Source: a virus | Taxonomy: Duplodnaviria > Caudoviricetes | Strand: one strand, 5' to 3' | Virus record (IMG/VR): IMGVR_UViG_3300029305_005280 | DNA: 64,000 nucleotides | In this document: in pieces, positions 1 to 64,000 of the stretch | Layout: each line of letters opens with the position of its first letter | Numbering within the stretch: the first letter of the stretch is position 1 | Program-made: the position numbers and the translations under genes | The notes under the pieces: generated by a model | What the model saw: only the letters and a program-made list of their open reading frames with translations | Told to the model about the DNA's origin: nothing | The model's database searches: none

Positions 1-98
1 CCCAAACCCCACGAAATAGGGCAACCAGCAAAAATCAAAAGCGGAATTGATTTACTTTCGACAACATGCAGAAGTACAATGCATGTAAATCATGTAAA

Positions 99-161
99 GA
101 AATGTGTGGTGTAAATTGGTAGCATTCACGATGGGTAAGAGGTTCAATTCCTCTACATTTC
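99..161 (+). ncRNA. tRNA-like element lacking a normal anticodon arm (pseudo-tRNA)
   Basis: Acceptor-like stem GAAATGT/ACATTTC, D-arm TGGTGTAAATTGGTAGCAT, T-arm AGAGG-TTCAATT-CCTCT; only ~12 nt between D and T arms; no CCA. Confidence 0.55.
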
Positions 162-244
162 TTGACAAGGCATAGAGCAAATGGCCTGCCTATTGCAAGG
201 GCTAATAAATGTGCAGAACCCGTCATACTTAATGCGGGACATAT

Positions 245-331
245 GGGTGGATATACCGTAAGTGGTAGCGGGGCAGACTGTAAATCTGCTGCCTAACGGC
301 TCGGGTGGTTCGACTCCATCTCCACCCACCA
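245..331 (+). tRNA. tRNA-Tyr(GTA)
   Basis: Cloverleaf, anticodon arm GCAGA-CTGTAAA-TCTGC, long variable arm, GGTTCGACTCC, encoded CCA. Confidence 0.97.
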
Positions 332-552
332 GAGGGAAGTTGACTTTTTGTATTTCAAACACACCTACTAATAGTGGTAGTAAATACTATAATATATTGT
401 CCTGGCAGACAAAAACCAGTGAAATAAAGAATTGCTGCGGGGTATAAGTGCGTGGTAGTGACCGTCGCCTCAACAATGCTTAAGGATATCGTCAAATGCC
501 GATTATTGGGATATAGTAACGAATAAATCTGGGAATAGTTACATAGATTTAT

Positions 553-627
553 CCAGATGTAAGTCAATGGTAGACGGCGAAGTTTGGGACTTCGTAGCTG
601 GGGGTTCGAATCCCTCCATCTGGACCA
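553..627 (+). tRNA. tRNA-Pro(TGG)
   Basis: CGAAG-TTTGGGA-CTTCG anticodon arm, T-loop TTCGAAT, CCA end. Confidence 0.96.
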
Positions 628-634
628 TTTATTT

Positions 635-709
635 GCCCTCATAGTTCAATGGATAGAACAAGGGTCTTCTAAACCCTAAATCTAAGTTCGATTCTTAGTG
701 AGGGTGCCA
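635..709 (+). tRNA. tRNA-Arg(TCT)
   Basis: AGGGT-CTTCTAA-ACCCT anticodon arm, T-loop TTCGATT, CCA end. Confidence 0.96.
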
Positions 710-712
710 CTA

Positions 713-905
713 GACGGATTGAGGTCTTGCATAGGTTAGAAAGTAAAAAGGTACGACACTTTTCCTATAAACCAGTGACTCACACTGTAGAGACTACTAA
801 GAGCTGTGAGGAAAGTCCGATGTGCTCACAGACGCTCAGACAGTAGGCAGCGACGAATAGGCCTAGTGAAGATGATAACTTTGATAATCAAATAAAAATC
901 CGGTC
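713..905 (+). ncRNA. Unidentified structured RNA (~190 nt) in the tRNA operon
   Basis: Closing helix GACGGATT/AATCCGGTC; long internal hairpin CTACT..GAGC-TGTGAG/CTCACA-GAC-GCTC..AGTAG; contains GAGGAAAGTCC; no ORF. Confidence 0.4.
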
Positions 906-1027
906 CAAAGTAAGCATAATATACTAAGTGGCATACATGAGATATTGGTTGGGCAGTGCTTCGCCTATTTAATCAAAAGCTAGTGTATGTACCCCCAGTT
1001 TTCCGGATGGGTCTGGGTAGTTTATCT

Positions 1028-1118
1028 GGAGGAGTACCCAAGTGGTTGAAGGGTCCGGTCTTGAAAACCGGTAGGTCGGGCAACCGGCGCGGGAGTTCGA
1101 ATCTCCCCTCCTCCGCCA
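1028..1118 (+). tRNA. tRNA-Ser(TGA)
   Basis: CCGGT-CTTGAAA-ACCGG, long variable arm, CCA end. Confidence 0.97.
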
Positions 1119-1228
1119 AATCTAAAACACTTGTGGTTCAAGGTTCATGAGTATTCCGTTCGATTCGGAAGTAATAAATGGATGATGTAACAATCTCTCA
1201 TGTTTTTAGTGGTTCAATTCCACTTTAT

Positions 1229-1318
1229 GGAGCGATGGGTGAGAGGTTGAAACCACCTCCCTGCTAAGGAGGCGAGGTCTACGGGCCTCCGACAGTTCGA
1301 ATCTGTCTCGCTCCGCCA
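1229..1318 (+). tRNA. tRNA-Ser(GCT)
   Basis: CCTCC-CTGCTAA-GGAGG, long variable arm, CCA end. Confidence 0.97.
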
Positions 1319-1323
1319 TATAT

Positions 1324-1412
1324 GGTAGCCGTGGTGGAATTGGTAGACACGCTGGATTGTGGCTCCAGTACTCTTTTGAGTTGTGAGAGTTCAAGTCTCT
1401 CCGGTTACCCCA
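1324..1412 (+). tRNA. tRNA-His(GTG) with atypical long variable arm
   Basis: CTGGA-TTGTGGC-TCCAG; encoded G-1 opposite C73; Leu-like D arm GTGGTGGAATTGGTAGACAC; variable hairpin ACTC-TTTT-GAGT. Confidence 0.9.
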
Positions 1413-1441
1413 GATAAAATATAATAACTGAGGTGTTTACG

Positions 1442-1558
1442 ATGCTAAGAGATAAACTTTACTATGAAAATAGAATTAGTTTGCTTTCTAATAGAGCAAA
1501 AGAGAATCAAAGAATCATTGCGAAACTAAAAAGAAAGCTAAGACAACTTGAGGCATAA
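1442..1558 (+). CDS. Small basic protein (38 aa), not in the ORF track
   Basis: GAGGTG SD; MLRDKLYYENRISLLSNRAKENQRIIAKLKRKLRQLEA. Confidence 0.6.
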   Translation: MLRDKLYYENRISLLSNRAKENQRIIAKLKRKLRQLEA

Positions 1559-1565
1559 TAACAGA

Positions 1566-2375
1566 ATGAATCATAATAAATATGGTTGTAAACCTCCTCA
1601 AATTGATGTAAGAGACTACAAACTTGCAAAAACCGCAGTTGACGCCTCTTCCTTACCTGTCGCATATGTTCCTATGCAATTACCAGCAGTTAAAAATCAA
1701 AAAAGTGTTTCTTCTTGTGTAGCACATACAACAAGTTCGATTCTTGAATTCCATGATATTGAAAATGGTAATACATTATCAACTAACTTCATATATGGTA
1801 TTCAAAAACAATTTTGTGGACATGAAGGCTCAGGAATGTATTTGAGAGATGCTTGTAAAATTGTTAAAGAATATGGCGATATGCTCGAAAGTGACTGCTC
1901 TGGTAACGACGAAATACCTAAGTGCTGGGAGATTGCACAGGATGCCCTTAATAACGATAAATGCAAAAAGAATGCACAGGCGTTTAAAGTAAAATCTTAT
2001 TTCAATTGTTCCAGTAATAATGACATTAAAAGAGCAATCTATGAATACGGGCCTGTTTTATGTTCTATTAAATGGTATGATACGTTCAAAGTGGATAAAG
2101 ATGGTGCTCTTGAAGGAGCTCAAAAAGGTGACTATGGTTATCATGCAGTAATGATTTATGGATGGAATTCAACAGGATTTTTGTGTCAAAATAGTTGGGG
2201 CAAAAATTGGGGCGTAAATGGTAGATTTGTTCTTCCTTATAGTATCCCAGTTGCGGAAGCAAAGGGCTTAGTCGACGAAGAAACATCAAATATTATTATT
2301 CCTAAAAGAAATAAATTTTTAGATTTTATTTATAAGATTGTAAATGCCATTGTTAACTTTTTCAAAGGTAAGTAG
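1566..2375 (+). CDS. Papain-like cysteine peptidase (C1 family)
   Basis: NQ..VSSCVAH catalytic Cys, YHAVMIYGW His, QNSWG Asn motif; C-terminal amphipathic helix. Confidence 0.9.
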   Translation: MNHNKYGCKPPQIDVRDYKLAKTAVDASSLPVAYVPMQLPAVKNQKSVSSCVAHTTSSILEFHDIENGNTLSTNFIYGIQKQFCGHEGSGMYLRDACKIVKEYGDMLESDCSGNDEIPKCWEIAQDALNNDKCKKNAQAFKVKSYFNCSSNNDIKRAIYEYGPVLCSIKWYDTFKVDKDGALEGAQKGDYGYHAVMIYGWNSTGFLCQNSWGKNWGVNGRFVLPYSIPVAEAKGLVDEETSNIIIPKRNKFLDFIYKIVNAIVNFFKGK

Positions 2376-2385
2376 GTGCTAATCA

Positions 2386-3111
2386 ATGAGTGTTGATACA
2401 TCATTAAAAACCGAAGTATTTGAAAAAGGTGTAAGAAAGAATTCTTTCATTCAGGATAATAACAAGTGGTATAATACAACGGGTGTTGGTGGATATTCAA
2501 CATGTATTGTTGGTAGCCCATCAAGAAGTGGTGCAAATGTTCTTTGCAATTGTGTAGGGCTTGCTAATGGGGCATTTAATGAAACATATGTTAAATGTAA
2601 GCAAACATTAGATTCATCCTTTGTACCTAAACAATATTATGCTTTTACTTCCAATGGTAATACGACAATAACAAGAGCAAAATCATTAGGACTAGAAACT
2701 ATTGACCCTTCAGGTATTCCTCCTCTTGGTGGTTTAATCTCTTGGGGTGGAGGAGCCAATCACGTTGCATATATAGCTGATGTTATTGATAATGACACTA
2801 TAGTTATAGTACAGGCAGGTTATGACACGCCAGTATGGTCTCAGAGAAATACCGCTGATACAGGTTGGGTATGTGATGCAAGAACTATAAAAAGAGGTTC
2901 TTCGAATCTGTGGGCATATCAGAATTCAGTTCCAAGTGGCACTGTTTGTCAAGGATTTGTTGTTAATCCTGCAGTAGCTGATGCAATAGAAGCAATATAT
3001 GGAGTTAGACTTGGTAATCAATTATATTCTGCTCATATATGGAAAGATGGTAAATGGAATAAAACAATTCCTCACCTGTGGTCAAATGGTAAATGGAATA
3101 AAACAAATTAA
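2386..3111 (+). CDS. CHAP-domain cell-wall hydrolase
   Basis: NCVG Cys and NHVAYI His motifs with GGLISW between them. Confidence 0.75.
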   Translation: MSVDTSLKTEVFEKGVRKNSFIQDNNKWYNTTGVGGYSTCIVGSPSRSGANVLCNCVGLANGAFNETYVKCKQTLDSSFVPKQYYAFTSNGNTTITRAKSLGLETIDPSGIPPLGGLISWGGGANHVAYIADVIDNDTIVIVQAGYDTPVWSQRNTADTGWVCDARTIKRGSSNLWAYQNSVPSGTVCQGFVVNPAVADAIEAIYGVRLGNQLYSAHIWKDGKWNKTIPHLWSNGKWNKTN

Positions 3112-3268
3112 AAATTATTAAAGATTTAGTTGAATCTTCTCAATTTACATAATATAATTATTGTATAATATAAAGTAGCATAAAACACAAGATTGCAAAA
3201 AAACTTGTTTGTGAGAGTTTTAAACCATCGGTGCCTGCACTGGTAGTATTTTAAATCACAACCTATAT

Positions 3269-3344
3269 TCCCACTTAGCTCAGTCGGTAGAGCACTCGGC
3301 TGTTAACCAAGCGGTCGCAGGTTCGAGCCCTGCAGTGGGAGCCA
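3269..3344 (+). tRNA. tRNA-Asn(GTT)
   Basis: Loop CTGTTAA, D arm TAGCTCAGTCGGTAGAGCA, CCA; one C-A mismatch in the anticodon stem. Confidence 0.95.
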
Positions 3345-3479
3345 CAGGTCCACTGTTAGGTGTTTTCATACGACCTGTACAAATAAACATTTTAGAAAAC
3401 ATGTGGTGCTTAAAGGTATGGTAAGACATATGTGCTTACGAAGCGTTTCGACCAATGTCCGACTCGAAACGAATCATTT

Positions 3480-3554
3480 GCTGGCGTGGCTCAATGGTAG
3501 AGCAGCTGATTTGTAATCAGCAGGTTGCAGGTTCGACTCCTGTCGCCAGCTCCA
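3480..3554 (+). tRNA. tRNA-Thr(TGT)
   Basis: GCTGA-TTTGTAA-TCAGC, CCA end. Confidence 0.97.
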
Positions 3555-3558
3555 ATAT

Positions 3559-3634
3559 GGGGCCATAACTCAACTGGGAGAGTGCCTGCTTTGCAAGCAG
3601 GATGTTAGGGGTTCAAGTCCCCTTGGTTCCACCA
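3559..3634 (+). tRNA. tRNA-Ala(TGC)
   Basis: CCTGC-TTTGCAA-GCAGG, G3:U70 pair, CCA end. Confidence 0.97.
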
Positions 3635-3706
3635 ATAGTTTCATAGAGTTCTAATAAACTATGTGCTTGTCACTTTAAGAAGTGAGTGGGTATAAAGTCC
3701 CACAAA

Positions 3707-4365
3707 TTCGTACCTTGAAAGATGTATACAATATAACTCAGTGATAAACATAAGGTACGCTCCTTATGCTGAGAGGAGCCCTAATTCTTCGGAAACGATT
3801 CCACGACAGAGAAACGTAAGAGGATACTCGGAAAAATGTCGTTACTTTGAGTAGTGATATTCAAAGTTGCAGAAGTAAACTTCAATGGAATGGGCTCTGT
3901 GCTGAGGTTATTGCAAGTAATGGTAAAGTGGGCATCGCACTCGTAATAGAGGCTATCGTTAATACCGATAGCTGAATCCAAGTTAGGATTTTAGCTGGTG
4001 ACTGTAATCAAACCTTGTGAAATACCACCAAGAGTGTTGGTCGTGATGTTCTTGAAAAAGAAAGTATAAGGTGCTCATCCAGTTTCCGAGTAGCCGAAGA
4101 CCAGTGGTAATTGAAGAAACAAATAATTTAGAAAGTAAGATTATCAAATTCTTCTGAATAGACGGTGAAAGGTGCAGGTAATCAGTCCTGCTATAGCTTG
4201 TGTGGTCCAGGGTCCCGCCGTTAACGGGAAGCCCAGACTTCGTGGCAAGAAGTTAGGGGTCGCTACCCGAAGCTCAGACTTGTCATCTATATGACCGAAT
4301 ATACTTGAAAATAATTATCAGTAATCCGAAGGGATAGTTGTTGTATATATCTTTAAAGGTACGAA
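3707..4365 (+). ncRNA. Large ornate ncRNA, ROOL-like candidate (GOLLD not excluded)
   Basis: 659 nt with no credible ORF between tRNA-Ala and tRNA-fMet; 25-bp terminal helix TTCGTACCTTGAAAGATGTATACAA / TTGTATATATCTTTAAAGGTACGAA; GC-richer than flanks with many hairpins. Confidence 0.65.
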
Positions 4366-4405
4366 AAGTGTGCCGTTCGCTTGCGGCTAATCAAGCGAGT
4401 TATAT

Positions 4406-4481
4406 CGCGGAGTGATGCAGTGGTCAGCAATTTGGGCTCATAACCCAAAAGTCAGTGGTTCGAATCCACTCTCCGCAACCA
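4406..4481 (+). tRNA. tRNA-fMet(CAT)
   Basis: C1:A72 mismatch, GGG/CCC at the anticodon stem base, loop CTCATAA, CCA. Confidence 0.95.
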
Positions 4482-4572
4482 GCTGTTTAGGTTTTACATT
4501 TGTTGTACAGTTCAGCGTGTCAAACTACAAACAAATGCGGTTTATAGGCATTGTCCGATAACAATGACTTAT

Positions 4573-4647
4573 GGTCTCTTGGTGAAGTGGTTATCATATG
4601 TGCCTGTCACGCACAAGTCACGAGTTCAATTCTCGTAGGGACCGCCA
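4573..4647 (+). tRNA. tRNA-Asp(GTC)
   Basis: TGTGC-CTGTCAC-GCACA, CCA end. Confidence 0.96.
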
Positions 4648-4669
4648 TAGTACATCAAAGCTTATAATA

Positions 4670-4707
4670 AAAAGAGTATCAAGTTAGATTGGTACTCTTT
4701 TTATTTT
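4670..4707 (+). terminator. Rho-independent terminator ending the tRNA operon
   Basis: AAAAGAGTATC/GGTACTCTTTT hairpin followed by a T-run. Confidence 0.75.
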
Positions 4708-4739
4708 TAGTTGATTTATTACAACTGTCAATATATAAT
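4708..4739 (+). promoter_or_regulatory. Phage early promoter TAGTTGAnn-N17-TATAAT (representative of 19 copies)
   Basis: Same 32-bp geometry at 3127, 4708, 5314, 5768, 7488, 9431, 10091, 11121, 12968, 16960, 21954, 23293, 24657, 30064, 32451, 33808, 37418, 38073, 45918. Confidence 0.88.
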
Positions 4740-4774
4740 ATAAGTGAAGAAAACGAAAAGGAAGGGTATCAAAA

Positions 4775-5005
4775 ATGAATATCAATGAAATTACAATGGG
4801 AATGACTCCGCAAGAAAAAGACATCTATTTCGCTCATATGGAAAAAAGACATAAAGAAGAACAAGAAAAAGTTGAGCTTGAAAGAGCTCAAACAAGAGCA
4901 TATAAAGAATCTTTAATTGAAGACATAATGAAAAGTAAGCCTAATTCTGATATTGAATATTTAAAGAAGCTTTCTATCAGGTCGTTGGAAAGAATATGGT
5001 GCTAA
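4775..5005 (+). CDS. Hypothetical early protein
   Basis: Promoter plus GGAAGG SD upstream. Confidence 0.75.
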   Translation: MNINEITMGMTPQEKDIYFAHMEKRHKEEQEKVELERAQTRAYKESLIEDIMKSKPNSDIEYLKKLSIRSLERIWC

Positions 5006-5007
5006 AA

Positions 5008-5316
5008 ATGCAAATAACAAAACATTGGTTGGAGCGAGAATTTCGTATCCAGTTTATAAAAGATAAAATAGGAGTTGGAAATCCTGTTAATTCATTTAGA
5101 GTTGATAAAGGACATCCTGATGGTCCTGAAATACATACTTTAACTGATACAGGTATCATAATAATTAAAAATGCTTATACAGGTAATCTAATAACAATGC
5201 TTATAGCAAGGCCCGGACAGGTGCAAAGATATTATGAACGACAAAGAATGGCTGCTCCACCCGATTTAATTAAAACTGCGGTAAAGCATCAAAGGTTAGG
5301 TTACAATGAAATATAG
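5008..5316 (+). CDS. Hypothetical phage protein (VDKGHPDGPEIH motif)
   Basis: Intact ORF directly downstream of the previous gene. Confidence 0.75.
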   Translation: MQITKHWLEREFRIQFIKDKIGVGNPVNSFRVDKGHPDGPEIHTLTDTGIIIIKNAYTGNLITMLIARPGQVQRYYERQRMAAPPDLIKTAVKHQRLGYNEI

Positions 5317-5376
5317 TTGAATATTCAACTTACATATATTATAATATAAACATAATTGATAAGGAAGGTTGGTTAT

Positions 5377-5769
5377 ATGGGATACGAAAGTAAACTTTAT
5401 GTTGTGGATGTAAAAGATGACAATAGTATGTGCCTTGGTCCTAAAGGAATGAAATGGGGTCAGGTTATTGCAACATTTGAATTAAGCGTTTTTGAACCTG
5501 TTAGAAACTATTTCAAAACTAGAACAAACACAGATTGTTATATCTATGCCGATGATGGTAATACAATAATCTTAGAGGATAGATATGGTAATCCTTTAAC
5601 AGAATCAAACATTGAACCTCTTGTAAACCTTCTTAAAGAAGAAGCTCTTGATGATTCTTTTGGAGGTCAACCCTATCGTAGAATAAAGCCCTGTCTTGCA
5701 ATGTTGGAGATGTTTATGCTCAATTCTTCGCAGTGGGGCAATCTTAAAGTATTACATTATGGGTATTAA
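5377..5769 (+). CDS. Hypothetical protein
   Basis: Own promoter (5314) and AGGAAGG SD. Confidence 0.75.
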   Translation: MGYESKLYVVDVKDDNSMCLGPKGMKWGQVIATFELSVFEPVRNYFKTRTNTDCYIYADDGNTIILEDRYGNPLTESNIEPLVNLLKEEALDDSFGGQPYRRIKPCLAMLEMFMLNSSQWGNLKVLHYGY

Positions 5770-5832
5770 GTTGAAATAATCAACATAATATATTATAATG
5801 ATATATGAAGAAAGACAAAGGAGTGTTCTTAG

Positions 5833-7482
5833 ATGAGTAAATTATCTAAAGCAGTTGAAGCAATGCACGAAGATGTAGTGCTTCGTAAAGATGAAACAGA
5901 AGTTAACTTTATGGGTGGTGACTCCTACAAGTTAAATCCGCTTGAAACCTTGAAGATGATTAGTGCTTCTTCCATCTTTGGTGAACCTTCTTACTACCGT
6001 GACGGCAGAAGTGCAAAGAAAACACTTTACAAGGTAGACAGGCTTGTAAAAGATTGGCTCATTATTCCTGACCGCTATGTAGGTAAAAATACAGAGCAAA
6101 TCATGGAGTCTGCAATTGATGCAGCACTGGAGTATGATTTTGGCGCGACGCTTGAGTGGGCAACTACTTTGCGTAATGATTTCTTTATGCGTCTTAATCC
6201 TCAAGTCATTATGGTAAGAGCAGCTATGCATCCTAACCGTAAAGAATGGACCGAGGCTAATCCTGGCAAATTCAATGAATATAATCAGATGGTTATGAAG
6301 CGTGCAGATGAGCCTATGTCTCAGATGGCTTACTATCTGTATCTTAATAAAGGTAAGAAGAATAAGATTCCTTCTGTTATTAAACGCTCTTGGGCTGACA
6401 ATCTGAGCAAGCTGAATCGTTACAAGGTTGCTAAATACAAGAATCATGAAATTGGAATGATTAACGGTGTACGCCTTTGCCACGCAAATTCCAAAGTTCT
6501 TGATGAACTGATGACCAGTGGCACCGTTGAAGTTTCTGAGGATTCTAAAACTTGGGAAAATCTTCGTTCAGAAGGAAAGACCTGGGAAGAAATCTTTGAT
6601 ACTGTAGATATGGGCCATATGGCATTACTGAGAAATATCAGAGGCGTTTTCTCCGAATCTGACAACAAGGACCTTTTTGTAAGATACATGACTAAACTTA
6701 AATCAACTGTAAAAGATGGAAAGCAATTTCCTTTCAGATACTGGTCTGCAATCCAAGCTGTTCAAGGCAGTAACTGTAACTTTAAACCCTTAATCATTGA
6801 TGCCCTTGAAGAATGTATGGATATTGCGGTTGATAACTATCCCAAGCTAAGAGGCAAAACAATGTGCCTATCAGATAACTCTGGCTCTGCTTGGGGAGCT
6901 GTAACAACTGAGTACGGCTCTGTGACTGTTGCAAATATTGATAATCTTTCCTCTGTTATTACTGCAGCTTGTTCCGATGAAGGATATGTTGGTAAGTTTG
7001 GTGACAGATTGATTACCCATCCTATCAGCAAACGCAGAGGTATTCTGTCTCAAGCAGAAGCAATTACTCGTGATAGAGACCGAGATGTTGGCGGTGGTAC
7101 TGAAGGCGGTATCTGGGAATTCTTCAGAAGTGCTATTGATAAGAAAGAACACTGGGACAATATCTTTATCTATTCTGATATGCAAGCAGGACATGGTGGT
7201 CTGTATGGCACAAGTTCTCAATACAATGACTATCGTCGTAGAGGATATGATATTGGAAACCATATCAATGTGTTCAAACTTGTACAGGATTATAGAAAAA
7301 TTGTTAATCCCAAAGTAAATGTATTCTCTATTCAAACAGCAGGTTATACTAATAACTTGATGCCTGAGATGGCATACAGAACTGCAATTTTGAGTGGTTG
7401 GACTGGCAAGGAAGCTTCTTTTGCGGAAGAGTACATTCGTCAGTGGGATGAAATTGAAACAAAAAATTCTAAAAAGAATTAG
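5833..7482 (+). CDS. Ro60/Rsr-like TROVE-domain RNA-binding protein with C-terminal vWA domain
   Basis: 549 aa; N-terminal NFMGG..Y and FGEPSYY; MGHMALLRNIR; QFPFRY; vWA MIDAS-like CLSDNSGS, GGGT, IYSDMQ; own promoter at 5768. Confidence 0.9.
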   Translation: MSKLSKAVEAMHEDVVLRKDETEVNFMGGDSYKLNPLETLKMISASSIFGEPSYYRDGRSAKKTLYKVDRLVKDWLIIPDRYVGKNTEQIMESAIDAALEYDFGATLEWATTLRNDFFMRLNPQVIMVRAAMHPNRKEWTEANPGKFNEYNQMVMKRADEPMSQMAYYLYLNKGKKNKIPSVIKRSWADNLSKLNRYKVAKYKNHEIGMINGVRLCHANSKVLDELMTSGTVEVSEDSKTWENLRSEGKTWEEIFDTVDMGHMALLRNIRGVFSESDNKDLFVRYMTKLKSTVKDGKQFPFRYWSAIQAVQGSNCNFKPLIIDALEECMDIAVDNYPKLRGKTMCLSDNSGSAWGAVTTEYGSVTVANIDNLSSVITAACSDEGYVGKFGDRLITHPISKRRGILSQAEAITRDRDRDVGGGTEGGIWEFFRSAIDKKEHWDNIFIYSDMQAGHGGLYGTSSQYNDYRRRGYDIGNHINVFKLVQDYRKIVNPKVNVFSIQTAGYTNNLMPEMAYRTAILSGWTGKEASFAEEYIRQWDEIETKNSKKN

Positions 7483-7487
7483 TGATT

Positions 7488-7519
7488 TAGTTGATAAATG
7501 AAGCATAAAGCTTTATAAT
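7488..7519 (+). promoter_or_regulatory. Promoter driving the Y-RNA-like array
   Basis: TAGTTGATA-N17-TATAAT immediately after the Ro60 stop codon. Confidence 0.85.
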
Positions 7520-7551
7520 ATAAATGTAGAAAGATAATTAAATATTGACAA

Positions 7552-7658
7552 CTGCTTGATGCAGAGACAGATGCTTACTTCATTGGTTGAAAATTTGTCT
7601 TGAAAACGAATACAGCAGGTTCGAGTCCTGTATTAGCATCTTCATTATTCTCAAGCAG
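7552..7658 (+). ncRNA. Y-RNA-like unit 1 (insert: Ser-UGA anticodon arm plus T arm)
   Basis: Stem CTGCTTGA/TCAAGCAG, TGCAG, AGATGC/GCATCT, TTACTTC; ATTTGT-CTTGAAA-ACGAAT; GCAGG-TTCGAGT-CCTGT. Confidence 0.8.
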
Positions 7659-7680
7659 GACCTTCCTTTATGGAATAGTA

Positions 7681-7782
7681 TTTCTGATGCAGTAAATCAA
7701 GTTACTTCAGGCTTTGACTTTTAATCAAAATACCTAATAGACTTAAAATCTATCAATACACTTGATTTGATATTCTCAGAAA
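7681..7782 (+). ncRNA. Y-RNA-like unit 2 (insert: two anticodon stem-loops, Lys-UUU and Leu-UAA)
   Basis: Stem TTTCTGA/TCAGAAA, TGCAG, AAATCAAG/CTTGATTT, TTACTTC; TTTGA-CTTTTAA-TCAAA and ATAGA-CTTAAAA-TCTAT. Confidence 0.8.
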
Positions 7783-7803
7783 TTATTGTATAAAATATAT
7801 AAC

Positions 7804-7971
7804 ATGTGTGAAGCAGGGAGATTAGTTACTTCGAAAGGTTTGGTCTGTTAAACCCGAAGTCGTTGGTTCGAATCCAACCATTGTTAGTAACGGCGAGTGA
7901 AAGCAATGTAACTCAGCTGGAAAGAGTGCGTGTAAATTTAGAAATTTACTAATTTCATTATTCTCACACAT
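7804..7971 (+). ncRNA. Y-RNA-like unit 3 (YrlA-type circularly permuted tRNA with an Asn-GUU loop)
   Basis: Stem ATGTGTGA/TCACACAT, AGCAG, AGATTAG/CTAATTT, TTACTTC; order: anticodon arm (GGT-CTGTTAA-ACC), T arm GTTGG-TTCGAAT-CCAAC, closed acceptor CATTGTT/AGCAATG, D arm ACTC-AGCTGGAAA-GAGT. Confidence 0.85.
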
Positions 7972-7986
7972 CTATTTAAAAGTAAT

Positions 7987-8136
7987 ATTTACGATGCAGT
8001 CATATCAGTTACTTCGTTGCATTGGGTGCCTGGTGTCATTGGTTCGAGTCCAATATTCCCGCCCATTTATGCGGGAATTAGCTCAGTCGGTAGAGCACAG
8101 TAGAAATTATTAGCTGATATATTTATTCTCGTAAAT
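7987..8136 (+). ncRNA. Y-RNA-like unit 4 (YrlA-type circularly permuted tRNA with a Pro-UGG-like loop)
   Basis: Stem ATTTACGA/TCGTAAAT, TGCAG, ATATCAG/CTGATAT, TTACTTC; T arm ATTGG-TTCGAGT-CCAAT, acceptor ATTCCCGC/GCGGGAAT, D arm TAGCTCAGTCGGTAGAGCA. Confidence 0.87.
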
Positions 8137-8153
8137 TTTTAATTTGATGTTAT

Positions 8154-8274
8154 AGCTGAAGCAGACTACAGAGTTACTTCAAATACATAGTACTAATGTT
8201 ATATTATATAAAAGAACAAAATATGTTAGCCGTGAGCTTACATAGATAAACACTCTGTAACTTAATTCTCAGCT
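8154..8274 (+). ncRNA. Y-RNA-like unit 5 (AU-rich insert, no clear tRNA arm)
   Basis: Stem AGCTGA/TCAGCT, AGCAG, TACAGAG/CTCTGTA, TTACTTC, AATTCTC. Confidence 0.75.
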
Positions 8275-8280
8275 TTATTT

Positions 8281-8357
8281 GCGGGATTGGTGTTTAATGG
8301 TTAGCATCTCAGTCTTCCAAACTGATGGTGAGGGTTCGAGTCCCTTATCCCGCTCCA
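8281..8357 (+). tRNA. tRNA-Gly(TCC)
   Basis: TCAGT-CTTCCAA-ACTGA, GCGGGAT/ATCCCGC acceptor stem, TCCA end. Confidence 0.97.
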
Positions 8358-8593
8358 GCCTCCATTCCGCTCTTGCGGGATAAAATATAGAGTATAAGTA
8401 GCGCTTATTTGCGAGCAGTTTATGCTCTATAAAAGTTAAAAATTTCGCCCTTGTTGTGGTGACAGGACAAATAAACAATATTGTGTCATGTTTTCATGAT
8501 TCCTCCTTCCTTTCCATATAATAATGCACCTCCTTTTAATATATCGTTGACACAAGGCGGATTAAACATACATAGACAACTTGAGGATAAGAA

Positions 8594-9148
8594 ATGCAAA
8601 AAGTAATTGTAACAGATATGGATGATGTTCTTGTTAATTTACTAGAACATTGGCTTGAATATCTTAATATTCGATATAATTGTAGGGTAGAATGTGAAGA
8701 TGTAGTTGAATGGGATATGTCAAAAGCATATCCAATGCTGACACCCGAACAACTTTATGGTGCTCTTAGTGATGAAGAACTGTGGAAAACAGTTACTCCT
8801 AAAGAAGATGCAATCAAATATCTTACACAATTGCATGACGAGGGTTATAAAATACTTGTTGCTACCGCAGCAAGCTACAATACGATAAAAACAAAACTTG
8901 TTAATGCACTATTTCCTTATTTCAAGTTTTTAACATATAAAGACATAATCATGATTCATGATAAGCATCTATTAAAATGTGATATTATTGTTGATGATTA
9001 TCATGAAAATCTTAAAGGTAGCGATGCAATAAAGATACTCGTTACCGCACCTTATAATCAACATTGTGACAAGATGATATATGATTTCCGTGTTAATGGT
9101 TGGAAAGAAATATATCAAATTATTCATGAATTGGAGAATGTACATTGA
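8594..9148 (+). CDS. 5'(3')-deoxyribonucleotidase (NT5C, HAD family)
   Basis: DMDDVL HAD motif I, VATA motif II, K..L..DIIVDD. Confidence 0.85.
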   Translation: MQKVIVTDMDDVLVNLLEHWLEYLNIRYNCRVECEDVVEWDMSKAYPMLTPEQLYGALSDEELWKTVTPKEDAIKYLTQLHDEGYKILVATAASYNTIKTKLVNALFPYFKFLTYKDIIMIHDKHLLKCDIIVDDYHENLKGSDAIKILVTAPYNQHCDKMIYDFRVNGWKEIYQIIHELENVH

Positions 9149-9375
9149 ATAGAATTCGTATCAGATTAGATACACAAACAGATGTTCTCAATCTTGTAAA
9201 TATTGCAAGTTCTCTTGGTGAAGATGTTAAAATCTATCTTGAGGATAATGAAGGACATGTTGCTAATGCTAAGTCATTGATGGGCTGTATGTATGGTAAA
9301 GTTGAATTTAAAGAACCTTATCTACGTAGTGAGTACTCAATGCTTAGTGACAAATTTAGAGATTTTCTTGTTTGA
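9145..9375 (+). CDS. HPr-like protein
   Basis: 76 aa; ANAKSLMG matches the HPr Ser46 motif; no His15 motif. Confidence 0.65.
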   Translation: MNRIRIRLDTQTDVLNLVNIASSLGEDVKIYLEDNEGHVANAKSLMGCMYGKVEFKEPYLRSEYSMLSDKFRDFLV

Positions 9376-9396
9376 CATAATCAACTTTCCTAGATA

Positions 9397-9430
9397 AAAA
9401 GCACCGATTTTCGTCGGTGCTTTTTATTTT
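9397..9430 (+). terminator. Rho-independent terminator
   Basis: AAAAGCACCGA-TTTTCG-TCGGTGCTTTTT. Confidence 0.85.
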
Positions 9431-9645
9431 TAGTTGAAATATATTGACAGTTAATATATAATATGATTGTAAAGAGAGATAGGAAGGTTGATAAAAATTG
9501 AATATGTTGAAGTTCTATCTTATTTTTGCAAAGTTGTATCCATTGGAAATCCATTTAAAGAATCAAAGTAAGGTATTTATACCTCAAACAACTAAACTCC
9601 TTGCACAGCCTAAGCAAACTAATGATAAAGGAAGGTAATCAAAAA

Positions 9646-9903
9646 ATGAAGAGAGCAAGAGGATTAGAAGTATTAGAAAATGTTTCACACAAAGGCTTGT
9701 ATAGTGTACTGATTTTCTATAAATCTCCTATAACCAATGAGATTGAAGAAAGGCACATGTATGCAGATGCAAATGCTGAATGCATTCAAATTGCAGAAAA
9801 ATGGTTAGCTGAATATTGTAACCTTGATATTCCTTGCATAATATATCTTAACGGCGGTATTTATCTAATGCATAAACACGATATGATTGAATTTGAAGAA
9901 TAA
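9646..9903 (+). CDS. Hypothetical protein
   Basis: GGAAGGT SD, followed by a terminator. Confidence 0.7.
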   Translation: MKRARGLEVLENVSHKGLYSVLIFYKSPITNEIEERHMYADANAECIQIAEKWLAEYCNLDIPCIIYLNGGIYLMHKHDMIEFEE

Positions 9904-10157
9904 AAAAAAGCAGGAATAAACATCCCTGCTTAAAAATCTATATATAATATAAACTAATAATATTATTATAATTATTAAATATAATAATACTTATATTACT
10001 TAGCCCCTTAATTAAATATAGTTGTTCATACAATTAAAAATTCCTGAAATCTAAGGAAATTATAAAAACTTTTAAAAAAAATTTAATTGATAGTTGAAAT
10101 AAAGTAACTATCAATATATAATATGTATGTAAAATAAATTAAAGGAAGGTTTTATTT

Positions 10158-11123
10158 ATGGCACACGAAGTAGAAAACATTATGTATGTAAGCAATGAGG
10201 AAAATGGACGATTTGTTCCCTGGCACGGTTTAGGAACAGCAGTAGCAGAAGCACCTACCTCTGCAGAGGCAATTAAACTTGCAGGCCTTGATTGGGTAGT
10301 TGAATCTAAACCTGTATTTACTGACAGTGGAATTGAAATTCCTAACTATAAAGCAAATATTAGAGACATTGACCAAAAGGTTCTTGGTGTTGTTTCAAAT
10401 CGTTATCAGGTTGTACAAAATAAAGATGCATTTGACTTTACAGATGCTCTTATTGGAGAAGGGTGCCGATATGAAACAGCTGGTTCTCTTTGTGGTGGAA
10501 AAAGAATTTTCTTGCTTGCGAGAATGCCTGAATCAAAAATCTTAGATGACAGTTTTGAAAATTATATCTGTTTTACTAATAGTCACGATGGATTTTCTTC
10601 CATTAAAGCAGTTATGACTCCTGTAAGAGTTGTATGCCAGAATACATTAAGTCTTGCTCTTAGCAGTGCAAAGAGACAGTGGTCTACAAAACACATTGGT
10701 AATCTTGATAGTAAACTTGCAGAAGCAAGACATACTCTTGAACTTGCTAATGATTATATGACTGAATTTGGAAAAGCAGCAGATATTCTTGCTCATACTA
10801 AAGTTACTGATGCAGAAGTTGAAGCAATCCTCGATGAGTTGTTTCCTGTGAAAGAAGAAGATAGTGACCGTCGTAAAAGAAATATTCAGGAAGTTAAGGA
10901 CCAGTTTATGGTTTGTATGCTTGCTCCAGATATTCTTAAGTTTAAAGGTACTGCTTGGTCTGCAGTAAATGCAGCAAGTGACTGGGCAACACATACAGCC
11001 CCAAAGAGAATGACAGATAACTATCAGGAAAATAATTTTAATAGAGTACTTGATGGTCATATTGTTATTGATACTTTCTTCCAGAAGCTGATGGAAAAAG
11101 CAACAAGTAAAGTTATTGTTTAG
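10158..11123 (+). CDS. DUF932/DUF945 family protein (phage/plasmid-like TIGR03299)
   Basis: PWHGLG, AGLDW, YETAGSL.GG, NSHDG, TPVRVVCQNTL motifs. Confidence 0.88.
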   Translation: MAHEVENIMYVSNEENGRFVPWHGLGTAVAEAPTSAEAIKLAGLDWVVESKPVFTDSGIEIPNYKANIRDIDQKVLGVVSNRYQVVQNKDAFDFTDALIGEGCRYETAGSLCGGKRIFLLARMPESKILDDSFENYICFTNSHDGFSSIKAVMTPVRVVCQNTLSLALSSAKRQWSTKHIGNLDSKLAEARHTLELANDYMTEFGKAADILAHTKVTDAEVEAILDELFPVKEEDSDRRKRNIQEVKDQFMVCMLAPDILKFKGTAWSAVNAASDWATHTAPKRMTDNYQENNFNRVLDGHIVIDTFFQKLMEKATSKVIV

Positions 11124-11211
11124 TTGATAAATCAGTACACTTCTCATATAATATAAGTGTAAAATAAATATATGGGAAGTGTATTTCCATATCAAAGGAA
11201 GGTTGTTAAGT

Positions 11212-11766
11212 ATGAAAGCATTAGAAAGAGATGTTATTCTGAATGAAGCAAAAGAGGTTAAAAATGGTTGTATTACAAGAATTTGTTACAAAACTGAGCT
11301 TCCAGTTAAAGCAGAATTCAAGCATCAAGGCTACAAGGTATACAAGGTGGTTGAGACCTCTGCCCGATTGGGTGTTAACTATCATAAGATTGCCAGTGTA
11401 ATTGCACGGAAAGCTGAAGAAGGGCTGAAAGAAACCCTACAAAGAGCTAATAACTATGAATGGGTACTGGCTAACAAAGTTCGTCACAATACCAACACCG
11501 GAAAAGATTACTTGTATGTTGCATCTTTTAACAAAGGGCATCACACTAAATCATATTTTGTAGTTTGCGGCCCCGATACAACAGCAGAATGGTTAACCAC
11601 AGAAGATTTTATTGATGCTTACAAAGGTATCTTGATTCCTTCTTACTGGAGCAATCGTGGCCAGGGTGGAAGCGAAGTTAAGAATATTTCATTTGAAAAT
11701 ATCTATCGTATCGGTGGTAGTGGTGAAAAGATTGACACTCTATATCAACATGCCAGCCAGTTTTAA
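11212..11766 (+). CDS. Hypothetical protein
   Basis: Promoter at 11121 and GGAAGG SD. Confidence 0.75.
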   Translation: MKALERDVILNEAKEVKNGCITRICYKTELPVKAEFKHQGYKVYKVVETSARLGVNYHKIASVIARKAEEGLKETLQRANNYEWVLANKVRHNTNTGKDYLYVASFNKGHHTKSYFVVCGPDTTAEWLTTEDFIDAYKGILIPSYWSNRGQGGSEVKNISFENIYRIGGSGEKIDTLYQHASQF

Positions 11767-12051
11767 CACAGCTATTGTATATAATATTTGTTGAACACAT
11801 TTATATTGTCGAGCGTGGTTAGCGCTACGCTCGATTTTATAATATATAAACTAAGATAAAATCAAATCTAATGTCTTAGTTTAACATTAGACTACAACTG
11901 AGCAAAAAGCTCAACATTGAATTAAACACAATAGAAAGAAGCGGAGGTACTATTTTAACATAACTAGCGATAGCGAAGAGTACACACAATCGTCTATCGG
12001 CAAAAATAATATGATGGTTAGTTGCTCTTCTTAAATCGAAGGGAGTAAGTA

Positions 12052-12807
12052 ATGAATATTATTTTTAAGATACTAAGATATCTTAAGAAGTACAGCAATC
12101 TAATAAAAATCATTGTTGTTGGACTACTTGTGGTTGTTTGCATTTTGCAGGCTATACAAGTAAACAACTATAAATCTTCATACCAAGAAGAATTGAATTT
12201 GGGTTCAACAATCAAAACAGAACTTGATTCAATAAAACAACAGAATAGTGAGTTAAAAACTCAATTATCTGAATATGAACAAATCATATCAGAGAAGGAC
12301 AACCAAATCCAACAGCTTCAAAAAGATGTTCAAGAGCTTGAGGACACTGCTGCAAAATTAGCAACAGCTGTTAAGACAGGAAAAGTTGAAGCTGACGGTA
12401 ACTACAATCAAGCCCAGAAGGTATGGAATTATTTAAGAGACCTTGGTCTTAATGAATATGTCTGTGCTGGTATTGTTGGTAATATAATGGCAGAAGTTGG
12501 TGGTCAAACACTTGATATTTCAAGGTGGCCTCAATACAGTCAAGGCACATATTACGGAATATGTCAATGGGCCGGAAGTAGGAAGAACAGACTTCTAAAT
12601 GATTTTGGCACAACACTTGAAGACCAAATCAGGTTTTTATCTGTTGAATTGTTTGAAGTAATTCCGAAAGATAATTCTTTCTATAATATGCAAGATGAAC
12701 AAGAAGCAGCATTATATTTTGCAAAATATTATGAGAGATGTAGTTCAAAGTATTATAGTGTAAGACAGAAAAATGCGACAAAAGCATTAGACTATTTTAC
12801 AAGATAG
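12052..12807 (+). CDS. Membrane-anchored coiled-coil protein with a phage tail lysozyme-like domain
   Basis: N-terminal TM, heptad coiled coil, AGIVGNIMAE / YGICQW / FAKYYER motifs. Confidence 0.8.
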   Translation: MNIIFKILRYLKKYSNLIKIIVVGLLVVVCILQAIQVNNYKSSYQEELNLGSTIKTELDSIKQQNSELKTQLSEYEQIISEKDNQIQQLQKDVQELEDTAAKLATAVKTGKVEADGNYNQAQKVWNYLRDLGLNEYVCAGIVGNIMAEVGGQTLDISRWPQYSQGTYYGICQWAGSRKNRLLNDFGTTLEDQIRFLSVELFEVIPKDNSFYNMQDEQEAALYFAKYYERCSSKYYSVRQKNATKALDYFTR

Positions 12808-13161
12808 TACTTAAGAGAAAATATGTTGAATTAAAAATAATAAACATATCAAAGAAAATAGTACTTAAGATTTAACCTATGTAGTTTAATGAAAGTAAAA
12901 AATTTGAATAGATTTAGCTAGTTATATGAAAATGAGCAGGAGTTTATCTTCTGCTCATTTTTCTTTTTAGTTGTAATATTCCATCTTATAATATATAATT
13001 ATGTTGTAATAAGAAGGAGGTCAAATGTCATATGATGGTAAAAAATATCGTCACGGATGATGTGTTCACTGTTTGTGGTACACTTGGTGATGCATACATA
13101 ATTTGTTATTATGGAGACATGATGGCAGTAACATTAGGAACAGTGTGGAAGGAGCATTGTA

Positions 13162-13374
13162 ATGAAATGTCCTAACTATATCAAAGAAGCGTTGAGGCAA
13201 AGAGCTAATCATGCAGACAGATTTACTGAACTAGATATAATGATTGCTGAATGGCTTGAAAAACATGATTTGATTCATCTTGTTGAGGATTATGATATCC
13301 ACGGTGGATGTGAATCATATGTAAATCCCAGCAATTCATCGGCTAGAATTTTAGAGGTGATTGAAAATGCTTGA
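13162..13374 (+). CDS. Hypothetical protein
   Basis: AAGGAG SD; part of a coupled operon. Confidence 0.7.
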   Translation: MKCPNYIKEALRQRANHADRFTELDIMIAEWLEKHDLIHLVEDYDIHGGCESYVNPSNSSARILEVIENA

Positions 13375-13972
13375 TAAGAAACATGATTGGCCTCAGTTCG
13401 TTGTTGCTTGGAGAACTAAGAACGGTCGTAATCAGTGGGAAGCTGTATCTAGAGAAAAGTTTGGGCCTTTTATATATTGGCTTGAGACAGAAAAGAAAGT
13501 TCCTAGGGCAAGTATACACTTCCATCAGTTAACAATTGCACATTGGCTGTATCCTGAATTGCACAAAGGATGTAAAACTGTTTGGTTGAAAGACATATAT
13601 ACTGAGATATTTGGTGACAAAGAAGGTACTTATATTCCGCCGCAAGTGCAACCCGTCAAAAAAGAAAAAGATACATCTCCAAACTATGGTTATATATCTC
13701 CTGAGGGAGAATATTACAAATGTGCTTATGGAGGTCATCGAGAACTTGAAGATGAGCTTGTTGGTAAGATGAATAGATACAACAACGCTCAAAAGATACT
13801 TTTTGATGCTGGATGGTTATGTATTTATCATGACCCGTTTGCTCATGGTAGTTATGCTATCATGATGGGAAATAAAAAAGAAATGACGGACAGACAATTA
13901 AAGTGTCTTGAAAGATTAAATGTACCTAGCACCTGTAGAGGTTTTGCGGAACACCTTGGAGGGGAATATTGA
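13367..13972 (+). CDS. Hypothetical protein (GYISPEGEYY.C...GH motif)
   Basis: GAGGTG SD, intact ORF. Confidence 0.75.
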   Translation: MLDKKHDWPQFVVAWRTKNGRNQWEAVSREKFGPFIYWLETEKKVPRASIHFHQLTIAHWLYPELHKGCKTVWLKDIYTEIFGDKEGTYIPPQVQPVKKEKDTSPNYGYISPEGEYYKCAYGGHRELEDELVGKMNRYNNAQKILFDAGWLCIYHDPFAHGSYAIMMGNKKEMTDRQLKCLERLNVPSTCRGFAEHLGGEY

Positions 13973-14064
13973 TGGAAGCAGTATGTGAATGTATATCGAA
14001 TCTAGCGTGTATAGGACTCATAGCTTGGATAGCTTATTTGATGTTAAGATAAAGGAGAATTAAA

Positions 14065-14499
14065 ATGTCTAAAAGATATGCTTGGTCACGAAAAAGTGAT
14101 GATGAGATTTGGAGGGGTGGTCCTTGTGACTCTATCAAAGAATGTGTTGAAGAAGCACTTGCAGAGGATTATGAGCTTGATGATAAGATTGCAATAGGAT
14201 ATGTTGTTGATTATAAAATAGACCATGATTTTGCTGATGATATTGTTTATCGATTATGTGAAGATGCATTTGATGAGGTTGGAGAAGCATCTGATGGATG
14301 GCTCGATGGTGCTAAAAAAGAAGAACTTGAAATACTTAATAATAGAGTTATGGAAGTGGTAAAGCAATGGCTCAAAGAAGTAAATGAGGAACCTACTTTC
14401 TTTAAAATCGAGCCCTTTGAATTCTGTACATTGAAAGAAGCACTTAGATTAAATAAAGATAATCCGAAAGGTGGAAAAATAGTAAATAAAGATGATTGA
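14065..14499 (+). CDS. Hypothetical acidic phage protein
   Basis: AAGGAG SD. Confidence 0.75.
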   Translation: MSKRYAWSRKSDDEIWRGGPCDSIKECVEEALAEDYELDDKIAIGYVVDYKIDHDFADDIVYRLCEDAFDEVGEASDGWLDGAKKEELEILNNRVMEVVKQWLKEVNEEPTFFKIEPFEFCTLKEALRLNKDNPKGGKIVNKDD

Positions 14500-14722
14500 A
14501 ATTGTTGGAATCTTTGCAAGTTTATTTGTACTTGCATCACTACTATTTAAAACAAATACATATAAAGGAGCTCTTACTTTAAGAGTACTCAATACTGTGG
14601 GCAGTATTTTATTTATTATCTACGGTTTTTGTTTATCTGCTTACAGCACCGCATTCCTTAACATTGCAGCAGTGGGCATCAATGTGTATCAAGCAGTAAT
14701 TTTGAAGAGGCAATATAGATGA
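14492..14722 (+). CDS. Small multi-TM membrane protein (YgjV-like)
   Basis: Three hydrophobic helices; LRVLNTVGSILFIIYG motif. Confidence 0.6.
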   Translation: MIEIVGIFASLFVLASLLFKTNTYKGALTLRVLNTVGSILFIIYGFCLSAYSTAFLNIAAVGINVYQAVILKRQYR

Positions 14723-14952
14723 CACAAACAGAATTAAGACAGAAATTATCAACAGAAGTTGATATGTTAAAAGGTAATATTGCAAGGATATGTGTTACGG
14801 ATGATTTCAATGAACTTGAACGTATGGTGTATTTTGCAATGAGAAGAATACATACCATTGAAGATACAAAACGAGAAATGATGCTCATTGAAAAATATGG
14901 TCCAGATTATATCAATAACACAATGAAATTGATTGATGCATTACCTTTATAA
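14719..14952 (+). CDS. Hypothetical protein
   Basis: ATGA overlap with the upstream gene. Confidence 0.7.
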   Translation: MTQTELRQKLSTEVDMLKGNIARICVTDDFNELERMVYFAMRRIHTIEDTKREMMLIEKYGPDYINNTMKLIDALPL

Positions 14953-14975
14953 ATAAATGATGAAAGAGGAATAAG

Positions 14976-15683
14976 ATGGGAATATCAGTTAAACTTACAA
15001 GAATTACAGGTGACCCAATTCTTGCTATTGAGGAAGCCGCAAGTAATTGCTATGACACTGTACCAACCGGTGATGGAAAGATTATGAAGCATTGCATTAA
15101 ATCAGGACACACAAGTGTTACTGAATTTTGTGACCTAACTTTCCATATTGAGGGAGTTAGTCGAGCATTAAGTCACCAACTAGTGAGACATAGAATTGCT
15201 AGTTATGCACAACGCTCTCAGAGATACTGTAGTGAGGATGGTTTTAACTACGTAACACCTTATACAATCAAAAGCAACGAAGCTGCAATTGTAATATATG
15301 AAAAGATTATGAAAGACCTTGCATTTAACTATAAGCTTCTTCAAGAGCTCGGCATTCCAAATGAAGATGCCAGAATGATTCTTCCTAATGCTTGTGAAAC
15401 ACAGCTTGAGGTTAAGATGAATCTTAGAACATTTATGAATTTTATGAATGAAAGGCTTTGTAGTTGTGCTCAGTGGGAAATTAGATTACTTGCTCAGATG
15501 ATGAGAAGTTTAGTTATTAAAGAAGTCCCCGAACTTGAACCTTATCTTGTTCCTAAGTGTGAAAAGAATGGTAAAGAGTTTGGTGCTTGTAATGAATCTA
15601 AATCTCGCAGTTGTGGTAAGCACCCAAGATTAGAAGAAATATTTGAAGATTATCATAACTACAAAGATATGTGTGAAAGCTGA
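14976..15683 (+). CDS. thyX: FAD-dependent thymidylate synthase
   Basis: GHTSVTE, SRALSHQLVRHRIASYAQRSQRY, EDARMILP, AQWEIR motifs. Confidence 0.96.
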   Translation: MGISVKLTRITGDPILAIEEAASNCYDTVPTGDGKIMKHCIKSGHTSVTEFCDLTFHIEGVSRALSHQLVRHRIASYAQRSQRYCSEDGFNYVTPYTIKSNEAAIVIYEKIMKDLAFNYKLLQELGIPNEDARMILPNACETQLEVKMNLRTFMNFMNERLCSCAQWEIRLLAQMMRSLVIKEVPELEPYLVPKCEKNGKEFGACNESKSRSCGKHPRLEEIFEDYHNYKDMCES

Positions 15684-15928
15684 TGGCGGATAAGATATAT
15701 CTATATGGTGCTCGAGATATTACAACGGGCAAGTTAGTCTCTGATATTACCAACCCAAGAAGAAAATACTGGGACCGAAAAGGTAATGCACAAAGTGCTA
15801 TTGACTACTATAATAGAACTTGTGCTAATAGACCGCGGAACCTTGGTTATGGTAATAAAGGAGTGCACGGGACTATTGAATTAGTTACATTTGAACTTGT
15901 GGAGGTTAAAAATGAAAGTAACAATTGA
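15683..15928 (+). CDS. Hypothetical protein
   Basis: TGATG coupling to thyX. Confidence 0.7.
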   Translation: MADKIYLYGARDITTGKLVSDITNPRRKYWDRKGNAQSAIDYYNRTCANRPRNLGYGNKGVHGTIELVTFELVEVKNESNN

Positions 15929-16481
15929 AATGGACAATCTTCAAGGTATTATTGAGGATGCTGCAAAGCAGAATACCAAGGAAGTAATTGAAGACTGGGT
16001 AAAAGAAAGAGCCCAATCAATCTTAGATAGAGATTATAAAGACATTATCAACGAAGTAGTTACTGCTAAGATAAAAGAATATATTACTACATATATTGAT
16101 TGTTATCAGATTTCTGTCGGCGGGGGACTTGATGGTACTCCCATTCAGTATTACACTCCAAGAGAGTATATCAATAAGATTATTACTGACACTTTCCGTG
16201 ATAAGAAACTTACTACTTATGTAGAGCGTAGTTATGGTGGTAGAGACAAGAAAGAAGTAACTTTCGAAGAATTTATCAAAGAACATCTTAATCCCACATA
16301 TGAAATTCAGCATCATATGGAAGCACTTGGAAAAAGTGTTAAGAATGAGGTTAGTGCTTTACTTAAGAAGGAATATGATAAATCATTACAGAATGCTCTG
16401 TCCGGTGTTATTATGGATGTTATCATGGAAAATGAGGCATTTAAAAATGTCAATGATAACATCAAACGCTTGGGTGATTGA
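15912..16481 (+). CDS. Hypothetical protein
   Basis: GGAGG SD, intact ORF. Confidence 0.75.
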   Translation: MKVTIEMDNLQGIIEDAAKQNTKEVIEDWVKERAQSILDRDYKDIINEVVTAKIKEYITTYIDCYQISVGGGLDGTPIQYYTPREYINKIITDTFRDKKLTTYVERSYGGRDKKEVTFEEFIKEHLNPTYEIQHHMEALGKSVKNEVSALLKKEYDKSLQNALSGVIMDVIMENEAFKNVNDNIKRLGD

Positions 16482-16683
16482 TTATGCAGGGTGAATTGTT
16501 GCATGATTACAAGTCTTGTGGGTATTGTGTACAAACTTGCTATGAGTGGGACACAGGATATGCAGAGTATGGATGCACACTAGGAGATAACAATCCTGAT
16601 AAGAATGAGTGTGTTGAGGCAGTATGCCCACTTGATTGTAGATATAAAGTGGAAGAATAAACAAATTCAAAAGGTGATAACGT

Positions 16684-16935
16684 ATGACCATTTTATACCA
16701 TGATGAGCGTACACCCAAAAAGGAATTGTACGATATTGCAGAACAGCTTAGAAAGGTTGTTGGCAAAGAGATTTTAGTGCTACCAAAAAACTTTGATATT
16801 TTACTTGATTGTTCAATTGACCAGTTAATCCAAGTTAGAGCAATGTTGGATGCAACAATACAGCAAAAGATTGAACAAGAATCAGATACACAGAATACAT
16901 GCACTATTACAAAAGATGGTAAATATCTAAACTAA
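16684..16935 (+). CDS. Hypothetical protein
   Basis: AAGGTG SD. Confidence 0.7.
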   Translation: MTILYHDERTPKKELYDIAEQLRKVVGKEILVLPKNFDILLDCSIDQLIQVRAMLDATIQQKIEQESDTQNTCTITKDGKYLN

Positions 16936-17221
16936 TTACAAAGAGATAAGTTAACTGTTTAGTTGATTTATCTCTCTTTTTATTTTATAATAAGTTTAAA
17001 GAAAGAAGGAAGGAGAGTATTTTTAATTACATATTATTTGATGAGGAGTTATAGATATGAAAATTCGTTATGCAGTAGAAATGGAAGTTGAATTACCTGA
17101 TGATTTTACTGACGAAGAAGTGGATTTTAAAGTGGCTCTTCTTGCAGAAGGCAACGAATGTTGTTGGACAAAAGATGAAGATGTTTCGTTGTTTGGATAT
17201 GATGATTAAAAAGTATGTTTA

Positions 17222-17656
17222 ATGTCAACTACAGGATTAAAAATTTCACACAAGATTGAAGCTTTTACAAACTTTGTTACAGAGGCAACATCTATATACA
17301 GATATTGTGTTGAGATGCTTCATAAATGTGAAGGATTTGAATGCGATATACGTCATAAACTTGAATTAAAGCAGTACAAAGACCGAAATGAAAGGGCAAG
17401 ATTGCACACGTTGCTTGAGAATTGTTTCAGAGACAGACGATATTACAAGGACCGTATTGAAGAACTTGAACCTTTCGTGTTGTTATTCGAGGATACTGCA
17501 AAGGAAAAAGAACAAAACACAAGGGCTAACAAGAGCTGTTTAAATGCAATCAAACAATCATTAGGTAATGTGCGTAAAGCAGAAAGTTATCATAAAGAAA
17601 GAACTTATAGACCTCGTGTGTTGAAAGATATGTATGGTGAAACAGATGTTAAATAA
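17222..17656 (+). CDS. Hypothetical coiled-coil phage protein
   Basis: Intact ORF ending RTYRPRVLKDM. Confidence 0.7.
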   Translation: MSTTGLKISHKIEAFTNFVTEATSIYRYCVEMLHKCEGFECDIRHKLELKQYKDRNERARLHTLLENCFRDRRYYKDRIEELEPFVLLFEDTAKEKEQNTRANKSCLNAIKQSLGNVRKAESYHKERTYRPRVLKDMYGETDVK

Positions 17657-18017
17657 AGATATATTTACTAAGATAATTGTGTCTTGTCAAAAACTTGATA
17701 AAGTAATCAAGAATCAAGAAAAGATATTTGAATGTAATATGGAAGATGGGCCACTTTTAAATGCGTGGGAAACTCTAATGAATCTATTGGTGGCTGAGTG
17801 TGAATTTGTTATTGATGATGAAATTGGACCTATTATATATGAATTTGCACTATGCAATAACTGGGGAAATGACTCAAAGAGTTACTACATTGAAGGTAAA
17901 GAATATCTTGTGTATGACGCAGAATCATTGTGGGACTATCTCGATGAAAAACTACAATATGATGTAACACATTTTAAGAAAGAAGAGAGTTGCAATGAAA
18001 CACACAGTTGTTGTTAA
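17646..18017 (+). CDS. Hypothetical protein (likely paralog of 21592..21930)
   Basis: Shared pattern F..II..Q / I....(W/F) / V.(D/T)..(S/R)L(W/Y).Y. Confidence 0.7.
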   Translation: MLNKDIFTKIIVSCQKLDKVIKNQEKIFECNMEDGPLLNAWETLMNLLVAECEFVIDDEIGPIIYEFALCNNWGNDSKSYYIEGKEYLVYDAESLWDYLDEKLQYDVTHFKKEESCNETHSCC

Positions 18018-18549
18018 TTTGGCGGGCCCTCCGGGTGCAGGAAAAAGTACAGGGGCTGCAGAAATTTTTACAATCTTAAAGAAAAATAATATAAATTGTG
18101 AACTTGTTGCAGAATTTGCAAAAGATAAAACATGGGAACATAATAATAAAGCCCTTTCATGTCAGGAATATGTGTTTGGTAAGCAATCGTACAGACTTGC
18201 TAGATGTAGAGATGATGTTGATGTAATTGTTACTGACAGCCCTTTACCTTTATCCATTATCTATAACACTAATCCATGTATTGAGGAATCGTTTCCAGAG
18301 TTGGTAATGGATATTTTTAACACATATGTTAATATGAATTTCTATATCAAACGAGTTAAACCATATAATCCGAAAGGGCGTAATCAAACAGAATCAGAAA
18401 GTGATGCTTTGGGGCCTAAAATCAAAAAATTATATGACACATTGAAGATTCCCTATGAATGTGTCAATGGAGACGATGAGGGATATAGATATATAGCGCA
18501 TCAAGTATTGTCTTTCCTAGAGGAGTTTAGAAATGGACTTAACGGTTAA
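17995..18549 (+). CDS. P-loop nucleotide kinase/ATPase (NadR/AAA_28-like)
   Basis: GPPGAGKST Walker A, EFAK, VTDSPL, GRNQTE. Confidence 0.8.
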   Translation: MKHTVVVNLAGPPGAGKSTGAAEIFTILKKNNINCELVAEFAKDKTWEHNNKALSCQEYVFGKQSYRLARCRDDVDVIVTDSPLPLSIIYNTNPCIEESFPELVMDIFNTYVNMNFYIKRVKPYNPKGRNQTESESDALGPKIKKLYDTLKIPYECVNGDDEGYRYIAHQVLSFLEEFRNGLNG

Positions 18550-18988
18550 GATTGGTAAGCTTGATAGACCTAACTTGAATAATGTGGTTTATAGCAAAGA
18601 ATGCATTCAAAATGTAGAAAAACAAATTTTAGGAAATATAATTCCTGTAAAACTTATTACAAATGATTTTTGGAATCAGACTGTGGCACCTGTTGGAAGT
18701 GCACAACTGGATACCGCATTATATCCCGAACTACATTTTAGTGTCAATATATGTGACCCAGAGGTAAAGAAATCAATTTATGAGTTACAGATGCAAATTT
18801 TAAATGAATATGCTCCTAAACTTATTGTTGACAGAAGCACAATTAAAAGACTTGTTTTTCAGCTTTGTGAAGATATTGAACTAACAAAAAATAACAAAGG
18901 ATTAGTTATGAAAACTCTTTCTTCAAATCTAAAGGGTAAGGCAGATATGAAAATTGTATCTGATGTAGTTAATGGGTTACTGTTATGA
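18533..18988 (+). CDS. Hypothetical protein with a YqeY/GatB-like C-terminus
   Basis: ILNEYAPK...NKGLVMK.LSSNLKGKADMKIVSDVVNGLL. Confidence 0.55.
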   Translation: MDLTVKIGKLDRPNLNNVVYSKECIQNVEKQILGNIIPVKLITNDFWNQTVAPVGSAQLDTALYPELHFSVNICDPEVKKSIYELQMQILNEYAPKLIVDRSTIKRLVFQLCEDIELTKNNKGLVMKTLSSNLKGKADMKIVSDVVNGLLL

Positions 18989-19377
18989 TGTTAGAGCCTT
19001 TAGCAGTAAAACTGCTTGATAAACACTATGAGCTTGAGGATGCTCTAACTCTTGAGGGGAATTCTTTTTCTTTGAGAGTACGTTTAATCTTAAGAAGATT
19101 AAAAGCACACAAGGCAGCTAAAAAACTAGAGTCTTTATATAGGAAGTGATGTTGATGGGCAGCTACAAAGGATTACCAAAGGATACGACTATTGTATTCC
19201 CATCTTTGATAAGAACAGGACATGATATTATTTTAAAGGTTGTTTCTTATAATGAAGAGACAGAGTCATATGAAGTTGCAAGGGTGTATAAAGATAGAAT
19301 CACACCAACAACTGAAAAGTTAACAGTTAAATCAATGGAGGCAAGAAACCCCTTGATTACTCTACCGGGAGGTATCC

Positions 19378-19695
19378 ATGAAGCATAATGAAATGTTGTT
19401 TCAAGAAGCAATAGAATTTATTACACCTTTGCGTCCTATCAAAGTTGTATGGAATGATAAAACAATTATTTACAATGATTATGACAGTGACAATGTGTGC
19501 ACTGTTTTTGAAGACGGTACTAAGGCGTATGGAGAAATTTTCCCTCTTCAAGCTGTTATCTCTCAACGCCTTGGTCAAACTTTGGAAAAGTATGATGTGT
19601 TTGTAAAGAGTTTTAATGTTAAGATTGTTGATTATCATCATACGCTAGTATACTTGTATGGATACAAAAAACGGAGGAAAAAGAAAAATGACTAA
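19378..19695 (+). CDS. Hypothetical protein
   Basis: GGAGGT SD. Confidence 0.7.
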   Translation: MKHNEMLFQEAIEFITPLRPIKVVWNDKTIIYNDYDSDNVCTVFEDGTKAYGEIFPLQAVISQRLGQTLEKYDVFVKSFNVKIVDYHHTLVYLYGYKKRRKKKND

Positions 19696-20521
19696 AGATT
19701 CACTTGGTGACCGTATGAAGCATAACTACGAAAATCGTAGTAAAACATATCTAACGAGAAGAATGCCTGTTATTATTAGATTAGATGGAAAAGCATTTCA
19801 TTCATTCACTCGAGGATTTGAAAGACCTTATGATACTGTATTTCATACTGCAATGAACAATACTTTGCAGTATCTATGCGAGAATATTCAAGGGTGTCGA
19901 TTAGGTTATACACAGTCCGACGAAATAACATTATTATTAACTGATTATGAAAAATTAACAACAGACGCTTGGTTTGATTATGCGGTACAAAAGATGTGCT
20001 CTGTCGCTGCATCTATGGCTACAATGGCCTTTAATAGATATTTTATGGATGCAGTAAATGTTGCTTACAATGAATTTACAAATGGTACTACTGATATTCA
20101 ATCGTTCTACCCTAATATTAAGGATTTTGACAGATTGTTTGATACACGTTTTAGTAGAATCAATACCGCTTGTTTTGATGAACGATGCTTTAATGTTCCT
20201 AAAGAGGAAGTTGCAAATTGTTTTATCTGGAGACAGCAAGATGCAACAAGAAATGCAATTCAAATGCTTGGGCAAACACATTTTTCTGATAAACAACTTG
20301 ATGGTAAATCAAATAGCGAAGTTCAGGATATGTTAATGTTAGAAAAAGGTATCAATTTCAACGATATGGCAACAGAATTCAAACGTGGTGTGTGCTGTTG
20401 TAAAATAGCAAATCCTGAGGAATCAACAACTATCGGTGTTCTGATTAGACCTCAATGGGTAATTGATACTGAAATTCCTATCTTTACTCAAGATAGAAAC
20501 TATATTGAGAGGTTTGTTTAA
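19688..20521 (+). CDS. tRNA(His) guanylyltransferase / Thg1-like 3'-5' polymerase
   Basis: IIRLDGKAFHSFT, YTQSDEI, FD.R.F, WRQQDATRNAI motifs. Confidence 0.92.
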   Translation: MTKDSLGDRMKHNYENRSKTYLTRRMPVIIRLDGKAFHSFTRGFERPYDTVFHTAMNNTLQYLCENIQGCRLGYTQSDEITLLLTDYEKLTTDAWFDYAVQKMCSVAASMATMAFNRYFMDAVNVAYNEFTNGTTDIQSFYPNIKDFDRLFDTRFSRINTACFDERCFNVPKEEVANCFIWRQQDATRNAIQMLGQTHFSDKQLDGKSNSEVQDMLMLEKGINFNDMATEFKRGVCCCKIANPEESTTIGVLIRPQWVIDTEIPIFTQDRNYIERFV

Positions 20522-21316
20522 TTGAAATTATTTGTAGTTAGCGATATACATTCTTTCTATACACCATTGAAAGAATCACTTGATAAAGCAGGGTTTGACC
20601 CCACCAATGAAAATCATTGGTTAATCAGCTGTGGAGACGCATTTGATAGGGGTCCACAAAGTAAAGAAGTTCTTGAATTTTTAATGAGTCTTGAGAGAAA
20701 GGTTCTTGTCAAAGGTAATCATGATATATTACTTAAAGAACTTTGTATGCGTGAATTTCCTTACTCACATGATAAATCAAATGGTACTGTCAAAACTGTG
20801 ATTAGTTTTGGTCACTTTGATGGACGTAATTTTGATGAATGCTGCCGAACAACCTGGAATAAAACTGCAAGATACAGAGAGTTATTAGTAAATTATTTTG
20901 AAACTCAAAATTATATCTTTGTTCATAGCTGGATACCCACTAATGTTAAATATGAAGGAGAAATGAAACCTTGGTATCAACAAGGCAAGACTCTTACTTG
21001 GATGGAAGATTGGCGTAATGCTAATGACGTCGAATGGGAAGAGGCTATGTGGGGTAACCCCTTCAAGAGATGGCAAGAAGGTCTTAATAAAACAGGTAAA
21101 ATAATAGTGTTTGGGCACTGGCACTGTTCTGCGGGGCACGCTATGCTGCACGAAGTAAAGGTATCAGAAAATGAATCAGTAGGTACAATATCTGAATTTG
21201 AAGATGATGCCGTCTGGGACCCTTTTATTCATGATAATATTATTGGTATTGACCGATGCACAGCACACACTGGTGAAGTAAATGTGTTAGTACTGGAGGA
21301 CGATTTTCTTGAGTGA
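20522..21316 (+). CDS. Calcineurin-like metallophosphoesterase
   Basis: SDIH, GDAFDRG, GNHD, FVHS, GHWH, GID motifs. Confidence 0.9.
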   Translation: MKLFVVSDIHSFYTPLKESLDKAGFDPTNENHWLISCGDAFDRGPQSKEVLEFLMSLERKVLVKGNHDILLKELCMREFPYSHDKSNGTVKTVISFGHFDGRNFDECCRTTWNKTARYRELLVNYFETQNYIFVHSWIPTNVKYEGEMKPWYQQGKTLTWMEDWRNANDVEWEEAMWGNPFKRWQEGLNKTGKIIVFGHWHCSAGHAMLHEVKVSENESVGTISEFEDDAVWDPFIHDNIIGIDRCTAHTGEVNVLVLEDDFLE

Positions 21317-21591
21317 AAGTTTAAAACAAGATATATTAAATGCAGCAAGAGATGGCTACCAACCAATAAATGACCCTTCAAAACAAACGGTGGATTGGTC
21401 CAAGCTTCCGACAACAGGAAGTAATGTCACCAAATTACCAAAGACATCAAGTGTTGAGGCATACATTCAATGTTTAGAGAATGAATTAATCAAACAGATT
21501 GCACTCAAGCAGAATGCTGAAAGTCATGCATCAACAATGGAAGCTATTGCAAACAAGTACTATGAATTCTATTTGAAGGAGGTACATCGAA

Positions 21592-21930
21592 ATGCGAAAG
21601 TTACATATTGGAAGAAAGCAATTTGTAAGCATTCTAGAATCAATTCAAAAAGGAATAGAAAAAAGAGACAAATTCAACAATGCAATGGAAGAAATTTCCG
21701 ATAGCTACTTTATATGTGAACTTGGCAATGAGTGGCTAAATGCTTCAATAATTTTACTTGAGAAAGCAGTAAAAGATAAAGCTGAAACAATTAGTTGGTG
21801 GTTATGGGAAGATGTTGAAAAAGTTATATACATACCTCCAGAGCATCCAGATAATCCTTTTGGCAAAGAACTCAAAGTAAAAGTTGACACTCCTGATAGA
21901 TTATATAGTTATTTTCAACGATATACTTAG
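21592..21930 (+). CDS. Hypothetical protein
   Basis: GGAGG SD. Confidence 0.7.
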   Translation: MRKLHIGRKQFVSILESIQKGIEKRDKFNNAMEEISDSYFICELGNEWLNASIILLEKAVKDKAETISWWLWEDVEKVIYIPPEHPDNPFGKELKVKVDTPDRLYSYFQRYT

Positions 21931-22011
21931 ATATAAAAGAAGTCAAAATAAATTAGTTGACTTCTTTTTATTTTTACCATATAATATAGTAAAGAAGGGA
22001 AGGTTGTTTAT

Positions 22012-22359
22012 ATGAATATAAGAAAATTTTTTAAAGTTATTGTATGGGTTGTTACAATTTTGCTGCTTCTGTATATTATAGCAGTGTCAGAAATTGATAC
22101 ACTTATCGGAATTGTCGGAGGAGTTTTGATTGCAATAATTGTTCCTCCAATCATTATGGGTAAGTTTGAAGTTGTTTCAAAACCCAGTAGAGAAAAGAAA
22201 GAAACTAAAAAGCAAAAGACAGTTGTAACGCATCCTACAAGTTGGTGGGTTGATAAAACTTATGTTCCCGGTGTGGGATACAGGGACGATGAAGGTAATT
22301 ATTATGATTACAATGGTATACCAAAACCGTCAACCGTTATTACGAGGGAGAAAAAGTAA
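22012..22359 (+). CDS. Membrane protein (2 TM)
   Basis: Two N-terminal hydrophobic segments; own promoter at 21954. Confidence 0.7.
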   Translation: MNIRKFFKVIVWVVTILLLLYIIAVSEIDTLIGIVGGVLIAIIVPPIIMGKFEVVSKPSREKKETKKQKTVVTHPTSWWVDKTYVPGVGYRDDEGNYYDYNGIPKPSTVITREKK

Positions 22360-22494
22360 TGGATAAAAGAGTATTCAAAAAGACACCTGAAGAATTACAA
22401 CTGTATCTACACTTTAAAAAACGTGGCTTTAAGATTGAAAATAAAAAAGGCAAGGGTTCCTATAAAAGGAACCCTAAACATAAGGGTGATAAGA

Positions 22495-23295
22495 ATGGAC
22501 AAGAAGAGTAGAATAATGGAAAGACTACATCATGATATGATGTATGTTACTAATAAAGGTTACAAAGTACTTGGTGTATTTCTACAAGGTAGTCAAAATT
22601 ACAATCTTGACTATCCGGGTTCTGATATTGATACAAAGTGTATTGTTATTCCTTCATTTGAAGATATTGTTTTAAACAAACAACCTGCAAGTACTACTCT
22701 TATACTTGAGGATAATTCACATATTGATGTTAAAGATGTACGTCTTATGTGGCAGTGCTTCAAGAAACAAAACATTAACTTTCTTGAGATTCTATTTACA
22801 AAATATTATATAGTAAGTAGTAGATATGAATTGTTCTGGAATGATATGAGAGAAATCGCAGAACGTATTGCACACTATAATAACTATGCTGCAGTTAACT
22901 GCATTGCGGGTATGGTTATGGAAAAGAATGCAGCGTTGTGTCACCCATATCCAACATTGAAGGACAAGATTGATAAGTATGGCTATGATAACAAGCAACT
23001 ACATCATATTATTCGATGTGAAGAATTCTTACAGCGATATATTGATGGTGTTCCGTATAAAAAATGTTTAATTCCTTTGTTTCCTGAATACTTAATCAAT
23101 GTTAAATCAACATATATGTATTCACTTGAAGAAGCAAAAGAAATAGCAAGAAAAGCTGTTGAAAATGTTAAAGAAATAAAACAGAAATATATGGACACAC
23201 ATCCTGTAAGCATTGATGACGGCGTTGAAACTACAATGACTGAAATACTTGTTGACATAATGAAAAGGTCTATTGCAGAGGACATCAAAGATTAG
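22495..23295 (+). CDS. Pol-beta superfamily nucleotidyltransferase (RlaP-like)
   Basis: LQGSQNYNLD..GSDIDTK (GS/DxD), KQNINFLEIL, YDNKQLHH. Confidence 0.78.
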   Translation: MDKKSRIMERLHHDMMYVTNKGYKVLGVFLQGSQNYNLDYPGSDIDTKCIVIPSFEDIVLNKQPASTTLILEDNSHIDVKDVRLMWQCFKKQNINFLEILFTKYYIVSSRYELFWNDMREIAERIAHYNNYAAVNCIAGMVMEKNAALCHPYPTLKDKIDKYGYDNKQLHHIIRCEEFLQRYIDGVPYKKCLIPLFPEYLINVKSTYMYSLEEAKEIARKAVENVKEIKQKYMDTHPVSIDDGVETTMTEILVDIMKRSIAEDIKD

Positions 23296-23357
23296 TTGTA
23301 TTTTTAACTAAAGTATATTATAATAAAGTAAAGAAAACTTAATAAAGAGGTGAACTC

Positions 23358-24326
23358 GTGGAAACCTTTGTACCCACAAATTTAAAAATTCCCGAGTTTG
23401 TTATGCTTGTAGGTTTGCCAGGAAGTGGTAAATCATATCTAGCTGATATTCTTTTTGCTAAGAAATACAGCATACATAGCAGTGATGAAATAAGAAAAGA
23501 GTTATCAGGTGACATCAATAATCAAAATATAAATTCACAAGTATTTCAAACTTTACATAGAAGAATAAAAGATGATTTAAAAAATGGTATTAGTTGTGTT
23601 TATGATGCAACTAATATTAACTATAAAAAACGAATGTCATTTCTGCAAGAATTAAACAAGATTCAATGCTTTAAGAGATGTATTATTATTGCAACCCCAT
23701 ATGAAGTTTGTTTAATGCAAAATGAGCAACGGGAACGTAAGGTTCCTGAGCAAGTTATTGAACGCATGTATCGTAATTTTGATGTTCCTTATTATTTTGA
23801 GGGCTGGGACAATATTGAATTATTCTATGCAAAGGATTCATACAAAGAGGCTTATGGTGACTGGTCTTACTTTGTATTTGATACCCTTACATATAATCAG
23901 GATAACAAATATCATATCGAAACACTTGGAGAACATTGTCGTAAGTGTAAAGAATATGTAGAAAATTACAATAATAAAACAACTCTTAAAGGAACGCATA
24001 TTGCTCACGCTCAAAGAGTCGCTGCTGCATTACATGATTGTGGTAAGCCTTTTTGCAAAACATTCGAAGATACAAAAGGTAATATCACTGAAAGTGCACA
24101 TTATTACAATCATGAAAAAGTAGGTAGTTATAACTCTTTATTTTATGAAACTGAAACTCAGTTAACACCGATTAGATTGTATATTGCAGCATTGATACGA
24201 TGGCACATGCAAATGCATTTTATTGATAATCAACCACACGCAAAAGGAAAGTATATAAAGTTATTTGGTGAAGAATTCTACAAAGAGCTGGAGGTATTAC
24301 ATAATGGAGACAAACAAGCACATTAA
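23358..24326 (+). CDS. Polynucleotide kinase (AAA_33) fused to an HD phosphohydrolase
   Basis: GLPGSGKS, SSDEIR, YDATN..R, RKVPEQVI; H...LGEH, ALHDCGKP, YYNHEKVG, WHM. Confidence 0.85.
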   Translation: METFVPTNLKIPEFVMLVGLPGSGKSYLADILFAKKYSIHSSDEIRKELSGDINNQNINSQVFQTLHRRIKDDLKNGISCVYDATNINYKKRMSFLQELNKIQCFKRCIIIATPYEVCLMQNEQRERKVPEQVIERMYRNFDVPYYFEGWDNIELFYAKDSYKEAYGDWSYFVFDTLTYNQDNKYHIETLGEHCRKCKEYVENYNNKTTLKGTHIAHAQRVAAALHDCGKPFCKTFEDTKGNITESAHYYNHEKVGSYNSLFYETETQLTPIRLYIAALIRWHMQMHFIDNQPHAKGKYIKLFGEEFYKELEVLHNGDKQAH

Positions 24327-25156
24327 CATTGATGACGCATTTGACTACAAACAGTATTTACAATCAGCAAGAGACAAGATGCTTTCTGAAGCTTATGAGC
24401 AAGACGATGACTACTTACCAGATGACGATGTATGCGATGTTATTGAATTGTTTAGGGAGTATATGGATTGATGATACATATTTGTGATGAAGCACAAAAT
24501 CATAATGTAATGGTTGTAAAAGAGAATGGTAAATTTAATGTTTACTCAAAATATTACAATCTTTATGATAAACCTAAGATAACAGACCCCGATTGGTATC
24601 TGTCCTTGAGGATAAAAGATATCAAGGTTTGTCCTTATTGTGGTGTAAAATTAAGTTAGTTGAATAATCTCCTTCCTTATATTATAATGTTATTGTAATA
24701 AGGAAGGAGATATTTTTATGATTATTCCTAAAAAGCACAAAAGGTGGCTAACTTTTAAGTGGAATGAAAGTACATATATTATAACTTCTCCTGAAAACGA
24801 TAGAAGTATATATACTTTGTTTAAGCAGATTAGTAACACAGAATATGTACAGCTTGCTACAGGAAATAATTGCAAGAGGCTTGAAGACAAAGTGTATGAA
24901 GGAAAGTATAAGTGAGGTAGAGAGATGTTTATTAGAACATATAACAATAGGTTAATAAATGTTGACAATATTATCAAAGCAGAATTGTGTACAAGCAATA
25001 GAATGCTGAGTGAAAACGCACTTGTTGTTTGTACTACACTTGATAATTATGAAGTATTTCAGGGCACCAGGTATGATTGTGAAAATGCAATGACAACATT
25101 GTGTGAAGCTATTGCGAAAGGTGCTTCTCTAATCTCATATTACAAGGATGATATTG

Positions 25157-25552
25157 ATGAAAATATGGGTTGATGATGTAAGAATTCCACCTTCGGGGTA
25201 TGTTTGGTGTAAAAGTGTTGCGGAAGTCATTAAACTCATAGAGAATATAGATAATTTCAGTGATGAGGTTATGGGTTGCGTACTTTCAGTTCCTGGGTTC
25301 TTTAATGTGCGAGAAGCAGATGGCTATATGCATAACTGGGTTTATTCGTCCTTAAATCCTCCCAAAATTGAACTCATTGATATAGACCATGATGCAGGTG
25401 AATATTCTCAGTATGGTGGGGATTATATAAAAATTCTAGACTGGCTTGAAGAGACCGGTCGTAATTATCCCATTCATATTCATTCAATGAACCCCGTAGG
25501 TGTTGAAAATATGAGAAGAATTATACAAAGAAATGGTTGGAAAGAACTATGA
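25157..25552 (+). CDS. Cyclic-phosphate-processing receiver-domain protein
   Basis: KIWVDDVR, IDIDHDAG, IHIHSMNPVG motifs. Confidence 0.8.
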   Translation: MKIWVDDVRIPPSGYVWCKSVAEVIKLIENIDNFSDEVMGCVLSVPGFFNVREADGYMHNWVYSSLNPPKIELIDIDHDAGEYSQYGGDYIKILDWLEETGRNYPIHIHSMNPVGVENMRRIIQRNGWKEL

Positions 25553-26536
25553 CACAAGAACATAATCCGTATGAACACTGGGTTTCATGTTTAGAATGTA
25601 TTTACATTGACGATTGTGAGATAAAAGAAGACCGTGATGGTTGTTTAGCAGGTGAAAGATATGATGAGAAAACAAGTAATGGCAGATAAACAAGTAGTTG
25701 AGGATTTTCTTGCATTACTTAATTGTAAAGAAGGTTTAATTTCTACTTTAACTGGTCATGTTATTACTTATAAAGAACTTCGGACATCAATCATAAATTG
25801 TCTTAATCAAGCAAGGGAAGATGGATACAATAAAGGCAGTATGGAAGCAAATATAAATGCATCATATTATATAACTATGGGTAGAACATAAGGACCGGTG
25901 ATATTGATGAGAATTCTTGAATATGGTTGGGTATGCCCTAAGCAAGTGAAATGTAATCATTGTGGGTCAATATTAGAGTATGTGCCCAAAGATTTAAAAC
26001 TGTATAACGCTGGATATTATCTACTATGTCCCGTCTGTGATAAAAGGATTTATACAGATAACTATCATAATAAACTTGTTAAAGAGAAATGTGGTTATAT
26101 AAGTGACTGAAAAAGACACAGTAAAAGATTTTGTTGATTTTCTTAAAAAACACCCTGACAGTATTATTTGTACGGGAGAGAATACATACACATACAAAAC
26201 ATTAAGAGATTCAATTGTTAGAACTTTATCAATGGCTTATGGTGATGGTGAAGTAAAAGGGTTCACCACTGCAAGGAGTATAGAACTTTTTGATAAAACA
26301 TTGATTTCAAATAAAGAGGACTGGTAATCTACATGAAGCATTTTATGAGTAATCCTTGTGGTTATCCACACTGTATGGAATGGGAGTGCGAATATTGTAA
26401 TCATTTCAAACCCTATTTCTTTAAGATTAGAGTGCCAAGATGGTTGGGCAGAATTCTATATGAAATTGAAGAGTACCTCTGGTTCAAAGATTACCGAAAG
26501 AAGCATCCTGATGCAGAAAGTAAGAGTGATTTTTAG

Positions 26537-26821
26537 ATGATTGTATGCGCAGCAATTAAAATACAAATGAAAAATTTAGACGAACCCACAATTATACCTT
26601 GTCGTAGACACGGTGATGGTTTTAAAATAATTAAAGATTTAGTTCAAGATAGAGAGGCATATACAGAAATTGCTCAAGGTTTTATTACCGATGAGGGTGA
26701 GTTCTTAAATAGAAGGCAAGCTTTTATTTACGCTTGTCAGTGTGGACAATTAAGTCAAACTACCAAATGGTATAAACAAGACTATAATCAAGATGAACTA
26801 TACTCGGAGGATTTATACTAG
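26537..26821 (+). CDS. Phage hypothetical protein
   Basis: IVCAAI..RH.D..QGFITDEGEFLNR..A..ELYSEDLY pattern recalled from large phages. Confidence 0.7.
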   Translation: MIVCAAIKIQMKNLDEPTIIPCRRHGDGFKIIKDLVQDREAYTEIAQGFITDEGEFLNRRQAFIYACQCGQLSQTTKWYKQDYNQDELYSEDLY

Positions 26822-27082
26822 GATGTTGTATAATGCAGAAGCACTTTCAGAAAGATTAGCTCAACACGCAAAAGACTACAAGCAAGGTAAGACACAAGAC
26901 TTTGAACAAGTATTCAAAGATTGTGAAGTAGCTTCTAATATGATTAAGGCATTGAAAAGAAGTAAGCATACAAAGAAAAGAGAGACTCAAAGGTTAAGAA
27001 GAAAGAATGAAGCACTGCGAGAAAGAATTAATCAGCTAGAATCAATTGAGAATCTTTACCTCAGAGGAGAAACTGTATAAAA

Positions 27083-27529
27083 ATGAAATTTAAAAAACAT
27101 ATTTTTATCTTCCGTCATTGTAGTTCCATAACTGTAAAAAATGGATTTACATATCATAATGAAGGTAACTGGCATTGTATCTACACTGATGAGGATACAA
27201 TAAAGCAAGAATGTTTGAGTAAATCAAAAGAGTATAAAAACTTTATGGATGTTTATAATGATGTATCTGAGTTTTACTGTTTTTATGCAGGAAAAAGATT
27301 TATTGATGGCAAGTTAAGACTCGAAGAGTCCGATGGTTGGGGACAAACTTACAAGATATATCCCGACGATTTCAAGTCAGCAACGAATACATTTGAGTAC
27401 AGGCATTCAGACATGAGTATATTATCTGCTGCTAAAAATTTATCAGCAGATGAGTTCATTGAATATTGTGTTGATAGAGGATTAAAGATTAGTCCCATCA
27501 ATATTCAGGAGTTAGATAATGGAAAATAA
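27083..27529 (+). CDS. Hypothetical protein
   Basis: GAGGAG SD. Confidence 0.7.
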   Translation: MKFKKHIFIFRHCSSITVKNGFTYHNEGNWHCIYTDEDTIKQECLSKSKEYKNFMDVYNDVSEFYCFYAGKRFIDGKLRLEESDGWGQTYKIYPDDFKSATNTFEYRHSDMSILSAAKNLSADEFIEYCVDRGLKISPINIQELDNGK

Positions 27530-27728
27530 ATTTGGTTATTGTCCTTACTGTAATGCAGCACTTGAAGCTATCTGGTTTAAAGAGTATGAATATAAAAGAG
27601 CCTATGTTGATGGTTACTCTTCCATTTATAAAACAGGCTGATTTCGTTTAAATGTAAACTACTTGTATTGTCCTGACTGTGAATATCAAACAACAGTTGA
27701 TGATACATTTGCATTGGAGTGGAGATAG
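27519..27728 (+). pseudogene. Zinc-ribbon protein interrupted by an in-frame TGA
   Basis: AGGAG SD; CPYC...KTG*FR...CPDC; TGA at 27639-27641 in frame. Confidence 0.65.
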
Positions 27729-28966
27729 TGTTAACGCCATCTAATTTGAAAGTAATAAAATTTACATCTTACTGTTGCACGTCTGATGGTATACCTGTTG
27801 AGAGCACGGGAAAAGATGTATGCGTATTATTTAATAAAACACAGATTGATGAAAAAGAAGTTAGTAAATTGATTGATAACGGTATGTACGAATACGACGA
27901 TAGAGTTGTAATACTTAATTCAAATCAACTCAAGTATATGGGAGACAAGAAATAAGATATGAGTAGTATATGTGGTGACTGTCACTTTTTGAACCTAACT
28001 GAAGAAAGACAGAACGAACTATATAATCTAACAGGAATGAAAAGTCATCATTTCTGTATGAAATATAAGAAAATTTTAATACACTGGCCCAATAAAGAGC
28101 CGGACATAACTAGATGTGAGAAGTGTATTGCTTGTGACAATAAAGGAAATCAATCATAAACCTGAGCTCAGCATCAAGAACGCAACAGTGTCATTGTCAT
28201 ATGATGAAGTTCGTGATATTGCAAATGCTTTTGTATATCTTTTACATCAGGGTGAAAAAGATTTCAAACCCTCGGAAAGCGAACTTGAATGTTTTAGAAA
28301 AAGAAAACAAGATTTCAATATTCTGTTTGATATTGTTAAGCATGGTCTTGTTACCCAGTTCACTATCGACCGATACGCAACACCACAGGAATCAACTTGT
28401 CCTGCAGATTGTAAAGGAGTAACATACAATGACTGATTTATATTTTGGAATAAAACTTGTAATAGGTGCAATTGTTACTGGATTCTTTGTTATTTGCTTG
28501 TTAGTTATCTTGTTTCAAGCATTTAAAGAGCAGATTCGACACAATAGAATTGATAAATACATGACTTCAATTGGATTTAAAAGAGGACTTATTAGGACAG
28601 CCGCTTTTGGTGATAATCACACTTATGGATACAGAAAAGAGTATGACAATAGACACAGCGAGATAATCGAAGATAACGAACTTAGAAATATGTCATTAAG
28701 AGAAATAAAGAAAAGGTGGAAGTAATATGAGACAAAAGAAATGCCCTGCTTGGAAAACATGTCGTAATGGGGCTGACGGTTGCTGGGAATTAGACCCTAA
28801 ACTTTGTGTAAGATTTCTACCACTGGAAGGAACGCATGTTACAGAGATAAGCGGGTGTGTTGAAACACCACCTAATGTTGATTCATATGCATTTGCTCAA
28901 TATTTTAGTAACTGGATTGAATCAATGGGATGGTCACATTGTTGTATGACAAGACCTTACAAAGAG

Positions 28967-29002
28967 GAACCTAAAGATGAGCCAAAAGATGAGCCAAAAG
29001 AT
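28967..29002 (+). repeat. 12-bp tandem repeat encoding (EPKD)x3
   Basis: GAACCTAAAGAT GAGCCAAAAGAT GAGCCAAAAGAT. Confidence 0.8.
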
Positions 29003-32000
29003 ACTAAAAAACATTTTCTAAAGGGGTTGTGGAAATAATGTCAAAGCAGCAATCAATGGAATTTATTGCAGGTTACATTTTTAATAAGATTGATAAACAA
29101 CTACACGAAAATTTTTTGCACGACACTGTAGCTGAATTTGATGGTATGGCAACTATTCCTAAAGTTTGGTTCGGGCTTAAATGCAGTAAACAAGATAGTG
29201 TTGATTTAATCTATTCAGATAAAACATATTTTATTGAAAAACTTACAGCTTGTGTGGAAGAATACTTTCCAACCGCAAGAATAAAGAAATTAACAATAGA
29301 ACCCGTTAATCAGTATATAAGATTTTCATACACATTTGTAAAACATTTTGTCAAAAAGAAAATGACTGTTAATGAAATTGAAAAAGAACTTGGCTACAAG
29401 ATTGAAATAGTTGGTGATAACTAATGAATCAATATTATGTTATAAAGAATAAAGTTACTGGTTTGTACTTTAGAGGTAAAGGTGTAAATCGTTGGGGCAA
29501 GTATTTTAATCAAGCAAGTATATATCGTGTAAGAGGAATGGCAGAGCACACCATCAAAGAAGTATCTTGGCGTGGCGAAGAAGCCATAATAGTACCCATA
29601 CAAATAATTGAAGGAGAATAAGTATGAAAATATATGTTGATAAGATACCGTTAAACGCTCTTGATTGTTTATTTTCTGCTAAACCTGCTCTAAGCAATGG
29701 TGTATTGTGTAACTGCCAGATAAAATATAGGCATTTTGATTCAGTTGACGGTATGTCATATTCATTTACACCCGGCCGATTTACTTGTAGTTTATGTGCT
29801 GCAGAAAAATGTCCTTACTTGGAGGAAATAAAAGATGGCAAGAATATTTAAGATAAGCGGTTACTATATTGACCCAAATGATGATTGGTCAGAGGATGAC
29901 CTTAAAATTGAATTGGAAGAACGCTTTGATTTAATTGATAAACATATTGAAGTTGAATCTGTTGATATTGGAGAATTTGAGGATGATAATCCTTTGAATA
30001 GATTTGACTCTCCCATTGAAGAATGCGAAAAATATTTTGAACAATGATTAAGAAGTCAGCAGATAGTTGACTTCTTATTTTATATCATTTATAATAAATA
30101 TAACGAAAGGAAGGTATCTATGATTGGTGAATTTGTAAAGATTAAAGTTGACCATGAAATTCATAAGTGTGAAGTTTTATGTTTTATATCATGGGATAGC
30201 ATTCTTAATGAAAACAAAACAACTTTGATGATAAGGCCTCATTTTCTTGGTTATTATAACCATAGTTGGCCGGAATGGTTAACAAACTTATTTGAAAATG
30301 GTGTCCTTACTGTTGATATGGACGCTGAGGATAAGCCCATATTGCAGTTCATTGATGGTAATATTCTTTATGATGTAAATGAAAGGGACCTTATCCTCCG
30401 ATATAAAACAGTGACAGGAAATGTGTCTTATCGTTATATGAGTCGTGAAGAATATGACGGTTGTCCAAAAGAAGAGTACCATGAGGTGAAATTTTAATGA
30501 ATGAAGTAGCAAGAATTATCAAACAGCTTGCTGGTAAAAAGTATCCAATTAAAGTTGTAGCTGAAGATAACAAGGAATATATACTGATTGAAACTTTGTT
30601 TGCTTCGCAAGAGTGTCTTGAATATGCTTTGGAACATCATTACAATATAAAGTTTGATTGTTGCAACTGGTGTGATGCTTGCAGAGAACTTTGTAAATAT
30701 CAAGAGTCGGGATTTAACATTGAGTTTAAGTATGAACAAGTTAAGTATGAAGGATTACTACTTGAGCCAAAAGTTATTGCTTACTGCACAAAGGAGTGGA
30801 ATGATGCCGTTTAAAGTTCAAGAAAAAGAATTACCTAATAGAGTATTTGATGTATATGCAGTTAGAGACGATAAGACAGGCTATCCACATTTCCTTATAT
30901 ATAAAGTAAATGCTTGGGTATATGTTAGTGCAAAGCATTTTATTCCATACAAATCAAAGGAGATGCTATATGGATAAACTTGACCATTTTGCACAAGATG
31001 TAAGTAATTACTTAAATTCACAATACCCTGAAAACTATTCTTTTGAATGTGTTGTGAATAAAAAGCCAGATTCTTTCAATATACCGAGAAATGAGAATGT
31101 CACGTTAATATGCAAAGTTAATGGAGAACATGTAAGAACACTCAATCCTAATGAATTAGTTAACACATATGAACATTGGTTAAATGAATTCAATACATTA
31201 TCAGGTCTCCACAGTCATTGGCAGATTGAGTTAGTAAGTGCATTGGAGGGTAAATAGATGACTGAGCAAACATTTGAAAAAGCAAAGGAAATTCAAGCAA
31301 GAATAGATATGATTTCGGAAGCAATCAGTTGTATCAAACAATGCAAAGTTAGCGAAACTCATTCACAATACTCTCTTGCGTCAATTGAAATACTAAAACA
31401 AGATGGATTCATTGTTGAGGATTGTAAAGTTGTTAATCACATAGTTATTGATGATGATATACTTCATGACATTGAGTCTTTATTGTGGAAGAAATATGAA
31501 GAATCTTGCAGGGAGTTTGAAGCATTATGACAAAGTTACAAGATTTACTCAAAGAGCATCCTGAGTTAAGAAATAAGAAAGTTACTTATGCGGACTTACT
31601 TCAAATATTTAGCGATTTAGTTGATACTCTAACAAAGAGCTCAAATTCGTCTGTGGATGTAGTTAATAAGGTATTTAATGTGCTTGAAAAAACTATCGAC
31701 CAACTAAGATATGAAAGACTTAGAGACCTGATGTTCATAGAAGCTATTATTGCTAAAGCAAATCATATTGAGCAAGACTCAATTCATGCAAACTATAAAA
31801 ACTTTTGTAATGAGTTTGACAAATTAAATGGAGGCAACAATACGAATGAAGATTGATATTGACCCAGTAATAGAAGAAAAAGTAAGAACTATTGTTAAAG
31901 AATTGAATAATTATATCACCAATGGAAAATGGGAACTATTTAAGGCTGACTGTGAAGAATTGCTTGAAAAATTTCCATTGAATGACCTTTTAACAATGGG

Positions 32001-32511
32001 TTGTAAATTGCATAAATTGCCCACAACCAGATATCTTGAGTTACCTTATAAAGAGATAACTGAAGCTGACATCAATAAAATACTTATAAATGTGACTAAG
32101 TTTAATAGTATAAAATAACAAATAATATTGGAGACGATAAGATGACTAATTATGAGAAAGTAATGAAAGAAATGACAGTCGAAAGAATGGCTGAAGTAAA
32201 TGTAAAACTTGTTACTGTCAATAGTCGTAACTTGTTCTATATGACTTCTACAGGACAGTTATTCCTACCTGAGCAATACGAAGCAGCTGTAAGATATGAA
32301 TATGGTTGGTTAATGAGAGATGATGACTCAATAACTGACCCTAACGGTAATGCATCCGTTAATAATGAAGAAGTTAATCAGGAAAATACTAATAAGAAGG
32401 AGTAAGATTGAATGGGAACAGGTGACAAGCCAATCTTATAAAAACAAAGGTAGTTGGATTTTATATTCAACTACCTTATAATATTATATGTAAGAAAGGA
32501 AGGTAAAGAGA

Positions 32512-33177
32512 ATGGAAATTGTAAAAGGCAAACATATCATTCTAAAAAGAGACAAACAAAGTTATGATACAAATGTATGCGGTAAGTGGGAAAACTATTC
32601 TATAGATACTTATCAAGGAACAGTACTCAAAGAAGCAGCTCAACGATATAAAGTATTGTTAAAAAGTGGCTTTATTGATGACAAAGAATTTACATCACTT
32701 AAAAATAAGTTAAGCCAGATTCCTAACACACAACCGAGCACAATAGTTGACTTGTGGAGCCTTCCTGAAACCGAGGGTTATGTTACAGTTCCTAAAGCAG
32801 AAGAAAAGGCCATTGAAATCATAAAAGACATTATAGCCACTGAGCCTACGCCTATACAACCTGTACCTACTGAACAACCCTCACCAAAACCTAAGCAGGA
32901 AGCACCTCAAGTGCATTCGCACAAAGGAAAATGGGTAGTAACAGCAGGACTAAATAGAGTAGGCAGACAAAGATATGTTAGTATATATACAGATTGTGAT
33001 GACCTAGATATAAGTGTGGTACCCTCACCCGTATCAAAAACAAAAGCATTAGAAGTACTTGCAAGAATAAAAAAAGAATACAAAGAGAAACAGAATAAAA
33101 CAACTGCAACAATTGCAAAAAGGACAGAAGAAATAACATTTGAAATAGCACCTTGGACAGACCCTTGGGGAGAATAA
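32512..33177 (+). CDS. Hypothetical protein with a Pro-rich linker
   Basis: Own promoter at 32451, GGAAGG SD. Confidence 0.75.
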   Translation: MEIVKGKHIILKRDKQSYDTNVCGKWENYSIDTYQGTVLKEAAQRYKVLLKSGFIDDKEFTSLKNKLSQIPNTQPSTIVDLWSLPETEGYVTVPKAEEKAIEIIKDIIATEPTPIQPVPTEQPSPKPKQEAPQVHSHKGKWVVTAGLNRVGRQRYVSIYTDCDDLDISVVPSPVSKTKALEVLARIKKEYKEKQNKTTATIAKRTEEITFEIAPWTDPWGE

Positions 33178-33245
33178 AAAGTAAAATAGTAAAAAAGTAA
33201 GTGCTAAATTAAAACATAAAGTAATAAAACAGAGGTAACAGTAAA

Positions 33246-33680
33246 ATGACTTTAACATATTGGTTTGGAAGAGACGATGACCAAGAGTTTGAATTTGAAC
33301 CTGATTATTATCAAATAAAAGAATTCTTAGAGAGCCAAGATGAAGCAGTGCTAGCAGAAGCAGCTGAAGAAGCATTTGATAAATTAAGTGAACAGCAGCA
33401 AAGCGAAATAATCACTGATTTAATCAACGATGGTTCATATAACCTACTTAAAAAGACACAAGTAGGAACAAATGTTAAATGGTCTATTAACTGGCAAGAG
33501 ATGGTTAAAAAAGATAAAGATTGGGTTATCACAGAATTTGTATTTGACAACTTAGACCAATTTGAAGATGATATGAAAGATTATTTTCATAGAGAAGCCT
33601 CTGAACAATATGATGATGCTGAGGCATATAGAAAAGACCCTTATGGATACAATGGCGTATCTCCAAGAGACTTTTACTAA
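33246..33680 (+). CDS. Acidic hypothetical protein
   Basis: GAGG SD; preceded by a GTGCTAAATT motif. Confidence 0.75.
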   Translation: MTLTYWFGRDDDQEFEFEPDYYQIKEFLESQDEAVLAEAAEEAFDKLSEQQQSEIITDLINDGSYNLLKKTQVGTNVKWSINWQEMVKKDKDWVITEFVFDNLDQFEDDMKDYFHREASEQYDDAEAYRKDPYGYNGVSPRDFY

Positions 33681-36600
33681 TAAAATTATACTGCTGAATA
33701 ATTTGAATTAAGCAGCGCCTAAGCAACAATATGATACGATAAGATTTCCTTGGGTTACCTAATAAGGTTTCCTGAGGAATTTTTATTTTGCAAAGAATTT
33801 ATGTTGATAGTTGAAATATATCTATTATCATATTATAATATAGTTGTAAAATAAAAAGGAAGGTTGTTAATTATGAATAAGGTTTTAAGTTGTTTACAAT
33901 ATGTTAAGGCAAGTGATATTTGGCCCACTGCTAATGATAATATTGATTATGGTCCTAAAGAAGGACTTTTAAGAGGCTATAATGTCCAGGTTCTTAAAGC
34001 AGATGGTACTCTTGGTTGGGATAGCTGTGAGTATATTAGAGGTACTATTGAAGAAGAAATCAATAGTGAATTTAAACAGTGGTGGTATGCTGATAGAGGT
34101 GTTACTCCTACTGGTCGTATCTGCTTTAGAGGATATGCAGTTCCTAGTTATGATGGTACTGTTATTCCTTGTAATGTTTAAGGAGGGCTAGCATGATTGA
34201 TTTTAAAACTAAGACACTTTATTTTGGTTATGGGGATATTGCTGTAGGTAACACAACTATAGCACTTCGATTTAGACAATTTGAACCATCTATGGAAGTA
34301 GGTGCAGATATAATTGATGGTGAAATGAATTTTACTTCAAACGGCATCAATATTTATCTGTGTAGTTATGCAGAAGTGGAATGTCTTGAAAGACTTCTTG
34401 ATAAGATGACAGGAAGAGATTTCTTCTATTTTATCTTCAAAGAATGGACATTCAACTTTGCTAATTGGAATCCTAAATCAATTGAAGTTATCAAAGCACA
34501 TTTAAACATTGTTAAGAATAATATGTTGGCGCCTATGGCTTGTTAGGAGGGCTTGTATGAAAATAGTTTTAACACCTGCAGAAGTAAATCATATCGTTAC
34601 TACTCATCTTGTTATGGAGAGTAAACTAGAACCTAATATACCTACTGATTGTACTTGGCGTATAAATCAATTTAATGTTGCTCATTCTGAATTGGTGTAT
34701 TCTCAAGAGGAGGTCAACAAGAATGTTGAAATTAGTTAACAAACTTCATACAATACTAAATGAAGTAAAAGGTTTTATTACTGGTTACAAATCAAGTATA
34801 CCCAATATCATGATTGTAAACTACAATGATGATTACTATATGCTTGAATTCACTAAACTTAGGCCTATTGAAGTTACCGATAAGTTAAGAAAAGAATACC
34901 TCTTTGAAAAAACTACAAAAGAGGACGAACAGATGATTATCATGTCTGAAATGCTTAGAACTTTGAAACCTGAGGTGGAGGATAATGATGCAGATTATTA
35001 GTGAATATAAAACAGACAGACAAGGAAATGATTGTTGGATTACTGATTATATCTGTTTAGTTGAACTTGACCGTAATCTTTTTCTTTTGACATTTACAGA
35101 AAGAGTACAAGGTACTTGGACTGGTGATGTTAAAACTACTAAGACATCAATTCATACTGATTATCATGAAGCACTATTAGCAATGAAACTCATAATTAAC
35201 AAATTGGAGCGAGAATGATGGATATTAAATGGAGAACATCAGAAACTATTGTAGCACTTTACTATAGACGACCTTATGAAAATGAAAGGGAATTCATTTG
35301 TGTATGTGAGTCTGAAGAAGTTGCTAATGAGGAGATACATCGACTCAGAGAAGAATGGCCTGATGCTTATCCAACACCTGAACGATTTGAAACTAATTTA
35401 GTTAGATATGTAAGGAGAGCTCATTGATGTTTGAATATACAACTATAGATGGTAACAAGGTTACGCTAAATCCAAATAACATTACTGTAATTTTAGAATG
35501 TGGTGTGCATTGTAATGTTTACACTTCTGATAGTGGTGACCCAATCAAACTTGGGGAAAGTTATGAAAAGGTTAAAAATGATTTTAACAAGTTTATGTAT
35601 TCAATTCGAACTGTGATGAAAGTGTGAGGTATTAGCATGAAACTACAGATTCCTACTACAATAGAAGCAAAAGAAACAGACACTACAGGTAAACACAGGT
35701 ATGTGGTAGCAACACGTTGTGGTGGCTTGATGGAAGACCCTAAAATATACTATATAAACTATCAAGTAATAAATGCTGATACACCTGAAGAAGCTAAACT
35801 AAAATATGATAAGATAAATGACTGTAGTTTTTACTATGGTCAAGTCCTCAGTGAAATCAAGGAAGGAAAATAATGCATGTTTATATCTAAATATAGTTAT
35901 CTAAGAGATAAGCTACAAGATAGAGTTGAATACGAAAAGAATAAGTATCCTCTAACTGAAAGAGAACAAACATTCATTTCAATCATTGATGAATTGCTTC
36001 GCTATCTGCATGACGATGCTAAGAAAAGGGAGCTGAATAAGTTTGACTGAGCAAGAAGCACTTGAGATAGTTAATAGTAAAACTGCAACTGTCACACTTA
36101 AAGGTATTGAAAAAATTATTGACACTCTTGCCCATTCAGCTGCTGACCGTGGTGATGATTTAGAGTGTAAAACAATAGGTGAGTATTCATACTATGAAGG
36201 ACAAGTAAATGCCTTTCTTATTATAAAAAGATTACTTGAAAAGTTAGAGGTTGAATAATGACTGAAAGTAAGTACACAAAAAGTTCATTTATTCTTGTTA
36301 CATTTATCAACAATAAACCGATGTTTGTAATGAAGAGCACAACTGTTGATAACTTAACTGGGTTTACATCTTCAATAACTAAAGCAAGAAAGTTTAAGAA
36401 TATGGAGGATGTATATGCAGTTAAATCAGCACACCCTCAACTAACTGACTCTTTTATTGAGGTTCTTGATATTACATATAGCATAAGATACTCAGGACTT
36501 AAGTTGAATGACAAAGGGCAGTTGATATGACAACTATTGTATAATAGAATTATAAAGAAGCTCAATGCAAAAATTGATTATCAAAATGATACAATACAGT

Positions 36601-36727
36601 TACTAGCAAAGAACCTTTATGAGCTTACATTAGAATTCAATAAACATATAACTCGATAAGGAGTATTGATTATGATTAAAAGGATTGATGGTTACTAAAT
36701 AACTTTATAAGAAAGGTTGTTTAGTAA

Positions 36728-37378
36728 ATGTATAAAACTGAATATCGTAGCAAGTATTATCTTATTGACCTCTACAAAGGTACTCAGGTAAGAGAATTTC
36801 ATAATGAAGAAGCTCTTATTGATTGGTTAGTATATCAAACTCGAGAAGTTTTTATTTGGTGGGACAAAGAAAAGATAAAGAATACTTATCTCGATGAAAT
36901 TGCTCTTAACACTAACGACATAATGGAAAGTGTGGATTTAAAAACTTTAGATTCTACTGTTTGTCACAGACGCTACATGTTTTATGATGACCACAATCGT
37001 ATCATTGATGCAAGAATCTATTGGCCTGAAGTGAAAGCAAGATTTATTCATCGTAAAGAACACAAATATGACCACAGAGTTAGTGATGATGCTAGGCCTG
37101 GTGATATCTATCATAGATATAGTTGGGCAAGAGGTAATGAGTATAGATATGCATTTCGTCGTGGGCCTGTCCCCGGAACAAGTTATCATTGGAGAGGTTA
37201 CTGGTATAGACATCCTCATACAACTGCAGAGTACAAGCAAAACACTGACCCTGATTATAAACAGTATGTAAGAGGTAAAAGAAGACATCTTCCTAATGCT
37301 TATGATGACATTTGTCGTTCTGATGTTTATAGTAGGAACTGGAAAGATAATACTAAAAAAAGAAAACAATGGATGTAA
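36728..37378 (+). CDS. Phage protein with a basic C-terminus (PVPG...LPNAYDD...RNWK..K.RKQW)
   Basis: Motif pattern recalled from large phages; followed by a terminator. Confidence 0.75.
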   Translation: MYKTEYRSKYYLIDLYKGTQVREFHNEEALIDWLVYQTREVFIWWDKEKIKNTYLDEIALNTNDIMESVDLKTLDSTVCHRRYMFYDDHNRIIDARIYWPEVKARFIHRKEHKYDHRVSDDARPGDIYHRYSWARGNEYRYAFRRGPVPGTSYHWRGYWYRHPHTTAEYKQNTDPDYKQYVRGKRRHLPNAYDDICRSDVYSRNWKDNTKKRKQWM

Positions 37379-38137
37379 AAAGAAAGCACTATCATTACTT
37401 GGTAGTGCTTTTTAATTTAGTTGATACATTCAGTTGGTTACCTTATAATATAATAAAGATGAATGTAAGGAGATATAACTATGAGTAGTTTAACAACCGA
37501 TTGTAAGATTGAGTACAAAGTTGTTTTGTATGACCCCGTTCGTGATAGACGATTATACACTGACAGAGACATGAGGTATTATAGTTTTGATTACGCTGTG
37601 GAAGTTGCTAAAGAAGAAATTGCAGCATATGTAAAACAAAGTAATAGTTACATTGAAGCAAAAATTGAAACAGTTGTATCTCCAGTATATAGATAAGGAG
37701 CATACAAGTATGAATAAAGTTATATATACGGATGGCAAAGAAGCAAGGATAAGATTTACTACATTTAATCATGGTAAAGATATACTTTTCAAACCACAAG
37801 GAGCTGAATGTTATTACTTGTGGAAAGATAGTATGTTCGGAATGTATGAGGAGTACTATGCAGGTTATCCTGATAGTCGATTAGCTTCCTCACAAAAGAA
37901 TATGATACGGCTACCACTTACCCATAATAGATTCTATCGTTGTTTATCGAACAGTAGTTACCCAAGTGTTGTTGATTCAAGTATATGGGTAAGGACTGCT
38001 GAAATTGAAAGAATTGAACTTGACATAAATGACCTACAAGCAGCCGTAGGTATGGAAAGTGGAGTTGTTCTTTAGTTGATATATTCTAACTGTTATTTTA
38101 TAATAATGGTGTAATAAAGAAAAGGAAGGTCATTACT

Positions 38138-38569
38138 ATGCTAAAAATTGATAAGGTTGTCATTATAAATGGTTCACCTAGATATTATATTTCTTGTGAT
38201 GAGACAATTGCAGTCAAGGAAAAGATTCATTCCAAATTAGTTGAAGGATGCACTGAAGAATTATTTTGTGAGACTACTAATGTGCCTGGTGTTTACCATT
38301 TTGGTTGTAAACAGTTGGTAGATAATTGGGCCCACAGCGCTGGCTATGTTTGGTCAAGTAGGGCAGGATGTATTAACGGTCAGTTTGGTTTGCAGTTGTA
38401 TGACGATTGTGTTATTAACAGTGGAGGTTACTGGCACGCTGATATAAACTTACTAAAGACTCTTATGGAAGATTATACTGGTAAGAAGTATACTGTTAAG
38501 CAATACTATCCTGGTTATGATAAAGATAAAGAAGAGCCTAATTATAAACTTGTGGAGGTACAGGAATAA
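38138..38569 (+). CDS. Hypothetical protein
   Basis: Promoter at 38073, GGAAGG SD. Confidence 0.75.
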   Translation: MLKIDKVVIINGSPRYYISCDETIAVKEKIHSKLVEGCTEELFCETTNVPGVYHFGCKQLVDNWAHSAGYVWSSRAGCINGQFGLQLYDDCVINSGGYWHADINLLKTLMEDYTGKKYTVKQYYPGYDKDKEEPNYKLVEVQE

Positions 38570-39024
38570 TGAATACTGCACTTATTGCTGCTTGCGCTAC
38601 TGTAGGTAAAGTAAAGGAAAACAAATGGCCTACTTACTACACAAATTTTCAAGGAGCCACTTACATTGATGTTAAGGTTAGAATGTATGTTCATTTTAGA
38701 CCGATGACTATCGTTGCTCCTACAGGGTATTCTTATTATGGTTCTATCTATGCACCTTATAAAATTCTTGATGTAAGACCTATTCAACTTAAAGGCAGGA
38801 GTAAATGTATTCAGCATAGCTTTAAGGTTGATATTAACAAGGTACATAATATTAGTGCATATATCAAAGATAGAATCAATGATATCAATATGCAGGGTAT
38901 ATGGCACTTCCATGAGTGTGAGATGGTTCATGAATATCGTGAATGGATTAAGAGTAATTACAATACTAATGTAAGTGCTGATTCTTTTGATTATACTATT
39001 CAGTTTTGTTCGGAGGTAGAATAA
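38569..39024 (+). CDS. Hypothetical protein
   Basis: TAATG coupling. Confidence 0.7.
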   Translation: MNTALIAACATVGKVKENKWPTYYTNFQGATYIDVKVRMYVHFRPMTIVAPTGYSYYGSIYAPYKILDVRPIQLKGRSKCIQHSFKVDINKVHNISAYIKDRINDINMQGIWHFHECEMVHEYREWIKSNYNTNVSADSFDYTIQFCSEVE

Positions 39025-39417
39025 GATGGATTTTGATGCTTCTTCTAAATTTAGTTCACCGTATGGTGCATGCCTCAAAGATGTAATTGTTAGTAAGTTA
39101 TGGGATATGTTGCAAAAGAATGGTAAGCTACATGTATTGTATAGACATCCAACTCGTGGCGAATTATGTCTGTCTGCAACATATATGAATGGTCATGTAA
39201 ATGATATTGAATATATAGAGGACCCACAAGGCGATATGATTTTAATTACTGCAATGGATGAAGAAACAGGTGAAGTTAAAACCGGTTTACATCCTGTTTG
39301 CGCTAGGCTCAGGTTCAAGTAATAAAATTATACCTCTAATAGATGAAACTTTAAGCACAGCCAAAGTGACAGGCTGTGCTTTATATTGTATAAAAGTATA
39401 TAAAGGAGTGAACACAG

Positions 39418-39822
39418 ATGGTAGACCCAAAAGATATCATTCCTCTTGAAGAACTAGAGGAAGACCTTAAAGAAGAACAAGCAGAAAACAATGCTGTATT
39501 AACTGAGCTTGAAGACTTATTTGAAAATACAGACTTTGAAAGAGTAGATGATATGAATCATATTTCTTTTCAAGCTTCTTCAGGCGATATAAAAGCACAA
39601 TTTAGTTTAGATAATAGCGAATTTACTTTTACCTGTTATATTAGTGAAGTAGATGATAATTCATTTAACTATTCACGTAAAGGAACAAAGCATCAAGCTG
39701 TAGATGCTGCTGAAAAGTTTCTTGCTGAATATGATGATTGGACAACAAATACTAAAGCATCTGATTATGAAGAAGATGAGTTACCTCTAGATGACCTTCC
39801 AGATACAAACAATGATGAATAA
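39418..39822 (+). CDS. Acidic hypothetical protein
   Basis: AAGGAG SD; ATTGTAT motif upstream. Confidence 0.75.
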   Translation: MVDPKDIIPLEELEEDLKEEQAENNAVLTELEDLFENTDFERVDDMNHISFQASSGDIKAQFSLDNSEFTFTCYISEVDDNSFNYSRKGTKHQAVDAAEKFLAEYDDWTTNTKASDYEEDELPLDDLPDTNNDE

Positions 39823-40014
39823 TAACAGAGGCTAGAAAATCGTATATTATAATTTATCACATATAAATAATTACATTAAGTTACTTATAGTAACTTATTA
39901 AATATAATAAATTATATAATATATAATAAGTGCATAATACCACCTATATAAAGGCCCCTAAGTTGGGTCTTTTGTTTTGTTAACCTATAATTAAAATAAA
40001 AGAGGTGACTAACA

Positions 40015-40383
40015 ATCAGTATCAATAAAGCTAAAAGAGAAGAAGTATATCACAAGTATGATGGACACTGTAGTTATTGTGGTCGTAAAATAGAGTACAA
40101 AGATATGCAAGTTGACCATTTTATTCCACAAAAGCGTTGTGATGCTACTATAGTTGATGATATATCCAATCTAATGCCAAGCTGTAGAAGTTGTAATCAT
40201 TACAAGAGAGCACATTCTTTAGAGACATTTAGAAGATATATTGCCGAGATACCTAAAAAGTTAAAAACTAACTACATATATAAAATAGGTCTGATATATG
40301 GCAATGTTATTGAAAATGAAAAGCCTATAAAGTTTTATTTTGAAGAATATGAAGAAAGGAGAGCAAAAAATGCAAACATATGA
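40015..40383 (+). CDS. HNH endonuclease (apparent ATC start)
   Basis: Frame extends upstream of the tracked ATG: VYHKYDGHCSYCG...MQVDHFIP...NLMPSCRSCNHYK; GAGGTG SD 7 nt before ATC at 40015. Confidence 0.8.
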   Translation: MSINKAKREEVYHKYDGHCSYCGRKIEYKDMQVDHFIPQKRCDATIVDDISNLMPSCRSCNHYKRAHSLETFRRYIAEIPKKLKTNYIYKIGLIYGNVIENEKPIKFYFEEYEERRAKNANI

Positions 40384-40681
40384 TAAGTATCATTATAGTG
40401 GTCCTCAGTATTACTTTGGTAATAAGATTGCTGCTAGTTCTAATCTATACACTATGGCCAGAAGTTTTGGTGAAGCAAGAAAGAACTTTATCTATAAGAT
40501 TGCAAATGGTGACATAACAACTAGATATGATATAGTTGATGATTTTATTACTTTAGTTAAACCTGAGCCACCTAAAGTTAAAAGAGATAAATGTGACCGT
40601 TGTGGCTATGAGTTGAATGATGCAGGTGATTGTCCTGTTTGTGACTATGGTGAGTATGATTTACTAGACCTAGAAGATTAA
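40370..40681 (+). CDS. Hypothetical protein with a C-terminal zinc ribbon
   Basis: CDRCG...CPVC. Confidence 0.75.
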   Translation: MQTYDKYHYSGPQYYFGNKIAASSNLYTMARSFGEARKNFIYKIANGDITTRYDIVDDFITLVKPEPPKVKRDKCDRCGYELNDAGDCPVCDYGEYDLLDLED

Positions 40682-40792
40682 TCAAATTGTATTTATAATT
40701 AAATAATTTTGTAAATTATAAATTTGTTTGCCGATTAGGTGCTAAATTATATTGGCCAACAAAAATAACTATAGTAAAGGATAATTGTTGAT

Positions 40793-43700
40793 ATGAAGAA
40801 TATAAATATCAGAGAAGCTTTACTTGAACTTGATAAAAGAACATCTTGTCAGTATGACCTTACAACTTTATATGAGGCCTGTAAGTTAAATGATGAGGAT
40901 AAAAATCAGTTAGTAAAGTATATTGATGCTTATGACCATCCTTCAGTCATTGGTGGCTTCCTTGCTTCTAAGTGTGAGGCATTATCAGAAGAGTTAGGTG
41001 ACGATGATGTTAGCGATTTAAAACTTATTGATGATATCAATTGTGGTGAAGACCATACTTTGTGGTCACTTGCTGATAAGCTTGAAGATGATGCACTTGA
41101 GTTAAAAGAGTTAACTGAAGATATTGCACCTGATGAGAAGGCTGCAATTGCAGGAAGAGTTAGAGAAGCTGCAACAGGTGTATTAGTTGGTAAACTTGGT
41201 TATGAAGAAGACTTTGTTGACAACTATATGACTATCGATGTTGATGATATAGATGATAATACACGTATAAAAGTTGAGGTAAGAGCTGAAGTTGACTATG
41301 ATGGTCTTATGACACTCGGGCAAGCACTTGACCCTATTGTTAAAGAGTATGATAAGAATGCTTACTTTGAACCCGTTACCTCAGGTATCATGTCTGCTTA
41401 TATCCGTAAGGACCAAAGTGATGATATTCCTGATGAAGTTGCAGTAAAAGAATGGACCGACAGATTCAATGCTTGTCAAACCAAAGATGATGTTATAGCA
41501 GTTTACAGAGATTTAATTAAAGTAAGAGACAACAATGAGGTAACATGGGGTACAATCGAAGCAATCTATGATGTTATTGATGCTAAGATGGATTCACTTG
41601 GTGAATCATTAAATGAAGCATTATTCACAGTTCCAACTGATTATGAAGATTATTGTCCCTACTGTGCAACAAGAGCACTTAAAGGTGTAGGTGATGGTCG
41701 TGCTATATGTGACTCCTGTGGTGCTGAATATGAAGTGACTGCATTAGGTAATGACAAAGTTAGACTTGACCCTCTTTTTATTAGTGAAGCAGTAACTTAT
41801 CCAAATGGTGTAGAGTGCAGAGATGATTCAGTGGATATGGATAAAGCGCTTGATTACATGTTTGGCACTGACAGGGACACAGATAATAGTCATTACACTG
41901 AACAGGAAAAACAGAGAGCAGTTAACTACTGGATGGATAAACATGACCCTCGTCCTGATGGTAAATCATACATGACAGAGTCCACTCTTATCACTCCTGT
42001 TCGTAATGGTTATCATAATCTATGGAATATATCTGATAATCTTGTAGTACACGATGACGGTGGTGTCTATCATGTTGTACAAAAAGATGGATGGAAGAAT
42101 ACATATATATTTAATAGTGCTGATATTGAGGAAGTTAATGACTTCTTGATGGCACATTATGATGTTGCATTAGCAAGAGCTAATCCTACTGAGAAAGAAG
42201 ACAAAGAAAATGCAAGATTAACTGACGAAGAAAGAAATGAATTAATCAATATTGTAGCAATGTCATTTGAGACAGGACATTTTTCATTTGATAACTTTGA
42301 AGATTTTAAGAATGAATGTTCACATATGACTAATCTTGAAGCTGCTTGGGCATATTACAATGAATTAGTTAATATGGGTCCTGCAGGATTCTATGAAGAA
42401 TTCAAAGATGTATATGATTTTGATGATATGTTTGTTTCAGAATATGGTGTCAATGAATCAATTGAAGATAATTCTGAATGGTTTGTTGGAGATGGCGAAA
42501 CAGGACATATGTACAAAGGTAAAGATGCTGCTCAAAAAGCGTATAATAATCTTGTTAAGTCAGGTGTTAAAGATGCAGTTATGCATCCCGCAGTTGAAGA
42601 ATCATTGGTTGAAGGTGACCAGCTTGATTCTAAATTTGCAGATGAAAGATATGAATTTGCTCCTCAAGATGGTGTAACATATAAAAGTTATATCGGAGAT
42701 AAGGAAGTGCCTTATGAGACCTATGAGGATGCAAAAGCACACTTAAAAGATGATTTTAAAATCACTGATTATAGAGCAGATTTACAACAGTTTTTAACTG
42801 ATAATGATTGTCATCACACAGTAGATGAAACAACTGATGGTAGATTAGTTATTTCTATTAACTGGGGTGATTGGAAACACGACCACATGATGGTTGATGC
42901 TCTTGTTGATGAATTCTTTAATAGTAAAGGATTAGTTGTTAAGACTCAGAAAGAGACAACTGAAGAAGATGGTAGTGATACTTATTCTGCAGAACACTAT
43001 TATGATATAGATAGTTTGTATTTTAAGAGAGTTCCTGTTGAAGAAGCATTTGATGTTGACAAGGTAGCAAAAAGAATTGCTCGTCATAATGAATTTGATA
43101 ATGGTCATGTATTGCACAATTATGAAAGAATGACTTCCGCAGAAGCAGAAGAAAAGGCAAGACTTGCATCCATTGAAGACCCTGACGATATTTACTATGT
43201 GTCTTATGATAATATAATGAATCCTTCTTCAGACATCAAATGGAAAAATGGACAACAGTTAACTGAAACAGTTGATGACGATGCTCAATATGGTGTACAT
43301 TCATTCTCACAGGATGCTATTATCTTTAGAGGCACTGAAGAAGAATGTGGTAAGTATATTGACCAGCACAAAGAGTTATGGGACGATGCAGAAGTATATA
43401 GAATGACTCCTGACGACCTTCACTATAGAAAAGAAGAGAAACTAACATTGTCTGAATCAGACGACACTGATATTCTTTACAATACAGAAGAGCCAGATGA
43501 TTATGATGGTATTGAAGCAGGCCATCAATTTATTGAAGATGGTCATGAATGGACTTTATTCAAACAATGTGGCGAAACTGTTCACTTAGATTTCGATAAT
43601 TGGGCTGTATGGTGGGCCTATAGACCAGAAATTGATGGTGACGAAAATAGCACTGCAATCAGTGGATTCTTTGTAATTGATGTTGATACAGGATTTATTG

Positions 43701-45400
43701 ATTGGGGTCCTTGTGATACTGTTGAAGAAGCACAACAATTCTTACAGTCTAAAGTAGATGACTATAGTATGGACGAAGCTATTGAACCAGAAAAAGTTTT
43801 TGATAAAGATGGCAATGAAATTGAACCTCCTCTCGGAAGATGTAAATGTGGTAAAGCACTAGTTGCCGGAGAGGGTGAAGAACCTCATTGCCCTAAGTGT
43901 GGTAATTCTATTAGTGAGTCAATCAATGTTGGAGACAAAGTTAAGGTAACAACTCCAGGTAATAATCATTATGACGGTCGCACTGGTGTAGTTGATTATG
44001 CTGAAGATGGAATCGTAACTATAAAGTTTGATGATGATAAGTCACCAAAATTAAATAACTTTGATTTAAATCAAGTTACTAAAATTGATGAATCTAAATC
44101 TATTAAAGAGGATTTAGAAACATTTAATTCACTTAAACAAAAACTTGCAGACGGTGCATTTGATAACTATGTAGCTTATGATAGTGAATATAGCGATTTC
44201 ATAGATGCCTTGTATAATGATGCAGTTGCAAAGCTTGAAAAAGAATACAAAGATTTATATATTGAACCATCTATCCAGAATGGTAGAGGTAGTGTATTTG
44301 CTTCATATGATGTTGATGGAGAAACATATCGCTGTAATTGGAATTACGAATATGAATGCGAAGCAATTGAGGAATATATTGCTGAATCAAACAACGAAGA
44401 AGAATTTGTAAATCATATGTATAATTATCTAAAAGGAAAGCTTGAGGATGCATCAACAGGCGAAGATGATTATGATGACTATGATGAATCTCTTGCAAAA
44501 CCACAAGAATTAGACGAAGGTCTATTTGACGATGATTTCTCTGACGAAGAAATTGCATCAGTTTTGGGTGGAGATACAAAAAATGATACACCTGATGGAT
44601 TAGAAACTCCAAGTGAAACAGAAGCTCGCTTAAAATCAATGAATGAGGAAACAGATGTTACTGATGTAGCAACTGCAACACTTGAAGGTCCTGAGGAAGG
44701 AGCAGCTGCTGGAGTAGCTTCTTTGATAAATGATGCTATTCAAGATGAATTAAAAACAGCAGATGAATATAATGCAATTTCAATTACTGCAAAAGCAGAA
44801 GGTCACGAAGACATTGCTGCAGTAATTGATGAAATAAATACTGAGGAACATAAACATATTGGTCAGCTTGAAAAAGCACTTGAAAAAGTTGCACCTAATG
44901 CTGAAGCAATCGAAGTTGGTAAGGTTGAAGGTGAACAGCAACTTGGTGAAGTAACAGACGCAGTTGTTGTTAAAGAAGGTATTCAACCAAATGACCTTGC
45001 AGCAAATGTTGAGGATGCATTTGTAAGAGATGAATTAGATTTGTTTGTTGCTGATGCATTAAGTGATGGTTCTGCAACTGAGGAAACCCTACTTACTATT
45101 GCAAATGATTCCTCTAATATCGAATTAGACGATATGAAAAAAGCAATAAATGCTTATAAAGAGTCATTAGATACTAATAATTCTAACAGTACATTAAATA
45201 ATAATAGTGATAAAGATGTATTGGAGGAATCAGAAGTGACAGAGTCTTGGGAAAAGATTTATCAATCATTCAAAACCATTGAGAAAGAATTAAATCAAGA
45301 TGGTGAAGCAGTAACAGCAGTTATTGATAAAATGTATCAAGATAATAAAGATGACCCTGATTACCAGAAAGCTTACGACAAGTGGGCAAGTGGTGAATAA
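40793..45400 (+). CDS. Very acidic multidomain protein, putative processed head/internal polyprotein
   Basis: 1535 aa; many hydrophobic-x-E-(S/A/G/D/T) sites; two Zn ribbons, an SH3/KOW-like segment, and a C-terminal ferritin-like helix pair (IQDE...EEHKH). Confidence 0.6.
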   Translation: MKNINIREALLELDKRTSCQYDLTTLYEACKLNDEDKNQLVKYIDAYDHPSVIGGFLASKCEALSEELGDDDVSDLKLIDDINCGEDHTLWSLADKLEDDALELKELTEDIAPDEKAAIAGRVREAATGVLVGKLGYEEDFVDNYMTIDVDDIDDNTRIKVEVRAEVDYDGLMTLGQALDPIVKEYDKNAYFEPVTSGIMSAYIRKDQSDDIPDEVAVKEWTDRFNACQTKDDVIAVYRDLIKVRDNNEVTWGTIEAIYDVIDAKMDSLGESLNEALFTVPTDYEDYCPYCATRALKGVGDGRAICDSCGAEYEVTALGNDKVRLDPLFISEAVTYPNGVECRDDSVDMDKALDYMFGTDRDTDNSHYTEQEKQRAVNYWMDKHDPRPDGKSYMTESTLITPVRNGYHNLWNISDNLVVHDDGGVYHVVQKDGWKNTYIFNSADIEEVNDFLMAHYDVALARANPTEKEDKENARLTDEERNELINIVAMSFETGHFSFDNFEDFKNECSHMTNLEAAWAYYNELVNMGPAGFYEEFKDVYDFDDMFVSEYGVNESIEDNSEWFVGDGETGHMYKGKDAAQKAYNNLVKSGVKDAVMHPAVEESLVEGDQLDSKFADERYEFAPQDGVTYKSYIGDKEVPYETYEDAKAHLKDDFKITDYRADLQQFLTDNDCHHTVDETTDGRLVISINWGDWKHDHMMVDALVDEFFNSKGLVVKTQKETTEEDGSDTYSAEHYYDIDSLYFKRVPVEEAFDVDKVAKRIARHNEFDNGHVLHNYERMTSAEAEEKARLASIEDPDDIYYVSYDNIMNPSSDIKWKNGQQLTETVDDDAQYGVHSFSQDAIIFRGTEEECGKYIDQHKELWDDAEVYRMTPDDLHYRKEEKLTLSESDDTDILYNTEEPDDYDGIEAGHQFIEDGHEWTLFKQCGETVHLDFDNWAVWWAYRPEIDGDENSTAISGFFVIDVDTGFIDWGPCDTVEEAQQFLQSKVDDYSMDEAIEPEKVFDKDGNEIEPPLGRCKCGKALVAGEGEEPHCPKCGNSISESINVGDKVKVTTPGNNHYDGRTGVVDYAEDGIVTIKFDDDKSPKLNNFDLNQVTKIDESKSIKEDLETFNSLKQKLADGAFDNYVAYDSEYSDFIDALYNDAVAKLEKEYKDLYIEPSIQNGRGSVFASYDVDGETYRCNWNYEYECEAIEEYIAESNNEEEFVNHMYNYLKGKLEDASTGEDDYDDYDESLAKPQELDEGLFDDDFSDEEIASVLGGDTKNDTPDGLETPSETEARLKSMNEETDVTDVATATLEGPEEGAAAGVASLINDAIQDELKTADEYNAISITAKAEGHEDIAAVIDEINTEEHKHIGQLEKALEKVAPNAEAIEVGKVEGEQQLGEVTDAVVVKEGIQPNDLAANVEDAFVRDELDLFVADALSDGSATEETLLTIANDSSNIELDDMKKAINAYKESLDTNNSNSTLNNNSDKDVLEESEVTESWEKIYQSFKTIEKELNQDGEAVTAVIDKMYQDNKDDPDYQKAYDKWASGE

Positions 45401-45537
45401 GAATTTAAAAACAAATATTACTTATTGTATTAAATTATGATAAGTAATATTTGTTTACTTGCATGAGATAAAGCAAACTGCATTTGTTTGCCATTTAATG
45501 ACAAATTAACTAATTATTAAATAGGGAGATATCCGAG

Positions 45538-45912
45538 ATGGAAAAGACGATTGAAAATGCAATTTTAGAGTGCAAATTACAAAGTGATAAAAGATGGGCC
45601 CAAATGGAGTTAGAAATCCAAAAGGTCAAAGATGATATACATAATATAATCCATAGCGACCTCAAGACAATGGAAGCTCGCTTAAATAAACAAGCAGCTA
45701 TGGTTGAAGATATCCAACAATTGTCATTAAATGTTGCCTCATTATCACAAAATATGCAACAGATGTTAGAAGAAATGAAAAGTCAGAATACAAGGTTAAA
45801 TAATCTTGAACAAAAACCTATAAAAAGATGGGATGGCATTCTCGACACAGTTATTAAAATTGTTTTAACTGCTGCTGTTGGTGTTATTCTTGTAAAGATT
45901 GGTTTACAATAA
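45538..45912 (+). CDS. Coiled-coil protein with a C-terminal TM (XhlA/holin-associated type)
   Basis: Heptad repeats, then KPIKRWD...VLTAAVGVILVKIGL. Confidence 0.6.
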   Translation: MEKTIENAILECKLQSDKRWAQMELEIQKVKDDIHNIIHSDLKTMEARLNKQAAMVEDIQQLSLNVASLSQNMQQMLEEMKSQNTRLNNLEQKPIKRWDGILDTVIKIVLTAAVGVILVKIGLQ

Positions 45913-45982
45913 TTTGATAGTTGACTTTTTTATACATATATAATATAATAGTTGTATTACATAAAGCGGAGGAAGTACATAC

Positions 45983-47098
45983 ATGAAGTTTAAACCTTAT
46001 AAGATTAGTCCTCTAAATGAGTCACTGTTAGGTAATACCAATATGGAATACCCATCAGATGACATTGAGGTAAAAGGTGCTGTCCCTGTTGACTTTGCTG
46101 CAGCTATTGATGAACATCAGAAGAGAGTAGAAAAGAATAAAGAAACTTTCAAAGAGTTCAAAAAGAAAGCAGAAGAATTTGTTGAAGAAAATCACAACAG
46201 AGAAGTCAAAGGAGAGACAACAGCAGAGATGAAGGAATTGAAATTATCAGAAGCATTGTTTGAAGATGCTGCAGAAGGCAAGTTTGATAAATACATTGGT
46301 CAATTTGGTTCTGGTCCTTGTGCTCCTATCAGTCATCTTACATACTGGAAAAGACATCTTGATGATGCCGCTAAACATTTGAAAGATGAAAGATTTGGAG
46401 AGACGGCTGAAAAAGAAGTTGCAGAAGCACTTGATAACATTAAAGCTAATCTTCAAGAATTTATTGACTTTAATACATATTGGACTAAACATTATGAACT
46501 TGTTAGACAAGCATTCAATCAAGTTCTTGAAAATGCAGATGTTAAGATGGGTATGCCTGAGTCACTTGTTGATGTAGATGTCCCTATCACAGCAAATGTA
46601 ACTGCAAATGGTAACAGCGTTCCATTCATGAATGGTGGTGTAAAGACTGAAGATGTTGACCCTGACTTCTTTGAAGTCAATGAAGATGACATTCTAACAG
46701 AAGCCCCTGTAGCAGTTATGGAACCTGAGGTAAAGAAAAAGAGAACCAGAGGTCCTAATGAAAAACCTGATATTGCTGATTATAGTTCGGAAGACTTGTG
46801 GTATGCAGTATATGATGAACTTTCTGCAACAACAGACAACGAAGGTGAAGGTAAAACAGTTAATAAACAGTTAAAGGCACGCAGAGGAGAAAGATATGAG
46901 CAAGTATATCCTCATGGTGACACCGATTTAATTGTTTATGCAATGAAGCCTGAAGACTTTGAGTTTGCTAAGAAAGTTGCAGACCATTATGGAGTTGTAG
47001 CAGAGGAACCAAAAGAGGATAGAAATCCTGCAACAAATGGATATTACAGATACTCAATGGTTATTAGAATTCCTGCAGATGAGCTCTATACATACTAA
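45983..47098 (+). CDS. Acidic putative internal head protein
   Basis: LNES, LSEA, MPES, LTEA putative protease sites. Confidence 0.5.
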   Translation: MKFKPYKISPLNESLLGNTNMEYPSDDIEVKGAVPVDFAAAIDEHQKRVEKNKETFKEFKKKAEEFVEENHNREVKGETTAEMKELKLSEALFEDAAEGKFDKYIGQFGSGPCAPISHLTYWKRHLDDAAKHLKDERFGETAEKEVAEALDNIKANLQEFIDFNTYWTKHYELVRQAFNQVLENADVKMGMPESLVDVDVPITANVTANGNSVPFMNGGVKTEDVDPDFFEVNEDDILTEAPVAVMEPEVKKKRTRGPNEKPDIADYSSEDLWYAVYDELSATTDNEGEGKTVNKQLKARRGERYEQVYPHGDTDLIVYAMKPEDFEFAKKVADHYGVVAEEPKEDRNPATNGYYRYSMVIRIPADELYTY

Positions 47099-47197
47099 TT
47101 AAATCAAGTAGTTAATAGTTAAGAGGACAGTTGTTACAAACAGCAGCTGTCCTCTTTTATTGTATATAAATACGAATAATATAAAGGAGAAGATAAA

Positions 47198-47815
47198 ATG
47201 GGAATGTTTGATAATTACGATAAACTTAACCCCGATTACATACCTGATAATACTTCTCCTGAGCAGTCACATGATTATGCAACTTTTAAAAATGAGCTCC
47301 CGAGAGTATCATATAATATAAAAGGTAATCCTATTGGCCTATCTTGGTGCTATGGTGATGAATTTGAGCTCAAGTTTACTGCAAAACAAAAAATAAAAGT
47401 TGCAGAAAATTCAATCGTATATACGACTGCTGACGAAGCACCTGGTTATGATACCGAAGGTGTGGCAGGTCAACAAGCATATAACACTGTTGATTGTAAA
47501 TCATGGACCTGCGTGGGAGTTAGTTCAGGACATTATATCTGGATTGAAGACGATGATGTTATCTACTCTTTACAAGGCACAAAAGAAATTGAAATGATTC
47601 CTGATATGGAAGGTAAAACACTTGTTGTTGACATCTATAATTTTAGATGGGAACCCGTGCATTCCATTAGTGCTTTAAGTGCAACGGACGTTTCATTGTA
47701 TCTTAATAAGGACCTTAGTGAAATATTTAAGCCTGGTGCATACTATAGTGTACTAAAGATACAAGGTGAAGAGGACGTCATTGTTAGAGATAAAGTAATG
47801 CTAATTGTTGAATAG
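47198..47815 (+). CDS. Putative virion/baseplate-associated protein
   Basis: First gene of the fibre operon; beta-rich; similar in style to the next ORF. Confidence 0.55.
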   Translation: MGMFDNYDKLNPDYIPDNTSPEQSHDYATFKNELPRVSYNIKGNPIGLSWCYGDEFELKFTAKQKIKVAENSIVYTTADEAPGYDTEGVAGQQAYNTVDCKSWTCVGVSSGHYIWIEDDDVIYSLQGTKEIEMIPDMEGKTLVVDIYNFRWEPVHSISALSATDVSLYLNKDLSEIFKPGAYYSVLKIQGEEDVIVRDKVMLIVE

Positions 47816-48338
47816 GAGGATTGTTGTGCGTATTGAGCCAGAAAATGGAATAGTAGAATTGATGCGTGGTGATACTCTTATTATGCCAATTTATATCAAT
47901 GCTGGAACAAAGTTATGTCCTAAATACAGACCGCTTGCTGCAACAGAACGATTATATTTTGCATTGATGGAACCAAATCAAGCATTTGAAGATGCAGTGT
48001 TAAAAAAAGTTATTGATTTCACTGCAGACACTGATAAAGATGGTAACCCACTATTGAGACTTAATCCAGTTGATACCGAAAAATTATTAGTAGGTAAGTA
48101 TTACTATATGGTTAAGTTAAGAACAATTGATGCTTTTGGGCAGGAAGTTGTTAGAACAATAGTTTCACCAACACTCTTTTGGCTTCAAGGGAACAATGTT
48201 GAACCTAAAGATGATGTTTATTATGATGACGATAAATATGACATTGAAAAAGTTATCTTTGAGGGTGGAGAGATTGTAGCACCTGATGAAGATATCAAAG
48301 ATGATACAATTATAGACGAAGGTGGAGAAATCATCTAA
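47805..48338 (+). CDS. BppU-like fibre-attachment protein (start uncertain)
   Basis: LMRGDT...L.L.P.DTEKL..GKYYYMVKL; C-terminal FEGG/DEGG peptides. Confidence 0.6.
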   Translation: MLNRRIVVRIEPENGIVELMRGDTLIMPIYINAGTKLCPKYRPLAATERLYFALMEPNQAFEDAVLKKVIDFTADTDKDGNPLLRLNPVDTEKLLVGKYYYMVKLRTIDAFGQEVVRTIVSPTLFWLQGNNVEPKDDVYYDDDKYDIEKVIFEGGEIVAPDEDIKDDTIIDEGGEII

Positions 48339-48745
48339 TGGCAGAAAAAGTTATTCAACATACATACAAGTTAAAAGGTGGAGAACAAGCTGCCGTTGAA
48401 CGAGCTAATCCTTTTCTAGAACGCCGTGAACCTTGCGTTGTTTACTGTACTGACGGTAAAACAAGAATGAAAATTGGTGACGGCGTTCATCATTATCTTG
48501 ATTTAGATTGGGTTGGTGGTGACGGCGATTCACAAAAAGAGGTTCTCAATTTTAAAACAAAACAAAATTTTCCTAATATTGGTGATGCTAATGTTATTTA
48601 TAAAGTCGAAAATGAAGCAAAACTGTATCAATGGAATTCATTAAAATTAGTTTATGAACCTTTAGATAATGTTGATGTAGAGGTCGATATTGGTGATATT
48701 GAAATTATCAGTGGTGGTCAAGCATCAGATTTGATAAAGGTGTAA
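48338..48745 (+). CDS. Tail-fibre adaptor with an Mtd-N/hyaluronidase-N-like domain
   Basis: NPFL..REP......KIGDG...Y.DL; C-terminal ISGG. Confidence 0.7.
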   Translation: MAEKVIQHTYKLKGGEQAAVERANPFLERREPCVVYCTDGKTRMKIGDGVHHYLDLDWVGGDGDSQKEVLNFKTKQNFPNIGDANVIYKVENEAKLYQWNSLKLVYEPLDNVDVEVDIGDIEIISGGQASDLIKV

Positions 48746-48779
48746 TAATGTCAAATATAATATGAAAGGAATAAATTGA

Positions 48780-50225
48780 ATGGCAACAAACATTTTAACC
48801 ACTAAGATTCTTTTACTTAATGGTACACAGGCTGATTGGGAATCCTTAAAAAGTTATGTGCTTTCAAAAGGTGAGCCTGCAGTTGAGTTTGTTCCTGCAG
48901 TAGGTAGTGCTAGCACTACCTTAACGGAAGTTAAGGTAAAAATCGGCGACGGTTTTACTGCTTATGAAGCATTACCCTATGTAGGTGGAAAAACTGCAGA
49001 CGATTTAGCAGAACTTGTACTTAGAGTAAATGGTCTTGAGACAAGAATTGAAACTCTTGAGACAACTGTTAGTGAACTTGGTAATGCTGTGTTCCAAATC
49101 AATGCTACTGATTTAGTTGATGTTGAGGGAACAACAGAAGCAGATAAGATTGTAAGTTATTTAACTGCACAAGACACAGAGTTAGTTCTTAAAGAAGGTA
49201 ATATTGCTATTGTTAAAACTATTATAAATGAACAGTATACAACAGCGGATGGCAAAACTATTGCTGAACATGATAGTTATACTGGATATGTTTACAATGG
49301 TACCGCTTTTGTTGCAATGGATGGCAATTACAATGCAGAAAATGTTATTCTAAATGAAGATTTAACATATACTGCAAGTATTGGTGTTAAGACAGTTCCT
49401 TCTTCTGGCTCAGGTACAATTGAAGCAAAAGGTAAAAGTATTGAGGACGTTCTTAAAGCAATTTTGGCTGAGAGAAAAACTCCCTCAACTACAGACCCAA
49501 CTGTTACTCTTAACTCTTCCAATATTGGTGCAAAAGAAGTTGGTACAAACATTGCAGTTGCATATAGCTTTAGTACAACAAGTGGTAGTTATACATATGA
49601 TTCAAGCACTGGCGTAACATTTAGCGACGCTAAAGCAACATTTAATGGAGAAGAAAAAACAGGAACATCAGGTACATTCTCAAGTGTACAAGTTACAGAC
49701 AGCACAAGTCTTAAGATTACAGGTTCTATTGAACAGAGTGAAGGTATCATTCCTCATGATAATCTTGGTGATGAATATGCTGACGGACAAATTGAGTCTA
49801 AATCTTGGACAGGTTTAACCAAGGGTACTCTTAGTGGATATCGTGCTTGGTTCTGCGGATATAAAAATGGTGACAATGCAATCAAAAATCCTGACACAGG
49901 TGCAGCAGATGCCACACTTATTACTGGTGACCAAATAAGAGCTCTCGGTAATAGTGCAAACGGAAGTTGGAAATCTTCAATGGATGTTGCTCAAATGCAA
50001 CAGATGTTCTTTGCAGCTCCCGCAGGTAAAGGTTATAAACCTGCTGTTGCTGACTCAAAAACTACAGCTCCTCAAACTGTATTAGGTCCTATCACAGTTT
50101 ATGTTAAAGGTGCTAATAATTATGTTACTGAGGATGCACCTAATGGAATTGCATATGATGTTTGGTATGTTAACAACACTTCCGCAGCTGCTGGTAGTGC
50201 AACATTAACAATCAAGAGAGCTTAA
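48780..50225 (+). CDS. Tail fibre protein
   Basis: N-terminal LSKGEP..KIGDG domain, coiled coil, Ig-like C-terminus. Confidence 0.75.
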   Translation: MATNILTTKILLLNGTQADWESLKSYVLSKGEPAVEFVPAVGSASTTLTEVKVKIGDGFTAYEALPYVGGKTADDLAELVLRVNGLETRIETLETTVSELGNAVFQINATDLVDVEGTTEADKIVSYLTAQDTELVLKEGNIAIVKTIINEQYTTADGKTIAEHDSYTGYVYNGTAFVAMDGNYNAENVILNEDLTYTASIGVKTVPSSGSGTIEAKGKSIEDVLKAILAERKTPSTTDPTVTLNSSNIGAKEVGTNIAVAYSFSTTSGSYTYDSSTGVTFSDAKATFNGEEKTGTSGTFSSVQVTDSTSLKITGSIEQSEGIIPHDNLGDEYADGQIESKSWTGLTKGTLSGYRAWFCGYKNGDNAIKNPDTGAADATLITGDQIRALGNSANGSWKSSMDVAQMQQMFFAAPAGKGYKPAVADSKTTAPQTVLGPITVYVKGANNYVTEDAPNGIAYDVWYVNNTSAAAGSATLTIKRA

Positions 50226-50240
50226 GGGAGGTAATACATA

Positions 50241-52148
50241 ATGTCTATTCGTGATACATTTTTTGACGCAAAAGCGGTTGGAGCATTATGGGACGTTGCC
50301 GTTTCACTTAAGAGAGGTAACCCACTTCCTATTGATGCAGATTCCGTATTTGAAAGCGAAGCAAAATTAGTTGAATATATTGGTGATAAAATCACAACTG
50401 TTGCTTATCCTGGTCAAGTGGTTGCAGTTGTTAATGCTGATTCAACACAAATCTATTATATTGACCAGAATCTTGATTACCACGAAGTTGGTTCTAAACT
50501 AACAGCCGATGGTAAGTCAATCAAAGTTGATAACAATGTTCTTAAACTTGTCGGTTTCGATGAGGCAGCTGATGGTTTATTAGCACAAGTAAAAGTTGAT
50601 ACCGAAGGTAATAGAACACTTAACTGGGTAAGCATTGAAACAATTGCACAAGGTGACGGTAATACAACTTATACCTTTACTGGACTAGATAAAGAGTCAA
50701 ATGTTTCATTCACAGTTAAAGCATCAGACACAGAAGAAGCAACAACCATTTATATTAACGCTTACACAAGAGAAGAAGTAGATAATATAGTTGGTAAGGC
50801 TTCCACAGAAACCGACGCAGCGACTGGATTACATAAAGTAATCGAAGATGCAAAGGCAGCTGCTATTGAAGAGGCAACCTATGACGACACTGCATTAAGT
50901 GGTAGAGTAGAAACTCTTGAGAATGCAGGATATCAGATTGCTTCTGATGTTAACACAGCAATTACTAATGCATTAACTAATTACTACAATAAAACATATA
51001 TTGATGAACTTGAGACTGAATTAGACGGAAAGATTAGTTCTATTCCTAAGTTCGCAATTCAAGTTGTAAACGAACTTCCTGCTACTGATATTAGTTACAC
51101 AACTGTATACCTTGTGACTCACGATGATGAAACAACATCAGATATCTACGATGAATATATCTATGTAAAAGTTGATGATGAGACATCCAAGTGGGAACTT
51201 CTCGGTAGACAAAAACTTGACTTAACTGGTTATGCTACTGAGACATTTGTAGCTAACGAAATTGCAAAACTTTCAGCAGAAGGTGGAGCAATCAAAACAG
51301 TTGCTGATGAATTAGATACTTTAGAGGATTCACACAATCAATTAGTTGAAGGTGTTGAAGCAATCGAACAAGATGTTGCTGATTTAAAAGCAATTGACCA
51401 CGACAAGATTGTTTCTGATGCAATTGCTGAGCATAATGCTGACAAGTCACATTTAACTGCTGATGAGGTTGATGCACAAATTGATGCAAAATTAACAACA
51501 GCAGATTATGAAACAAAAATTAGCACTGCAAAGCAAGAAGCAATTGATGAGGCGGCAGAAGCCGTTCCTGTTAAAACTGTAAGTGAAGAATTTACTTTAA
51601 CAGAAGGTAACCTTGAAGTTAAAGAAATTGCACAAGAGAAGATTATAGGTCTTGCAGATGCATTTAGTGCAGTTAATAAGAGTGTTTCTGATGTTTCAAC
51701 TTATGTTGGTACTATTCCTTCAACATACACTGAGACAAATGTTATCGCATATATCAATAAGAAAGCAGAAGAAACTCTTAACGCAGCAAGTGGTGGCTCT
51801 TCAGAAAGTGCAGCATCAGTTCTTGCAGCGTTAAATACTTATAAGTCAGAGAATGACCCTAAAGTTAATAAAAACACCGAAGACATTGCAACTATTTTTG
51901 CTGCACTTGACAATAAACTCGAGGGTGTTAAAATCAATGGAGTTGCTCTTGCAATAACTGATAAGATTGTTGACATTCCTGCAGCAACAACAGATAAATT
52001 TGGTGTTGTTAAACTTGGAGATGAATTCCAAACAAATGAAGAAACAGGTGCTCTTGAAGTTAAAGAGCTCAATGTTAATAAGTTAATCCAAACTGAGGGT
52101 GATGTTCTTATCCTTGATGGTGGGTTAGCAACTGGTCTTAGCGTTTAA
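50241..52148 (+). CDS. Tail fibre protein
   Basis: PLPIDA N-domain, YDEYIYV..WELLG knob, coiled coils, C-terminal LILDGG. Confidence 0.75.
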   Translation: MSIRDTFFDAKAVGALWDVAVSLKRGNPLPIDADSVFESEAKLVEYIGDKITTVAYPGQVVAVVNADSTQIYYIDQNLDYHEVGSKLTADGKSIKVDNNVLKLVGFDEAADGLLAQVKVDTEGNRTLNWVSIETIAQGDGNTTYTFTGLDKESNVSFTVKASDTEEATTIYINAYTREEVDNIVGKASTETDAATGLHKVIEDAKAAAIEEATYDDTALSGRVETLENAGYQIASDVNTAITNALTNYYNKTYIDELETELDGKISSIPKFAIQVVNELPATDISYTTVYLVTHDDETTSDIYDEYIYVKVDDETSKWELLGRQKLDLTGYATETFVANEIAKLSAEGGAIKTVADELDTLEDSHNQLVEGVEAIEQDVADLKAIDHDKIVSDAIAEHNADKSHLTADEVDAQIDAKLTTADYETKISTAKQEAIDEAAEAVPVKTVSEEFTLTEGNLEVKEIAQEKIIGLADAFSAVNKSVSDVSTYVGTIPSTYTETNVIAYINKKAEETLNAASGGSSESAASVLAALNTYKSENDPKVNKNTEDIATIFAALDNKLEGVKINGVALAITDKIVDIPAATTDKFGVVKLGDEFQTNEETGALEVKELNVNKLIQTEGDVLILDGGLATGLSV

Positions 52149-52180
52149 TCTTTATTTAATATTGAAAGGAAATAAACATA

Positions 52181-53443
52181 ATGGCTGAAAAGAAAATTAC
52201 TACACGTATAGTGCTTACTCATGACGAGTATGCAAATCTTGCCTCTAAAACCTTAAAAGAGGGTGAGGCAATTCTTGCCAAAGTTGGCACAACTCAAGCT
52301 CCGGGTGAAGTTGCCCAACCTATCTGGATGATGAAAATCGGAGATGGAACTAGTACTGTTGAAAATTGCCCTTGGTTAGTTGCTCCTGCAGCTGATGTAT
52401 ATGATTGGGCAAAGCAAGAAAATCTTTCTGCAGATGATGTTCCTACCCTTGAAATTTCAAAAATCAATGGTTTACAAGATGCACTTGATGCTATAAATGA
52501 TGAACTTGATAATCATACACACGTAGCAGCTGACGTTACTGATTTCGATAATTCAGTTAAAACAGTTGTTAATGGTATGGGTATTGCAACAAGTGATACT
52601 GTTACCGCTCTTGGTACAAGAGTAACAACTGCAGAAGGTAAAATTACAACTCTTGAGACTGCAGTTAACACAACTCTTCCTGCAGCTATTAGCGAAAAAG
52701 TTGCACAGGACGCATACGATACAAAGGTTGCAGCATTAGAACAAGCAGATACTGACGAAGCGGCCGCAAGAGAAGCACTTGCAGGCAGAGTTGCAACACT
52801 TGAAGGCATTGACCACACAGTTTATGCAAAAACTTCGGACGTAAATGCTGCACTTGAAGACAAAGTTGATGCTGATACTTATGCAACTGATAAGGCAGCT
52901 CTTGAAGCAGCTGATGCTGATTTAGATACTGCAGTTAAAGCAGCTCAAGCAGATGCAACTGCAGCAAAAAATGCTATTGAAGCATTCTTAGATGAAAATG
53001 CAGCTACTGACGATGTTGTTAATACATTGAAAGAAATTCAAGCAGGATTAGATGCAGGTGAAGCAAGTGCAGCTTCTCTACTTGCAGAAGTCAACAAAAT
53101 CAAAGATGGCACCACAATAGTTCCTAAGGCAACTGATGCTGATACCGTTGATGGTAAACATGCTGCTGACTTTGCAGAAGCAGGTCACACTCATGTAGTT
53201 GCTGATATTACAGATTATGCAACTGATGTAGCTGCTAAAATCAAAGTTGAGACTGATGCTCGCACAGAGGCAGTTGAAGACTTACAAGGTCAGATTGACG
53301 ATGTAAAAGCAACAGCTGACACAGCATTACAATCAATTACAACTACTGCAAATGGTGGTTTAAAAGTTACCGGAACAAATCAAATTGATATTGATGACAG
53401 TATCGTATTTGTTCTTGATGGTGGCACAGCAGCAAATCTTTAA
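52181..53443 (+). CDS. Tail fibre protein
   Basis: KIGDG N-domain, HTHV.ADITD repeats, coiled coil, C-terminal FVLDGG. Confidence 0.75.
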   Translation: MAEKKITTRIVLTHDEYANLASKTLKEGEAILAKVGTTQAPGEVAQPIWMMKIGDGTSTVENCPWLVAPAADVYDWAKQENLSADDVPTLEISKINGLQDALDAINDELDNHTHVAADVTDFDNSVKTVVNGMGIATSDTVTALGTRVTTAEGKITTLETAVNTTLPAAISEKVAQDAYDTKVAALEQADTDEAAAREALAGRVATLEGIDHTVYAKTSDVNAALEDKVDADTYATDKAALEAADADLDTAVKAAQADATAAKNAIEAFLDENAATDDVVNTLKEIQAGLDAGEASAASLLAEVNKIKDGTTIVPKATDADTVDGKHAADFAEAGHTHVVADITDYATDVAAKIKVETDARTEAVEDLQGQIDDVKATADTALQSITTTANGGLKVTGTNQIDIDDSIVFVLDGGTAANL

Positions 53444-53647
53444 TCTTAAAGATTGAATAATATGATAGCAGGGTTAGAAATAGCCCTGCTATTTTTTATG
53501 TCACTGTTAGATATCATTAAATTATTGTATTTAATAATGAATATGAATAGTAAGTATGATAATCCAGTTTGTATGTGTTGTTAAACTTTGATGCACTGGT
53601 TGTTATTACATATAATATAATTTTATAAGTAAGGAGATAAAACATAG

Positions 53648-56080
53648 ATGGCCATTGAATATAAGCCAATTCGTTGGATAAATAATCAGACAAGACTCAA
53701 TGCTAAAAACATGAATGATATCAGTGGCGCCATTGATGAGATTGTTTATGTTCTTGACGGTGACAATAACAACGGTTTAATCAATCAAGTTGACAAACAT
53801 GAAATTGAAATCTATGGGGATGGCATAGAGAATCATGGTATCAATACTCTTATCTCACAGTTAGGCAGAGCGGTTCTAACACCTAACTTCGATAATAGAG
53901 ATAATAAACCTTATAGTTTTGATACTATTCATGAGCACGAAATTAGACTACCTGTTGTTAAGAATTATGGGTGGGCAGATACAAGCGATGGTTCAACCAA
54001 TTTTACTTCAACAAGTAATTCGTTAGCTTCATTGTTAGGCACTGACACACGAAATGGCCTAATTGATATTTTAGCTGAACACATTTGTTGGAGTTATGAA
54101 CAATTTAGACAGATTGGTAATGTATATCGTCCAACCAGTATTCAGTTTGCTACAGGACAATCTATTACAACAGATAATGTTGGTAATATATCTGTAAATG
54201 TTTCAGGAAAATTTGGTGTTACATCAAAAACATTAACTTATACATCATCAGATGGTACAAAGGTTCTTAATCATTCAGGAGATACTTTTAGTATCTTTGA
54301 TAATAATGTTATTATCAAAAATGATGGTTCAATTGATACAACTGGTGGAGCAATCAACACTCAAGGTGGTTCAATATCTTGTGGTGACATCAGAGCACAA
54401 CAGATTGATTCAAATAGTATTATTCCAAATCTTAATAATGAATACAATCTTGGTTCCGATGATAAACGTTGGGCTAATATTACATCATTGAATGGTGCAA
54501 TTGATACACTAAGAGCTATTGATTTAACTGCTAATACATTAAGTGGTGTAACATTAAAGGGAAGTATTGTTCCCGATAGAACAAATACTTATGCCCTAGG
54601 TGCAAGCGATAAAGTATTCAAAACAGGTTACTTTAATCTAATCAAAGCTACTGACATTGAGGCAAGCAACAACATTAAATCAAAAACAGTTGTTGTTACT
54701 GAATCAATTGAAGCACCTGATGCAAATATTACTAATATTGAAAATGAAACATTGAGTTCAGCAACAGCTGATATTGTTAATCTATCAGTAGAAGCAGAGG
54801 AAGTTGCAGAAAGTGATATTGAAGCATTAAGAGTTAGTGTTTCAGCTGATGTTGGAACAGATGACGCACCTATTCAAGGTATAAATCAGTCGTCAGTAGT
54901 TGTTTATAAGACTTTGAAAGACGAAGAGGCACGAGCTCTTGCAGCAGAAAAAGTTCTAACGGATAATCTTGCAAAAGAAGTTCAAGATAGAATAGATGAT
55001 GTTGATGCTGAGCAAGAAAGAGCTGAAGCAGCTGAGTTGAAATTAACTAATGACTTAGCAAATGAAACAGCAAATAGGATTGCGGCAGATAATACACTAA
55101 CTAATTCTTTAAACACAGAAATAAACAATCGTACAACAGCAGATAATCAGATTGTTGCCGCTTATAAAAAAGCTGACTCAGATTTAGAAACAAAAATAAT
55201 TGGTAATGCTGATGATACTGTTGAAGATAATACATTAAATGGTGTTATTAACTATGCAGTTGCTGAAGATGAAAAAATTACAGCGGCATATACTGCAAAA
55301 GATGCAGAGTTGCAAACAGACATTGATGCAATCAACTTAGCACTAAGTTATCTTGCAGATAAAGATGTTATTACAACTGAACCTAGTTTTAGATTTAGTT
55401 CCTCTAATGTTACAACAGTTGAGGTAGGCACAAATATTATACCAAACTTCAATATTACATTTGATGATGGTACATATGAATATGGTCCTGACCCAACCGG
55501 TAGTGAAGCTTCAGGATATGAAGTTACTTTCAATGGTGAATCTTTAAAAACATCTTCGGGAACATTTACTACAGTTCATGTTACTGATTCTACTTCATTG
55601 ACATTGTCAGCAAAATGTACTTATACTGATGGTGATACACCAAAGAATAATCTGGGGCTTGATTATGTTGCAGGAAAGATTGTTGGAGCAACAAAAACCA
55701 TCACAAAAACACTTAAAGGTTATAGACAAGCATTTGCTGGTGGTAGTGAATCAAAAAGTGTTTCTGTTTCAAGTTTGGTATCATCAGATGTTAGAGCTCT
55801 GGTTGCAAAAGGAAATGGTAAAAAGACATTTGATGTGGCAATTGATGCAACAGATATCAGAGTACTTATTGCTTTCCCATCAAGTTGGGGTTCATTAAAA
55901 AGTGTACTCGATGTTAATGACTCAAGTAAAAACATTGTTTCTGCATTTGGTTCCGCTGTCACAGTTAGTGTTAGTGGTGCAACAGCAAATGAAGATATGA
56001 TGGATTATAAACTATATGTTATGGATTTTGCTAGTGTTTATGGCGGCGAAGGAAATACATATAAGGTAACAATAGGTTAA
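53648..56080 (+). CDS. Tail fibre/spike protein
   Basis: IIP....YNLGS....W repeats, E..R..AD coiled-coil repeats; C-terminus homologous to that of 48780..50225. Confidence 0.75.
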   Translation: MAIEYKPIRWINNQTRLNAKNMNDISGAIDEIVYVLDGDNNNGLINQVDKHEIEIYGDGIENHGINTLISQLGRAVLTPNFDNRDNKPYSFDTIHEHEIRLPVVKNYGWADTSDGSTNFTSTSNSLASLLGTDTRNGLIDILAEHICWSYEQFRQIGNVYRPTSIQFATGQSITTDNVGNISVNVSGKFGVTSKTLTYTSSDGTKVLNHSGDTFSIFDNNVIIKNDGSIDTTGGAINTQGGSISCGDIRAQQIDSNSIIPNLNNEYNLGSDDKRWANITSLNGAIDTLRAIDLTANTLSGVTLKGSIVPDRTNTYALGASDKVFKTGYFNLIKATDIEASNNIKSKTVVVTESIEAPDANITNIENETLSSATADIVNLSVEAEEVAESDIEALRVSVSADVGTDDAPIQGINQSSVVVYKTLKDEEARALAAEKVLTDNLAKEVQDRIDDVDAEQERAEAAELKLTNDLANETANRIAADNTLTNSLNTEINNRTTADNQIVAAYKKADSDLETKIIGNADDTVEDNTLNGVINYAVAEDEKITAAYTAKDAELQTDIDAINLALSYLADKDVITTEPSFRFSSSNVTTVEVGTNIIPNFNITFDDGTYEYGPDPTGSEASGYEVTFNGESLKTSSGTFTTVHVTDSTSLTLSAKCTYTDGDTPKNNLGLDYVAGKIVGATKTITKTLKGYRQAFAGGSESKSVSVSSLVSSDVRALVAKGNGKKTFDVAIDATDIRVLIAFPSSWGSLKSVLDVNDSSKNIVSAFGSAVTVSVSGATANEDMMDYKLYVMDFASVYGGEGNTYKVTIG

Positions 56081-56093
56081 GGGGGATAAATAA

Positions 56094-56456
56094 ATGTTAG
56101 TAGATAATATATCACAAGCAATTACAAACCCTGCTAAGACCTCTGTATCACCCTTAGCAACATCTGCTTTTCCTATTGATGCAAGAACTTATTTTGAATC
56201 ATATGAAGATGCAGTAGCTGTCGCTTCTTTAGCAGAACAGCAAGGTTCAAAAAATACAATTTATTATTTTGGTATGAGTCTTGTAGTTTATGAAAATGAT
56301 GAGGCACAAGAGTATATCATTGTTAAAGATAAAGATACAGGCAAAGGTATTCTAAAAGAAAAAATAATTCAAGATAGTATAAGTTCTTTTATACTTGATG
56401 GTGGCAATGCTGCACAAGCGGAAGCCGAGTATAAAGCACTTAATAGTATAGAATAA
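56094..56456 (+). CDS. Fibre adaptor protein
   Basis: FPIDARTYFES domain homologous to the 50241 N-terminus; FILDGG. Confidence 0.65.
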   Translation: MLVDNISQAITNPAKTSVSPLATSAFPIDARTYFESYEDAVAVASLAEQQGSKNTIYYFGMSLVVYENDEAQEYIIVKDKDTGKGILKEKIIQDSISSFILDGGNAAQAEAEYKALNSIE

Positions 56457-56531
56457 TGATAACAAGCTGAGCTGAAATTGATGCTCAGCTTTGTTTCCAA
56501 AATTTGAAAGTGATAATTTAAGGAGACAAAA

Positions 56532-57197
56532 ATGGCAATTGAAAAGAAAATTACAGGCGTAATGGTACCTCGTCACGATACAGCACTTAACTGGAGTAAA
56601 GCAGTTAATTTTGTTCCTAAACAAAGTGAGCTAGTTGTTTATGATATAGATACAACAACTTACAATGGTTCAGGAACTGCAACAAACAAGGATGGTACCA
56701 CTTCAAGTTTCACATATGAATCGTCAACTACAACAAGATTCAAGTTTGGTGATGGTATACATAATATCAATGTACTACCCTTTGCAACAACTGAAGTTAA
56801 TCTTGATGGTTATGCAACTGAAGATTATGTTGCTACATATGTTGCAGAGCATACTGGAGATGTTGATTTAAGCGACTATCAGAATAAATTTGCAACAAAG
56901 GTTGACGATAATAATTACACATTAGACAACAATGTTACTTTCAAACCAACTGATGAAACTGCACAGGTACTAGCACTTAAAGGATTAGTTACTCCTGTGG
57001 ACGCTAATGATGCAGTTAATAAAAAATATGTTGATGATATTGTTGTTGCTATCAATGAAGCATTAGAACAGATTATCTATGGTGACAATATGTCCGCATT
57101 ACAAGATAACACTGGTGATAATATTCTTGATATAACTGAAAGACAGATTTATACTTTAGAAGGAGCAGAAACAGAAATTGTAAGGAGTGAAGTATAA
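56532..57197 (+). CDS. Short tail fibre protein
   Basis: RHDT..NW....FVPK..E...KFGDG N-domain; DAVNKKYVD motif. Confidence 0.7.
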   Translation: MAIEKKITGVMVPRHDTALNWSKAVNFVPKQSELVVYDIDTTTYNGSGTATNKDGTTSSFTYESSTTTRFKFGDGIHNINVLPFATTEVNLDGYATEDYVATYVAEHTGDVDLSDYQNKFATKVDDNNYTLDNNVTFKPTDETAQVLALKGLVTPVDANDAVNKKYVDDIVVAINEALEQIIYGDNMSALQDNTGDNILDITERQIYTLEGAETEIVRSEV

Positions 57198-59299
57198 TGA
57201 AATATTCTTCTTCAAACAAACCTCTTGTATGTATGCAAACACAGAGTACTTGCTATAAAGGTACTACAACAATGACACCAAGAGGTGTTTTATGGCACGG
57301 AACTGGTGCCAATAACCCTACACTAAAAAGATATGTTCAACCATCTGACGTTAAACCTGCAGCAGATACATATATGAAAGAAAAGTGGTTGCAAGTTCTT
57401 GGTAAGAACGCTTACAATAACGACTGGAACCATATTGAAAGACAAGCCGGTTTAAATGCTTGGATTGGTAAACTTGCTGATGGAACTGTCACTAGTATTC
57501 AAACAATGCCTTGGAATTACAAACCTTGGGGCTGTGGTAGTGGTAGCAAAGGTTCTTGTAACAATGGTTGGATGCAATTTGAGATATGCGAAGATGGTTT
57601 AACAGATAAAACCTACTTCAATGCAGTATACAAAGAGGCTTGTGAGTTAACTGCTTATTATCTTAAAATGTATAACTTAGACCCTAAAGGCACTGTTACT
57701 TACAATGGTGTCAAAGTTCCAACAATTTTATGCCACCAAGATGCATATAAACTTGGTTTAGGTTCTAATCATGGTGATGTTTATAACTGGTTTAATAAAC
57801 ACGGAAAAACAATGGACGATGTTAGAAACGATGTTGCTAAGTTGATGAATTCAACACCTGCAGTTACACCAACAACTGTTAAAACTTATAAAGTTGTTAC
57901 ACCTTTGAATAGATATAGTACTGCTGCTGATGCAAAGGCAAAAGTAAATGCAAAACAAGATAAACTTGCAGTAGGCACATATTATATTTATAACAAATAT
58001 CCTGACGGTGTTAATGGCATGTATAACATCAGTAATGACAAAACAGGAAATTCAGCAGGAAGCTGGATAAATCCTGCAGAAAATGTTGTACCTAAACAAG
58101 AAGAGTCGGTACAAAAATTGTACAGAGTTAGAACAACTTGGGCTGATGCAAAATCACAAAAAGGAGCGTTTAGCTCACTTGATAATGCAAAAGATTGTTG
58201 TCAAGCAGCAGGAGCAGGATATCACGTATTTGATTGGAATGGCAAGGTTGTTTACTCCTATGTAGCGCCTGTTGCTGTAACCCTGAGTAATATAGCAGTA
58301 ACGACACAACCAAGCAAACTTGTGTATACGGTAGGCGATTCCTTTGATTCAAATGGAATGGTAGTTACTGCAACATATTCAGACAAGAGCACAAAAGCTG
58401 TTACAGGATATACAACAAGTGGATTTAATTCATCAAAAGCAGGGACTGTTACAATAACTGTTACTTTTGAAAAGAAAACCGCAACATTTACAGTTACAAT
58501 CAAAGACAAAGAACAACCGGTTACTCCGGTAACACCTACTGCAGTTTATGATTTAGATTATCCCGTTAAAACAAAAATTGTTGACACAGCAGTAAAGCGT
58601 ACTAATAATGATTGTGTAAAAGCAATTAAGTACATACTTGCAAACAATTTTGCATTTGATATTGAAATTGCAAAAACATTCTTTAATCTTGCTCCAAGAT
58701 ATGGTATTGACCCTGTTATGGCAATATCGCAATCTATTCTAGAGACAGGTTGGTTTAAATATCAAGGCTCTGCGGTAAAAGCAGAACAACATAATTATTG
58801 TGGTTTGGGTGTTACATCGAATGGGGTAACAGGTGGTTCCTTTAGCACTATTGCAGAGGGTGTTACTGCCCAGTTGCAACATTTGTTTGCTTATGGTAGT
58901 AAAAATACCTTACCAGATAATGAAGCCATTGTAGACCCAAGATTTAAGTATGTTACAAGAGGTATTGCAACTTACTGGCAACAGTTAGCAGGTAGATGGG
59001 CTGTTCCCGGATATGATAAGAACACATATTCAACTCCCGAAGCAGCAATGAAAGCTGAAAATACTTATGGGCAAAAAATTCTTAGACTTGCAAATGGATT
59101 ACTTGCAACAAGTATCACAGATGCAGATATTGAAAAGTATTTTCCGACACACGTTGAACCTGAACCAACTCCTATTACACCCGTTGAACCTGATACTGAT
59201 GATACCAAAATTGACACCGATAAGGTTAACACAATAATGGCATTGTTAGAAAAATTATTGAACTTCTTTATTAAACTTTTTGGAATAAACAAAGAGTAA
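57197..59299 (+). CDS. Multidomain endolysin: amidase_2 + bacterial Ig-like + glucosaminidase
   Basis: WHGTGANN, QFEICED, ILCH, SNHGD; P.KLVY.VG..FD..GMVVTATY; SQSILETGW, HNYCGLG. Confidence 0.88.
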   Translation: MKYSSSNKPLVCMQTQSTCYKGTTTMTPRGVLWHGTGANNPTLKRYVQPSDVKPAADTYMKEKWLQVLGKNAYNNDWNHIERQAGLNAWIGKLADGTVTSIQTMPWNYKPWGCGSGSKGSCNNGWMQFEICEDGLTDKTYFNAVYKEACELTAYYLKMYNLDPKGTVTYNGVKVPTILCHQDAYKLGLGSNHGDVYNWFNKHGKTMDDVRNDVAKLMNSTPAVTPTTVKTYKVVTPLNRYSTAADAKAKVNAKQDKLAVGTYYIYNKYPDGVNGMYNISNDKTGNSAGSWINPAENVVPKQEESVQKLYRVRTTWADAKSQKGAFSSLDNAKDCCQAAGAGYHVFDWNGKVVYSYVAPVAVTLSNIAVTTQPSKLVYTVGDSFDSNGMVVTATYSDKSTKAVTGYTTSGFNSSKAGTVTITVTFEKKTATFTVTIKDKEQPVTPVTPTAVYDLDYPVKTKIVDTAVKRTNNDCVKAIKYILANNFAFDIEIAKTFFNLAPRYGIDPVMAISQSILETGWFKYQGSAVKAEQHNYCGLGVTSNGVTGGSFSTIAEGVTAQLQHLFAYGSKNTLPDNEAIVDPRFKYVTRGIATYWQQLAGRWAVPGYDKNTYSTPEAAMKAENTYGQKILRLANGLLATSITDADIEKYFPTHVEPEPTPITPVEPDTDDTKIDTDKVNTIMALLEKLLNFFIKLFGINKE

Positions 59300-59482
59300 A
59301 GATAGTTTAAACTATATGATTTATAAAGCAGCGCTAACAAATAGCGCTGCTTTATTTTTATTATTTTATTGAAACAAATTAACTGCAACCCCGCATTTTT
59401 TGGTAAATTTTTGAAACCGACGAACGTTGTATGTATATGTGTATTCCTTATTTATATTATAGAAAGGATAGATATACATATA

Positions 59483-62395
59483 ATGAGTAATGAATTACAA
59501 AGATTTCTTGATAACGTTAGAACACTACATGAACTCAATGTTCAAAAAGAAGATTTAAAAATTGATATAATTGATTCAAATTCAAAAACTTTAGATGAAG
59601 ATATTGCAAGTGTATTGCCTTCTTGTTTAGATGACTCAAATAATTACAAGCAAGAATATGCAAATAATATTGTGTACTTACCTAGAGGTTTGTATACTAT
59701 TACAAAACCTATTACTTTAAAAGGACGTAATATTAAATTTATATGTGAGGGTACACTGAAATATACAGGAAATGATTGTGCTGTTAGAATTCATTGTGAC
59801 CAGAGCGATATCTTTATTGAAGGTGTACAAGTTACAAACCCTAATGCAATAGGCATTGATATCACACCTTATTTCTACGGCGATGAACCTTATGCAGGAA
59901 CTGGATTTATTGACGGCGTAGATTCAGATTACTTTACTGCATCTAATACAACTCCAATAAATAAGATTTCAAGTGTTAAACATACCAAGCCCGCTCAAAA
60001 TAATATCACTGTAAACTATGTGCATAGTTATGAGGGCTACTATCAAGATGAAATACCACAGGGCGCCGCATCGGTTTTTATCAAACCTGAACATCAATTG
60101 TACTTGAGCAAGGTTCAGTTTGCTTATATGGAAGAAGGCAAAGAAAAGTGGACTGAATGGGAATCTGTGTTTGGTAATTACAGCATACAAGTGCCTGATG
60201 ACGAACGTTCTTACACCTTTTACAAATATTCTTACAAATATTACCCTTCTATTGGCATACGTTTGTATATACCTAATTATCCTTTGGGTAGTAATGATAG
60301 CGGTGCTGGTATTACATATAATAATATAAAAGGTAAGAATATAAGAGGAAATATTATTGGTGTTTCAGTTGATTGTCAAAGTAAACCTGGGTATATTAAC
60401 TGTAATAGATTTAATATTGATTCAATTAGAAGTTCTCATCTTGGGTTGAATTTAAATACAGAAGTATATGACAGTGCGGAACATTATTCAGATGGCACTC
60501 TTACTTCGGGTGAAGGCGGAACTAACTATTGTTATTTTGACCATTTGAATATTGAAAATCTCAATGGAAACTCAAGTATTGTAGTTCCTAAATACAATGG
60601 AGCTGAAAGTGCTTATGAACATATTATTTCAAATCTTGATATACTGGAAAAAGATTATACTATAGAAGTAGAGATTGCTCGTAAATCATGTTTTCAGTCA
60701 CGCCTTGAATACCTTAGAAATCTTGATATGTTATCAGTTGTAGATAGTAACAATGTGACACAACTGGGTATCTTGAATAAACAGATGCTGGAAACAATAG
60801 CACGTTACCTGTATCTTGACCCCAATGGAGTTGATAGTATTGAATCAAGCATTAAAGGAAAAGCTGAAAATTCAGAGCTTTTCAATATCATTGGCATTGA
60901 GTATGCTCATATTATGAGACTTTGTAAGTATGGAACGTTCATAAATTTCAAAGAAACACATTACAATACATTAGATTATGTAAAATGCATTCTAGGTGAA
61001 TCTACAAATACAACTAAATCATTTGCATTCAGAAAAAATTCTAAATATAATTCAATCAATACTGCAAATACTGATTTGGATACAATATATCTTGGTGGTA
61101 TAGGTAGTGACTGTAAATATAATCGCATAACAGGTGGACTAAGAATGTTTTCAGACCACATTGTGGGCGAAGTTATACTAAACTCAAAAGGATTTCAATA
61201 TACCGCTGAATCAATTGCACCAATAAAGATTTCATCTTCAAATCTTTACAGTTCTGATAAGATTACAATCAATGATAATCAGTATGATTGTTATAGAATA
61301 AATACCAATCTATTTTCAAACAGAACACCATATCTGATATCATTTCCTGATGATACTCTTAAAAATGCGTACATTCAGCTGATGGAACAGTATATGAATG
61401 ATGAAACACCTTTAAGATTGATATATAATTCAAACACGATACCTAAAGGATTTGTGGATAAGTATAGCAATGTAATACTTGATTCATCAGATATTCCTGA
61501 AACTACAAAAAATATTACTATGCAGTATCTTTATGATGCATTCTACAAACCACACGCTTTTATTCCATATAGTGTCAGATATGATAGCTCTGCAGATAGA
61601 TGGGTAAATGAGGGTATACCAACTACTATGACAGCACGCAAGCCTGGTAATAGTCTAGAATATTACTGTTTATACATTCCAGACGAGTATAGTTATTTAC
61701 ATGTTGATGGTAATGTGTTTACTAAAGTTTCTTCGATTGATGAGGCTACAAAATTTGCATATATTATAGACTATATCAATGAACTCTCAGGTATATCAAC
61801 GAGAAGTTACTTTGGAATTGTTGATGGAAATTCAGCAGACGAAAGTACAAAAATTACAGTCAATGGAAAGCAAGTTTTACCTCCTTTAACAATACATATA
61901 GACTCACTTTCTTTCATAGATTATATGCACAATGCAGAAGTTTATTCACGTAGTTCACTGTCAGAAACACCCTCATATGTTGGAACTGAACACGTGTTTG
62001 ACGATTCTTTGGATTATTTTATAAGAGAGCCAAGTGATATTGTCAGTTCAGAAGAATTATTAAATTATCAATTTGTTATTATCAATGGCAACGGTTCTAC
62101 AATAGAACCTACATCATCAATCGAGTGGGACGAATCTTGTAAATATACCGGTCTTGTACATGTAAACAAGTGTCAACGTGTATGGTTTGACCCTCAAAAA
62201 CAATTATTATATTTTACAGAATCATACTTGCAAGACAAAGACACATGTGCATACAGGTCAGTAATTTTAATTCCTGAGGAAAGAACAATTGAAATTGTAA
62301 ATGAAGATGGAAGTCATTCTTCGTTCACAGGTGTTACTTTCACTCATGATTATAATTTTAATAAAACAACATATTGGGATATCCAATATGATTAA
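59483..62395 (+). CDS. Large beta-helix / tailspike-like protein
   Basis: VYLPRGLYTITKPITL pectate-lyase-3-like start; Asn/Ile-rich repeats; GAAAGGA SD before ATG 59483. Confidence 0.5.
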   Translation: MSNELQRFLDNVRTLHELNVQKEDLKIDIIDSNSKTLDEDIASVLPSCLDDSNNYKQEYANNIVYLPRGLYTITKPITLKGRNIKFICEGTLKYTGNDCAVRIHCDQSDIFIEGVQVTNPNAIGIDITPYFYGDEPYAGTGFIDGVDSDYFTASNTTPINKISSVKHTKPAQNNITVNYVHSYEGYYQDEIPQGAASVFIKPEHQLYLSKVQFAYMEEGKEKWTEWESVFGNYSIQVPDDERSYTFYKYSYKYYPSIGIRLYIPNYPLGSNDSGAGITYNNIKGKNIRGNIIGVSVDCQSKPGYINCNRFNIDSIRSSHLGLNLNTEVYDSAEHYSDGTLTSGEGGTNYCYFDHLNIENLNGNSSIVVPKYNGAESAYEHIISNLDILEKDYTIEVEIARKSCFQSRLEYLRNLDMLSVVDSNNVTQLGILNKQMLETIARYLYLDPNGVDSIESSIKGKAENSELFNIIGIEYAHIMRLCKYGTFINFKETHYNTLDYVKCILGESTNTTKSFAFRKNSKYNSINTANTDLDTIYLGGIGSDCKYNRITGGLRMFSDHIVGEVILNSKGFQYTAESIAPIKISSSNLYSSDKITINDNQYDCYRINTNLFSNRTPYLISFPDDTLKNAYIQLMEQYMNDETPLRLIYNSNTIPKGFVDKYSNVILDSSDIPETTKNITMQYLYDAFYKPHAFIPYSVRYDSSADRWVNEGIPTTMTARKPGNSLEYYCLYIPDEYSYLHVDGNVFTKVSSIDEATKFAYIIDYINELSGISTRSYFGIVDGNSADESTKITVNGKQVLPPLTIHIDSLSFIDYMHNAEVYSRSSLSETPSYVGTEHVFDDSLDYFIREPSDIVSSEELLNYQFVIINGNGSTIEPTSSIEWDESCKYTGLVHVNKCQRVWFDPQKQLLYFTESYLQDKDTCAYRSVILIPEERTIEIVNEDGSHSSFTGVTFTHDYNFNKTTYWDIQYD

Positions 62396-62526
62396 AATTC
62401 CTTTCTATTATATTTTAAAAAGCACAATGCATTTTTTGCATTGTGCTTTTTATGTTTAACATAATTGTATAAAATAAGTGAGGAAATGAAATCCTCCGTG
62501 ACTACATACTGTTGAGGTGAGTAAAA

Positions 62527-62769
62527 ATGAAAGATAAAAAGAAAGTATCAAATATAATGTTAGTATTGATTGTTTTAGCAATTGTATTATACACTATAGC
62601 TGATTTCGTACTACAATATTTTACAAGTATTGAAGTTAGTCCAACCTTAACAACTTGTTGGTTTGCTTTCTGGGGTACTGAAATAATTGCATTAGCAGCA
62701 ATCAAAACCTCAAAAGTAAAACACAATAAAGATAACACTGAGGATAATACTACAAATGGAGAAGAATAA
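62527..62769 (+). CDS. Holin-like membrane protein
   Basis: Two TM helices, P.TLTTCWFAFWG.E motif, charged tail. Confidence 0.65.
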   Translation: MKDKKKVSNIMLVLIVLAIVLYTIADFVLQYFTSIEVSPTLTTCWFAFWGTEIIALAAIKTSKVKHNKDNTEDNTTNGEE

Positions 62770-62770
62770 G

Positions 62771-62980
62771 ATGACTACAAAAGAAAAAATTATCAGCAAA
62801 TTAACATCTAGAAAATTTTGGATTTCAGTAGCAACTTTTGTATTAGGTGCAGCTATGGCATTTGGTGTAAAAGAATCTGATATTACTAATATTATTGGTG
62901 TTCTAACATCACTTGTTTCTGCCATTACTTATACTGTAAGTGAAGCAGTTGTAGATGCAAAAGCAGCAAAGAAGGAATAA
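62771..62980 (+). CDS. Holin
   Basis: KLTSRKFW, two TM helices, Y..SEA.VD. Confidence 0.75.
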   Translation: MTTKEKIISKLTSRKFWISVATFVLGAAMAFGVKESDITNIIGVLTSLVSAITYTVSEAVVDAKAAKKE

Positions 62981-63023
62981 ATTTTTGTAATAAAAATTTA
63001 ATATAGAAAGGATATTTTGTTTT

Positions 63024-63905
63024 ATGGCTATTTTTAGAGGTACAGTAGACCAGATAGAAAATACTGCAAATAAAGTTGCATCTATTACAGCCGATAGTAC
63101 CAATACACAGTATCCTGGCGCCAAAGCAGTTTACGATTTAGTAGGAGCAATTACTAACAATACTGCAGGTACTCACAACTCTATTTTTAGAGGTAAGTAT
63201 CTTGGTGACAGCGTAACAGCAGCACAATGGGCTGCAATTGAAGCAGGTACATTTGAGGACCTTTGGATTGGTGACTATTGGACAATCGGTGGTGTTAACT
63301 ATCGTATTGCAGCATTTGACTACTATTTGAATGATTACTATGGTGATGACAAAACAACAAAGCATCATGTAACAATCGTTCCTGACACTTGCCCCGATGG
63401 ACAATACCATTGTATGCATAGTAATTATGAGGAAGGAACAAGTAAAGGATATACAAATTCAGACGTTAAGAAAACTGAATTAGCTTCAACTGTTACAATC
63501 ATTGAAAATGCTTTTACTGCAAATCACATTTTACAGCATTATGTTATGTTATGCACTGCAGCAAGCGGTGGTAAGCCTTCTTCATGTACTTGGGTCAATA
63601 CAAAAGTTGACCTTATGAATGAGGTTATGGTATTTGGTACACATATGTTATCAGCTCAAGGTGCAACTTATGGTTATTACAATACAGGTACATCTTGTTT
63701 AACACAGTTACCATTATTTGCATTAGCACCTGAATTTATCAACGGTGAAAAGATTTACAGTGAGCAGGAAATTTATGGTTATTGGTTAAGAGACATAGTT
63801 GATGAATACTGCTTCGCCTACGTGGACACGTACGACGGTAGTGCGAGCTGCTTCGTCGCCGACGGCGGCGGCTTCGGGTTCCGGCCCTCTTTCAATATCT
63901 GTTAA
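63024..63905 (+). CDS. Fibre-tip/receptor-binding protein with a DUF6273/C-lectin-like domain; probable DGR target
   Basis: IGDYWTIGG..YRIA, YWLRD...FAYV...G.A....A....GFRPSFNI C-terminus. Confidence 0.75.
   Translation: MAIFRGTVDQIENTANKVASITADSTNTQYPGAKAVYDLVGAITNNTAGTHNSIFRGKYLGDSVTAAQWAAIEAGTFEDLWIGDYWTIGGVNYRIAAFDYYLNDYYGDDKTTKHHVTIVPDTCPDGQYHCMHSNYEEGTSKGYTNSDVKKTELASTVTIIENAFTANHILQHYVMLCTAASGGKPSSCTWVNTKVDLMNEVMVFGTHMLSAQGATYGYYNTGTSCLTQLPLFALAPEFINGEKIYSEQEIYGYWLRDIVDEYCFAYVDTYDGSASCFVADGGGFGFRPSFNIC
63807..63893 (+). repeat. Putative DGR variable region (VR)
   Basis: Abrupt GC-rich patch of mostly NNC codons at the gene 3' end in an otherwise AT-rich genome. Confidence 0.7.
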
Positions 63906-63907
63906 TC

Positions 63908-63930
63908 TCCATACCCTTTACGGGTATGGG
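63908..63930 (+). promoter_or_regulatory. GC-rich hairpin just downstream of the VR (DGR homing hairpin candidate)
   Basis: TCCATACCC-TTTAC-GGGTATGGG with no U-tract, 2 nt after the stop codon. Confidence 0.6.
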
Positions 63931-64000
63931 AACAGATGTAATATACTAAAAGAAAACTAATGATTATATGATGGAGATAGAAAACATTGTCAAGAGTACA

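What the first reader, a model, noticed from the sequence alone, without database searches (positions are those of the whole stretch)
5833..8274. Phage Ro60 followed by a five-member array of Y-like RNAs: one scaffold, swappable tRNA-derived inserts
Seen: after the TROVE/vWA gene and its own promoter (7488) lie five units (7552-7658, 7681-7782, 7804-7971, 7987-8136, 8154-8274). Each reads [6-8 bp terminal stem ending GA]-(T/A)GCAG-N2-3-[6-8 bp stem]-TTACTTC-[insert]-[stem']-..ATTC-[TC stem']. Stem sequences differ between units but always pair (covariation), while the unpaired motifs are nearly invariant. Established: Ro60/Rsr binds the bulged terminal helix of Y RNAs, and bacterial YrlA RNAs encoded near rsr carry a permuted tRNA-like domain. 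Inference: this is a Ro60-RNP family in which one protein is loaded with five RNAs carrying different effector domains. The putative Ro box (GA(U/A)GCAG/AUUCUC) differs from the GNCGAAN(0-1)G box of described YrlA. I am not aware of a described five-copy array with varied inserts.
Basis: partly seen in the sequence, partly recalled or inferred. Interest (0 to 1): 0.95.

Follow-up and report, generated by a model that had tools for sequence, protein, structure and literature searches.

The report
Phage Ro60 gene with five Y-like RNAs
A 156-kb phage encodes a Ro60-type ring protein followed by five small RNA genes that share one conserved two-helix "handle" but carry different pieces of tRNA, a widespread, apparently undescribed variant of the known Ro60/Y-RNA particle.

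Summary
The ORF at 5833-7482 has the Ro60 fold: HEAT ring plus vWA domain with a DxSxS MIDAS motif. Its best structural matches are Thermus phage phiLo Ro60, Xenopus Ro60 and Deinococcus Rsr.

The ORF-free stretch 7552-8274 holds five units with one scaffold: an 8-bp closing helix ending GA/UC, an internal loop (WGCRG opposite UAUUC), a 6-7-bp second helix, an invariant UUACUUC, then a variable insert.

A covariance model finds only these five copies in the genome. It finds more than 200 others beside TROVE genes, on the TROVE strand with one exception. These lie in phage contigs, Bacillus phage G (seven units) and Firmicutes assemblies. All 15 base pairs covary.

Units 1-4 carry tRNA-derived modules. 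Units 3 and 4 are YrlA-like permuted tRNAs. Unit 1 is an acceptor-less tRNA body. Unit 2 is two bare anticodon arms (Lys-UUU, Leu-UAA). Unit 5 is not tRNA-derived.

Ro60 plus Y RNAs in phages is known, so this is a new variant of a known kind, not a new system. Ro60 binding, the position of the Ro box and the decoy function remain untested. Arrays of 2-7 units are normal for the family. This scan has met the same handle family before on other DNA.

The parts
5771..5799 (+). Promoter-like site upstream of the Ro60 gene (TTGAAA-17-TATAAT)
   Evidence: Consensus scan, 11 of 12 matches. This is a pattern match only.
5833..7482 (+). Ro60/TROVE + vWA protein gene (549 aa)
   Evidence: Pfam TROVE 27.4 bits, cut-off 23. 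phrog_850 'RNA-binding protein' E 4e-42. AF2 model pLDDT 82, pTM 0.80. Foldseek top hits: phiLo Ro60 9KOP E 5.8e-16, Xenopus Ro60 1YVP, human Ro60, Deinococcus Rsr 2NVO. MIDAS DNSGS at residues 348-352.
7491..7519 (+). Promoter-like site for the RNA array (TTGATA-17-TATAAT)
   Evidence: 11 of 12 matches. L001 has TTGAAA-17-TATAAT in the same place. Other relatives have only 14-25 nt between the TROVE stop and unit 1, which implies read-through from the Ro60 gene there.
7552..7658 (+). Unit 1: scaffold plus an acceptor-less tRNA body (D-arm-like, Ser-UGA anticodon arm 7593-7611, T arm 7615-7631)
   Evidence: R2 51.6 bits, E 8.5e-9. Rfam tRNA 26.3 bits, below the 29 cut-off. 17-nt and 11-nt words identical to the phage's tRNA-Leu(UAG) T arm and tRNA-Ser(UGA) anticodon arm. 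There are 3 nt before the D stem and 4 nt after the T stem, and no free CCA end, so it is not a functional tRNA.
7681..7782 (+). Unit 2: scaffold plus two bare anticodon stem-loops (Lys-UUU 7713-7729, Leu-UAA 7737-7753)
   Evidence: R2 65.5 bits, E 5.9e-12. 13-nt and 11-nt words identical to the phage's tRNA-Lys and tRNA-Leu(UAA) anticodon arms: 0 of 5000 and 12 of 5000 shuffles reach this. The orthologue in L001 keeps both loops with a changed second stem. The orthologue in L002 carries Arg-UCU and Gly-UCC loops instead.
7804..7971 (+). Unit 3: scaffold plus YrlA-like permuted tRNA (T arm 7862-7878, closed 7-bp acceptor helix, D arm), with a degenerate Asn-type loop CUGUUAA at 7845-7851
   Evidence: R2 60.2 bits. 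Rfam YrlA 28.2 bits, gathering score 69. MFE fold. Relatives L002:7029, L006:4444 and L007:4555 have a clean 5-bp anticodon arm at this place. Here the 7-nt loop competes with a more stable alternative pairing.
7987..8136 (+). Unit 4: scaffold plus YrlA-like permuted tRNA (T arm 8038-8054, closed acceptor helix 8056-8077, D arm 8078-8098), with a weak Pro-like loop AUUGGGU
   Evidence: R2 57.7 bits. Rfam YrlA 32.8 bits, E 4e-5, gathering score 69. The D arm matches the phage's tRNA-Asn over 21 nt, 0 of 2000 shuffles. The CCA in the acceptor loop is not conserved in orthologues.
8154..8274 (+). Unit 5: scaffold plus an AT-rich 72-nt insert of unknown structure
   Evidence: R2 61.7 bits, E 4e-11. 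No significant word shared with any phage tRNA: 8 nt, reached by 1599 of 2000 shuffles. Orthologues conserve only the scaffold.
8281..8357 (+). tRNA-Gly(UCC), 6 nt after unit 5; probably the end of the same transcript
   Evidence: ARAGORN. Rfam tRNA 39.3 bits. In L001 a tRNA-like sequence with an Asn-type anticodon loop follows the array.

Best explanation
This is a phage Ro60/Y-RNA module. The ring protein (5833-7482) is followed by five Y-like RNA genes.

Transcription (inferred): the array is transcribed from the promoter-like site at 7491-7519 and/or by read-through from the Ro60 gene. It would form one precursor together with tRNA-Gly and be cut into RNAs of about 100-170 nt.

Structure (shown): each RNA closes its 5' and 3' ends into a conserved two-helix handle. 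The handle is GA/UC-terminated helix, WGCRG/UAUUC internal loop, second helix, then UUACUUC.

Binding (inferred): the handle docks on Ro60.

Cargo (shown): the handle presents a variable module made of tRNA parts. These are a whole permuted tRNA as in YrlA (units 3 and 4), an acceptor-less tRNA body (unit 1), or bare anticodon arms (unit 2).

Function (inferred): the particle presents tRNA look-alikes to tRNA-recognising host factors. It would act either as a decoy or sponge for tRNA-targeting nucleases, or as an adaptor that tethers Ro60 to RNA-processing or decay enzymes, helping the phage keep translation running.

My odds: about 0.8 that these are Ro60 partner RNAs, about 0.3 that the cargo acts as a decoy for anticodon nucleases.
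For: - Ro60 fold and MIDAS motif.
- Scaffold covariation: 15 of 15 pairs, 92% paired against 57% in shuffles. The motifs G-C, U.C.UC and C are invariant across 119 units.
- Every R1/R2 hit in the TROVE-centred viral loci, at least 119 units in 46 loci, lies on the TROVE strand, most of them adjacent to the gene.
- Reverse test: of 21 scaffold-positive loci found by DNA pattern alone, 16 have TROVE in the same record and the other 5 are fragments that are 3-38% complete.
- The same pairing occurs in Bacillus phage G (7 units), weakly in crAss001, and in 15 of 15 Firmicutes assemblies tested.
- Units 3 and 4 have YrlA architecture.
- Units 1-4 share 13-21-nt words with the phage's own tRNAs, reached by at most 1 of 2000 shuffles.
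- CU-NNN-AA hairpin loops number 25 in 108 units, against 0.42 in shuffles. Lys-UUU is the commonest.
- Anticodon identity is swapped between orthologous units.
- The genome also carries about 23 tRNA genes and an Rnl2-type RNA ligase.
- Literature: bacterial and phage Y RNAs lie beside Ro60 and mimic tRNA (PMC4201824). phiLo Ro60 binds two adjacent Y-like RNAs and host PNPase (PMC12135203). The Ro60-like gp130 of phage Bas63 counters the Ppl defence (10.1101/2024.10.10.617714).
Against: - No binding, expression or processing data exist.
- The established Ro60-box motifs (GNCGAAN0-1G, GGUCCGA) are absent.
- Rfam YrlA is far below its gathering score everywhere, even in phage G.
- Some units lie several kb from TROVE (L010, L012, phage G 9016-9082).
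- Against the decoy reading: the anticodon arms copy the phage's own tRNAs. If those tRNAs are nuclease-resistant variants, copies of them would be poor decoys.
- Many family members carry only a short A-rich loop and no tRNA part.
- The anticodon-type loops of units 3 and 4 in this window are weak.
- Unit 5 has no recognisable cargo.
Confidence: 0.7

Rival explanations
1. A classical RYPER-type machine. The Y-like RNAs tether phage Ro60 to host PNPase or another exoribonuclease, to degrade or trim structured RNAs (host RNAs, or the phage's own tRNA and ROOL precursors). The tRNA-like parts would serve only for stability, modification or enzyme contact, not as decoys.
For: This is the only mechanism shown experimentally for bacterial Rsr with Y RNA, and the phiLo phage Ro60/Yrl/PNPase complex supports it (PMC4201824, PMC12135203). 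All units, including the minimal ones, keep a single-stranded UUACUUC and an A-rich tract before the inner helix 3' strand. That could be an S1/KH-binding tether. The module sits inside a tRNA and structured-RNA island with a ROOL RNA.
Against: It does not explain why cargo is so often a precise anticodon arm with CU-NNN-AA loops (25 against 0.42 expected). It does not explain why anticodon identity is exchanged between orthologous units while the hairpin is kept. No PNPase interaction is testable here.
Confidence: 0.3
2. The units are Ro60-independent: a family of tRNA-operon RNAs (pseudo-tRNAs, processing scaffolds or stand-alone decoys) that merely travel with the tRNA island in which the TROVE gene also sits.
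For: Units are embedded in tRNA operons, with a tRNA directly after the array. Some units lie kilobases from TROVE. Five scaffold-positive contig fragments show no TROVE gene.
Against: Nearly all of the more than 200 units are on the TROVE strand, most of them directly adjacent. This holds across very different genomes, from jumbo phages to Bacillus and Acetatifactor assemblies. The only near-complete record among the doubtful ones does encode TROVE. The window's long tRNA array at 245-4647 holds no unit.
Confidence: 0.08
3. Some units are precursors of working tRNAs or tRNA halves. Permuted or interrupted tRNA genes would be matured by RNase P and RNase Z, and possibly ligated.
For: ARAGORN calls unit 1 tRNA-Ser. 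Unit 4 has C-CCA-UUUAU-G in its acceptor loop, which resembles a tRNA-tRNA junction. M. smegmatis YrlA is cut by RNase P and receives CCA (PMC4201824). The genome encodes an Rnl2-type ligase.
Against: Unit 1 scores below the Rfam tRNA cut-off, has extra nucleotides at both acceptor junctions and has no 3' CCA. The CCA of unit 4 is not kept in orthologues. The phage already encodes standard tRNAs for the same anticodons. Units 2 and 5 cannot form a tRNA.
Confidence: 0.05

Closest known systems
Bacterial and phage YrlA/YrlB Y RNAs with Rsr/Ro60 (Chen et al. 2014, PMC4201824; Rfam RF02553)
   Same: The RNAs are encoded next to a Ro60 orthologue on the same strand. The 5' and 3' ends pair into a stem with an internal loop. 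There are several different RNAs per genome, at least one with a permuted tRNA-like domain (T arm, closed acceptor, D arm), as in units 3 and 4. According to PMC12135203, citing that paper, Y RNA-like RNAs were reported in Bacillus phage G, which carries this same handle.
   Different: There is no GNCGAAN0-1G box. The conserved motifs are WGCRG/UAUUC and UUACUUC instead. Scores are 28-37 bits against a gathering score of 69. Arrays hold up to seven units. Cargo types are not described for YrlA: intact anticodon arms, acceptor-less tRNA bodies, tandem bare anticodon arms and minimal A-rich loops.
Thermus phage phiLo Ro60 with Yrl1/Yrl2 (PMC12135203; PDB 9KOP, 9L5Y)
   Same: A phage-encoded Ro60 ring with adjacent Y-like RNA genes. 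It is the best structural match of the window's protein (E 5.8e-16, TM 0.64/0.74).
   Different: Sequence identity is only 18%. phiLo has two RNAs upstream, recognised by a CGAA motif, and no tRNA-derived cargo is reported. Here there are five RNAs downstream with a different handle.
Metazoan Ro60 with Y RNAs
   Same: A ring protein of HEAT repeats plus a vWA domain. Several small RNAs share a conserved terminal bulged stem and differ in the distal loop module.
   Different: A different conserved helix sequence (GGUCCGA with a bulged C), RNA polymerase III genes, and no tRNA-part cargo.
Phage-encoded tRNAs that neutralise tRNA-cleaving defences (for example T5 tRNA-Lys against PARIS, PMC11464382)
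   Same: These are phage RNAs carrying Lys-UUU and other anticodon arms, in genomes with large tRNA islands. This is a possible functional analogue if the cargo deals with anticodon nucleases.
   Different: Those are working tRNAs that replace cleaved ones. The RNAs here cannot decode and sit on a Ro60-type handle. The analogy is an inference only.
Ro60-like gp130 of Escherichia phage Bas63 (preprint 10.1101/2024.10.10.617714)
   Same: A phage Ro60-like gene directly beside tRNA-type genes. It is reported to counter a host defence (Ppl), which shows that a phage Ro60 can be an anti-defence factor.
   Different: It is a distant protein, its partner RNAs are not defined in the paper, and it was not examined here.

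Membership tests
Ro60 / TROVE proteins | TROVE domain detectable by profile | tested here: met
   Pfam PF05731 27.4 bits, cut-off 23, E 2.5e-6, covering residues 237-312 only. phrog_850 E 3.9e-42 over residues 17-526.
Ro60 / TROVE proteins | HEAT-repeat ring followed by a vWA domain | tested here: met
   AF2 pLDDT 82.3, pTM 0.80. The 13 best PDB matches are all Ro60/Rsr/TROVE-domain structures (9KOP, 9L5Y, 1YVP, 2I91, 9NEN, 2NVO and others), E 6e-16 to 1e-8.
Ro60 / TROVE proteins | MIDAS motif DxSxS in the vWA domain | tested here: met
   DNSGS at residues 348-352, invariant in 24 homologues, together with T423 and D449.
Ro60 / TROVE proteins | Binds Y RNA on its outer surface | not testable with these tools
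   Needs EMSA, co-immunoprecipitation or a structure.
Y RNAs (functional class) | Encoded close to the Ro60 gene, on the same strand | tested here: met
   The five units start 70 nt after the stop codon. More than 200 units in over 60 TROVE loci lie on the TROVE strand, with a single exception.
Y RNAs (functional class) | 5' and 3' ends pair into a stem interrupted by a conserved internal loop, with a variable distal module | tested here: met
   MFE folds and covariation in 15 of 15 pairs.
Y RNAs (functional class) | Known Ro60-binding sequence (GNCGAAN0-1G in bacteria, GGUCCGA in animals) | tested here: not met
   Neither motif occurs in any of the five units. The family conserves other motifs.
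Y RNAs (functional class) | Physically associated with Ro60 in cells | not testable with these tools
No RIP data are available.
YrlA (Rfam RF02553) | Score at or above the gathering threshold of 69 bits | tested here: not met
   Unit 4 scores 32.8 bits and unit 3 scores 28.2 bits; units 1, 2 and 5 give no hit. The phage G unit scores 36.2 bits and the L002 units 37.0 and 36.6 bits.
YrlA (Rfam RF02553) | Permuted tRNA-like domain: T arm, acceptor helix closed by a loop, D arm | tested here: met
   Met for units 3 and 4 only. Not met for units 1, 2 and 5.
tRNA | Cloverleaf with a 7-bp acceptor stem and a free 3' end, scoring above the Rfam cut-off | tested here: not met
   Unit 1 scores 26.3 bits, below 29. 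Extra nucleotides at both acceptor junctions, and the 3' side continues into the handle.

The most novel reading that the evidence does not exclude
The handle is a Ro60-docking adaptor on which phages, and perhaps their Firmicutes hosts, mount exchangeable anticodon arms and tRNA bodies. The result would be a programmable set of protein-protected decoys that soak up or misdirect anticodon nucleases and other tRNA-targeting immune effectors. Anticodon identity (Lys, Ser, Leu, Asn, Arg, Gly, Tyr, Thr, Pro) would be swapped as the host's arsenal changes.
Probability: 0.25. Interest if true: 0.85.

Novelty: new variant of a known kind. Interest (0 to 1): 0.62.

Why it matters
What Ro60/Y-RNA particles do in bacteria and phages is still largely open, and only a few Y RNAs have been studied.

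A large, sharply defined family would give the field three things:
- a clean consensus for finding the Ro60 contact;
- a natural series of cargo variants to test;
- a culturable entry point, Bacillus phage G on B. megaterium.

The family has a strict handle, a variable cargo made of tRNA parts, and the same gene neighbour from jumbo phages to gut Clostridia.

If the anticodon-arm cargo does engage tRNA-targeting defences, it would link Ro60 biology to the current picture of tRNA as a battleground between phages and bacteria. It would also add an RNA-decoy strategy beside the known one of phage-encoded replacement tRNAs.

Tried and rejected
- MAFFT alignment of short-insert units (A1) and of mixed unit types (A2) misaligned the 3' half or shifted UUACUUC by one base. 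I used a hand-checked seed (A3) and model-based realignment instead.
- Sequence search of PDB with the protein found nothing. Only the fold search identified Ro60.
- Nucleotide search of cultured phages found only phage G fragments and tRNA-Gly look-alikes.
- The reverse-complement control for anticodon-type loops is uninformative, because AT-rich loops conform on both strands. I used shuffles instead.
- The 14-base DNA pattern scan returned mostly chance matches: 59 of 80 loci had no model hit.
- I looked for extra tertiary pairs in the handle by mutual information and found none beyond the 15 pairs.
- Unit 5 orthologues share no insert structure.
- I rejected a K-turn reading of the internal loop: the 3' strand has no GA.
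- I rejected 'CCA junction capture' in unit 4 as a conserved feature: orthologues lack the CCA.
- No RtcB or T4 Rnl1 was found in the genome. The Rnl1 control search rang nowhere, so that result is not informative.
- R2 found nothing beside the TROVE genes of Nitratidesulfovibrio phage SRB7757 or phage csAssE-Sib.
- The Chen 2014 supplements are not held, so I could not check which phage G element they listed.
Full report
**What is there.** The window is the minus strand of a single-contig, 97%-complete, 156-kb phage genome. The region lies at the end of a tRNA island.
- There are 11 tRNA genes at 245-4647, and about 12 more upstream of the window.
- A ROOL RNA lies at 3713-4356 (284 bits).
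- The ORF at 5833-7482 is followed by a 790-nt stretch without any ORF of 50 aa or more. This stretch contains the five units. tRNA-Gly starts 6 nt after unit 5.

**The protein.**
- Pfam TROVE is just above its cut-off (27.4 against 23 bits). PHROGs gives a full-length match to the 'RNA-binding protein' family of Bacillus phage G gp540.
- Sequence search of PDB found nothing.
- An AlphaFold2 model built on 24 homologues (pLDDT 82, pTM 0.80) matches, as its 13 best PDB hits, only Ro60/Rsr/TROVE-domain structures. These include Thermus phage phiLo Ro60 (E 5.8e-16), Xenopus and human Ro60, and Deinococcus Rsr.
- The vWA MIDAS motif DNSGS is at residues 348-352 and is invariant among homologues.
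- It is a Ro60 homologue.

**The five units.** Reading the sequence, folding each unit alone and a mechanical parse all give the same architecture:
- a closing helix of 6-8 bp ending GA/UC;
- WGCAG plus 2-4 nt;
- an inner helix of 6-7 bp;
- TTACTTC;
- an insert of 52-116 nt;
- the inner helix 3' strand;
- N3-5 ATTC;
- TC plus the closing helix 3' strand.

The variable helix positions are almost unrelated between units, so these are not recent duplicates.

**A family, tied to TROVE.**
- The TROVE protein has 53 relatives in viral contigs and thousands in metagenomes.
- A covariance model seeded on eight units (R1) found 119 units in 46 loci, all on the TROVE strand.
- The rebuilt model R2 found the five window units at E 6e-12 to 8.5e-9 and nothing else in the 64-kb window. 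The whole-genome scan listed only four of these same units and nothing elsewhere.
- R2 found 125 units in 34 further loci, again all on the TROVE strand. Arrays hold 2-7 units, downstream of TROVE in close relatives and upstream in more distant ones.
- On 108 distinct sequences, 92.3% of cells pair (57% in shuffles, 31-43% with slid partners). All 15 pairs show compensatory changes.
- A mutual-information scan without any structure returns the model's pairs as its top 13.
- Unpaired positions G-C of WGCRG, U, C, U, C of UUACUUC, and C of UAUUC are invariant or nearly so in 119 units.
- Caveat: the alignment was fitted to the model.

**Reverse test.** I scanned the viral collection with a 14-base handle pattern.
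- 59 of 80 loci were chance matches with no model hit.
- Of the 21 with a model hit, 11 have TROVE in the stored stretch.
- 4 lie on contigs already known to carry TROVE.
- 1 is a 96%-complete 258-kb genome that does encode TROVE, with two units just after it.
- 5 are fragments that are 3-38% complete.
- I found no complete genome with the handle but without TROVE.

**Breadth.**
- Bacillus phage G, a cultured jumbo phage, has seven units, five of them in the 1-kb gap upstream of its TROVE gene gp540 and a sixth about 2 kb upstream.
- crAss001 has one clear and three weak matches in the ORF-free gap after its TROVE gene.
- Fifteen of fifteen Firmicutes assemblies tested carry units beside the TROVE homologue. 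They include the isolates Acetatifactor muris DSM 23669 and Bacillus sp. Brlt_9, plus Ruminococcus, Lachnospiraceae and others. Whether these are prophages was not determined.
- The hosts of the window's phage are probably rumen or gut Clostridia (inference).

**Relation to known Y RNAs.**
- Rfam 15 gives only sub-threshold YrlA matches: unit 4 at 32.8 bits and unit 3 at 28.2 bits, against a gathering score of 69. The same holds in phage G and L002. The matches are carried by the T arm, closed acceptor helix and D arm.
- So units 3 and 4 have the YrlA architecture described by Chen et al. 2014 (PMC4201824), who reported YrlA-like RNAs near Ro60 in 254 bacteria and 22 phages. According to PMC12135203, these included Bacillus phage G.
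- The bacterial Ro box GNCGAAN0-1G is absent from all five units.
- In the YrlA alignment, the box position corresponds to the end of the inner helix plus UUACUU (CgaAUGCuu against CAGUUACUU).
- That alignment is weak, and both motifs are equally conserved. The Ro60 contact is therefore undecided.

**The cargo.**
- Units 1-4 share exact words of 17, 13, 13 and 21 nt with the phage's own tRNAs. At most 1 of 2000 shuffles reaches this. Unit 5 shares nothing significant.
- Unit 1 is a tRNA body (D-arm-like, Ser-UGA anticodon arm, T arm) whose acceptor stem is replaced by the handle. It falls below the tRNA threshold and has extra junction nucleotides, so it cannot be a working tRNA.
- Unit 2 is two bare anticodon arms. 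They are identical over 13 nt to the phage's tRNA-Lys(UUU) arm and over 11 nt to its tRNA-Leu(UAA) arm.
- Across the family, hairpins with a CU-NNN-AA 7-nt loop (T loops excluded) number 25 in 108 units. Shuffles give 0.42 ± 0.66, with a maximum of 4 in 500.
- Lys-UUU is the commonest, then Ser-UGA and Asn-GUU.
- Different stems carry the same loop.
- The orthologue of unit 2 keeps Lys and Leu loops in L001 but carries Arg-UCU and Gly-UCC loops in L002, on the same handle.
- The anticodon-type loops of units 3 and 4 in this window are degenerate, although relatives of unit 3 have clean Asn or Thr arms.
- Many distant members carry only an 18-25-nt A-rich loop.
- These leads came from earlier first-reader notes. 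I tested them here.

**How it probably works.**
- Shown: a Ro60 gene; five co-oriented structured RNA genes of one covarying family; strict genomic linkage of that family to Ro60 genes; and tRNA-derived cargo in four of the five.
- Inferred: transcription from 7491-7519 (a similar site exists in L001, but other relatives leave no room, so read-through from the Ro60 gene is likely there); processing into single units; docking of the handle on Ro60; and a function towards tRNA-recognising factors.
- Supporting context: a phage Ro60 binds adjacent Y-like RNAs and host PNPase (PMC12135203). A Ro60-like phage protein counters a host defence (preprint 10.1101/2024.10.10.617714). tRNAs are frequent targets of bacterial immunity, with phage tRNAs as countermeasures (PMC11464382). 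This genome also encodes an Rnl2-type RNA ligase.
- The decoy idea is attractive but untested. It is weakened by the fact that the arms copy the phage's own tRNAs, and that many members lack tRNA parts.

**Novelty.**
- Phage Ro60 with adjacent Y RNAs, several Y RNAs per genome, and tRNA mimicry are all published.
- I could not find the following in Rfam or in the searchable literature: this handle, its arrays, and cargo consisting of intact anticodon arms or acceptor-less tRNA bodies.
- This scan has already met the same or sister handle families beside Ro60 genes on other DNA, so the window is one more member, not a singular case.
- Verdict: a real feature and a new variant of a known kind. 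The biochemical claims remain open.

Noticed in passing
window 3713-4356 (+): A full-length ROOL RNA (RF03087, 284 bits, E 9e-65) sits between tRNA-Ala and tRNA-Met in the same tRNA island as the Ro60 module.
   Followed up: partly
window 1325-1412 (+): The tRNA-His(GUG) is 88 nt long and has a long variable arm (class II shape), which is unusual for tRNA-His. Rfam tRNA gives 50.7 bits.
   Followed up: no
G000:C1:64232-64303 and 67243-67317 (upstream of the window): There are two tRNA genes with anticodon UAU (Ile, or unmodified AUA reader). One lacks an encoded CCA end. The phage encodes about 23 tRNAs in all.
   Followed up: no
G000:C1:75401-75925 (same strand as window +, about 11.6 kb before the window start): An Rnl2-type RNA ligase domain (PF09414, 59.9 bits) lies in a 388-aa ORF. 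No RtcB was found. This suggests tRNA-repair capacity in the same genome.
   Followed up: partly
window 8594-9148 (+): An NT5C-type 5'(3')-deoxyribonucleotidase/HAD phosphatase gene lies directly after the array (Pfam E 1.4e-30). It has a faint similarity to a PHROG polynucleotide kinase family (E 9e-4).
   Followed up: no
L181 (Bacteroides phage crAss001) 5000-5900: The 900-nt ORF-free gap after TROVE gene gp96 holds UUACUUC-bearing elements. One is a tRNA-like gene whose D-arm half and T-arm half are separated by about 110 nt containing GAGTTACTTC. It looks like a non-permuted way of joining a tRNA body to the handle.
   Followed up: partly
L002 7533-8200: In this relative the seven-unit array is followed by a GC-richer structured-looking stretch instead of a tRNA. 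It gives a sub-threshold match to drum RNA (RF02958, 28.7 bits, gathering score 43).
   Followed up: no
L223, L257 (Acetatifactor muris DSM 23669; Bacillus sp. Brlt_9): Isolate genomes carry TROVE homologues (54-57% identity) with 1-4 handle units upstream, on large contigs. Prophage or chromosomal origin was not determined.
   Followed up: partly
window 8387-8441 (+): An imperfect hairpin (TATAGAGTATAA...TTTATGCTCTATA) followed by an A/T-rich tail lies after tRNA-Gly. It may be the end of the array transcript. The terminator scan did not call it.
   Followed up: no

What the first reader, a model, noticed from the sequence alone, without database searches (positions are those of the whole stretch)
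7593..8029. Y-like RNAs display intact anticodon stem-loops: possible decoys against host anticodon nucleases
Seen: 7-nt loops with U33-type geometry sit in the inserts: CTTGAAA (Ser-UGA, 7599-7605, identical to the loop of this phage's tRNA-Ser), CTTTTAA (Lys-UUU, 7718-7724), CTTAAAA (Leu-UAA, 7742-7748), CTGTTAA (Asn-GUU, 7845-7851) and ATTGGGT (Pro-UGG, 8021-8027, weak stem). Established: described YrlA has no anticodon loop, because the Ro stem replaces it. tRNA-Lys(UUU) is the PrrC target and Asn is among the colicin E5-type QUN targets; anticodon nucleases are common anti-phage effectors. Inference: Ro60-protected, non-chargeable anticodon mimics could titrate tRNA-cleaving defences, T-box riboswitches or modification enzymes.
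Basis: partly seen in the sequence, partly recalled or inferred. Interest (0 to 1): 0.85.

Follow-up and report, generated by a model that had tools for sequence, protein, structure and literature searches.

The report
Phage Ro60 partner RNAs displaying anticodon arms
A 156-kb gut-type phage encodes a Ro60 RNA-binding protein followed by five small partner RNAs, at least two of which (three hairpins) carry faithful copies of tRNA anticodon hairpins on bodies with no free acceptor end; relatives keep the hairpin but swap the anticodon, so they look like baits for whatever reads tRNA anticodons.

Summary
After a Ro60 gene (5833-7482) lie five tandem RNAs on one shared scaffold, the only five in the genome. 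Three loops are clean anticodon-type hairpins: Ser-UGA in unit 1, Lys-UUU and Leu-UAA in unit 2. The Asn-GUU loop of unit 3 has an interrupted stem here but a clean 5-bp stem in relatives. The Pro-like loop of unit 4 is not convincing.

This exceeds chance. Inserts of close relatives hold 21 such hairpins against 1.3 in shuffles. Across 237 distinct units, 42 hairpin loops equal a real anticodon loop of tRNAs in the same loci, against 3.3 expected. Position 34 is U or G in 45 of 50.

Stems covary while loop positions 32, 33, 37 and 38 stay fixed. The anticodon changes on otherwise identical stems, for example UUU, GUU and UAU. Cargo comes in three designs: cloverleaf, permuted tRNA and bare hairpin.

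So anticodon-arm mimicry is well supported; the decoy function is untested. Hughes et al. 2020 floated a competitive-inhibitor role for YrlA, which lacks an anticodon loop. I found no paper describing anticodon arms on Y RNAs.

This scan noted the same theme on other phage genomes (e1-5656911, e1-5654012, e1-5629283).

The parts
5833..7482 (+). Ro60 (TROVE + vWA) gene, 549 aa
   Evidence: Pfam TROVE 27.4 bits, cut-off 23. AlphaFold model pLDDT 80.9, pTM 0.79. The top 12 listed PDB fold matches are all Ro60/TROVE structures: phage phiLo 9kop/9l5y, D. radiodurans 2nvo, human and Xenopus Ro60, E 2e-17 to 2e-10.
7491..7519 (+). sigma-70-like promoter in front of the RNA array
   Evidence: TTGATA, 17-nt spacer, TATAAT: 11 of 12 matches. 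This is a consensus match only.
7553..7657 (+). Unit 1: scaffold plus non-permuted cloverleaf cargo. The 7-bp inner stem takes the place of the acceptor stem. Anticodon arm 7593-7611, loop 7599-7605 (Ser-UGA type); T arm 7615-7631. No CCA and no long variable arm.
   Evidence: Fold. ARAGORN calls it tRNA-Ser at 7572-7640. Rfam tRNA 26.3 bits, below the threshold of 29. Orthologues in L001 and L002 keep the loop on changed stems.
7681..7782 (+). Unit 2: scaffold plus two bare anticodon-type hairpins, 7713-7729 (Lys-UUU loop) and 7737-7753 (Leu-UAA loop). No T, D or acceptor arm.
   Evidence: Fold. Alignment with L001 and L002, where the L002 orthologue shows Arg-UCU and Gly-UCC loops at the same places. 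The loop and the two nearest pairs match the phage's own tRNA-Lys and tRNA-Leu(UAA).
7805..7970 (+). Unit 3: scaffold plus circularly permuted tRNA. Hairpin 7829-7859 with Asn-GUU loop 7845-7851 (stem interrupted by an 8-nt bulge); T arm 7862-7878; closed acceptor 7879-7908; D arm 7911-7927.
   Evidence: Rfam YrlA 28.2 bits over the full model, below the threshold of 69. Folds. Seven-way alignment. Clean 5-bp versions in relatives.
7988..8135 (+). Unit 4: scaffold plus YrlA-like permuted tRNA. T arm 8038-8054; closed acceptor 8055-8078; D arm 8081-8096. A 7-nt loop at 8021-8027, closed by two G-C pairs, is a doubtful anticodon mimic.
   Evidence: Rfam YrlA 32.8 bits, E 5e-5. Folds. Comparison with relatives.
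8153..8275 (+). Unit 5: same scaffold with a 77-nt A/U-rich cargo that has no tRNA-like feature. Its role is unknown.
   Evidence: Scaffold finder. Weak fold, z = -0.9.
8281..8357 (+). Genuine tRNA-Gly(UCC) with encoded CCA, closing the array
   Evidence: ARAGORN. Rfam tRNA 39.3 bits. Sequence.

Best explanation
The five RNAs are partner RNAs of the phage Ro60 and are relatives of bacterial YrlA.

Each has the same handle, in this order: an outer stem; an internal loop with YGAWGCRG on the 5' side and UUCUC on the 3' side; a 7-8-bp inner stem; then UUACUUC. By homology this handle should hold Ro60. That step is inferred.

The handle carries a variable cargo built from tRNA parts. In units 1 and 2 the cargo presents an authentic anticodon arm; unit 3 carries the Asn loop on an interrupted stem that is clean only in relatives. 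In each, the acceptor end is either closed or fused into the handle. The RNA should therefore not be chargeable or usable in translation. This follows from the anatomy.

I think these RNAs most likely act as competitive look-alikes (decoy, inhibitor or bait) for proteins that read tRNA anticodon arms. Host anticodon nucleases used in anti-phage defence are the leading candidates. Ro60 would stabilise the RNAs. The function is inference.

The identity and the anticodon-arm mimicry I hold at about 0.85. The confidence figure given is for the whole statement, including the decoy function.
For: Identity:
- The gene is Ro60 by fold.
- The genome has exactly five handle units, all directly after it on the same strand.
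- The same handle sits beside Ro60 homologues in most of 155 related loci, with 237 distinct units.
- Outer and inner stems covary.
- Units 3 and 4 align to Rfam YrlA over the full model.
- UUAC matches the conserved YUAY of YrlA (Chen 2014).

Mimicry:
- 21 anticodon-type hairpins against 1.3 in shuffles.
- 42 loops identical to real anticodon loops against 3.3 expected.
- Features at positions 32, 37 and 38 that are typical of one tRNA species travel with the anticodon: C38 with Asp, U32 with Thr, U32 and G37 with Pro.
- Position 34 is U 23, G 22, A 3, C 2, although the inserts are 33% A.
- The two pairs next to the loop covary through six Watson-Crick combinations in unit-3-type RNAs.
- Bare-hairpin units 27-45 nt long carry nothing but the arm.
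- The anticodon changes on identical stems.

Not tRNAs: all 23 real tRNAs of the phage encode CCA, whereas unit 1 has no CCA and no long Ser arm.

Function:
- Hughes et al. 2020 proposed that YrlA might competitively inhibit an anticodon nuclease.
- Published anti-phage nucleases hit Lys-UUU, Asn-GUU and Thr tRNAs (PMC12409363). Lys and Asn are the two commonest loops displayed.
- Ser and Leu arms, 14 of 42 loops, would not serve to bind their synthetases, because those enzymes do not read the anticodon (established knowledge). This argues against a synthetase-only reading.
Against: No expression, Ro60-binding, cleavage or competition data exist for these RNAs.

The A/U-rich 5-bp stems are barely stable on their own.

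My hairpin lists were selected for pairing and for YU...R loops. The stem statistics are therefore partly built in.

Related units share ancestry, so counts are not independent events.

Variable anticodons could mean weak constraint rather than retargeting.

The range of anticodons shown (about 15 kinds) is wider than any one nuclease's known targets.

The only phage Ro60 studied at the bench points to PNPase capture, with no anticodon theme.

Units 4 and 5 of this window show no anticodon arm.
Confidence: 0.4

Rival explanations
1. Tether or adaptor. As in Ro60-Y RNA-PNPase complexes, the cargo is a docking handle. It would bring a host protein to Ro60, or lock that protein away. Candidates are PNPase, a tRNA-modifying or tRNA-processing enzyme, or an RNA repair enzyme. 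The anticodon arm would choose which protein docks; nuclease defence would not be involved.
For: In D. radiodurans, Y RNA tethers Ro60 to PNPase (Chen 2014). Thermus phage phiLo Ro60 with its two Y-like RNAs binds host PNPase and dampens its activity (PMC12135203). [quoted passage not shown] The phage encodes an RNA ligase family protein.
Against: PNPase binding would not need exact copies of particular anticodon loops, nor avoidance of A at position 34. A single partner does not explain about 15 different anticodons or the switching on identical stems. The RNA ligase gene lies about 19 kb from the array and no kinase-phosphatase gene sits beside it. No RtcB was found.
Confidence: 0.25
2. Inheritance without arm-specific function. 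The cargo arose from tRNA genes and only needs to be a compact tRNA-like fold, so the anticodon arms are carried along and drift.
For: Cargo clearly derives from tRNAs: loops and nearest pairs match the phage's own tRNAs. The three anticodon positions vary freely. Units 4 and 5, and a whole sister clade of arrays, have no such arm.
Against: Positions 32, 33, 37 and 38 stay fixed, and stems covary, across Ro60 divergence down to about 55% identity. Bare units have lost every other tRNA part but kept the arm. A at position 34 is avoided. Changed anticodons still give loops found in real tRNAs.
Confidence: 0.12
3. RNA-RNA action through anticodon pairing. The exposed triplet would pair with a codon-like site, for example the specifier of a T-box leader in the Clostridia-type hosts, or a site on a phage or host RNA.
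For: Relatives come from rumen, gut and termite samples, on contigs binned with Clostridia and Synergistaceae. Those are hosts where T-box leaders are common (established knowledge). Units 1 and 3 have both an arm and a T/D elbow but no free 3' end.
Against: T-box stem I also needs the tRNA elbow (established knowledge), which the bare-hairpin units lack. Many displayed anticodons start with U, whereas T-box specifier codons usually end in C (recalled knowledge, not checked here). I found no complementary partner site, though I did not search systematically.
Confidence: 0.08
4. They are real tRNA genes or precursors, and the handle is merely a processing cassette.
For: ARAGORN calls unit 1 a tRNA. 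Some relatives' cloverleaf cargo passes the Rfam tRNA threshold, for example L008 at 58.9 bits with its own 7-bp acceptor stem. [quoted passage not shown]
Against: Unit 1 scores below the threshold (26.3 against 29). It lacks CCA, although all 23 real tRNAs of this phage encode it, and it lacks the long arm that SerRS needs. Bare hairpins and permuted forms with closed acceptor stems cannot be charged. The phage already has real tRNAs for all five anticodons.
Confidence: 0.04

Closest known systems
YrlA/YrlB Y RNAs with bacterial Ro60 (Rsr); Rfam RF02553 (Chen et al. 2014, PMC4201824; Wang et al. 2018, doi 10.1101/312249)
   Same: Encoded next to Ro60 on the same strand. Terminal stem with an internal loop resembling the GNCGAAN0-1G Ro motif. 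Conserved YUAY (here UUAC). In units 3 and 4, a T arm, closed acceptor stem and D arm in the same order. Some YrlA RNAs have a hairpin upstream of the T arm.
   Different: That hairpin is drawn in the literature as a 'variable arm', and YrlA is said to lack an anticodon loop. Here the hairpin has a 5-bp stem and a 7-nt loop identical to real anticodon loops, followed by a normal 5-nt variable loop. The Rfam score is far below threshold. Two further cargo designs, non-permuted cloverleaf and bare hairpin, are not described for YrlA. There are five units in tandem.
Deinococcus radiodurans Yrn1
   Same: A Y RNA with tRNA-like features, drawn with a possible 'anticodon arm' on a 5-bp stem.
   Different: Its loop has 6 nt, not 7, and no match to real anticodon loops is claimed. 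It is a single RNA, and its known role is tethering Ro60 to PNPase.
Thermus phage phiLo Ro60 with Yrl1/Yrl2 (PMC12135203; PDB 9kop, 9l5y)
   Same: A phage-encoded Ro60 (best fold match) with phage-encoded stem-bulge-stem partner RNAs beside the gene.
   Different: No tRNA or anticodon mimicry is reported: the word 'anticodon' does not occur in the paper. Its function is linked to host PNPase.
Phage-encoded tRNAs that neutralise tRNA-cleaving defences (T5 tRNAs against PARIS AriB, PMC11464382 and PMC12409363; anticodon-loop variants, PMC10264068; retron evasion, PMC11555353)
   Same: A phage RNA with an anticodon arm set against tRNA-targeting immunity. Lys-UUU and Asn-GUU are prominent.
   Different: Those are functional, chargeable tRNAs that replace cleaved host tRNAs and often carry loop changes to escape cleavage. 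The RNAs here appear non-chargeable, keep the canonical loop, and sit on a Ro60 handle.
Anticodon-arm mimicry that titrates a tRNA-binding protein (HIV-1 tRNA-like element binding LysRS, PMC5113203; E. coli thrS operator, recalled knowledge)
   Same: A non-tRNA RNA shows an anticodon-like hairpin to compete for a protein that reads the anticodon.
   Different: Those sit within an mRNA or viral genome, have one fixed specificity, and involve no Ro60.

Membership tests
Y RNA / YrlA (Rfam RF02553) | Encoded within about 4 kb of a Ro60 gene, on the same strand | tested here: met
   The units start 71 nt after the Ro60 stop, on the + strand. Ro60 is confirmed by fold. The same linkage is seen in related loci.
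Y RNA / YrlA (Rfam RF02553) | Score at or above the Rfam gathering threshold (69 bits) | tested here: not met
   Unit 4 scores 32.8 bits and unit 3 scores 28.2 bits; units 1, 2 and 5 get no hit. Relatives reach at most 38.6 bits.
Y RNA / YrlA (Rfam RF02553) | 5'/3' terminal stem with an internal loop carrying the Ro motif GNCGAAN0-1G | tested here: inconclusive
   All five units have stem, loop, stem with YGAWGCRG. This resembles the published motif but does not equal it.
Y RNA / YrlA (Rfam RF02553) | Conserved YUAY at the start of the V region | tested here: met
   UUAC is invariant in all five units and in nearly all relatives.
Y RNA / YrlA (Rfam RF02553) | tRNA-like module: T arm, closed acceptor stem, D arm | tested here: met
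   Met for units 3 and 4. Not met for units 1, 2 and 5.
Y RNA / YrlA (Rfam RF02553) | No anticodon loop; the Ro stem takes the place of the anticodon stem | tested here: not met
   Units 1 and 2 carry anticodon-type hairpins. In unit-3-type RNAs of relatives the hairpin is clean and a 9-nt linker separates the D arm from the inner stem; in the window's own unit 3 the stem is interrupted.
Y RNA / YrlA (Rfam RF02553) | Physical binding to Ro60 | not testable with these tools
   Needs RNA immunoprecipitation or a gel-shift assay.
tRNA (Rfam RF00005), for unit 1 | Score at or above the gathering threshold (29 bits) | tested here: not met
   26.3 bits, although ARAGORN calls it tRNA-Ser.
tRNA (Rfam RF00005), for unit 1 | Free acceptor end with discriminator and CCA; long variable arm for Ser identity | tested here: not met
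   There is no CCA, the acceptor-like stem runs on into the handle, and the variable region is 3-5 nt. All 23 real tRNAs of the phage encode CCA.
Anti-defence decoy of anticodon nucleases (a functional class, not a sequence family) | Is cleaved by, or inhibits, an anticodon nuclease and rescues phage growth | not testable with these tools
   Only indirect support: faithful loops, switching anticodons, and overlap with known targets.

The most novel reading that the evidence does not exclude
A retargetable RNA anti-defence. Ro60-stabilised RNAs display bare tRNA anticodon arms. They would soak up or block host anticodon nucleases, and a single base change in the displayed anticodon would point the decoy at a different nuclease. 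The array would then be a panel tuned to the host's tRNA-cleaving arsenal.
Probability: 0.3. Interest if true: 0.9.

Novelty: new variant of a known kind. Interest (0 to 1): 0.72.

Why it matters
What the tRNA-like part of bacterial and phage Y RNAs is for has been open since 2014.

These phage RNAs narrow the question. In many of them only the anticodon arm has been kept, it is copied faithfully, and its triplet changes between close relatives. That points to a reader of anticodon arms as the missing partner, and it gives simple constructs to fish for that partner.

If the partner is an anticodon nuclease, this would be an RNA-based counter-defence. It would sit alongside phage tRNAs as an answer to the growing list of tRNA-cleaving immune systems.

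There is also a practical point: tRNA finders will annotate some of these units as tRNA genes, as ARAGORN does with unit 1.

Tried and rejected
- The handle-like match at window 63557 is chance: it has no closing stems.
- My first strict unit finder missed units with a weak inner stem or a non-UUCUC tail. A looser finder produced false units inside the Ro60 ORF, and one real tRNA-Gly (L246). I masked or discounted these.
- MAFFT alignments of whole units are not structure-consistent in the 3' inner strand. I therefore did not run pair counts on them.
- The pair count on the 17-nt hairpins is strong but partly circular, because the hairpins were picked for pairing.
- Sequence searches of the Ro60 protein against PDB and NCBIfam found nothing. 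Only the fold search settled its identity.
- RtcB and T4 Rnl1 families were not found in the genome. The Rnl1 control rang nowhere, so that result is uninformative.
- The nearest cultured phage, Bacillus phage G, has five units with the same handle, but my scan found no anticodon-type hairpin in them.
- The review PMC10870794 is not held.

Full report
**Setting.** The window lies in a 156,472-bp IMG/VR virus record estimated 97% complete. It carries a large tRNA island of 23 real tRNAs, all with encoded CCA. A ROOL RNA lies at 3713-4356.

The ORF at 5833-7482 has a weak Pfam TROVE hit and no sequence match in PDB or NCBIfam. An AlphaFold model built on 21 homologues has pLDDT 80.9 and pTM 0.79. 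Its best fold matches are all Ro60 or TROVE proteins: phage phiLo, D. radiodurans, human and Xenopus, with E 2e-17 to 2e-10 and TM up to 0.71. It is a Ro60.

**The array.** A strong promoter-like site lies at 7491-7519. After it come five tandem units:
- 7553-7657
- 7681-7782
- 7805-7970
- 7988-8135
- 8153-8275

A real tRNA-Gly at 8281-8357 closes the array. Every unit has the same handle:
- an outer stem ending in GA/UC;
- an internal loop, WGCRG on the 5' side and UUCUC on the 3' side;
- a 7-8-bp inner stem whose sequence differs in every unit but always pairs;
- then UUACUUC.

A search of both strands of the whole genome finds exactly these five.

Units 3 and 4 align to Rfam YrlA over the full model, but far below threshold (32.8 and 28.2 against 69 bits). 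UUAC corresponds to the conserved YUAY of YrlA, and YGAWG resembles its Ro motif (Chen et al. 2014).

The handle recurs next to Ro60 homologues in viral, metagenome and MAG contigs from rumen, gut and termite samples, giving 237 distinct units. It also occurs upstream of gp540 of the cultured Bacillus phage G.

**The cargo in this window.**
- Unit 1 is an ordinary-order cloverleaf whose acceptor stem is the inner stem of the handle. It has a D arm, a 6-bp arm with loop CUUGAAA, and a T arm, but no CCA and no long variable arm.
- Unit 2 has only two hairpins, each 5 bp plus 7 nt, with the Lys-UUU and Leu-UAA loops.
- Unit 3 is a circularly permuted tRNA. In order it has a hairpin, a variable loop, a T arm, a closed acceptor stem and a D arm.
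- Unit 4 is similar to unit 3, but its 'Pro' loop is closed by two pairs only.
- Unit 5 has no tRNA feature.

In unit 3 the Asn loop sits on an interrupted stem, and a rival fold is 5 kcal/mol better.

The loops of units 1-3 are identical to those of the phage's own tRNA-Ser(UGA), Lys, Leu(UAA) and Asn. The two pairs nearest the loop are also the same, while the outer pairs are A/U-rich and different.

**Is it more than chance?** In the 56 units of the close clade I count 21 hairpins with at least 5 bp and a YU-NNN-A-N loop, T loops excluded. Dinucleotide shuffles give 1.3 on average and 6 at most.

Over all 237 units, 42 hairpin loops are identical to an anticodon loop of a CCA-ending tRNA in the same loci, against 3.3 expected. 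One of the 42 is a true tRNA picked up by mistake.

Position 34 is U or G in 45 of 50 cases, though the inserts are 33% A. Details typical of one tRNA species follow the anticodon: C38 with Asp, U32 with Thr, U32 and G37 with Pro.

It comes out positive.
- The unit-1 type keeps CUUGAAA on three different stems.
- The unit-2 orthologue in L002 keeps both stems but shows UCU and UCC in place of UUU and UAA.
- One family of about 75-nt units carries nothing but one arm. On the same stem it shows UUU, GUU or UAU, and on related stems GCU, GUC or UUU. Positions 32, 33 and 37 are invariant, and both handle stems covary.
- In unit-3-type RNAs the UUC of the handle forms the outer part of the arm. The two inner pairs run through six Watson-Crick combinations, the loops are Asn, Thr, Asp or Pro types, and a normal 5-nt variable loop follows.

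A sister clade with arrays upstream of Ro60 has other cargo and no such arms.

**Caveats.**
- The hairpins were partly picked for pairing, so the pair statistics are not independent.
- Related units share descent.
- The isolated stems are barely stable.

**What it is.** I conclude these are YrlA-related Ro60 partner RNAs in which the hairpin upstream of the T arm is a faithful anticodon arm. The literature draws that hairpin as a 'variable arm'. Two further designs, cloverleaf and bare arm, show the same element. Published YrlA is said to lack an anticodon loop, and Yrn1 has only a 6-nt look-alike. I found no paper describing this.

**How it may work.** The anatomy gives an exposed anticodon arm on a body that should not be chargeable. 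That fits a competitor for anticodon-arm readers.

Hughes et al. 2020 suggested YrlA might inhibit an anticodon nuclease. Known anti-phage nucleases target Lys-UUU, Asn-GUU and Thr tRNAs, and Lys and Asn are the commonest loops here.

Ser and Leu arms argue against synthetase capture as the general answer. Bare arms argue against T-box binding.

The main rival is a tether role, as shown for phiLo Ro60 with host PNPase. None of this is tested. I put the decoy reading at about 0.3-0.4 and the mimicry itself at about 0.85.

**Earlier notes.** First-stage notes on this genome, and follow-ups on other genomes, describe the same theme. I checked the claims I used myself, and I do not treat those notes as independent evidence.

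Noticed in passing
window 3713-4356: ROOL RNA (Rfam 284 bits) between tRNA-Ala and tRNA-Met, 1.5 kb upstream of Ro60. The relative L001 has one in the same place (277 bits). ROOL, a tRNA island and the Ro60 array travel together.
   Followed up: partly
window 7572-7640: ARAGORN annotates the cargo of unit 1 as a 69-nt tRNA-Ser(UGA). In relatives, cloverleaf cargo even passes the Rfam tRNA threshold (L008 5701-5773, 58.9 bits, with its own acceptor stem). Such units will be mis-annotated as tRNA genes.
   Followed up: partly
window 8153-8275: Unit 5 has the full handle but a 77-nt A/U-rich cargo with no tRNA feature and no convincing fold. The last units of relatives are just as featureless.
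   Followed up: no
L017, L023, L026, L028, L031, L033, L043, L045 (about 3450-3850 in each): The sister clade has its array upstream of Ro60. It has one unit with a cargo of about 170 nt, holding a conserved GUACUGCUAUAGA stretch and a terminal 5-bp hairpin with a 5-nt loop. It also has one or two tiny units whose 23-33-nt cargo is A-rich and unstructured.
   Followed up: no
L276 about 2905-3590 (Bacillus phage G, JN638751.1 about 406660-407350): Five unannotated units with the same handle lie in the 1-kb gap upstream of gp540 (TROVE protein, 52.5% identical). My scan found no anticodon-type hairpin. This is the nearest cultured system for testing whether Ro60 binds the handle.
   Followed up: partly
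L009 2085-2101: A bare-arm unit shows the loop CUUUAAA. Its triplet UUA would pair with the UAA stop codon and matches no ordinary tRNA.
   Followed up: no
G000, about 3.3 kb upstream of window position 1 (window coordinates -3350 to -3276): By ARAGORN's numbering, the phage's tRNA-Glu(UUC) has the anticodon loop CCUUCAA, with C where the near-universal U33 would be.
   Followed up: no
window 1325-1412: tRNA-His(GUG) is 88 nt long and has a long variable arm, which is unusual for His.
   Followed up: no
G000:C1:75401-75925 (locus L173 1462-2490, minus strand): A 342-aa RNA ligase family protein (PF09414 plus the PHA02142 OB fold) lies about 19 kb upstream of the array. Its neighbours are an HNH endonuclease, an SPFH protein and a dUTPase. 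No kinase-phosphatase gene is next to it.
   Followed up: partly
L007 6650-6773; L001 7077-7123: Rfam DUF3800-I (55.6 bits) and DUF3800-XI (39.4 bits) RNAs score above threshold a few hundred bases to about 2 kb downstream of the arrays in relatives.
   Followed up: no

What the first reader, a model, noticed from the sequence alone, without database searches (positions are those of the whole stretch)
7709..7753. Unit 2 is a bare double-anticodon RNA (Lys-UUU plus Leu-UAA) with no D, T or acceptor arm
Two perfect 5-bp stem/7-nt loop hairpins (TTTGA-CTTTTAA-TCAAA; ATAGA-CTTAAAA-TCTAT) are essentially the whole insert. Two canonical CU-NNN-AA loops side by side are unlikely to be drift. Neither tRNA is among the 12 in this window. 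This is the cleanest evidence that the anticodon loop, not the tRNA elbow, is the selected element in some units.
Basis: seen in the sequence. Interest (0 to 1): 0.75.

Follow-up and report, generated by a model that had tools for sequence, protein, structure and literature searches.

The report
Phage Y RNA with anticodon arms
A small RNA gene beside a phage's Ro60-like protein carries, on a conserved handle, two copies of a tRNA anticodon arm and no other tRNA part (one arm is letter for letter that of bacterial lysine tRNAs), which suggests a bait or docking site for proteins that read or cut tRNA anticodons.

Summary
The two hairpins are real (7713-7729 and 7737-7753) and are not chance. 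None of 20,000 composition-matched shuffles of the module gives two such hairpins. They make up the whole apical module of unit 2 (7680-7783). Unit 2 is the second of five tandem Y-RNA-like genes that follow a Ro60/TROVE gene (5833-7482) in a 156-kb phage. All five units share a covarying two-stem handle. A covariance model of unit 2 finds 112 such units in 45 sources (window plus related phage loci), all on the Ro60 strand.

Ten unit-2 orthologues keep the Lys-UUU arm almost letter for letter. The second arm is optional. Its stem covaries and its loop frame (C-U ... A-A) mostly stays, but its triplet changes (UAA, UGA, UCC). It is lost or replaced in three phages.

Across 100 distinct units, anticodon-type loops are as common as T loops, and both are nearly absent on the opposite strand. 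The Lys arm equals the anticodon arm of genuine tRNA-Lys genes in at least 118 genome hits, but not that of the phage's own tRNA-Lys.

Its identity as a Ro60-partner RNA displaying anticodon arms is well supported. Its function, as a decoy or docking site for anticodon-reading proteins, is inferred. I found no paper describing this. The scan has already noted the same theme in other phage genomes.

The parts
5833..7482 (+). Ro60/Rsr (TROVE + vWA) gene, 549 aa
   Evidence: Pfam TROVE scores 27.4 bits against a cut-off of 23. A profile of 23 homologues hits Thermus phage phiLo Ro60 (9KOP/9L5Y) at E = 1.7e-17. The AF2 model has pLDDT 81 and pTM 0.80. The top 12 listed Foldseek matches are all Ro60 or TROVE entries: 9kop, 9l5y, 9nep, 1yvp, 2nvo, 9nen and others.
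7491..7519 (+). promoter-like site (11 of 12 consensus positions) between the Ro60 stop codon and unit 1
   Evidence: This is a consensus match only and has not been tested.
7552..7658 (+). unit 1: handle plus a nearly whole tRNA-like module (D-like arm, anticodon arm with Ser-UGA loop, T arm)
   Evidence: ARAGORN calls it tRNA-Ser and Rfam tRNA gives 26.3 bits, below the 29-bit cut-off.
7680..7783 (+). unit 2, the whole RNA gene of the finding
   Evidence: Model R1 scores it 120.1 bits. Ten orthologues score 98-125 bits. RNAalifold independently returns the same 31-pair structure.
7680..7687 (+). outer stem, 5' strand (pairs with 7776-7783)
   Evidence: 2 of its 8 pairs show changes on both sides among orthologues. 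The stem differs in sequence but always pairs in all five units.
7688..7692 (+). conserved 5' internal-loop motif (U/A-G-C-A/G-G, preceded by G-A), the presumed Ro60 contact
   Evidence: Near-invariant among unit-2 orthologues (one has G in place of A) and shared by all five window units. The role is inferred by position from known Y RNAs (PMC4201824).
7693..7702 (+). inner stem, 5' strand (pairs with 7760-7769)
   Evidence: 4 of its 10 pairs show changes on both sides.
7703..7708 (+). conserved single-stranded motif U-A-C-U-U-C at the junction
   Evidence: Invariant in all five units and in the orthologues.
7709..7735 (+). hairpin 1 with its 3-bp extension: 7709-7711 pairs with 7733-7735, stem 7713-7717/7725-7729, loop 7718-7724 (C-U-UUU-A-A)
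   Evidence: The sequence is almost invariant in ten orthologues whose Ro60 proteins are 73-100% identical. The 17-nt arm is identical to the anticodon arm of 118 ARAGORN-confirmed bacterial tRNA-Lys(UUU) genes.
7737..7753 (+). hairpin 2: stem 7737-7741/7749-7753, loop 7742-7748 (C-U-UAA-A-A)
   Evidence: 3 of its 5 pairs covary. The loop frame is mostly kept while the triplet changes. The hairpin is absent or replaced in L310, L319 and L315.
7770..7775 (+). conserved 3' internal-loop motif (A-U-A-U-U-C)
7804..7971 (+). unit 3: handle plus a permuted tRNA-like module (anticodon-type loop with GUU, T arm, closed acceptor stem, D arm)
   Evidence: Rfam YrlA gives 28.2 bits, below the 69-bit cut-off. 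Also.
7987..8136 (+). unit 4: handle plus a YrlA-type tRNA-like module
   Evidence: Rfam YrlA gives 32.8 bits, below the cut-off. Also.
8152..8276 (+). unit 5: handle plus a module with no tRNA-like part
   Evidence: 27.1 bits.
8281..8357 (+). tRNA-Gly(UCC), which directly follows the array and is possibly co-transcribed with it
   Evidence: No terminator-like site separates it from the array; the single terminator-like call is the T arm of unit 3.

Best explanation
Unit 2 (7680-7783) is a phage-encoded Y-RNA-like partner of the Ro60 protein encoded just upstream. Its two nested stems and the conserved internal-loop motifs form the handle that, by analogy with known Y RNAs, binds the Ro60 ring (inferred). 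Its apical module consists only of two mimics of the tRNA anticodon arm. Arm 1 is a fixed copy of a cellular-type tRNA-Lys(UUU) anticodon arm. Arm 2 is an optional second display site whose triplet is exchanged between related phages. The particle therefore presents anticodon arms to proteins that recognise them. The most likely targets are host nucleases that cut tRNA anticodon arms as an anti-phage defence. The RNA would act as a bait or decoy for them, or bring them to Ro60 and its associated nuclease (inferred, not shown). I put about 0.85 on the identity (a Ro60-partner RNA displaying anticodon arms) and about 0.35-0.4 on the decoy function. The confidence given is for the whole statement.
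For: Context:
- The upstream ORF is a Ro60 ring protein.
- Five tandem units start 70 nt after its stop codon, on the same strand.

Handle:
- The motifs are shared and the stems covary. 97.7% of cells are paired, 9 pairs show changes on both sides, and 0 of 500 shuffles reach this. Sliding the partners by 1-3 columns drops pairing to 31-46%.
- RNAalifold returns the same structure.
- Model R1 finds 112 units in 45 sources (window plus related loci), all on the Ro60 strand. My regex detector found 83 units on the plus strand and 0 on the minus strand.

Anticodon-arm mimicry:
- Among hairpins with a 7-nt loop in 100 distinct units, 40 of 172 have the loop C-U-N-N-N-A-H and 42 of 172 are T loops. 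On the reverse complement the figures are 1 and 3 of 187.
- The loops are identical to those of this phage's real tRNAs with the same anticodon: Lys, Leu, Ser and Asn in this window's units; Gly, Arg and Ser-GCU loops of relatives' units.
- Arm 1 is invariant while the neighbouring stems covary. It equals the arm of 118 real bacterial tRNA-Lys genes, whereas the phage's own tRNA-Lys has a different stem.

Triplet exchange:
- In orthologue pairs at least 80% identical, triplet sites differ at 21.8%, loop-frame sites at 5.9% and the rest at 11.7%.
- Unit 1 of L001 and unit 1 of L306 differ at only 3 of 108 positions, and all three lie in the triplet (UGA versus GUU).

Known biology:
- Y RNA modules tether Ro60 to partner proteins such as PNPase, including in a phage (PMC4201824, PMC12135203).
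- Bacterial defences cut tRNA-Lys(UUU), Asn(GUU) and Thr in the anticodon arm, and phages answer with variant tRNAs (PMC12409363, PMC11555353).
- UUU is the most frequently displayed triplet (14 of 44 anticodon-type loops).
Against: - There are no expression, binding or cleavage data of any kind.
- The handle lacks the published bacterial Ro60-binding motif (G-N-C-G-A-A; PMC4201824). Unit 2 does not match Rfam YrlA at all, and units 3 and 4 fall below the cut-off.
- The fold energy is not exceptional (z = -1.69).
- Arm 2 is dispensable in three relatives. Its stem is not that of any tRNA-Leu in the 5 plus 401 genomes searched.
- The match of arm 1 to real tRNA-Lys arms could be coincidental. 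Stems vary widely between species, and only 1 of 121 sampled genomes of that phylum has this arm, namely the genome used as the centre of the sample.
- At least one anticodon-arm nuclease (AriB) also needs contacts outside the anticodon arm (PMC12409363), so a bare arm may not bait every such enzyme.
- The host and its defences are unknown.
Confidence: 0.45

Rival explanations
1. It is the same RNA and the same Ro60 particle, but the anticodon arms are docking handles for housekeeping factors that read anticodon arms: wobble-base or position-37 modification enzymes, class IIb aminoacyl-tRNA synthetases, or the ribosomal decoding site. They would bring Ro60 and an associated exonuclease to those factors, or sequester them, as part of host takeover or RNA quality control rather than counter-defence.
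For: Y RNA modules are known tethers to host proteins (PNPase) and YrlA is modified by tRNA enzymes (PMC4201824, PMC12135203). Most displayed triplets begin with U or G, and these are the wobble bases that are heavily modified in bacteria (my own knowledge, not tested). Arm 1 is invariant across phages, which suits a conserved housekeeping partner.
Against: Rapid triplet exchange between near-identical orthologues is easier to explain by a changing adversary than by a fixed housekeeping partner. Ser and Leu synthetases do not read the anticodon (textbook knowledge).
Confidence: 0.27
2. The two loops pair with each other (an intramolecular kissing complex) to build a compact fold, and the resemblance to anticodon loops is a by-product.
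For: In the window the loops are complementary over six bases (positions 2-7 of one with 7-2 of the other), as read directly. The UGA variants keep this pairing with one G-U pair.
Against: The UCC variants (L308, L002) break the two central pairs with no compensating change in loop 1. In L002 both loops changed and they are still not complementary. Arm 2 is missing in L310 and L319 while arm 1 is unchanged. Single anticodon-type loops occur in units that have no second loop.
Confidence: 0.08
3. The hairpins are decaying leftovers of tRNA genes captured in the array, with no role of their own.
For: Other units hold larger tRNA pieces, and the array lies within a tRNA-rich region.
Against: Arm 1 is invariant while the flanking linkers and stems diverge. 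Arm 2's stem covaries. The loop frame is more conserved than the rest of the RNA, at 5.9% against 11.7% differences.
Confidence: 0.04
4. The hairpins are chance products of AT-rich sequence.
For: The stems are AT-rich and the fold energy is ordinary.
Against: 0 of 20,000 local shuffles and 0 of 100 window shuffles give such a pair. The hairpins are conserved in ten phages.
Confidence: 0.01

Closest known systems
Bacterial and phage Y RNAs YrlA/YrlB with Ro60 (Rsr): Chen et al. 2014, PMC4201824; Rfam RF02553
   Same: They are encoded next to a Ro60 gene and on its strand, often several per locus. The 5' and 3' ends pair into a stem with a conserved internal loop. The apical module mimics tRNA. 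Units 3 and 4 of this array have the YrlA arrangement of T arm, closed acceptor stem and D arm.
   Different: The handle motif differs (G-A-W-G-C-R-G and U-A-C-U-U-C instead of G-N-C-G-A-A). No unit reaches the Rfam cut-off. Published YrlA lacks an anticodon arm, because that position continues into the Ro60-binding stem. [quoted passage not shown] Unit 2 instead shows only anticodon arms, and there are two of them.
Deinococcus radiodurans Yrn1 (PMC4201824)
   Same: It was modelled with a possible anticodon arm with a 5-bp stem.
   Different: Its loop has 6 nt, not 7, and no anticodon-loop frame or triplet variation has been reported. The module binds PNPase.
Thermus phage phiLo Ro60 with Yrl1/Yrl2 (PMC12135203; PDB 9KOP, 9L5Y)
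   Same: It is the closest solved relative of the protein. It is a phage Ro60 shown to bind phage-encoded Y-like RNAs and to form a complex with host PNPase.
   Different: Yrl1 and Yrl2 carry the C-G-A-A motif. The paper mentions no anticodon or tRNA-like features (the terms 'anticodon' and 'tRNA-like' each occur 0 times).
Phage tRNAs that counter tRNA-cutting defences (PARIS AriB, retron Eco7, PrrC): PMC12409363, PMC11555353
   Same: They are phage-encoded RNAs with anticodon arms for Lys(UUU), Asn(GUU) and others, and they answer host nucleases that attack the anticodon arm.
   Different: Those are whole, chargeable tRNAs that replace the cut ones and carry escape mutations. Unit 2 cannot be charged, and it copies a cellular-type arm rather than an escape variant.

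Membership tests
Y RNA (Ro60-associated small RNA, broad sense) | Encoded close to a Ro60 orthologue and on the same strand (the criterion used in PMC4201824) | tested here: met
   Unit 2 starts 198 nt after the stop codon of the Ro60 gene, on the same strand. All 112 related units lie on the Ro60 strand.
Y RNA (Ro60-associated small RNA, broad sense) | The 5' and 3' ends pair into a stem interrupted by a conserved internal loop or bulge | tested here: met
   The outer and inner stems covary, and the loop motifs between them are near-invariant.
Y RNA (Ro60-associated small RNA, broad sense) | Carries the known Ro60-binding motif (G-G-U-C-C-G-A in animals, G-N-C-G-A-A-N0-1-G in bacteria) | tested here: not met
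   The 5' loop strand reads G-A-U-G-C-A-G. It sits in the same position but is a different sequence.
Y RNA (Ro60-associated small RNA, broad sense) | Physically bound and stabilised by Ro60 | not testable with these tools
   This needs immunoprecipitation or a gel shift.
YrlA (Rfam RF02553) | Reaches the family's gathering score (69 bits) | tested here: not met
   There is no match on 7680-7783. Units 4 and 3 score 32.8 and 28.2 bits.
YrlA (Rfam RF02553) | tRNA-like domain with a T arm, D arm and closed acceptor stem | tested here: not met
   Absent from unit 2 and present in units 3 and 4.
tRNA (RF00005) | Cloverleaf with acceptor stem, D arm and T arm | tested here: not met
   Neither ARAGORN nor Rfam finds a tRNA in 7680-7783.
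tRNA (RF00005) | Anticodon arm: 5-bp stem, 7-nt loop, pyrimidine 32, U33, purine 37 | tested here: met
   Met twice. The loops are identical to those of the phage's tRNA-Lys and tRNA-Leu.
Ro60 / TROVE protein (for the upstream gene) | HEAT-repeat ring plus a vWA domain with a MIDAS motif (D-x-S-x-S) | tested here: met
   The top 12 listed Foldseek matches are all Ro60 or TROVE entries, aligned over 511-600 columns. D348, S350 and S352 are invariant in 23 homologues. Pfam TROVE is just above its cut-off.

The most novel reading that the evidence does not exclude
Phage Ro60 particles carry an exchangeable panel of host-type anticodon arms. Each arm baits or senses one host anticodon-arm nuclease or another anticodon reader. 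Swapping just the three anticodon letters would then retarget the particle, which would make this an RNA-based counter-defence that evolves by triplet replacement.
Probability: 0.3. Interest if true: 0.85.

Novelty: new variant of a known kind. Interest (0 to 1): 0.62.

Why it matters
Ro60 and Y RNAs are conserved from bacteria to humans, yet what the variable Y RNA modules bind is known in only a few cases. Here the module is reduced to the one tRNA part that published bacterial Y RNAs lack. One arm is frozen and the triplets of the others change quickly between close relatives. That points to a readable specificity code on a Ro60 particle. It also links Ro60 biology to the current work on tRNA-targeting phage defences. 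The question is directly testable with short RNAs: which protein binds or cuts a 17-nt arm, and does the triplet decide it? The family is large: 3,764 Ro60 homologues at E <= 1e-50 among the 8,000 candidates scored, and 112 units in the loci examined.

Tried and rejected
Only L138 looked like a real unit.
- A unit-2-specific pattern in viral contigs added no new orthologue. More orthologues came instead from Ro60 homologues and their contigs.
- Single-sequence searches of the protein against PDB and NCBIfam found nothing. A profile and a predicted fold settled the question.
- RtcB was not found in the phage. The search for T4-type RNA ligase 1 was uninformative because its control rang nowhere.
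- The 17-nt sequence of arm 2 was not found in 5 genomes that have the arm-1-type tRNA-Lys, nor in 401 genomes of that phylum. Arm 2 is therefore not shown to copy a real tRNA-Leu arm.
- Host inference from arm 1 is not possible. The arm occurs in many gut Firmicutes but also in other phyla, and in only 1 of 121 sampled genomes of the phylum.
- Single-linkage clustering of units to count independent lineages failed, because the shared handle merges most units into two large clusters. I report counts per locus instead: 20 of 45 sources have at least one anticodon-type unit, including every array with two or more detected units whose Ro60 is at least 57% identical to the window's, except L013.
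- A terminator role is rejected: no U tract follows either hairpin.
- The kissing-loop idea is listed under the rival explanations.

Full report
WHAT IS THERE. The window is part of a 156,472-bp phage record judged 97% complete. At 7713-7729 and 7737-7753 there are two perfect hairpins with 5-bp stems and 7-nt loops. The loops read C-U-UUU-A-A and C-U-UAA-A-A. Hairpin 1 is lengthened by three more pairs (7709-7711 with 7733-7735). The predicted fold of 7670-7785 places both hairpins on a three-way junction above two nested stems. The energy is not unusual for this composition (z = -1.69), so the argument cannot rest on stability.

CHANCE.
- Strict anticodon-type hairpins occur 15 times on both strands of the window. 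Six are in real tRNAs, three are in the array discussed here, and six lie elsewhere.
- The six elsewhere match the 6.8 +/- 2.6 found in dinucleotide shuffles. No shuffled window contained two such hairpins within 40 nt.
- Shuffling the 58-nt module itself gave one such hairpin in 65 of 20,000 trials and two in none. The array holds three against 0.04 expected.

CONTEXT.
- The ORF at 5833-7482 hits Pfam TROVE just above the cut-off. Single-sequence searches of PDB and NCBIfam were empty.
- A profile of 23 homologues matches the Ro60 of Thermus phage phiLo at E = 1.7e-17.
- An AlphaFold model (pLDDT 81, pTM 0.80) has only Ro60/TROVE entries as its top 12 listed Foldseek matches: phiLo, Xenopus, Deinococcus and human. 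The MIDAS residues D348, S350 and S352 are invariant.
- After a promoter-like site (7491-7519) come five tandem units.
- Each unit has an outer stem, a conserved 5' loop motif, an inner stem, the motif U-A-C-U-U-C, a variable module, the inner stem's return strand, a conserved 3' motif, and the outer stem's return strand. The stems differ in sequence between units but always pair.
- Rfam's YrlA model touches units 3 and 4 below its cut-off, and its tRNA model touches unit 1.
- Together these features describe a Ro60 locus with several Y RNAs, as in PMC4201824, but with a different handle motif.

RELATIVES.
- The Ro60 protein has 53 related loci in viral contigs and 3,764 homologues at E <= 1e-50 among the 8,000 candidates scored. 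Contigs of the closer homologues supplied further arrays.
- A regex detector found 83 units, none on the opposite strand.
- A covariance model built from ten unit-2 orthologues found 112 units in 45 sources, all on the Ro60 strand.

UNIT 2 IN TEN PHAGES.
- With Ro60 identities from 73 to 100%, 97.7% of structure cells pair and nine pairs changed on both sides. No shuffle out of 500 reaches this, and slid partners give only 31-46% pairing.
- The alignment was fitted to the model. However, RNAalifold independently gives the same 31 pairs.
- The covarying pairs lie in the outer stem (2), the inner stem (4) and hairpin 2 (3). Hairpin 1 and its extension hardly vary at all. One orthologue has UCU for UUU, and one has a mismatch at the first stem pair.
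- Hairpin 2 keeps its frame but shows UAA (four orthologues), UGA (two) or UCC (two). The stem sequences differ in L001, L306 and L002.
- Hairpin 2 is missing in L310 and L319 and is replaced by a pentaloop hairpin in L315.
- Shorter units with one anticodon-type arm and no T arm occur in L004, L005, L006 and L007. L317 combines hairpin 2's stem with the Lys loop.

THE FAMILY AS A WHOLE.
- In 100 distinct units, hairpins with a 7-nt loop fall mainly into two classes on the sense strand. There are 40 anticodon-type loops and 42 T loops among 172. On the reverse complement the figures are 1 and 3 of 187.
- A third of the units have at least one anticodon-type arm.
- UUU is the most common triplet (14), followed by UGA (8), then UAA and GUU (4 each).
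- These counts are not phylogenetically independent. By locus, 20 of 45 sources have such a unit.
- In orthologue pairs at least 80% identical, triplet sites differ at 21.8%, the four frame positions at 5.9% and the rest at 11.7%. Unit 1 of L001 and unit 1 of L306 differ at three positions in 108, and all three are in the triplet.

COMPARISON WITH REAL tRNAs.
- The phage encodes 24 tRNAs, including Lys(UUU) and Leu(UAA) just beyond the window.
- The seven loop letters of hairpins 1 and 2, and of units 1 and 3, equal those of the phage's tRNAs with the same anticodon. The stems differ.
- The whole 17-nt hairpin 1, searched with a D-stem prefix, occurs at 121 places in 120 bacterial genome stretches. 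118 of these are ARAGORN tRNA-Lys(UUU) genes, and many come from gut Firmicutes. The flanks do not match, so the mimicry ends at the arm.
- This arm is a minority type, found in 1 of 121 sampled genomes of that phylum. The match may point to the host group or may be coincidence.
- Hairpin 2's 17 letters were not found in 406 genomes.

MECHANISM.
- Shown: the RNA structure is conserved; it is linked to Ro60; the modules carry anticodon-arm features; arm 1 is frozen and the triplets elsewhere are exchanged.
- Inferred from known Y RNAs (PMC4201824, PMC12135203): the handle binds Ro60 and the module recruits a partner.
- Inferred from the triplet exchange and from the literature on tRNA-cutting defences (PMC12409363, PMC11555353): the partners are most likely host nucleases that attack anticodon arms, with the RNA acting as bait or decoy.
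- A docking role for housekeeping anticodon readers is the main rival. A kissing interaction between the loops fits the window's own sequence but not the UCC variants or the one-arm orthologues.

NOVELTY.
- Full-text searches found Y RNAs with T, D and acceptor mimicry and a 6-nt 'anticodon loop' model for Yrn1. They found no description of Y RNAs that display genuine anticodon arms, alone or in pairs.
- The scan's own notes record the same theme on this genome (e1-5688787, e1-5688799) and in other phages (e1-5656911, e1-5643112, e1-5402594). I reached my reading before seeing these notes, and I tested it here on this DNA.

Noticed in passing
window 3713-4356 (+): A full-length ROOL RNA (Rfam RF03087, 284 bits against a cut-off of 99) lies between tRNA-Ala and tRNA-Met, 3.3 kb upstream of the Y RNA array.
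   Followed up: no
window 7572-7640 (+): ARAGORN calls a tRNA-Ser(UGA) here, but it is the module of Y-like unit 1 embedded in the handle. Automatic annotation would miscount it as a tRNA. ARAGORN makes similar calls (Lys, Thr, Ser, 'Stop') inside units of L008, L009, L011 and L041.
   Followed up: partly
L001:5725-5832 versus L306:4225-4332: These two orthologous units are identical except for the three anticodon letters (UGA versus GUU). This looks like a clean triplet replacement rather than scattered drift.
   Followed up: partly
L315:4639-4742 and L317:4706-4812: A hairpin with the pentaloop U-A-G-G-G recurs as another module type. In L315 it takes the place of the second anticodon arm of unit 2.
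   Followed up: no
window 7804-7971 and 7987-8136 (+): Units 3 and 4 hold circularly permuted tRNA-like modules (T arm, acceptor stem closed by a loop, D arm). In unit 3 and its orthologues, an anticodon-type loop precedes the T arm and its triplet varies (GUU, UUU, GCU).
   Followed up: partly
G000:C1:75401-75925 (-), outside the window: The phage has one gene of the RNA_ligase family (PF09414, 59.9 bits, 388-aa open frame). No RtcB was found.
   Followed up: no
window 1325-1412 (+): tRNA-His(GUG) is 88 nt long, which suggests a long variable arm. That is unusual for a bacterial-type tRNA-His.
   Followed up: no
window 8594-9148 and 10158-11123 (+): Downstream of the array lie a deoxynucleotidase gene (NT5C, E = 1.4e-30) and a DUF932 gene (E = 6.9e-60). 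NT5C keeps this position in L304, L306 and L315.
   Followed up: no
L138:22-93 (+): A metagenome contig holds a minimal 72-nt unit with the same handle and a very short module. It was the only convincing hit of the metagenome scan.
   Followed up: no
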